37,876 bases of DNA from Perkinsus chesapeaki ATCC PRA-425 (lineage: Eukaryota > Protista > Perkinsozoa). Positions 1 through 37,876 of the stretch are shown in pieces (positions within the stretch are counted from its first letter, which is position 1; every line of letters begins with the position of its first letter). The position numbers were made by a program, and so were the translations under genes. The stretch spans positions 1 to 37,876 of the forward strand of contig JAAPAO010000341.1 in NCBI GenBank assembly GCA_013115145.1. The letters are read 5' to 3'. The notes below the pieces were generated by a model, which was not told where the DNA came from, did not search any database, and saw nothing but the letters and a program-made list of their open reading frames with translations.

Positions 1-464
1 GTGGTAGTACCAAGGGCATACCCAAGGAGCGCGATAAGGTACATCGCGTGAGCAGGAGACGCACATCGACACTTCATTATTTGCGAGATTTGCTTGTAAG
101 GATGCTTTGAATCAAAGCCTTTGATCCCTCAAGGATTTCCAGGCGGAACTAGCGCCACCAGGCGGCGAACACGTCGTGCGACATGAATCGGGTGCCGACT
201 CGGTAGTACCGAGTCTAAATATGAAAGAGGGCTATTACGCTTCGTTATCGGACTCAGGTCGATACGGGGGCAAGATCTAAAAGCGATTTGATAAGAAAAG
301 ACACTTGTGCACATGCCTATCCGCAGAGGTCCTCTTCGAATAGTCCTCGGCCAGAGGACAGTGCCACACGACCGGTGCGATCTGCTCAGTAAGTTACTGA
401 CAGTAACCGTATTGTGCGCGGCAATGAAAACAGGTGAGTCACCGGCTATCTAAAGTAGAACCTG

Positions 465-1114
465 TTTCTGTAGAATTAGGCTTCAGGTAAAGGCGTGTAC
501 ATTTTATTATGTGTATTATAGATCATCATTATATCACGGACAGGTCTATTAATACTAAAAAGGTACAACCGGATCCGGTGTCCCTACACGTAACCGGAGA
601 GAACGGGCAACTTCGCGCATAATGTACGCCTCACGTGAATTATTCACGATGAATGAATTTGATCTTTGTTAGAGACTCGAGTTGATTCGAAGGAGAACGA
701 ATCCATTAGTTCGACTTCACTAGGAATGAGAACGTCTTCAGCCTTTCCCGACATTAACCAGGAGGTTCGAAAACCCCTCGCCATCACCAGCTCCGGGACA
801 GCCCCACACATTGTGGCTGTATTGTGAGTCACAATTTGTGACACAATATGTTGTGTGCCACATAGCATGTGTAGAATAAATACTATCCATTGAATAGAGG
901 TTTCTCGGGCGTTCGAGCAACTCGCAGTTTTACAAGCAAAGATTCTATCCTTCTTATCCAAGTTCTCAAACTCCCTTCATGACACATGTATAACAGTGAA
1001 ACGTCGTCGCAAGGAGAATCCTCATATCACCATTGTAAACAAAGGGCAATGGTGAATCAAACCACGTCTCTATCAGAGTCGGACGCAGCCGCGTCGAATG
1101 AACTGGAATCGTTG
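465..1114. repeat. Diverged direct duplicate of 4774-5339, carrying an orphan copy of the last 17 codons of the 5282-7038 gene
   Basis: Colinear shared blocks such as aattaggcttcaggtaaaggcg (474 / 4783), cacggacaggtctattaatact, gctccgggacagccccacaca and tatcagagtcgga. Minus 1057-1110 reads DSSSFDAAASDSDRDVV* versus DSSSFYTAASDSDSDDI* in the intact gene. This copy carries several extra insertions. Confidence 0.9.
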
Positions 1115-1711
1115 TGCTGGACTCAACAGTTGTGTTCTGTACTGTCTACTTTTTGTGTATGATGTGCCAGTCATTGTGCGATAAGCCGCATACCTTAGCG
1201 AAACGCTAGTAACTTCACTATTAATCATTTATGAGTTTCAATGTTGTGGTAGTTTTTAGAATCATCTTACATCTTCTGTAAGTTAGGCGGTGTTTTGACA
1301 AAGCAAAACAGTTTTGTTGAGTACTGCTGATCATCAGACCGTCATACTCTACCGGGATACTGTTCATTGCGTTCAACGAGTACTCCAATATAGATGAGTA
1401 CTCGAGTATCCTCCAGTAGTCAGGTCAATGAGATTGACCTAGGGAAGATCCGTGAGTTCACAGAGAGATTATTGGCGTTGACACGTACTCATGTTACTTA
1501 TTTCCTGAAGTGTATTCTCTTTGCCGAGATCAGTTGAAGCTAGACATACTGCGAGGCCATTTGGTACGGCTCAAGGTGATCCTGGACCAGGATTCCTGGT
1601 ACGTTTCCGACTTCTACAAGGAGACCTATTGATAATCGCCCATTGCGAATCTCTATGGTAGTACTGTAGGAATTACGCGAGCCGCTCGCGAGAGTTGTGC
1701 TGATATGAGCG

Positions 1712-1911
1712 GGTGTAAAAAGTGGACGAGTTGGCACTGGATGAATTGGTATAAACTGGTGTCCGAGTCGGTACCGGATGAGTTGGTAGTGGCCTGCGGG
1801 CGCCGAGTTGGTACCTCATCTCGTCCAGTGTACGAGATGGTCCATAGGCGAGCTGGTCCGTGGACCAACTGATCACTGGACCAGTTGGCAGTGGACGAAT
1901 TGGACTACACC
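1712..1911. mobile_element. Possible MITE-like non-autonomous element with degenerate ~15-bp internal repeats
   Basis: Begins GGTGTA (1712) and ends TACACC (1911). Internal units resemble gtggacgagttggca: 1722, 1737 ctggatgaattggta, 1774 ccggatgagttggta, 1876 ctggaccagttggca, 1891 gtggacgaattggac, plus one inverted unit near 1860-1870. No target-site duplication found. Confidence 0.4.
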
Positions 1912-2514
1912 GACCCCCTTCAGCCTGTGTACCGCAATTCCCATTCCCCCTTCTTCTTCACCCACACGAGATGGCACCATCACCAGAGGGTTTGGTCCGA
2001 ACCTTAGTCACATTGAGGTGAATTTTGCCTCTTTTCTCTTGTCTGCCTCTATCAGTAGATGCTCAACTGCAGGTGTTTGCTGCTTGTGAAATATCAGAAT
2101 TCTAACCCGTCGCAACGTGCAAGGCGACATCGCTACTCCCAGCCCATACGATGTCAACTATTCTTACGTGAGACCCAACCACACAATACGTACCACACTG
2201 GCCACCAGAGACTGGCGCAAAAATGCTCCCCATAATGTAGGATGTCTAACGTATAATCCCTAGCTGTACTCCAATATCCGGATACACTGGATCCACTGTG
2301 AGATAAATATATACAGTATCAGCTACAGCTTGCATTCTAGGACCGCTTGGCTACGGTAACTGCACTGGCACCACTCTAGCCACACAATATAGTAGGAATC
2401 CTGACGAAACTTCGGGGTGACATGTAAGTTCCGGGCGGCCTTCATTGGGGAGCAGGCGTGCTAATGCGTTCAACGACTATCGGAGCACTACGTAAATTCC
2501 GTTGTGAAGTTGTG

Positions 2515-3597
2515 ATGAAGCTTTCAACTATCCTGATGGTCTTGGCTGGTTGGTATTCTCCAGTTTACAGTCAGATATCATTACCCTTCAAAGACAAAAC
2601 TGTTAAGGGATTGTCATTCGATGGTCAGCCGCTGAAAATGCTGGTCGATACTGGGATCAGTGGAACCTATATCTTGTACAAGGAGTGGTATGAGAGAACC
2701 TTCGGGAAGGGCGCCTGTAAGCGTACGGTATGGGGTTGCTATTCATGTCCTGGCGAGTGCAATCCTTATAGTAGAGAGAAGGGGAACAACAACTTCAATG
2801 ATGGCGGGTCGATAATCCATGTCTCACATGACGGCGTGGTCAAGATTGGAAAGTACGAGTTGAAGATGCAGTTTCGTTTGATTATCGGATATTCTGTTGG
2901 TACTGAAGTGCCTGACTGGAAGCCGCCTAATATCTTCGGTCTTGCTTCCGCTACCCCTCGCAGGACGACGGTCGTTAGTCAGCTTTACAAAAATGGTATT
3001 ATCAAGCGAAATACGATATCTGTATGCTCTCCTAGTTATCCGCAGAAATATCGAGGAACTGTGATACTCGGTGAATGGAATGGGCTGTGCGCTATCAAGT
3101 CTAATGTTACCACAATTCCAATGGGCAAGTCTCATTCTGAAGGACACCTTCTCTCGGATCTGTCCTCTTATGGTCTGGTGAGTTCTACAGGACAAACTTA
3201 CACGCAACATCGACGTACTACCGCCGTATATGATACGGGCACGGTAGGTCTTTATATCCCAAAGTTCATCTTCGAAGACCTCCTGAGCAAGATCGCATCT
3301 TTCGCAGGGCCCGATGTGTACCTCAAGACTAGGAATGGATATTGGTATATAACAGCCAAACGGCGCAGATACTTCCCGACACTAACCTTCTCTGTTGGAG
3401 ATTCGCAGCATCCTCTTGTTATACGCACTCCGCCCGAGAAGTACACCTCGGACTATGATAAAAAATGGTATAAAATATTAATCCGGTATTACGATCGGCC
3501 TGAAATCATTCTCGGTCGATCTTTCTTCACAACTTACTTCTCGTCTTATGACCTAGACTCACGAACTATTAGTATTGCTGAATATGCATCCGGCTAA
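2515..3597 (+). CDS. Secreted pepsin-like (A1 family) aspartic protease, intronless, 360 aa
   Basis: Signal peptide MKLSTILMVLAGWYSPVYS from ATG 2515; two catalytic motifs LVDTGISG and VYDTGTVG; IFGLA and ILGRSFF psi-loop motifs; GTVILG. Confidence 0.92.
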   Translation: MKLSTILMVLAGWYSPVYSQISLPFKDKTVKGLSFDGQPLKMLVDTGISGTYILYKEWYERTFGKGACKRTVWGCYSCPGECNPYSREKGNNNFNDGGSIIHVSHDGVVKIGKYELKMQFRLIIGYSVGTEVPDWKPPNIFGLASATPRRTTVVSQLYKNGIIKRNTISVCSPSYPQKYRGTVILGEWNGLCAIKSNVTTIPMGKSHSEGHLLSDLSSYGLVSSTGQTYTQHRRTTAVYDTGTVGLYIPKFIFEDLLSKIASFAGPDVYLKTRNGYWYITAKRRRYFPTLTFSVGDSQHPLVIRTPPEKYTSDYDKKWYKILIRYYDRPEIILGRSFFTTYFSSYDLDSRTISIAEYASG

Positions 3598-3601
3598 GAG
3601 C

Positions 3602-4791
3602 CTAGAAGATACTGAGATCTGCTGGATGACTCAAGTTCCCCATCGTAATGGTACCCTGTGTCTCGTTTGTGATGGTTTCGCTCACGTTTATTCTAGCGGT
3701 TGAGCGAAAAGGATCATTTTTATTGACTCCTACTACGAGTAGCACAGTGTAGTACTTGATCCAGGTAAGGTGTATCTTCTGAGTTGATAAATTCACTGAC
3801 TACGGGTTCGATCCAGGCAGACGTCATTTTCGGTCTGCTAAGCTCACATCCATGTATGCAGCTCGAAAACTTCCAACTTGGAAATTCCAAGTAACACTTC
3901 ACAAGGAGTATTGGTAACCCCAATTAAAGAAGTAGAGAGAATAAGATAATCAGATCTATCAGATCATAATCTGACTATCGAAGATCTTGAGCTAACCGGT
4001 GTACCTTTGACCAGGAAACCAGCGACTAGTGCATCAAGGCCACTCTCCAATGGAATATAGTTACCCAAGAGATTATCTTTGCCACCTCCAACAACACCAG
4101 TACCACCGAATGTGGCAGAAAGTAGTTCAGTTTTAGCAGCTTTGAGAGATACTTCACCAGAGAGAACATAACCGCAAGCTATCTCAACCACACCTGAGTA
4201 GTGCCGAGGATTACCACCATCGAGGATCTCAAGTTTTGCAGTAGCGTCCAGTCTAACCTCACCGTCTGTAGAAAAGACAACGGCAGATCCACCACCTGAA
4301 ATATGGAGGTCAACCGCCTCCGCTTTCTTCTGAACAAGATTTATTCCAGCACTGATTCTAGTGGAGTTAGGGTTATAGTGGTCCTACAGAGATCCCAATA
4401 CGTCAACGTAATGCAGGCCGTCTCTGGTGTCCAGAGTGGCATGAACACAGAAGATATCATCATGCGTCTTCTTATCCAACATGCAATCCGTAGGGAACTT
4501 AAAAGTGATTGCAAGTAGCCCCCTTGAAGTTGGATCGTTCTTAAAGAAGGCCTCGGCCGCAGAGTTTGGTTTGATTGTAAAATACTCAATGGGCTGGAAG
4601 GTAGCAACTTTGTTTTGTGCTCCTGGGCGAAGGCGTCTCTTCGGTAATTTGAACTTGAACCAATCCAGGTCATCCCAACGGCCCTCATATGATTTATATA
4701 CATGACGCTCATCCTCAGTAATGTAGTGTTCATTAAAGGGTGATGGGTTGACCTGTTGTTTGTTACCAGCGTCTTTCCGTACAATTAGGCT
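3602..4791 (-). pseudogene. Disrupted intronless gene of unknown function, beta-rich and Gly-rich
   Basis: One minus frame reads about 275 codons (RKDAGNKQQ...VDVLGSL*DHYNPNST...SSIVRL*) with a single internal TAG at 4384-4386. After a frameshift near 3950 it continues with further stops to ...HPADLSIF* at 3602. Confidence 0.55.
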
Positions 4792-5339
4792 TCAGGTAAA
4801 GGCGCGTCATCGACTCATTATGTGTATGATTGTTCATCATTATCTCACGGACAGGTCTATTAATACTGATAATGTACGACCGGAGACGGTGTTCCTACAC
4901 GAAGCCGGAGAAAACGGGCAACCTCGCGCACGTGAATGTATTTCATCTCTGTTAGTGATTTGAGTTGCTCCGAAGGCACTAGGAGTGAGATCATTTTCAA
5001 CCTCTCCCGAGATCAATCAGGACAGCTCCGGGACAGCCCCACACAATATATAACATGAATTACTATCCACTAAATAGCGGTTTCTCGGGCGTTAGAGTAA
5101 CTCGCAATTTTACGAGCAAGGGTTCTATTCTCCTTCTCATCTGAGTTTTCAAACTTTCTTCATCATGCATAACAAACGCAAAAGAATGACCATTGTTGGA
5201 TTTAACATTGTATAACAGTGAAACGTCATCGCGAGGGCAATCATTATAATACTATTGTAAATGAAGGGTAACAATTGTGAATCAAATATCATCGCTATCA
5301 GAGTCGGATGCAGCCGTGTAGAAAGAGCTGGAATCATTG
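4774..5339. repeat. Partner copy of the 465-1114 duplication: 3' end and downstream flank of the 5282-7038 gene
   Basis: Colinear similarity with 465-1114. Confidence 0.9.
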
Positions 5340-7038
5340 CTATCTGAGGACGGTGGCTCAGTTTCGGTCGCAACGTCAACTAACATCTCTCCGGCGGCGC
5401 CGCCTCCGCTTTGTGGTGTGCTGCCCACCGATGACATGTTGTTCACAATATCGTATACATCTTCTTGCCAGAATGCCTCCTGACGTTCTTCCAACTCGAA
5501 GACTTTCCTCTGGCTTTCCTTCAACTCCTTTCGTAGCTCTCGAATCTCCCGTTTCAAGGTCTCTATTCGAGCAGCCATCGCTTTCGCCTCAGCAGCGCTT
5601 TTGCTGTGCCGCGAAAACAAGTGACGTCCGGCGGTGTTGGCCTTCTGTAGCCAAGTCTCTTCTTCGACATCGGCGTTCACGTCTACTGGATTTTCACCAG
5701 CAATGGAGTCAATACGGATTCGTCTGATAGGCGAAGTAACTAAACTGCACACTGGGAAATACATTCAGGACGCATAACGGGCATACCTCCGCCGTGCAAA
5801 CGACCTGGGGAACTAGTTGGTGATGCTATCGAGTGATATAGTGTCTCTGAAATTGAAATTCACCAGAGAACGAGGCTGAGAGGATTACCTGGCGAAGGAG
5901 CCCAGGATGATGCAAATGAAGATGAAGGAGCGCTGGGTGTCTCAACGCCTGAGAAGACATAAAACATAAAATTTTAAGGGAAAATGATACATATACAAGA
6001 AGCAATAGGTACCAAAGATAGCGAGATACGGAACGACTTTGAGAGACAAGTCATAATTACACGCGCTTAAGGCCATAAATTCACGGGTTCACCAAACCGT
6101 TACAATGAATTACAGATGCCTCTTTCGAGGAACATATTTAAGCGAGCAGCAGCCGCAGCACATGAATAGATTTCAACGCTTACGTTATATACCTTATGCC
6201 ACAGTACCTTATATGTAGCACAGATTCAGTTCTACCATCAGAGCATGCGAGATTGCTCGGAGAGAGGGTCAAGTAACGTTATGAAGAGGAATGATAAACG
6301 ATCATGCATATCGCTGTTTTGGAATTGTGATAACGCATAAATGATATTAACTATATATATCGATTCTACATACTAGCAGTATGCTGTTCGCTCTCATTAT
6401 CATCTGCAACAACAACATCATCACGAAAGTCTTCTCGTCTAAACGGCTTCGGTGGGAGTTCCGGAGGCGGAGGATAGGGCGTAGGAGGGACCGTTCGAGC
6501 GTTGAGGAAGCGGGCTGAGGCACCTAATTGTAATAAAATTACAACGCCGCATTCCGGGATAGAACCGGGATCTCCATTACGCTGGTAAAGCTCTGGCGGG
6601 GCTAATATCGACCGAAGGGCCTCCGTGGCCACTGAACTGGTCGGAAATCTATCGGAAGTCCCCGAAGAAGACCGATAGCAGAAACAGCCCCCAGCTCCTA
6701 CAGGGCTACTATCAATAGTGGAAACTGAGCCTGCTTGTACGACGGTAATCGCGCGACACAAAAACTGTCCCCCTTACCTGATTCAGAGCCCTCTGTGATT
6801 TGATGGGCATCACCAGCGGCGACTGAAGCACGCTGAAGTAGAACTCTTTTGTAGAGTTGAAGGGACAGCCCGAGGCTCACCTTTGGAACTCCCGTTTCAC
6901 CACTACGATGGTCTTCGGTATTCAGCGACACTCCTCGATCCTGATACGGAAAATATGGTGTGAAGTTGCACGCATGCGCAAGCTTACTGCGATAGGATCT
7001 GGCGGAGATGTCGCCAGTTTCGGGTTTGTTGTTGACAT
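5282..7038 (-). CDS. Multi-exon hypothetical S/P-rich protein with C-terminal coiled coil
   Basis: Phase-consistent GT-AG exons traced by hand: 7038-6988, 6940-6881, 6832-6778, 6730-6374 (may hide further in-frame introns), 5948-5889, 5846-5787, 5739-5282. Starts MSTTNPKLATSPPDP; heptad segment AARIETLKREIRELRKELKESQRKVFELEERQE. Confidence 0.72.
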
Positions 7039-8052
7039 ATATGAACTAAACAAACTGAAATGGATGGTTTACACTAGTGGGGTCTCTGTCATTTGATCAA
7101 CAAGCTACCGAAAATCACAGAAAAATGCCGGCTAAAAGCACATTTAACTAAAACAATTTCAGCATGGGACTATTGATGCGCACGCACCTTTATTATTCTA
7201 CAGAGTAATAAAATATTATGAACAGGAGAAGTGGAGAACATTTGTGATGCCAATTGTGATGAGCAGGATTATTAGGAGTCATTCCTTTTGCCAACTGGTA
7301 TAGTACACTGATGTGGTGATCGGAATGCGATCAGTTACAAAGTAAAACTTCGAGCAGTCGGGAGCTGCTGCGGAAGTAGGCAAAGTCGCTACAGAGCGCA
7401 ATAACAACACGCTATTACCGAGGCGATAATTTTTAAACTGATACGATTTCACATGCAGGGAAATTGGAGACCAGAGGTCATCCAGCGGTAGAAACGAAGA
7501 CAAGATGGAGGTAGAACCGCTAATATCTAATAATAATAGAAATATAATAATATAATAATAGAACCGCAGAATACATGCAACTGAATGAAAGTCGTCACTT
7601 CGGCTACTTATAGTTATTACTGAGAGAAGACTAGTTCCGAAAACGGGTCAGGTCAGCAGACAAAGAGAAATATAATTATGAGCTCTAGCGGGTAATACGA
7701 TGCTTCAATGAGCTCCAGAACACAAATCGTGCTACAACTCAACGAACTCAACGCTCCTGTTAGTAATTGACACCTTTCTTTATGGACATGTGAATCAACT
7801 GCCACTCTCTCTTAATTCAGCGAGGTGTTCGGGACGAGGAGGCCTCTGAAGGGAACGAAAGATCCAAACCATTGGTCTCCCTGAAAATTTTGCGACTTCA
7901 ACGAGCGCCTTCTACGAAAATGTTTCAAGTTTGGGAAGTTGCTTTTAAATTAGGTCGCGAAGGATTGTGAGGAGATGCAAGAACAACTAAGCTCGCGTTT
8001 TTTTATATTATTATTCGATTCTATTATTCAACTGACAAAGTAGTAAATAAGC

Positions 8053-9363
8053 CTATGTAACCACCCCATTAAGACATTCAATTATCGAAGTAACACTAAC
8101 AGTTCTCACCAGCGCAGAACGGCCGTTCGTTGGGTATCGACTCGCTTTCGATTTGTCTCCTCCCCAGGAGATTTCATTCCTCAATGTGCCCACTTTTCTG
8201 TCTTCCATATATCGCGACTTCACAGGTGGTTTGGCCTCCCGCTTCACTTTTTCCTTCCCGGGCATGACGTACCCGGCTTTGAAATCGTTCGGATCCCAAT
8301 CTGCCGGATTTGTTTCCGGACTAACGTCAAGCACAGGAATGGGTCGAACTTCCATTCGAGGCTTCTCCTCGCCGACATTTTCTTTCTTGGGCGGTTTCGA
8401 AACGGTTGATCGATTTGAGCGCGATGCATCAGTCTCAGCCGTGTCGAGACGGCTGATCACTTTATCGAGCTCATCATCGGACCGCTCACCAGCGGGCAGA
8501 CCGAACTCGGGTGGGTCGGAAGCTTCGCTGTCACGCGAACTGTGATATTTATTAAATCGATCAACCGTTTCTTTTTGTGACAGGTGGCGGTTTGCTGGGA
8601 GATTTTCCGGCACATCGTCATAATGAGCAAATCGATTAACCGTTTCATCTTTGCGTGTGTTGGTGTCACGAGGCATTCTGCTATACTCTATGAATCGATC
8701 AACCGTTTCATGGTTATCACTGCCACGTTCAGAGTCATATTCGTTGGGCTCCTCCATCAATCTTCGAGACCTGTCTTGCTCATCAGACCGTGGATCAACC
8801 CTTCCATCTCTCTCCATGCCTGTCATACTGTTATATCCACCACCAAATCGATCAACCGTTTCATCTCTCTCCATGCCTGTCATACTGTTATATCCACCAC
8901 CAAATCGATCAACCGTTTCATCTCTCTCCATGTCTGTCATACTGTTATATCCACCAAATCGATCAACCGTTTCATCTCTCTCCATGCCTGTCATACTGTT
9001 ATATCCACCACCGAATCGATCAACCGTTTCATAACTATCACTGTCATGTCCTGTCCTATCACTTCCAGCACATGTCACCACCCCATCCGATCTGACAGCC
9101 CATCTATCGTCTCGTCTCGCCAACCGTTGTTTCCTCCTCCTTAGCAATTCTATCTCTCTTTCAACCTCACCAACTCGTGAATGCAAATCTCGCTCGCCGC
9201 CCGATGAAACCGTAAGATATTTTTCGGTACAACTTTCAACCTCGTCTTCTTCCTCTTGATCATCGTAATCACCATTTATATCCGGTGTATGATAATCATT
9301 ATCCTGTTCGCCTAAGTGACATGAACAGGAGCATTGGCAACATTCGAAGCTTTCGTAGAACAT
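8053..9363 (-). CDS. Acidic low-complexity protein with ETVDRF repeats and a short coiled coil
   Basis: 436-aa ORF with Cys cluster CCQCSCSCH, an acidic tract, coiled coil EVEREIELLRRRKQRL and seven ETV(D/N)RF units. Extra 5' exons (to 9565) and 3' exons are possible but unproven. Confidence 0.75.
   Translation of the reverse strand: MFYESFECCQCSCSCHLGEQDNDYHTPDINGDYDDQEEEDEVESCTEKYLTVSSGGERDLHSRVGEVEREIELLRRRKQRLARRDDRWAVRSDGVVTCAGSDRTGHDSDSYETVDRFGGGYNSMTGMERDETVDRFGGYNSMTDMERDETVDRFGGGYNSMTGMERDETVDRFGGGYNSMTGMERDGRVDPRSDEQDRSRRLMEEPNEYDSERGSDNHETVDRFIEYSRMPRDTNTRKDETVNRFAHYDDVPENLPANRHLSQKETVDRFNKYHSSRDSEASDPPEFGLPAGERSDDELDKVISRLDTAETDASRSNRSTVSKPPKKENVGEEKPRMEVRPIPVLDVSPETNPADWDPNDFKAGYVMPGKEKVKREAKPPVKSRYMEDRKVGTLRNEISWGGDKSKASRYPTNGRSALVRTVSVTSIIECLNGVVT
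8788..9030. repeat. Coding tandem repeat, 54-57 bp period (ETVDRFGGGYNSMTGMERD)
   Basis: Unit starts at 8788 (degenerate), 8845, 8902, 8956 and 9013; spacings 57, 57, 54, 57. Confidence 0.95.
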
Positions 9364-10280
9364 TTATTCAATAATAACTGATAGCGAATCCAACTAATAT
9401 ACCAAATCGATCAGATGATCGATAACAAAAATCGATCAACCGTTTCACAATGCCCTCAGTCATCGCGCTAATTAAAAGCTCGCATTTGTTTTTTCTCAGG
9501 CGATTCAGCACGTAGTAGAATTCTGTTGAGTTGTTCTCTTTACTTGATTGCTCATGACTCGACATAAAAATTTAAAGCTATTTTTATTCCTGTAACTCCG
9601 CATTTCAGTTCGCAATGGACTGCAGTAGTAGCAAAGATGCCACTGCCATCTTTGCCATCATGGCAGCATTGGTTTGTTTAGTTGCCCCTGATGTGAGCTA
9701 TAATCCTATCATGATTCTTCAACTGACCCTTATGTGACATAATATTCAACTTATATCAGCACGCATGCACAAGGTGGTGGACCGTATAATGAAATATCAC
9801 TTCCAGCAAGTCACACAGGGACCGCAGATGTTCCCATTTTTTGCCCTATACCTCCACACGGCCGATCGACAGCGACCCCCCCTTCCGATAGTAACTCAAC
9901 AACAGCTTATCATCAACAACATAATAAAACATGCGACTATTGAGGATGTTGACTCCAATCAAGTTGGCTATGTACCACATACCGGTGCCTAAAGCAGCAA
10001 TCCAAGATGGACAGCTCATCCAACCTCATCATCAACCCACCGAAGCAGTTTATGCATATCCAACTCATTGCTGTACTTGGGCCGAGTGTCAAGGGTCTTC
10101 ACACTGTGCTGCTCATTAACATCGTTATCTGCCGCCCAAGGTGTCTTAACTTCATGTCGAGGAGCACCTGATCCATGGGACAATCTATCCACGCTTATGC
10201 CTTCAATGTTCATCGAATGTAGTTGTGGTCGTCATCGCCACGATACTGCAAGTATGATAAAGATAACTCATCTATCACAG

Positions 10281-10540
10281 GCGGGCCTATATTCCCTACG
10301 GTGGGCCTATATTCCCTACGGTGGGCCTATATTCCCTACGGCAGGCCNNNNNNNNNNNNNNNNNNNNNNNNNNNNNNNNNNNNNNNNNNNNNNNNNNNNN
10401 NNNNNNNNNNNNNNNNNNNNNNNNNNNNNNNNNNNNNNNNNNNGCCCTATATTCCCTACGGTGGGCCTATATTCCCTACGGTGGGCCTATATTCCCTACG
10501 GTGGGCCTATATTCCCTACGGTGGGCCTATATTCCCTAGG
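10281..10540. repeat. 20-bp minisatellite (GTGGGCCTATATTCCCTACG)n interrupted by an assembly gap
   Basis: Three units before and about five after the N run at 10348-10443. Confidence 0.97.
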
Positions 10541-11139
10541 GCAGATTATAACATTGACCTCATCACCCTTTGTGTAAAGTACACTTACTAGAATCGGAGG
10601 ACACAAAAACCGACCTCCGCAGTTATCGAAAAAAGCTGTGAAAAATATTTCTTTCCCATTCGACATGTGTAGGGGTGCAACTATACACATTTCTACACCG
10701 ATTGACCGCAGAACATCGGCCCTTCTCATCACCGCTATACATGGAAAGAGAACCGCTCACGAGCTTCAAATCGGACTCAGCAAAGTTGCCCGCCTCACTG
10801 ACTAGAACTGGAAAAACCCCGGGAAGCTGCCGTAGTGGCATTATATCACGACGAGTGACCGCGCGCCAGGAAATATTGCCAAATGTTCATATATAAATTT
10901 AACCCATAAGTTATGGGCCATAACGATGGACAACTGTCACATTTTCGCAGAAGTTGTAATTCGGGCTGGACAGTTAAGTTATGGGGGTTGACTAGGATAA
11001 ACTTGTCGAGATAAGACTCGTAAGTGATGCACGAGTAGGGCAGTACACGTGGAGAGGATAGAGCTGCCCAGAATGCCACGAGGGTCGGTTACAATTTCGG
11101 ATAGCCTTCATTATATAACAGGGGACTTATTATGATACT

Positions 11140-13500
11140 ATATAGTGGATGAGACTCGGGTGGAACTCTTTGGCGCTGAGATGGGAACAATGGCCGAGGC
11201 GAGATGTTTGAACCTTCTTATGCAACCAACGTCGCTGAATTCGATTACTCTCGAGAGTAATCATTATAATCATCTATACCTACTATTGACTTCTATAGTT
11301 ATTATTATGTATTTTGTCGGTAATCATAGACACCACAGATGGACTGCAACGGATCAAGCGCTGCTGTAAGCGTGCGTGGTGATGATCAATACCATGCCTC
11401 AGATATCGAGGGCACACGGAAGGATAAACGCACTCGAGAAATTTATGTCCGACTTCGCCATTTCCAGAGTCCCGGCTGGGGAGCTCTAACCACCCGACAT
11501 CGTCCCTTTATCACATTTGCTCATCTCCAACAACCGTTGTTTATTATCCTCCTCATCCCTACCATACGGGCTGTCACCATTGAATAAATCTATGTGATCT
11601 CTGCGAGCCAATGGTGTGCCTGAAATACCACTGTTGAGAAAGATTCTTCAGAGGTTAACTTGCCTACCTCTGGGTTGCCGATGAGCACAAGATGACGATG
11701 TTTCTAGCGATGATGTGCCACCTTCATCGAAGCGGAAATTGCTACCGTACAGAAAACGAACCTGATAGAGCAGGATTTGGTATAACCGAGAAACAGAACA
11801 TTTCCGTGCAACTTGGTCATCAAGCAACAAGGAGAACCCTAAACTGGTAGAGCTGGAGCTAGACAGTCGCTAAGTGGTAGATGCCATAAATTGTGCTGGC
11901 ACAATAATATAGTGCCTTGCTCCAGCCGGGGTACAGATATCGTATTGATAGGCCACTGATGCCATTGAAAGAGCGTGCTGTAGAATCTATCACTGATATG
12001 AGAACGGTGTGACGATATAATCCATGTTGAGCTGGTAAAGTGATGGGCTTACAAACGAGATAGGTTGAACTTACCGATTTATCAGTGATGACACGACTGA
12101 AAGGTGTATCATGTCCAAACGTCGATGAGGACTCCGAAAGGACCTTATTGCGTTGAGCCGGGTTCAATCCCTGGTAGAGGCATCTATTATTAATTAATAA
12201 TAATTTACACTTACAATAGGGACCCTCTCATTTTGCACTATAGTGGGCATCCCAGCAGGCAAAAGACTGCCGTTCTTTTCGTAAACTGAATGGTCGTAAA
12301 GACTTAAAGAAGGGTCTCTTGAGGCAAGGGAGCGCCCAGATACTACAGGGGTTGGATACATGAAAAACTGATAGAAAAACAATAAAACGCGACCGAATAG
12401 AGATCACTCGAGAGCGGAAACCAGTTGAAGTGTCGTTGAGTAGATGCAAGATTGCAAGAATCTTTGAACCCTTCGACTTGAAAGTTCGGCGTTGTTTTTT
12501 AGCAGCAACTGTGTATTTGAAACCTCTCGGAATCCACATTTCTTGGAGACCTGTCCAGTTATGTGTCATCGAGAATTAATTTATAAATTTCAATTAATCG
12601 AATTTTCAAATTTAAATTCAATTCAATTTAAAAATATTCGGAGGCAATTTTCAGATTTTAGTGTTGTCTGTTTACTTATGACCATAGCTCACACATTAGA
12701 CAACCTTCTAGTTCATAATTATGAATGGTATGATGGATCCCAGGTGAGGCTCGAGGAAGGTGAAGGAAAATTTTCTTAAAAAAATATTTTTTTGGAAAAT
12801 TTCGCGGTGGTGTACTAGGTTTGTCAGTAAATGTTAAATAATGAAAAACTGAATGCTTAAAGTTAATACTATTTGTCCTATTGGTTATATACATTATTAT
12901 AGGATAGGTCACGTCCAGTGAACGATTAGTCGGGGCTTTATTGGATAATAGACTTTATATCTATTCATGCTGTCAGTTAGATAAACTACTCCACGAACTG
13001 ACAAAGTACCTACCCCGTCTTGAAGATGAGACTTTCCACATGTAACCTAAGATGCGTCTTATCACGGCACAAGCGCTCGGGTCATCAACGTCAGTTATGC
13101 TCAACAACATATAGACGGCGACACTATAAAGGACATCAATTCGGCGATACCTGCCGTGATTGAGAGGCTCGTTAAAGTAGCTAGGAAATATTGCGGTATG
13201 GCGGTAAAGCCAGTGCGGATAGGTCCAGAGCATCCTCAATCATGAGGGACTGGGTTTCCCGAAATTCATGGCATCACCTGAAACGGCGGCCTCGAGCTTC
13301 GCTCATTATCATAAATCATCGGACCATCAGTATTCGCATAGTGCTGATAGCGACGCCGATAGCAACCGATACGACTCTAGAGGGTTGGATTCTCCTCGGC
13401 ATGTTGAAGATGACGGCTACGGTGGCCGGCATTACAGCGGATTACAGCGTGATGGAGGTCCGCCAGGGTACGGATTGGATCGGCGCCACAGAGCTCGAGG
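11140..13500 (+). pseudogene. Putative multi-exon gene, possibly pseudogenised, unknown function
   Basis: Plus-strand exons can be joined through GT-AG introns, e.g. IDRPLMPLKERAVESITDMRT|VELTDLSVM...TLLR*AGFNPW|DPLILHYSG...|...NYEWYDGSQ|LDKLLHELTKYLPRLEDETF|ARVINVSY...ERLVK|VQSILNHEGLGFPKFMASPE...GGPPGYG. In-frame TGA at 12154-12156. Several junctions are uncertain and both ends are undefined. Confidence 0.35.
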
Positions 13501-13825
13501 AGTGAGCCAGAGCCGATACGGCTTGCGGGCCGAGCAGAACCGTGGAGGGATAAATGGTCTGAGGGTTCCTGGTGATGATTTAAGGTCTATTAATATGAAT
13601 GGGAGCTTGCTGCATGGGGTAGGGAGCGGAAGAGTGGGGCGGAATTTTGAAAGGGGTGTGTTTTTGTTGAGAATTCCGCATTTGGAGATTTTTTCGTCGA
13701 GCTTCTCTGCTTGTCAGGGACATGACTTATGTCACTTGGATCGGAATCGGTTTTATTAAATGGTGTTTCTATATGTAGTAGTAGTAGACGGATAATGCGC
13801 TAAATGAATTTTCAATTCGGAAAAC

Positions 13826-13898
13826 TTCCGATACCGGGACTCGAACCCGGGTCGCCTGGGTGAAAGCCAGGTATCCTAACCAGCTAGACTATATCGGA
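13826..13898 (-). tRNA. tRNA-Glu: tRNA-Glu (anticodon TTC), intronless
   Basis: 73 nt: TCCGATATAGTCTAGCTGGTTAGGATACCTGGCTTTCACCCAGGCGACCCGGGTTCGAGTCCCGGTATCGGAA. Full cloverleaf with acceptor TCCGATA/TATCGGA, followed by a TTTT Pol III terminator. Confidence 0.97.
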
Positions 13899-15249
13899 GA
13901 GTGATGTTTTGTGTGATACACGTTCCCGCATCGGTTGTTCGAAGTAATATTCCTTCCAGCTCAGCGGTCACCTCAGGAGATCTCTCGAAACGTGCGTCGA
14001 CTACGCCAATCGCATTGGTGAGGTAAACGAATCTTCTGCGTCCCCTGAGTTATCGCGCTCGCAAGATTCTTCCCTCGCATAGCAGTTCGAAGATGTCGCC
14101 TCATCAAGGCCAGCAGATCGTTCAGCAAGGTTTGGCGTGCATAGGCGCGGTCTCCAGAGTGGTGCATGATGTACAGGTATATATTACGTTGTTTCAATTG
14201 CGTAACTGGCTTCAGAGAGACGCTCTCGGTTTTCCAGAGTGCGCAGCGGACAAGATAGGCCTCCTGTCGAAGTCGGGCATTTCGTCGCTGGATACATTAG
14301 TGTCAATAGCGCTGAGTGTGTCACCGTCCCCATTGCGTTATGCAGCTACATGCAGCGGTTTCATGTGAAGTGTCTAAGAGGACGCCATCAGTTGTCGAGT
14401 TTACAATTGAAGTGAAAGAGAAGTGGATAAATTCAAACTGTCGTGATGCGAATTAGAAAGGTGAAAGTGTCATGTGTCGCGACGCTGCTAGAAACACAAC
14501 AGATTGACTTATGACGTCCTTAAAAGACGCTATAGTTTGACGACGGGATGTCTGAGAATACTACGACCATAAACGACTCGAGGCCTTTCGTGATGATCCG
14601 GAAGATCCGTTCAATGCCCACATAGGTCCATAGAGCACTTTCGTGTCGCAACTCAAACCTCTGAGGTAGCTGGCCCCTTTATCGTAAAGCCTTGACTGTT
14701 GCTCGTTTTTACATATGAGAGCTATGGTAACAACGCCATTCCGAGGCTTAATAATCCTGAACGTAGTGCGATGGACATGCGCTCAACGAGTAGGCTCGAC
14801 AGTGACTCAGTATAGCACCTATACTTGCCTCAGATACTAACAACAGTGACGGACGCCTCAACAGACTACTCCACCATGCCAACTTCTGACACCTACGGTT
14901 GTGTCCGAATATCTGCCAGTATGACCTACCTCCCACCAACTGTATCACTTCTCTCCTGTAGGCGCTCCAATAGACATGGCAACAGTCGCTTGTAACAGCC
15001 AGCAATGCCCTCGGTGTTTTGCCTTGCAAGAGTGAGTGTTGATGAACCCGCCATGAGAAATCATACCAGTCAATGCTGGGAATATTACTCGATAGCAGCT
15101 CTTCAATCTCCTCACCGATCGCCGTAAAAGAGGGATGGGAACCTCTCCATCGACCGAAATTCATAATGTCCTCGAAGATGATTCTCCTTGCTAGTATAAA
15201 TTGTGGAAATGCTCCGGCGGCATGATGGTCTCATATGCCCTAACAGTGA

Positions 15250-16450
15250 CGCTTGCTGAGGTACTTGCCGACAAACCCAGCGAGCCCGACGACGTACACG
15301 CTCACCTTATCGAACTGCAATGGTGATTTAGTTTATCCCATATCGACCACACCAATACCACTGAGTGAGCTATCTTTCAAAGTTTCATCGACTCGCAGAC
15401 TTCAGGCACGACTAAAGTGTTCGAATACACCTTCATTAATCTAGGCGGTTCTGCAAGTACGGAATTCACTCCATCCCGTCACCAAATCCCGTCTGTATAG
15501 GTACATTCCAAGTCACCGCACCACACCCAACGAGCCCGGCCACGTTCAGCATCGGAGGTTGGTGTTGTTAGCCACGCTCACTGGTGCATGTCACTCTCTC
15601 AGCAACCAGTTCAAGATTTCGAAGAGCATATTGCTACAATGGGGTTTTATACTATCATTGATGTTCATGACAATTATGTGTACAATTGTGTCCGCAGTCC
15701 ACTTTTGTTCTTGTTCACTTTATCCCATCGTTCGGGTTACTCGGTATGCGGCGCGATTCGCCATCTCGGACGTCAGCCTTTCTGCAGCTCTCCCTGGTCC
15801 TTCCTATTGTCACTCAAAGAGTGTTCGAAGTAAAGCTCATGCTCATCTTCCCTCCAATAATGTGTTCAGGTGTTGGACCACGGTACCACTGATTGGTCTT
15901 CGTCGGTGAGCAGGTCCGGTTGTCTGCTATGGCCCAGTTCAGATGTATCACCCTTGCCAGCTGCTGTCCGGGTAGACCATGTACCTTCCTTCAGCTCTTT
16001 AACTCACACTCCCCTCTAGGTGCCGCTACTAGAAGGCAACTCTGCCGTGGATCCTTCGCCAATCAGTGGTATAGCTCAGACGCCTGGCGGCAGTGTTATC
16101 ACAATGGATGCTATCCCATACATAGGAGTCGCTATTCTTGCTTTGTATCACGTCAACTCTCTTCCTTCAGCCTGGTACAGCAGCTAGCCCTTACTGTTGG
16201 ATATTCGCTGGTAACCCGCAGGCTAACGTTGAGATTCAGATCGGCCCGGGCTCCGGTAGCATACTGTCCGACCACGTTGCATCAATCTAGCTCATATAGG
16301 CACTTATTCCGTTTGCAACCAAGTGCCACTATCACCCACTCATCCACAGTACGCAACAAGCTCTACGATCGAATACACATTTATCAATGCCCGGTCAAGC
16401 TCTGTTCTATTAAAAGGTTCTCTTGCCCCTTCAAGTATTTTCAATAGTAT
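15250..16450 (+). mobile_element. Highly decayed LTR-retrotransposon pol (RT-like) relic
   Basis: Stop-interrupted frames give FYTIIDVHDNY, GRQPFCSSPWSF, QVLDHG, PYIGV and TITHSSTVRNKLYDRI. These occur in the order expected for the RT motifs LDxxxAY, PFGxxxSP, YxDD, xYLG and a BEL/Pao-like TKR..LYDPLG. No LTRs seen. Confidence 0.42.
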
Positions 16451-17156
16451 CCTCTGTTAGGTCCAGCTTTTGTTGCCTCAAGCACGGTCACTTTGAGTGC
16501 AGGACGTGCGACAAGCTGCTATTGCTTTGGTAACCTCTTACATTGTGAAAGTTAGCATGCTTGACTATTAAGTGTATTATACTAGTTGTTGGATGATAGC
16601 TTTGTGTTTCCAACATCCGGCGTGCTTTACAAAAGACGTTCTAGCAGCATACCCCGAATACGCTGTTACAGTTTTTCTCCCCCTCTTAGGAGTACAAATT
16701 GAGGGCGTGGCGACCAGAAAGTTATAACGGAACGACAATGTTCCCAAAAATTAACGCATTTGACGATTGTCTTGCTCTTGCAACATTTTGCCTATCACAC
16801 TTCCTATTGCCCGATGCAATAGATGAACCATTTGATCCTCTAAGAACACATAGGGTTACCCCATTGGGTTAAGTTGGGTCGCCGATGCAGATCTTCATAA
16901 ACAACCATCGAAGTTTCAACAACGCCATCTCAGTTTGAGTACTGAAGTTACGCTAACACTAATTTTAGCAGTTTCTCAAAGCAAATGCTTAAGCGAATGA
17001 CGACGATATTTTGAACTAGCAAAACTCGGACGTCATATACACATTACTCATATCCAACACAAAGCCAATAACGTTTGGAAAACTACTAGCGACACCCTTT
17101 CGCTCGAGTCAACTTGAAAAATAGAGTATTAGATTATAGGAAAACGACCAAGATGT

Positions 17157-18080
17157 TTAGTAACATTTGACGGCAACAATAGTTGTTACCTCGACAAATT
17201 CAACGTACATCTCATAAGCATGATATTCGGTAATCATTTGAGAATTCATCTCACGCAAGAAAGTAGTCAGATTATCGTCTGGATTGACCAAGACGATTTC
17301 ACTCTCAGAGACATTATATTCAGAATAGAAATATTGACCGGCCATGTACATTGACACGTAGGTAGTGTCAAATATCATCTCAAAGCGGCCGAGAGAAGAA
17401 GAATCACCGCACCATTTACCTATAATATCGTCAATAGGCGCAGTGGTGACATCGGGTGCAGTGGTAACATCAACACCGGTAGTGACGTCAGGCACAGTGG
17501 TGATCTCAGCCGCAGTAGTGTTTACTGCTTCACTGGTAACATATTCGGTAGTAATGATCTCAGTGACATTACTGGGAGTAGTTACATTAGGTGTGGTGAC
17601 ATCAGGATCCTCGGTGGGACCAACGGTGACGATATGGCAGGGATAAGGTTCACCGGAGCACTCCGCGTCACTGCTAGCGTGACAAAGACTGCCATCCTCC
17701 TTGATAAGGATACCGAAGCAGACCGGCGGGTCCTGCCAGAACTTACAGTAGGAGCCCCAAGAGGAATCCTTGCAGTCATCCATACCATCGCATACTTCTT
17801 GACAGGTCGTGTCGGGGTACTCATGGCACATTACGGGTTTCAGAACAGAGTCGTCGCAGTCGGCGTTGTACTCGGTATCAGGCTGGAAACACTTGGCGTC
17901 CTCCTTATGATAGAGACCAAAGCATACACCGTTGTCTTTACAGTAGGACTCAGTGCAACCCATCGTCTGCGCACATGAGCTTTCACAATAGTGGCTATTG
18001 TCAATAACAGTCTCGCTCGCAGGAACACCTCCAGTAGCAACAACGACACCAAGAGTTGCAGCGGCAAATACAACACGCAT
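17157..18080 (-). CDS. Secreted Cys-rich protein with Thr-rich stalk and C-terminal beta domain, 307 aa (paralog 1)
   Basis: Signal peptide MRVVFAAATLGVVVA from ATG 18080. Two Cys-rich modules (GCTESYCKDNGVCFGLY; WGSYCKFWQDPPVCFGI), TTxPDV repeats, then a WCG-initiated domain. Intronless. Confidence 0.9.
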   Translation of the reverse strand: MRVVFAAATLGVVVATGGVPASETVIDNSHYCESSCAQTMGCTESYCKDNGVCFGLYHKEDAKCFQPDTEYNADCDDSVLKPVMCHEYPDTTCQEVCDGMDDCKDSSWGSYCKFWQDPPVCFGILIKEDGSLCHASSDAECSGEPYPCHIVTVGPTEDPDVTTPNVTTPSNVTEIITTEYVTSEAVNTTAAEITTVPDVTTGVDVTTAPDVTTAPIDDIIGKWCGDSSSLGRFEMIFDTTYVSMYMAGQYFYSEYNVSESEIVLVNPDDNLTTFLREMNSQMITEYHAYEMYVEFVEVTTIVAVKCY

Positions 18081-18606
18081 AGAGAGATAAGAAAACAAAA
18101 GTCCTGCACAACAAATGCAATACGATTAATCAGCTTAATGGTGAATGAATTCAATTATCGGTGTTCGATGCAAGTTGAGTTCAGTTGTTCAATGTTGGTT
18201 GAATAACCGTCGTGCGTATCTTACCGTTTCCTCACAGCGAGCGCGCGCCCAGTTGGGGTTGTGACACGACTGCATCACACCAACCATGAGTAACGGAAGG
18301 CATGCAAAAATAACATAACCCTATTGAACAGCGGTCTTTAGGGAAGAAGCTGCGTGTCTGGAGGCAACTTGCACTTCACTCGTGCTCATCCTTGCCAATT
18401 GAGCTGAGCAGACCTCAGCATTCGTTAGCGGCGCCACGCAGTTCCACTGTATCGAACATATCTCAGCTTGAACCAGAAGGACCACTCGACCGACTCAGGT
18501 CATTGATGGGACTTTTCTCACTTCAAAACGTTCGGACTTTCGGCACCGCTACCACTTTTCACCTTCGACTGCTTGCCACGTTTCTTTCGTTATATACACT
18601 CGTCCG

Positions 18607-18665
18607 CTGCGACATCATCACTTGAATCAACCAACCCAAGTTTCATAATTATATCCATAAACATC
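18607..18665. repeat. 59-bp near-identical copy of coding sequence at 21659-21717
   Basis: 57/59 identity; on the minus strand it encodes MFMDIIMKLGLVDSSDD. DNA similarity in the flanks decays within about 20 bp. Confidence 0.9.
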
Positions 18666-19835
18666 CCCAAATACACCCATCTGTCATCCTCAGTTACACC
18701 CATCTGTCATCACCAACTACAGAGTGACCAAGTGCTTTCGAACGTCGCACGTGTCGCAAAAATATTCGCCCTCTTGCGAAAGTTATTCGAAAAAGCACAT
18801 TTTTGGGGTCACCTTGTACATCGATTTCGGTGAGCTTGTCTCGTCTATTCTTTCCCATCAACACATGTCTTCCTGATTCTTTATAATAATATTCGATGAC
18901 AAGCCCTATGTTATAGAGCAGATACTGAGACGTGACAGTGCCAGTCACCGTGATAGTTTTCTTCTCACATTCTAAGACTCTAAGAGATATCGTCACCAGT
19001 TCGGTGAGGAGTCAACTCTACCATCTCTTCTTCGCATTGAACGCACCTTGAACGTGCTGCCATCGACGGCGTAAAATTATTGAGCTGCACATTTCATTGG
19101 ATCAACTTTCCCCGCACGAGCTACCGCCCCGTTCCCTAAACCATTGTCTCCTTTAAGTCGCCCTCAGAGCTAAACCAGCTTAGCTGATTGATGTCTCGAC
19201 TTCAACACAAAAGACGACACTTCTCAGGCTTCATAGACGACGACAAGAGGGCCTCCTTCTTGTTGCAATTGGATGTCTTCGAGGTGTACAGTACAGAACC
19301 AACTTCGGCAGTCTCGAGATATCAGCTTTGTGACTTCGTAGCCTATGCTTGTGCCAGACTCTGATTGCACAAGAGAGTTCAGCGGTGAAAGCAATGAGCG
19401 GCACGGTACTACCAAACCGCTCATTACTTTTAGAAGCCCACCGTAACGATAGGCTTCTAAAGGCGAACAGTCCTGATGTCCGGCACCCACAACACTCTCG
19501 GCGACTACAAATAAGGAGTTATGTCACCGGTACGTCCTATACGGGCAACGAAGTAAAGGTTGGTTGCCGTGCTTGACGTTGGCTTTGACTTGGAAGATGA
19601 AGACCTCTCTCATTTAAAAGACCGTTCCGAAGGGATGAGCGAAGGATATGTATTGGGACTGCTATCATTCCCCACTATCCCTCAAATTTTCCCTGCGCAG
19701 CATATATAGTATGTAATATTCACCATTTCCGTCGTTCTGTACGGCTAGAAATCTATTAGACTGGTACTAGTAGGTGTTAGCAACTCCACTCGGCAGTAAA
19801 TGTGATGAACAACATGTAAAAAAGTGAATGCTTTA

Positions 19836-20669
19836 CTAACTGGCATCCTGCTCGTGATCATCTACTAGCTCGCTGGCGCTCAACATTTCCCAGCTGCTTT
19901 CCCGCTTGAGTTCGTTTGAGCTCAACGTTTCCCAGTGTTCATCAGATGGATGATTAAACTCAGGACCTGACTCGCAGAATGCCCACTCGACTTGCTCGAC
20001 TCTTACCGTTATAGGCATCATAGTCCTCAGGAAGCAATGGTTCACCAGGGGTTGGTTTTATCTTGCATAGCTTGGTAAGCAGCTGGTCATTATTTTTCAC
20101 TTCCAGCTCGTCAGCAAAAATGTTGACAGCAGTCATACATAACCGAAATGGTGTGCTCTTGTCGTAGTATGTGCTGTACAAATTGCTGAGAGTAGGCAGG
20201 TAAATATTTCTGTCAATGTCATCAAGTTCCTCTGAACTGAATTAACAAAAGACGAGAAGTAATGCACTGTGCCCCGTGCATAACGATGAGCTCTCAAGTG
20301 GATCGGATAAGGGTAGAACGCCTCCATACATTCAAGTGGATTATACCATTCACCATACATTCAACGAGACCATCCCGTCTCTTTCATATCTCACCTTCTA
20401 GGGCTGTCCTTCCCACACTGCAGAAATCCAAGATAAATAATTTCATCGTCACGTTCAGTGGGAGTGGGATAAAGCTTGAAACCCGCGGAACCTTTCTTTC
20501 CTGCATCAACCCAGCATGCACGGACAGACTCGTCCCGGGCCCCTGGCGCCAAGATTACTAAGAAAACCAACAAGGAATACGTCAAGCCATATGCGAAGGA
20601 CACACCTTTAATCTTAGCGGTAACCAAAGGAACGAAGAATGAACCGAGGAGAAGAATTGGTGGCGGCAT
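19836..20669 (-). CDS. Spliced secreted hypothetical protein (family 2, paralog 1)
   Basis: Signal peptide MPPPILLLGSFFVPLVTA. In-frame intron 20237-20394 and a 40-nt intron before the last exon GPEFNHPS...EQDAS*. Core EELDDIDRNIYLPTLSNLYSTYYDKSTPFRLCMTAVNIFADEL is homologous to 28059-28340. Confidence 0.7.
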
Positions 20670-21473
20670 CTCGTTGACAGGCAATGGAAGATAACTTGAT
20701 AATTCGTATACCAAAGTCGGTATCCGTATACTCTGTGTTCTGTGATATTCCAGAGAGATATTCTCCTATATTCCTAAAGTATATGATCCACATTTCTATT
20801 GTGCTATCCTCCAGTTATCCCTCGAAGTGTCAGAACTACGGTTTTGAAGGGTGAACTTGTCTACGACAGATGTGAGTTCGAATATGAACACAGACTGTAT
20901 AATAATTATACAGTGCATGGTTCTCATGATCAAATGCAGGCATGCCGAGTAGAACCCATAAAAGCTGTCTTATACCGGAGTCTGCAATGATCATTATTAA
21001 TTATACACGGGTCGGATCAGTAAAGTTTTCTTACCGTATTTCGATATTTCACAGCTGGAATCCACATGCTCGAGCAACTCGATCTCGCTCGGTTAAAAAT
21101 TATTGGACTGGAAATGTCTTGCACAAACTGTGGCGTGCTGAAGCGTTCCTTATCGAATCAAACCTTATGCGTTCTCGAAATATGCACCCACTTTTGGATG
21201 AACTAAAGGGTGCTTATTAGATGTTATAGGAGGCTACCGAACCAGTCGCCATGTGTCCACTTGGCGACTGATTCATTCGGGAAGCGGCTGTACGCTACAA
21301 CAGGGATTATTATTGGGCGGTGCGTAGCAAATGTAGATAAGTTGATGGTTCTGGGCTAGATGGTCGGCGAGCAAATCCAGTACAGTAAGCAGCAGAGATT
21401 CGCAGCTTCGAGATTCGAAAACTGTCTAACGCAAGTTTCGTGCCATCAAACGCACTTTGAGTGTTAACCCTGG

Positions 21474-24400
21474 TCATGCAAGATGAGTATATCTATTAAC
21501 TAAACGTCTCCATGTCCCCTTCACATGTACGGTCTCCACATCGAACACATTAACCTGACGGACACTGGGCTGGAGCATGATATCTAGTGATTGACCTACC
21601 CCAATATGAAACAGTTTCTCTGGGTCGCTTACGTCCTGTGCCAATATACTTGTCACCACTGCGGCATCATCACTTGAATCAACCAGCCCAAGTTTCATAA
21701 TTATATCCATAAACATCGCGCACGGTATGATGCCCCCCGCAACTGGCTGATCAGTCTCAGAAGCCGCCGACCGTAGCAAAGCCGATATGGGTTGACTCGT
21801 AATGAATGAACCTGATGACATCGAAAGATGTCTACATGAATTACGGATTAGTAAGGTATCTCAATCGATGTTAGTTGTAGGCGTAGGACATTACAAGGCA
21901 GTTGCGAGACGACCGCTTACAAGCGAAACTGATAATAACTATACAGGGTCTTGCCGGTTTATTAATCGCTCGCCGGATGCGAATCACAAGTCTGTCTTCA
22001 CAAAAAGCTCCCATTGAATAGAAACGAGGCCTCCAAAGAGTTTGCTATCGAACGGCAATTATGGAGCCTACTTTCTATAGTATCAGATTGCTCCTGCCTA
22101 GCGCGCTTGTCCTCCTCTATCCGCTTGGTAATCTCCGTAAAGAAGGATTCCAATATCCAAGACAGTTCTTCTGCATTCATCGGGCTCGACCATGATGGCA
22201 GTGTCAGATAGAATGCATCGCCCAAGCTAAATCAACAAGTGATCAGCCATGGAGTACAGTATGGTCCCACAGCGCCTCGGTAGCAGCCAGAAACTTCGCA
22301 TCATCCCGACTTATGCCAAGCCTGTTCGTAAGGAAGCCGAGAATGTCGCTATCGTCCGAGCCACCTGTCATGCCAAGTATGAGGAAATGGCCCATTTCAA
22401 ATGGGTCAGAGAGGAGCGTTCTATCTCCCCACAAGGAACGTATCCGATCTTCGGTTTTGTACTAGGAACATATTTTCAAGAACCGACTCTCCGCATAATT
22501 CTGCGCTATCATATCTCTGCATTAGGAACAACTTTGCGGCCTGTGTGGGAGCCTGCTTATGGAAATGCTTACGGTTCTGAAACGCTTCCAATACTAAGGG
22601 CATACTGAACTGATTTCGCCGTGCTCTCCAGACTAGCCAGTTCTGTAGCAACGCCTAGATGAGCTAATACTAAGTAAGGTAGTAGTAGCCTGCACTCACG
22701 AGCCTCTCTGAGTCGATAGCAGGGCGGCCAACTTGATCTGAGAGTATGAGAATGTCAACCCACGCCACCAGTGGCTCCCCATCATCATTGTCGATGCCAG
22801 GGCTTGTACCTAGCACACCCTTTCACTAGTGCCAACAGGCCATTGGTGAGCTCCTAACTAAACTCAAATAATAGAACCTATACTATACACACAAGACTAC
22901 AAGGAAGAGTGGTATGTATTAGGCATACTGTAGCTCTGGTTGTCTTGTCCACTTACTTCCAGCTTTGCTCAGCAACTCGCAGAAATCCCGCAGGACTGCT
23001 CGTATCGGTTTCGGTCTAGACGGTAATACCTGAGTATGTTTCGTTGCTCAGGGTTTGAAATGAGACTTCATCAACAAGCGAAAAGTTGGAATACTAATAA
23101 TGTGAAAAATGGACATGTGATGACGGAGGTGGAATGCTATCAAACTATCAATCGTTTAACTCGCTCTCACTAGTTAGACATATTTCATGTCAGTATTGGC
23201 AACATCCTTGTATTTCGCTCGGGAGTGCAAGTCCATCATATTATCCAGGGAATATGGCACGAAGTAGTAAGTATATTGCCAGCCAATACAAAATGACGTG
23301 GACAAGAATGCATAACACAACGCCCTAACGGGAGGAGCTAACCTTTATTAATTGGTCCACTGTCAGTAAGCCATCACCATCTTCATCAACGGCCGCTAGT
23401 TGCCTTGCTAGACTCGCGTATTTACCGACGTGGCTCTTTAATAACCATAGATACTCTTTTGCACGACAGTCTAGCTGTTTGGAGTCGAGGATCTGAGGGA
23501 CGGAGCTTTCAGCGAATATTCTATCTAGCTCCGAAGGAGCCTCCGTCACGGAGGTGGTTCACGCCAATTCCGACATGAAAGGGCAACACGTTATTTTGCG
23601 AGCTCAGAGCCTACATGCGCTAGTAAGGGCGCGTCTTCCTCGTCAACTTGAGTTCTAGCATAAACCGGATCTGGCACTATTAAAGAGCTCGGCACGGGCC
23701 ATGCCGAACCCTCCGCTCGATGGTCTCCCGCCCTCGGTCGTAACGTCATTGCCGCCTCGTGGGCTTTCTTTGCGGCCACTTGTTGGGCTTCTATTTTTGA
23801 ATACCTGGAATGAAAGCAGCGAGTATCGCTTCAAAAAATATAGACTGATTCGTGCGACCGAGGCAGTTTCGGCATTGTGTTGTAAATCTCATATTAGACA
23901 GTCGCAACGGTACTATAGCACTGCTAAAGCTGCAATCGATGTTACGACTCGAACTAATATTCAATGCTCACAGATTGGCCACCAGTTGCTCCTCTCTTTC
24001 GAGCTCTCCTTCGACGGTACTGAGATCAGAAAGATCCATTTCGGCTTCTTTGATGTGCTCTTCGATTTTGGTTATCTAAAAGATATCGTGAATGTTCGAG
24101 AAAGCTTGACCGGGACTATGTTTCCTGTATTATATCGCGTTTGATCATTTATCATATGCCTGTTTCAAATGTACCGCTGATCAAGTATCACTCTGAAATA
24201 TGCAGGCCCACAGGAACACACCGCCCCCGTAGTGAACTACATATCAATTTCACGATCCTATCACTGTTGCCCGGCGAGCCGATTTACCGCATTCTCAACC
24301 TCCTCTATCTCCCTTCTATCCATCTTGGCCTGTCTTTTATACCCCTCCACCTTCAAACATATATCGTTACGTTCACATGCTACCTTAGTCAACCGGCTTT

Positions 24401-26385
24401 CTACGACCAACTAAAAAATGGAGCGTGCGAAATAGGTTTTGTTGCCGTTCAAGGAGGTGAAGTCCACGGCACCAAATACGTTTGATACCTTCAGAGATAT
24501 ATACAATTTAGCCCCATGGGCTGAAATGACAAGTCGTGAACAATGCCATACGATTTCCAACCAGATTGAAGCTGTAGTCGATTTCAACTTCGAAGGATCT
24601 TTACTTTCTCACGCTCTAGATCTTCGCACTTTGCTTGGGCTCCGAGAACACGACCGAGTGCATCAGAATGAACGGTACTGTTGTGTATCTGAGTGGGTTT
24701 CAAGAAGGCCGATGTGTAGCCACTGGTGACTCGCCAGAGACAACGACCAACACAGCAGCAGCTTGCTCTCGTACTGGTAACGTATTGGTGTTTCCTTGGA
24801 GTAGCAGTTCAATTGCAACATTACTGCTCGTGAATAAATACTGGCAATTGATGGTGTTAAACTTTTTATCATGTATTGAAGACATTGTCTTCGCCCTAAA
24901 ATTTCTTTGCGGCGTTTGTGCGACACACTCCCGAGGTTTGTCAGTCACGCAAGCGTACTGGCGAAGCAGATCCGACTCTTACTAATGAGCTACGGAGTCG
25001 GTGATACTGACGACACAACACAGTTGGCATTATTTCCAGCGCCACTCGAATCCATTGCCCCCACGCAATGCGTGGCACGCATATGCCACCTACTCGTTCG
25101 GAAATCCGATTAACCTCACGTTTCACTCTGATGATCTCATCTTCAACCTGGGAAAGGAATCAGGCTACATGTTATGTAGTCAATCGCAGCCAGTTTGTAA
25201 TCTACATCGTTTGGTTTAGCTTTTCTCAACTCTTCTCCCAACGTTGCTAGCTGCTGTTCTTTCGATTCTAGGTGAAGTCTAAGGTCAAGGGCTCGTCTAA
25301 GAATAGACGGAATCTTCAAATAATGGCAACCTAACTCGGGCTTCGCATTGAACTCACTTTCTTTCTGTCAACGCTGATACGGTATCGTTTATAGTTTGTT
25401 CCAGTGCGTCTGCCTTGACGGCGCCCCCAGCTACCTTACCGCCTATACGAACCTAGCCATAACCTATTTCACCTTCCTTCCAATAACAAGCTCACGCTTT
25501 GAAGGAGCTCTATTATTAGCCTATCCTTTCTGATTGAGTTCTTGTCCGCCTCTATAGTTGAAATTTTCAAAGCCTAAGGTGGGCAGATGGGAGTCGACTC
25601 GGTAGGTTGCACCACCTGGGCTTCCTTATCAATTTCCGCGATTTCCCTTCTGAGATGACCCGCTGTTTCGATGAGACTTTCACGGTCTTGAAGACGTTCC
25701 CGGCCGGTGAGAACCTTGGTTATACTAACGTTGGATAAGACTCTCCTACCCTCTCGGCTGGTGCCTCTCGAGGCCGCTGAGTGTCGGCAACTCTCGCGAC
25801 AGCATTACTTCCTGAAGGTTATGCAGGAAATGAGAGCCTTCAATCTTCAAAAAATTTATCCTAATTTCCGGATCGCTGAGTTCAGATTTCATATCACGTT
25901 TTATAACGGGAATGAGCTAGTTAGGCAAGACGAGTTTCGTTCCACGGTGGAACTTCCACCTAGTGATTTGGCGTTGGTACACCATTTCAGCAGTAAGAAA
26001 GCAAAGCAGCCATTTGATATAGCGGAATATGAGCGATTCATACGTTAAATATTACGATATTTGCCTTGATTAGTATCATTGATATACCTCTATGATCCTC
26101 CATCCTAGTTCCGGCAGGTGCCGATCCAGGCCTGCTTTTGTATGCTTTTCGTAAGATACGTTCTCCGGAAGCTTCGATCCTATTCTCACTGTCCTCTCGG
26201 CTCTCATGGCTCAATACTGCATCGGCGATTCGGTCGATCTCCCTTTTAGTAATATGTCGCCTTGGTGAGCTTGTGGCCATCACTATTAACCTCTTCGATC
26301 CAAACTGCGTCGTCTCGGTGGGTTCCCTTTGGTGGGAATCACTTTTAAGATGAGATGCGCGTTCTAACATTTCCTTTATTTTCAT
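21474..26385 (-). CDS. Long multi-exon coiled-coil protein with an EF-hand-like loop; N-terminus resembles IQCE/lebercilin-type ciliary proteins
   Basis: Many short GT-AG introns. Exons include RERLQDRESLIETAGHLRREIAEIDKEAQ|ALKISTIEADKNSIRKDRLIIELLQS, RRALDLRLHLESKEQQLATLGEELRKAKPND|VEDEIIRVKREVNRISER, ITKIEEHIKEAEMDLS and DEDGDGLLTVDQL (EF-hand-like). Not every junction was resolved and the family call is inference. Confidence 0.6.
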
Positions 26386-26469
26386 CGCATCAATTCAAGG
26401 ATTCAATTTGTGTCAACATACATAGCAACGTATCAACTCGATAGTTCAAAGATCGAGTCGAGAGAGAGT

Positions 26470-27700
26470 CTTACGCGGTTTTAGAGGGAGTGTATCGACC
26501 CGACGAGATCGAGCTCTCTTGAGTAGAACGATAACGAGGTGCGAGTAGCGAGCCTTTACTTCCCACTCGTATACTGTCCACAACAATGGATCTCATTAAG
26601 AAAATTAACAACATGCCACATGAACATGTAGCACTAAGTCCAACTCCGAAAATAGTCAAGGGATAAGCTTATACAACGACAAGGCTGATATATTTCTGTC
26701 ATTAAAATCGGTGCCACTGCGGTTTGATCTTGTTAACCACTCAGCATCGGAATAACGAATGCCAGGCTGCACCTCGGAAAAACAGCACAGCCGATGGCCT
26801 TATACCCGTCGCAGCTGCGCCGCAGGTTACTCCAGATCTCTGCATATTAAGAGAAGGGCATAGAACTGCTATAGTCCATATCAACCGCATGCCAGCCGTC
26901 ACCTGACCGTCGCGTTCGGGCAGAAGGGAGTGGTTTAATCTGTACCATGTACTGCTCGTTTGATAAGAAAAGTCCCAAGCTGGCTGGTTGGCGCCTTTGC
27001 TGGAATTATATTGTTGGAGCATGACGTTTTCGCTCGCACCATTGCAAAGAAGGCGCTCAAAAAAGCGTTTCCGAGGCAAATTGTTTCGCTTTGGTCTTTT
27101 CGTCGCGTTAGAGTAACGCATGTTCTATCAAAAAGTCGTTATAGATCGCCTTACTCGCGATAGCCTTCTGGTACTTTCCTCGTCCTAGCCTTTCTTTGCT
27201 AGAGAAATTGGATCCCTAGTGGGGTGGATGTTTTTACTCCGAGCCCACTCCAGAACGATTGAATTAGCTGTCTTGGCATTCGAGTCGATCACTATTCTTA
27301 AGTGTTGCCGGCTGTGTCAGCGGGTTTCTAAATCCACATAATCGACCGTTGGCGTTACCCGAAATGACATCTCTATGGCATATTGTCGCGTTTAGCCTTT
27401 TTGGCGTGGCTATCGCTGAAATCAAAGGTAAAGCTTAGCGCACTAAGCACCCTAACGTGTCACCAAGCGTATCATTGTTCTCAGTCACGGTCCCATCTGG
27501 CTTCAACGAAGAATCCTCCGATGTCTGTATGGTCGATAGTGGCTCTACTGGCTCCGTTATTTTCCGTGTGCAACCCCTTTCCGTTGCTGACGAGGCCCGT
27601 AGTTCTCGCGGGGGGGCCAGTGGTAGAGCAGCAGAAACCAGGACCAAAGTCATTCAAATGATTCATTTGGACTGTCAAGGGGACGAGCCTTTAGGGTGAG
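26470..27700 (-). other. Possible additional spliced hypothetical gene or pseudogene
   Basis: Exon-like open segments bounded by GT/AG (VIDSNAKTANSIVLEWARSKNI, TCVTLTRRKDQSETICLGNAFLSAFFAM, SLGLFLSNEQYMVQIKPL), but no fully consistent frame. Confidence 0.25.
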
Positions 27701-28058
27701 TCAAATTCATGGGTCATCAATAGTTCTCACGTCCTCCTAGATTCTAGTCTTCCTTTACGCTTGTACGATCAATTGACAATCAGCAGTTGCTTCCTGCCGA
27801 CGCTGTGTAATGGTGATGGATGACGCTTATTAGGTGTGATCTTCGTGTTCTCAAAAAGACCCGCCTCTGTCTAGCCTGGGATCAAAAGTTATCACACTTT
27901 GGCCTTTACAACTGTTGCTGAAACATAACTTCGTATCTAGTTTATAACTCGCATGTTCACCGTCATTGCCTCAGTACTTTACCCGTCCCCACATCTGCAG
28001 GATCTGCCCAGCACCCTTCGATTACTAGAGAGGAGTAGTAAAATGCAGACAGTATCGC

Positions 28059-28340
28059 TTGCGAATCTTTTGCTCTGTCAGTGCGACCGAGCTTCTGGAC
28101 AGGAACAGAAGAATACCCCTTCCCTCCTACACAAAACTATATACCACGTATTACGACAATAGGACCCAATTCCGGCTATGCAAGACTGCAGTAACTATTC
28201 TGGCTGATGGTTTAAATGAAGTGTCCAATAAAAATATGGTAAGAAAGATTTGCAAAAGGCGATTTCGCAATGGCCTGCCACGATACCAACAAAAAATAAC
28301 AAAGTCGAAGGGCCGCAAGATGCGGGAAACAGTGCTGTAG
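28059..28340 (+). CDS. Family 2 paralog or fragment, inverted relative to 19836-20669
   Basis: ELLDRNRRIPLPSYTKLYTTYYDNRTQFRLCKTAVTILADGL aligns with the core of 19836-20669. The 5' exons were not identified. Confidence 0.55.
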   Translation: MRIFCSVSATELLDRNRRIPLPSYTKLYTTYYDNRTQFRLCKTAVTILADGLNEVSNKNMVRKICKRRFRNGLPRYQQKITKSKGRKMRETVL

Positions 28341-28722
28341 ACGTGACAGAAGTTAGGTACTGCTAGCCAAAAACATTTGTTTGCGTCCATGTACCGCAAG
28401 AGAGCGATGTTGTTGTTACTCGTCACGTGTGATGTTCTAGTTCTTAACGAATCACACGAAGGCATCGACATGAACAATATGTAAACCGAAATATTTAAAG
28501 CTTAATATTATATCCCCGAAATACAGTAGAGATCTCTCTCTACTTCACTATCACCTATCGCCGAAGTGGATCGAGGCATTCAACGCAACAAACATACCAT
28601 GCGACTTGAAATACAAAACATTACTTTCTAGAATACTAGAATTCATTCAACAGAGTTTACATTGTCAGATAATACCATTTATCAAACAACTGTAAAGATT
28701 AGAGTCAACTTAAAATGAGAAA

Positions 28723-29568
28723 CTAACATCTGGTAATTGTAGTACTGAAGACATTCACAAGTTCAACGTAAACACCCTCATAGGTATAGATGGCATAAAG
28801 GCTAGAGTCTAACTGTTCCAGCAAGGTGGCCAAGTTCTCATCAGGATTGGTGAAAACGATTTCATAACCATCAAGATAATACTCGGCAGTGAAAGTCTCA
28901 CCGGCAACATAAACCGTGATCTTACCAGATACTTCCGGTGTTACTTTAATAGGACCAAGAGGAGTTTCACCACACCAGTCACCAGCCAAGTCCTCGTTAG
29001 TTGGAAGATCAGTGGGAGCGGCAGTAGTCTCGGGCAAGTTGCTCGGGGACGCACTAGTCTCGGGCAAGTTGCTCGGGGACGCACTAGTCTCGGGCAAGTT
29101 CGTTGGGGGAGCAGTTACCATTTCGCAAGCGTAGGGTTCTCCAACACATTCCTCATCGGTGGGATCAAAACACAAACTTCCATCCTTTTTAATGATGATA
29201 CCGAAGCAGACGGGAGGATCCTGCCACGTCTTGCAATAAGTACCCCATTTTGAATCCTTGCAACCAGTGATACCATTACAGACATCCTCGCAGGTTGTCA
29301 TCGGATATTCAGCACATTGGACTGGCTCGAGAAGAGCATCATCACAATCGGTAGCATTAGTACCAGGTTGATAGCACTTGGAATCACCCTTGTGGTAGAG
29401 ACCAAAACAAAGACCGTTGTCTTTACAGTATGACTGTTCACAACCATCGGTCTGAATGCACATATCCGCACAGCAATCACCAGTAACAAAAGCATCCTCT
29501 GAAGCTACACCACCAAACCCGACAGCAGCTTCGAAGATAGTAGCAGCAACAACAACGCGCATGGTCAT
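28723..29568 (-). CDS. Secreted Cys-rich protein with Pro/Thr stalk and C-terminal beta domain, 281 aa (paralog 2)
   Basis: Signal peptide. GCEQSYCKDNGLCFGLY and WGTYCKTWQDPPVCFGI modules match the 17157-18080 protein. SNLPETSASP repeats and a WCG domain follow. Intronless. Confidence 0.9.
   Translation of the reverse strand: MTMRVVVAATIFEAAVGFGGVASEDAFVTGDCCADMCIQTDGCEQSYCKDNGLCFGLYHKGDSKCYQPGTNATDCDDALLEPVQCAEYPMTTCEDVCNGITGCKDSKWGTYCKTWQDPPVCFGIIIKKDGSLCFDPTDEECVGEPYACEMVTAPPTNLPETSASPSNLPETSASPSNLPETTAAPTDLPTNEDLAGDWCGETPLGPIKVTPEVSGKITVYVAGETFTAEYYLDGYEIVFTNPDENLATLLEQLDSSLYAIYTYEGVYVELVNVFSTTITRC
29021..29110. repeat. Three 30-bp coding tandem repeats (about SNLPETSASP)
   Basis: Units at 29021, 29051 and 29081 (gcactagtctcgggcaagttgctcggggac). 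Confidence 0.95.
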
Positions 29569-30768
29569 TTGGAAATTTTCGAAAATATCTAAACCACAGA
29601 AACTATAGTATCATTATTATACTGGCTGATTACGGTTAATTTTTATCGCTGCTTTAGTTCTAGCATCAGTAAGCTTGATACACTCACTGAATCACGGCTA
29701 GCTTGCAGCACCTTGTACAGTTGTGAAATTTCGCTGTCCCGCAACACACTCACGGCCAACTTTCTTCTTTACTTCCGCGTAAGCGCTTCATAGGAGCAAG
29801 CGAGTGCCGCTGAAAAGATCAAGGGCGTTGAGAAAAGTGTCTGTTTCACAGATGTCAAGATTATCGACTGGCGAAGTTGTCACCGTTCAACATAACCATA
29901 CCGTATATGACTACTTGGAGGTTTGTCGCTACAAGTGGGAGTAGGTTCTCTTGATACTAGTTACATCTGGCGTACAGTGTGAATAAGAATATGTGGTCTA
30001 AATACCCTCAGTAGAGGCACATAGAATGAGTGGTCTAACTCAGCCGTTAGCACCGTTAGGCTATAAGCCCGCACGCGCAACTATGTGAACACCAGCATGC
30101 TATATATTCTGCAATTATATTCGTTTCGTGGTTCGACCTTGCCATTCAACGCTGTTGTAACATCGTCTCCGTTTCATGACTAATTCTACTTCGAGTGGTA
30201 ATATCAAATGGGAGTTACTCTTACGGTTAGCTCGTGATAGACGTGTAATAACACTTTTAATAACTCGAAAGATTCTCATCGAGAAGGGTTACTCATTAAC
30301 GATCATGCAAAATATACCGAATGCTCATAAATTAAATCTTCAATTTCTTAGCAGCGGTTGGCTTGGCTTCATCACCGATGTCAGGATGACCACCGTAACG
30401 TTCCAAACACCTGATAGACGCATCATGTAAAGGACGAGTCCGAGAAGATGTAGATCCGCAAGAACCATTTAATCATCAGAGATATATATAATGTTAAAGT
30501 TTATCCCGTAACCTGTCATATTCTATTCAAGTTAGAAATCGCTAATCTTGAGATTCAGTTATGGACCATATGATACAGAGTCTTGAAATGAAGTGTCGAG
30601 ATGACCATTATAACTACACTCAATACAACAATCACGCCACACCGCATCTGGCCTTACCAAAAACGGCAGAAATTTTCCAGTTTCAAGATCAACTCTAGAG
30701 GGAATTTCAGATGTCAACTAAGGCAGCCTTCCGAGCATCATTATACATTCGAGTACGTTGATATTGAT

Positions 30769-33332
30769 CTATTCAACAATGTTCCACAAATAACGACGGT
30801 ACTGACATGATACCAAACGAGGAAATGAATGCCGGAAAAGATTACTGACTGACCTTTTTTTGGCTTCCGGATGCTCACACTGTTGCCTAATCCATGGATG
30901 CCTCAAGATGTCATCCAAACTCATACGCTTAGAAGGGTCTTTAACAAGCATTCCCTGAATAAATTGAATACACTACAAATAGCGCCATCGCCGTCACCAG
31001 AGTAGCTTGTGGCCTTATATACTTATTAATGATCGAGTCCGCTAGTTTATATTGGCTATTAATTGGACTTAGCCAGGCATCACCAACATATAGGAGAATG
31101 CAGATATGTTCCCCTTCAGCCATTTTCCAATGCACACCCTCATTTCAAAGGCTCGAAGTGCAATCACAAGCTTCTGGCCACATCAACTCTTGGTTAGTTA
31201 GCCATACTTACACAATGTCTAATTATACTGTATCATTTCCTTACTCTTATATTATAATATTCGGATTGAGTTATATGCAGTTTCAACAAAGCCATCTAGA
31301 CGCTTAATACTAATACCGAAACCTAATAGTTCACGATATGAAACTCTCTCAATGGTCAGAGTCTCACTGGCGTTTACGACAGTTGCAACAGACTTATCTT
31401 ATATCACTCTTCATCAAGCTATGTCATTTACTGTACTCAATATCATTAATGGTATCACCCTATTCGTACAGCTAACAAATAGTTTACAAGTATAACATAT
31501 CGATTATATAATATATAGGTAAGCACTGCCCTGCCTGCTGACTCGCCCCTCCCCCGAGCGAACGGTACTTCAAACTCATTATAAAGTGGAGAATACGTAG
31601 GTAATCGCAGACTAAAGTGAAGAATTATTCCGCATAATTATTTCGTATTCCAAAAAAAGGTGTCATCATTAAGGTTCCGATAATGTATTGATGAAGGTCT
31701 CTTACTCTAATAAGACTGATGGCTTGGCGGCTGAGGAAGCTTGGGAACTTGACATCGACATTTTTAATCTTCTGATATGTCGCTTTCTTAGATTCATCCT
31801 CGAATGGTGGGGAACCAACCAGGAATTCATAACTGAAAATTGGGCTAATATTAGTACCGTTTGAGGGTAAGCTCACTACACAGGAGGGATAACGATTAGT
31901 ACGCGCTCAAGGATGACTTATAACTTCTTATAAAAATATGAAAAATTTGACTGCTTTAAATTTATAGTTAAATAAGTGTGGCAAATTCTTATCCATTTAG
32001 TGTGCCATTATACTCATTATATTACTATTCATATAGCATACGCCAGAAACGTTTATTGGCGAATGCATCTTTGTAGCTCAAAGCCTATACTTTGATATAT
32101 TAGAATTAGGCACCGACTTCCTCATCTACCTATCAATAAACAACTGCTGACGATGATCATCGATATTACAATACTCAAGCGCGAGTCGCGAAATTGCCTC
32201 GACAGCGATCCAGGAAACTCCCTTCCACTTTATTCCCCAAGAGGAGCTCGGTAGACCACTAACGTCCTCTACTCCCCACATACGTAAAAAAACCAAGCAA
32301 GAATGATTCCACCCAACGTACGCCAGCACCCCAAGGCCCCAAATGTCAACACCAAAATCATGCTTTTGGGCACCGACCATCTCAGGGGGGAGGTAGTCCT
32401 AAGAAAGTCAAGTCGCTTCGGCAATGCGGCGGCATCAGAAACCGTACCAGGGTTCCACAGAATGTGTCTCGTCTCGAATTCGGGGCATGAACCGACCAAC
32501 CGAAATCCGCGATCTTCAAAGTATCATTCAACCCTGTTCAGAGATGAGAAAATCTTTATAGTGCGGCGGCGATCAAGATACCAATTAAGATATTCTCCGG
32601 TTTGATGTCTCGATGTATGACATGCTTTTTATGACAATACTGGATAGCCAACACCATCTGTCTCATGTACCAGGCGCTCCTCGCCTCCGAGAACCGAGTC
32701 TACAAAGATATTCTCCGCAGTGCGCAATAATAAGATTCCCCGACCTTCTCTGTAAGCATCTTGTAAAGCTCGCCGCCGGGCGCCATTTCTAGCATTAGAT
32801 AAACACACTTCTCGTCCCAGAAGTAGTTAAACAACCTCAAAAAATATCTTTCGCACTATAAAGAATTCTTGGAGCTCACCTCAAGATGTTTACATGACGA
32901 AGATGCGACTGAATTTCGATTTCTCGACGAAGCTGGTGCTCCACGCCATGCTGAGAAGACGAGAAACTTTCACTCGCCACGGAATTCCCTCACCTTGATC
33001 AGTTGCTTCTTATGTAGGACTTTCAAAGCGAACACAAAGTGGCTCCTCCTCTCCCTAAGTATGACTACAAATTCTTGCGCGCCACAAAACTCACCTGGCC
33101 ACATAGACATTCCCGAATTTCCCGCTTCCCAGCTTCATTCCAATATCGATATCATTACGCTGAATTCAACACCCTACGATCCCAGGTTCGATCCCCGGAG
33201 GGCGCTTACTGAGAATATTGGCACTTTCTCCATCACTAGAGCTTTGTCCACTGGAGAGACACCGTGGATGTTATCAGCGTGCTGGTCATTTTCACGGTCG
33301 GCTAGAATACGATTGAAGCCAGATGAAGCCAT
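30769..33332 (-). CDS. AURK: Aurora kinase (Ser/Thr), multi-exon
   Basis: Spliced translation includes [90 protein letters not shown] and [13 protein letters not shown]. Exon 1 is 33332-33210; later exons are 31832-31706 and 30954 onward. The exact C-terminal exon is uncertain. Confidence 0.95.
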
Positions 33333-34113
33333 AAGAGCTGGAGAAATGAAATCTGGGAAACCGGAATCAATTTAAAGATCTGAAAAACGACACTGAAATC
33401 GCCTGGAAGAATTAAAAATCTTCAATATGAAAGTCCATGAAAGCTCCGCTGGACGCAAGGGAGCCTCAAGGTCGAATGAGAACTAGAAGACTGTGTTGAT
33501 CTGAAAGATCCTAGAGACAATGGCAGCGGAGCGAAGCATGGACCGAAGAACTTTTGAGAGCAGTGAATGGTTTCATCATCGACAGGCAAGTTATAAACTT
33601 TATATCGTTGGCGTCGTCCATCTTTCTACTATGAATTATACTATGAAATCTGCAAGGGAAAGATGGCCGACAAGAAATCAAAGAATTCCCGTTGAGGCGA
33701 TTAAGCAGGCATATAGAATATTATAACCAATGTAAATCGCACTCGGGAATGAGTCACTATTAAGGGGCGGAATTGACTCTTCAACAGAAGAAAGTGCCGT
33801 CTGCGCATGCGTGCAGACTTCAACGCACGCGTGCTGATATAACTTTCCAGTAGAACCATGCAGAATGGCATAGAAAAGCCTCCAGTTGACAACTGTGCTA
33901 GCTCGGATGGCATATCCCATGAAAGCTGCCCTATTGAGACATCCGGTGCTTATCAAAAACGACCCTACTAGGCATCGAACCCGCGATGCCTCAGCCGTTT
34001 CAGGCAAAACTCAAGAACTAATAGTAGCCACTAGTAACACACTAGTATAAATCAGTTATTTCTTCCAGCACAGTTACGAGGTACGCCACAATCAATCATA
34101 ATATCTTTTAATA

Positions 34114-34983
34114 TCATTTCATGATGAAATTTTCATCCATCTTTCTCAGAATAGCAGCACTCGCTACAGCACTCTTGGGCCTCTTAGTTTTATAAGTATT
34201 CAATCTCATCAATAACCCTTCTAAAATCTCATTCTCAATCCCCAAGGTCTTCATTCTCCCCCTCAGCTCCTTCAGCGGCACGTATTGTGCCATCGCCTGG
34301 TTTACTCTGGCGAAGTCAACCAACACCTTCGCGCAAGTAATCAAGTCGGTCTCTCTGGAGATAACCCTTATATATTTGTGAGAATGAACGATCAATAAGT
34401 AATTGAGAACAGGTAACAACGCCTCGTATTTCTCTTCATCGTCGGCATTTCCACATCTTGCCAGCAAATCAAATAGCATTCCCATCTCGCAGACACCCAA
34501 AAGGCAGATGAAGTTCCTCAAGGGCTCCTTTTGGTCGAATAGGGCTGACAGGCAGAACTTATCCCCTTTATGGCGACTCAAACGCTCCAAGAAAATCGCC
34601 GCTTTCTTGGGGGAGTCGATAACTTCGTCATAACTGTTTTGATTGGATTCACCAACTTCACGTATTTGATGTAAATAAGGACAGCCTTCACCTTTATTAC
34701 ACTCACCTTTCTGGTAAAAATGACAAACACGTTTAGAAGGATCGGCGTCATGAGCAAACCGACACGAGGAACCATTATTGCATTTGCCACGAGCAAAGAA
34801 ATGACACGGCGACTTCTTGTCAGAGTGCAGGAATTGACATGCCTGGCCACGAGTGCAATGTCCGCGATCGTAAAACTGACAGCGGATCAGGGCTGCCCCC
34901 CTTCGAGGGTTATGATAGAACTTGCACGACAAACCGTGGGGACAACGTTCGCCAGCTTCATGGTAGTGGCAAGGAACTGGCAT
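34114..34983 (-). CDS. Four tandem CCCH zinc fingers plus a helical domain, intronless, 289 aa
   Basis: CHYHEAGERCPHGLSCKFYH, CQFYDRGHCTRGQACQFLH, CHFFARGKCNNGSSCRFAH and CHFYQKGECNKGEGCPYLH, followed by a Leu-rich helical region. Confidence 0.9.
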   Translation of the reverse strand: MPVPCHYHEAGERCPHGLSCKFYHNPRRGAALIRCQFYDRGHCTRGQACQFLHSDKKSPCHFFARGKCNNGSSCRFAHDADPSKRVCHFYQKGECNKGEGCPYLHQIREVGESNQNSYDEVIDSPKKAAIFLERLSRHKGDKFCLSALFDQKEPLRNFICLLGVCEMGMLFDLLARCGNADDEEKYEALLPVLNYLLIVHSHKYIRVISRETDLITCAKVLVDFARVNQAMAQYVPLKELRGRMKTLGIENEILEGLLMRLNTYKTKRPKSAVASAAILRKMDENFIMK

Positions 34984-35385
34984 ACCGAGATGAAAACAGA
35001 CTCCTACTGGGGGTAGAGATTTCTGTGAGACTATTGACGGAAATTCCGGAAGCGGTTAGGTGGCAGATTAGCCATCGCCGAGCTTCCCAGAATCTTGTAT
35101 GCAACCAATCAGTAACCTAACGAATGTATACAAATGAGTTACGCTTCAAGTTGGATCATACAGGCCACAGGCAATGGCCAGTCGGTAAGGATGAACCGAG
35201 CGATGGCGAGAATCTATGGAGTGCAAACAGAAGTCGAAAAATCTCGATCAACACACTCGGTTCGGAAACACAAGTATTGAAGCACTCTGACCTCCGTAGA
35301 TTGACAAGTGTAGGCGCGCAACACTAAAATGATAATGAGAAAAATAAAAAAGTGAATCTATATCAATCAGTGTCTTGGTTATCCA

Positions 35386-37876
35386 TCATGCGCCTTGGTT
35401 TGGCCATTGAGGAGCGGCATCTTCACCGGTGAAGTTGGCCATGAAACGGTTACCTGGAGAGAGCATGTCGAAACGGTAATCAAACCAATAATTTTGCATT
35501 CAAAAAACGCAGTTCAACGGTACACCACTTACCTTGTTCCATCCTATATGATCTGCCGCCGATCGAAGCGTTGCATTCCGGGCATTGAGTGATCTGATTA
35601 GCCCCGCCGCAGTCGGCAATGAAATAAGGATGCCCATTGGGACAGGCATACCAATGCCCAGCAGCTGCGCCCAACACGCCACGCTCGGCTTGCATAGCTG
35701 AGTTGATCTCACGACGCTCTTGTAGAGTGAGCTCTCTCGAGGCGATGATAAGTCTCTCTTTAACCTTCGTCACTAAGCCGATTCGATCCTTGATGATGTT
35801 GCTGTATCTGATAACGACCGCATTTGGCGGGCGACAGTGAAGCTGAGAATGAGGGTTAACGTAGTGGACCAAGTTTACTCGGGATGACTGCCGTGTTTGT
35901 GACGTAGATTCTTTAGAGTGCGATGAGGTCGGGCGGGCGAGTTGGACTGCCGCCGCCCACCTACCGCATATCGCGTGTTCATTGGAATGGTTGTTCAATG
36001 AGTTGTATGAGCTATTAGCAAGTGAGTTACTCTTCGTATTTCCAGCAGGTGTTCGGGAGTTCCGCGAGATTCCGGTCGATCCCTGACCGGCAGTGTCGAA
36101 GCGTTACAAAGAGCAAGGCTCAATATTGGAACGTGTATGTTTCAAATTCTACAACTGATAAGATGTGAAGATAACACCGAATAGAACTAACAAGGGAAAA
36201 GATATCGCCTACCTTGGCGCTGTGAAGATTGGTTCCCGACACACTGGGCAATCTCTCAGATGAATTGCCTGATGCTCGTCACGTGTGCGATTGTATTCCA
36301 TATACCTACGGGGGCAGGAAGAGGAGGAATATATTAATAAGGTTGCAGGCATTATTAATATGTGATATCGACCTCTACGATAGCGATGGCTGTTTAGAGG
36401 GTGCGGCTCTGAGAGCTCAAATATCTTTCAATACCACGGCGACTCGCCACTCTTTCCCTCGTGCCAGTTGCTCAAGGTAGTGTTAGGCGATTTGGGAGGG
36501 CAAGTGGAACCAACGAGCACCGGAAAGAAAACCTATTCTGTTAAGATACTAAAGTATTTGCTTATAGAAGATTAAGACGAGAGTTAAGGGCAAAAAGAAG
36601 TTACTAATGCTGCATTAGTAACTTCTTTCCGGATTAGTAATGCGGGCCTTGGATACTCTTTTAGATGTTCTCATGCGCAGCCCCACCCATATCCACAAGC
36701 CTCTCGAGGACTTACTGGTCCAAGCTGTCCAAGAAGAATGTGTGCCCGCACTCCGGTAAGGTATATATCTTCTCATCGCCCTCCTCAATAGCAGTGCCAA
36801 TCTCCTCGAATGAAATACCACAAGTAACATCACCATAGCAAACCGGACATATAGGACACGGTTCACCACATACACCTCGACACTGATGGCCACACTCGAG
36901 CTCCATCGTACAAGCCTCTTCGCAACGCGGACGATCACAAGGCTCACAGCAGAGCTTCGAACATTGATGGTGAGGACAGCGCCAGGGACAAGGCTCTCGA
37001 CAGGGCACGCAGAGCTCATAGCAAAGTTTGCTGCACATGTGACCATGCAGGCATTGAATGCCGCATTCTTCCTGGCAGAGGCGAGTGTGCGGTTTGCCGC
37101 AGCGCTCATCACAGTAGTGACCGCAGGTAAGGATCTCTTCACAGGCTTCCTCGCACTCCACTCTGTCATGCCCGTGTGGAGGATAACATTTCCTCGGACA
37201 GGTGTGGCCACAGGTCAGCTGCTCACCGCAACCGTGAGTGCAATTAGGGACATCATGGCACTTTTGTATGACGTCATGGCCGCAACTCTCGAGAACGACC
37301 TTCTTAGTGAATTCACATTCCAGCTGCGAGATCGGTTGCTGTGCTCGATGACATGGGACAGCTAGGCTATGCCCGCACCTCAGAGCCACTGTGACCTTCG
37401 TATCACATTTCAGCTCTACCTCATCTTCACGGTAATGGCATCGTACTCGTTTGGTGTGACCGCAGCTCAGCCTCACAGGCACTAGCACACTGCATGGTGT
37501 AGGGCAGGGATCCTCAGGTGTCGAGCCGGACCTCGTGCATTCCCAACAAAGATGAGAGCATCGATGCCCGCAGCCTATCGGCCTAGTTCTGTTGCATGGC
37601 TTCCCACAGGCGACCTTGTCGTGATCGAAGACATGACAGTTTAGCGGACAGCGATGGCCACACCGTTGCAGCAGTTGCCGGCAGGGCAATCGGCATCCGC
37701 CATCTCGGACGTGCACGAAATCCTCAGGTCTGGCGATCTGCTCATGTTGGTCGGGATGCACTCGACACTGCAGAGTCAAGGCCGGTCCGATTCTAGCTTC
37801 CGCCTGTAAGCGGAACTCGTGAAGCGCTTCGCTCCGCTGAGTCCGACTTATATTCTTTGTGCCAGCTTGTCCCATT
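35386..37876 (-). CDS. ZNFX1: ZNFX1 (NFX1-type zinc finger-containing protein 1) homolog, 3' part; helicase region lies outside the window
   Basis: IGPALTLQCRVHP..DF..V.DGGC matches the ZNFX1 post-helicase signature. It is followed by repeated CGHxC NF-X1 fingers, the degenerate RING CGHTF.LDSLDQYM...CPVCREPI..RYSNIIK and the RZ finger GHWYACPNGHPYFIADCGG...CPECNASIGG. Phase-consistent exons: end-36716, 36305-36213, 35807-35533, 35453-35386. Confidence 0.92.
36594..36628. repeat. Perfect 35-bp palindrome (17-bp arms, 1-nt spacer) in a ZNFX1 intron
   Basis: AAAGAAGTTACTAATGC-T-GCATTAGTAACTTCTTT. Confidence 0.97.

Follow-up and report, generated by a model that had tools for sequence, protein, structure and literature searches.

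The peptide ETVDRF, repeated in a predicted protein of Perkinsus chesapeaki, has most likely arisen as a side effect of a signal in the DNA, the 20-bp word AAATCGATCAACCGTTTCAT, and that signal is probably a docking site for a protein. The reading that we favor, and consider rather probable, is that the word acts at the DNA level as a putative docking site that has been spread in part by a transposon and has been amplified in frame within a disordered linker of the protein. The gene lies in a 37,876-nt stretch of genomic DNA (hereinafter, the window) that contains few long open reading frames (ORFs) and in which eukaryotic domains are present.

Genome-wide distribution and architecture of the word

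In its 18-nt form, AAATCGATCAACCGTTTC, the word has nine matches in the window against 0.04 expected, a count that was reached in none of 100 shuffles. Searching both strands of the 41.7-Mb assembly, as proposed in the first-pass annotation, recovered 275 copies with at most one mismatch, equally divided between the two orientations (139 forward and 136 reverse), whereas the reversed-letter control of the 18-mer yielded 0 copies. These copies are located in short stop-free stretches, mostly in non-coding contexts, and show no constant frame. Alignment of 84 distinct exact copies defines a full unit of 20 bp that ends in CAT (A in 89% and T in 86% of the copies), and the exact 20-mer occurs 99 times genome-wide. 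Outside the 20 bp the information content is at the background level, that is, the edges are sharp in all 84 sampled copies as well as in 49 copies that stand alone (see below). As expected of a docking site, the word thus occurs in strong excess over the control, in both orientations and with sharp boundaries. A literature search for the word returned no relevant paper, in a metagenome scan the exact 20-mer turned up at only two unrelated loci, which is the chance level, and Rfam and tRNA scans of the motif loci detected no RNA gene at the word.

At no fewer than four other loci the word, together with a short spacer, forms non-coding tandem arrays, with periods of 35 (contig C1898, at least six units), 32 (C2857, three units running into a gap), 26 (C2962) and 21 (C250). 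Arrays with periods of 26, 32 and 35 cannot be peptide repeats because these periods are not multiples of 3, and in the C250 array the sole open frame reads MKRLIDI, not ETVDRF. The unit that is multiplied in the arrays is the DNA word, not the peptide.

The propensity to form arrays could also be taken to mean that the word acts as a hotspot of recombination or of replication stalling, or else as a tract of gene conversion, which keeps itself uniform and breeds local duplicates, both tandem and inverted, without any regulatory role. Unusually many copies do belong to short tandem arrays (periods of 21, 26, 32, 35 and, in the gene described below, 57 bp), an inverted copy in that gene (at 8399) lies 155 bp from a direct one, and letter-perfect copies are found at unlinked sites. 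Nevertheless, we regard this scenario as improbable: there is no known mechanism for copying exactly 20 bp between unlinked sites, the majority of the genomic copies are single rather than arrayed, and a protein that recognizes the word would still be needed, so that the scenario overlaps with the docking-site reading.

The internal structure of the word points in the same direction as that reading. Its left half, AAATCGATCA, occurs 853 times, compared to 43 occurrences of the control, and the right half is seldom present without the left one. The left half is also the arm of a 22-bp palindrome, AAATCGATCA-NN-TGATCGATTT, the center of which is mostly CACGTG; with at most one mismatch, this palindrome is found at 185 sites, against 0 for the control. 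Since a true palindrome present at that many sites has this half in common with the word, a dimeric or two-part binder is plausible. The left half would then be a half-site common to the word and the palindrome, and the right half could be either a weaker inverted half-site (AAACGGT compared to AATCGAT) or the site of a partner. The pseudo-palindromic character that had been ascribed to the 17-bp core (10 of 17 positions) is weak: as a dyad, the 18-mer has only 5 of 9 pairs matching, AATCGAT being followed by CA and by the complement of AAACGGT. The association between word and palindrome is only modest, with 2-3 cases in which the two lie within 2 kb of each other against approximately 0.5-1 expected, as estimated by cross-checking the two lists.

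The host gene and its copies of the word

The window's copies are concentrated in a 436-aa ORF (8053-9363, - strand) that is a real gene and hosts eight of them. A search for paralogs across the genome found none, so the ORF is single-copy; a Pfam search with the 436-aa product identified no family, and comparison with a protein atlas gave only low-confidence structure matches, with disorder predicted. Protein searches, including a full HMMER search, retrieved two partial orthologs and no others from the protein collections, namely Perkinsus olseni KAF4718019.1, the best match at 48% identity, and a more distant protein (P0002). Common to the two orthologs are the islands CCQC.C.CH, W..RSDG.VTCAGS, GERSD.ELD.VI and ETNPADW.PNDF, with variable linkers between them, and it is in one such linker that the ETVDRF units are located. 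The word is easily tolerated in a disordered linker because, on direct reading, five of its six frames are open.

A motif search of the window reproduced every exact, one-mismatch and inverted copy that the first-pass annotation had placed. An exact inverted copy (8399-8416, -) reads SNRSTVS, or in short NRSTVS, in the ORF. The exact copy at 8554-8571 (+) reads ETVDRF and is probably the one common with P. olseni; those at 8629-8646 (+), which has one mismatch and reads ETVNRF, and at 8692-8709 (+), in which the single mismatch is a synonymous TTC so that ETVDRF is retained, belong to old units (63/75 bp in the case of 8629). Further along lies a 57-bp (19-codon) tandem array (8793-9032, +) of 4.3 head-to-tail units with 94% matches, a minisatellite by its unit length (within 10-100 bp) and arrangement. 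It contains exact copies at 8845, 8902 and 8956 and a one-mismatch copy at 9013 (all +), and a decayed copy at its end (8788-8805, +) reads GRVDPR. These array copies are not independent since 4-5 of the in-gene copies belong to this single array. Translation confirmed that the seven + copies in the ORF use the same codons, GAA-ACG-GTT-(G/A)AT-CGA-TT(T/C), and all read ETV(D/N)RF.

Two more sites precede the ATG at 9363. The exact copy at 9429-9446 (+) lies outside the ORF, 66-83 bp before the ATG. What had been described as a partial copy of the 18-mer at 9404 turned out to be a different word, a two-mismatch version of the palindrome (9404-9425, +; 41-62 bp before the ATG) and its sole match of this kind in the window. 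In total, the locus has eight exon copies, the 18-mer before the ATG and the palindrome, that is, ten sites within 1.05 kb. Direct reading of the sequence confirms the inverted 14/18 match previously noticed at 8446-8463 (-), which falls within ELDKVISRLDT. All three orthologs retain this peptide, and the match may be either an old decayed copy or a chance occurrence (we estimate ~0.01 expected per ORF).

The unit types at 8554, 8629 and 8692 and the array have in common the pattern ETVDRF-xx(x)-Y, so the in-gene units go back to ancient tandem duplications, in frame and with lengths of 75, 63 and 57 bp. Among these unit types, identity is 94% in the 18-nt core, compared to 39% and 29% for the adjacent 18 nt on either side and 26-28%, the random level, for the flanks farther away. 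The core is better kept than the neighboring DNA, as would be expected of a docking site, and the same holds for transposon copies (see below). In the long ORFs of the genome, ACG accounts for 19% of the threonine codons and CGA for 15% of the arginine codons, and the codon usage of these ORFs gives P ~0.001 that one ETVDRF is encoded by exactly these six codons; with such a probability for each copy, codon bias cannot explain the frozen core.

These data bear directly on the possibility that the function of ETVDRF lies in the peptide, as a repeated short linear motif, with identical codons resulting from recent duplication and the genome-wide match being secondary. The units do have the ETVDRF-xx-Y pattern in common, the orthologs contain ETVDRF, ETADGLF and ETADRL, and a protein that looks unrelated (P0005) has similarly designed SLDRLGGGY repeats. 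However, only the 57-bp array is young, and the other units combine random-level flanks with the nearly identical core; the synonymous sites of the core do not vary as the flanks do, and the codon choice is improbable in each copy. Furthermore, the inverted copy produces a different peptide from the same letters, and the word is confined neither to coding DNA nor to one frame, given its 275 genomic copies, mostly outside coding sequence, and the arrays in which the period breaks the frame. The peptide-repeat explanation is therefore largely refuted, and we consider it very improbable, whereas the original proposal that the motif is a DNA-level unit, not a peptide motif, holds on all these counts.

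The orthologs add a temporal dimension. In the P. olseni fragment, GETVDRFGQ is found ~40-50 residues ahead of GERSDEELDKVI (the GERSDxELDKVI region) and GNRSTVSD ~10 residues past it, places which in the peptide alignment match the 8554 and 8399 copies, respectively; a degenerate ETADGLF is present further up. P0002 has ETADRL only and lacks the NRSTVS segment. By itself, the conservation of the ETVDRF-like peptides is compatible with constraint on either peptide or DNA, and NRSTVS is one among several conserved patches in the P. olseni alignment. Given that two unrelated peptides, encoded by the same word in opposite orientations, persist at matching places, their persistence, as seen in the peptides, seems best explained by constraint on the DNA.

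It had also been suggested that the 18-mer is a locally propagating micro-element, and that the copies at 8399 and 9429 form a meaningful bracket, which would make the 1.05 kb between them a mobile unit. The pair is an exact 18-bp inverted repeat, and the word is dispersed among unrelated flanks, as such an element would be. Against self-propagation, target-site duplications are absent under any boundary tried, including, on direct reading, around the 8399/9429 pair, where their lack had already been pointed out. The in-gene copies are alike in frame and in the old homology of their units and accordingly arose by tandem duplication in place, not by repeated insertion. As for the bracket, the enclosed unit, ORF and region alike, is single-copy, the reading of the 8399 copy is kept in P. 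olseni, and the two members of the inverted pair point outward, the reverse of what is seen in a real transposon. We find both suggestions hardly credible.

A Tc1-like carrier and the solo copies

Of the 84 exact copies sampled, about one-third (26-31) are located inside repeats of two related families, at one constant internal position. A 1.58-kb element (L038, 928-2504) has perfect 214-bp inverted ends, with the 20-mer in each, and an ORF that contains DDE_3 and HTH_Tnp_Tc3_2 domains; a 204-bp miniature element (L078, 1383-1586) has 39-nt inverted ends and TA flanks. Together with the element at L037, these display the attributes of Tc1/mariner elements of the IR/DR type and of MITEs, namely TA-flanked inverted ends, a DDE transposase, and inner and outer direct repeats. 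In each inverted end the direct repeat AAATAGAATAYTT is present twice, in an outer and an inner position separated by 182 bp, and the word is placed in the interval, followed by a GC-rich palindrome, which we take to resemble E2F sites. Matches to the two arm types number no fewer than 43 and 35, respectively, in the assembly, at 70-100% identity.

Retention of the word in these elements was assessed using as the query the 118 bp that adjoin the word, with the word itself excluded. Thirteen other copies reach the edge of the word at 74-81% identity, and 8 of the 13 have the exact 18-mer, which given that divergence would be expected in 1-11% of the copies. This shows that the word in transposon copies is under constraint; the constraint could operate inside active transposon lineages rather than through selection on the host. 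In the transposon, the word precedes by ~130 bp an ATG with which a Tc1-like N-terminus begins, compared to 66 bp for the copy upstream of the gene in the window, and the word probably serves the transposon in driving or assisting its own gene. The window's copies are not part of such an element: in a BLAST comparison of 7800-10300 with all loci, the matches were confined to the word and its immediate vicinity.

The 49 solo copies have unrelated flanks and keep all 20 bp, including the terminal AT. No target-site duplication was found at these copies under five choices of boundary, nor were the direct repeats, the end sequence or the GC-rich palindrome of the transposon detected near any of them. 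TGACA, a trace of the family-A flank, is present in 8 of the 49 compared to ~1 in controls, a finding suggestive of a gradual transition between transposon copies and solo words. Solo copies are enriched neither next to ORF starts nor in introns, in ORF-based tests that are crude and weak in an intron-rich, unannotated genome; a few copies fill most of plausible introns of 34-40 nt. The profile of mean ORF length shows only a shallow dip, upstream of the word, and a coding-potential profile derived from codon bias was too weak for use.

The transposon itself offers the most serious of the alternatives, namely that the word serves the transposon only, as a promoter or transposition enhancer, with all other copies being neutral leftovers and the exon copies representing one exonized relic multiplied by slippage. 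The fixed place between direct repeats in two diverged families, ~130 bp ahead of the transposase ATG, the dozens of transposon copies across a wide range of identity, and the TGACA trace at solo copies all agree with this view. What it does not account for is that the solo copies, devoid of every other transposon word, preserve a sharp-edged 20 bp, an outcome that neutral decay would not give; that the core is frozen between old in-gene units the flanks of which are at the random level; and that both peptide readings persist in P. olseni. We therefore hold this explanation to be unlikely; if the word were only transposon debris, the finding would be a curiosity.

Proposed mechanism and comparison with known systems

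Under the docking-site reading, the word would be a high-affinity site for a sequence-specific DNA-binding protein, either of the transcription-factor type or architectural. Part of its spread is as cargo of a Tc1-like IR/DR transposon and the miniature derivatives of the latter; the solo copies may be host sites or, alternatively, transposon relics in which only the word was kept. In the gene, one sense and one inverted copy would predate the split from P. olseni, to judge from the peptides, and the sense copy would then have been multiplied by in-frame tandem duplications, in units of 75, 63 and 57 bp, within the disordered linker. Constraint on the DNA word would preserve the core, and ETVDRF and NRSTVS would be what the word happens to encode. 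The earlier proposal of a binding site tolerated in coding DNA is thus the one that best fits the sequence data.

A bolder version of this reading, which we put forward as a speculation with the odds against it, is that the 5' half of the gene is in dual use: a cluster of nine or ten putative sites of very high affinity, in both orientations, that has been held at the DNA level since before the P. olseni split, with the peptides as by-products. The word, of ~40 bits, might then be one of a small set of long, exact DNA words by which transcription or chromatin is organized in Perkinsus. To our knowledge, promoters and DNA-binding regulators of perkinsids and of the related dinoflagellates are almost unknown, and the cis-regulatory elements of Perkinsus essentially so. 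A 20-bp word with hundreds of letter-perfect copies would be an ideal bait for the purification of the binding protein. The locus would also be a clean natural example of a DNA signal that dictates protein sequence, ETVDRF in one orientation and NRSTVS in the other, and would illustrate how a disordered protein can be shaped by a site that a transposon brings along and by the growth of a minisatellite in frame.

Among known mobile elements, the carrier is closest to the Sleeping Beauty-type IR/DR transposons and to the Tc1-like TRT elements (PmTRT) reported in Perkinsus marinus (PMC5630946), with which it shares the TA flanks, the long inverted ends with outer and inner direct repeats, and a transposase combining DDE_3 with a Tc3-type HTH. 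In contrast to these elements, the 20-mer is an extra spacer word, neither end nor direct repeat, and the window's own copies lie outside any such element. With respect to known binding sites, the ATCGAT core of the word resembles the Drosophila DRE (TATCGATA), recognized by DREF, and the CGATA sites of BEAF-32, and the central CANNTG of the companion palindrome, mostly CACGTG, resembles an E-box; both are resemblances only, and the 8-bp DRE consensus is not matched, the word having AATCGATC instead.

Closer parallels exist in the general design. The 21-bp element recognized by REST (NRSE, or RE1) and the CTCF sites have been spread by transposable elements in mammals. Like these, the word is long, information-rich and composite, has half-site variants, and exists in hundreds of copies, some of which stand alone and others of which transposable elements carry and multiply; unlike these, it has a binding protein that is only putative, its host is a perkinsid protist, its carrier is a Tc1-like element or MITE, and an array of its sites is located in a coding exon. 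DNA signals accommodated in coding DNA are represented by exonic transcription-factor sites ("duons") and by bacterial uptake-signal sequences. In those systems, as in the gene described here, codon choice is constrained by the DNA signal and the peptide simply follows from the frame that is open, in several frames and orientations; the difference is that here a word of putative function reaches up to eight copies in one exon, amplified as a minisatellite.

The inverted look-alike and other features of the window

At positions 8446-8463, an inverted look-alike that matches the 18-mer core of the word at 14 of 18 positions overlaps the peptide ELDKVISRLDT. All three orthologs retain this peptide, and the look-alike could be an ancient instance of the word that has since been fixed as peptide. 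The 57-bp array unit, DETVDRFGGGYNSMTGMER, is similar to the KRDSSLDRLGGGYIMGA repeats of P0005, a 192-aa protein from a Logan assembly (E = 1.9e-6), which could be either a distant relative or a chance repeat match.

The window also contains, at 9404-9425, one site of a dispersed 22-bp palindrome, AAATCGATCA-NN-TGATCGATTT, that is distinct from the 20-mer. Across the 41.7-Mb assembly, this palindrome occurs at 185 sites with at most one mismatch (0 in the control), most of them with CACGTG at the centre, and in unrelated flanks (for example, L039:1065-1086, L042:977-998 and L045:1012-1033). A perfect 20-bp tandem repeat with the unit GGGCCTATATTCCCTACGGT (10280-10538) flanks an assembly gap of Ns on both sides, and a tRNA gene is located at 13826-13898 on the minus strand (Rfam, 67 bits); tRNA genes are also found approximately 1.4 kb from word copies at loci L004 and L022.

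Tandem arrays and putative introns

Elsewhere in the genome, the word forms non-coding tandem arrays with periods of 35 bp (L031:518-730), 21 bp (L033:1243-1347), 32 bp (L034:995-1095) and 26 bp (L035:893-1155); the L033 array is spanned by a 120-aa open frame that reads as MKRLIDI repeats. At L021, L056, L071 and L085 (around position 1501), the 20-mer, in either orientation, makes up most of plausible GT...AG introns of 34-40 nt, whose removal would connect open frames 50 to 75 codons long.

Tc1-like elements and their GC-rich palindrome

A complete-looking Tc1-like IR/DR transposon of 1.58 kb (L038:928-2504, contig C2328:28727-30303) has perfect inverted ends of 214 bp and an ORF with DDE_3 and Tc3-HTH domains. 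An N-terminal piece lies in a different frame, the change being attributable to a small intron or a frameshift. Related miniature elements include L078:1383-1586. In both transposon families, the 20-mer is followed after ~20-25 bp by a GC-rich palindrome, GGCGCGCGAAA...TTTCCGCGCGC (L038:1085-1116, and also in family-A elements), which was not found near the solo word copies. This palindrome is similar to E2F sites.
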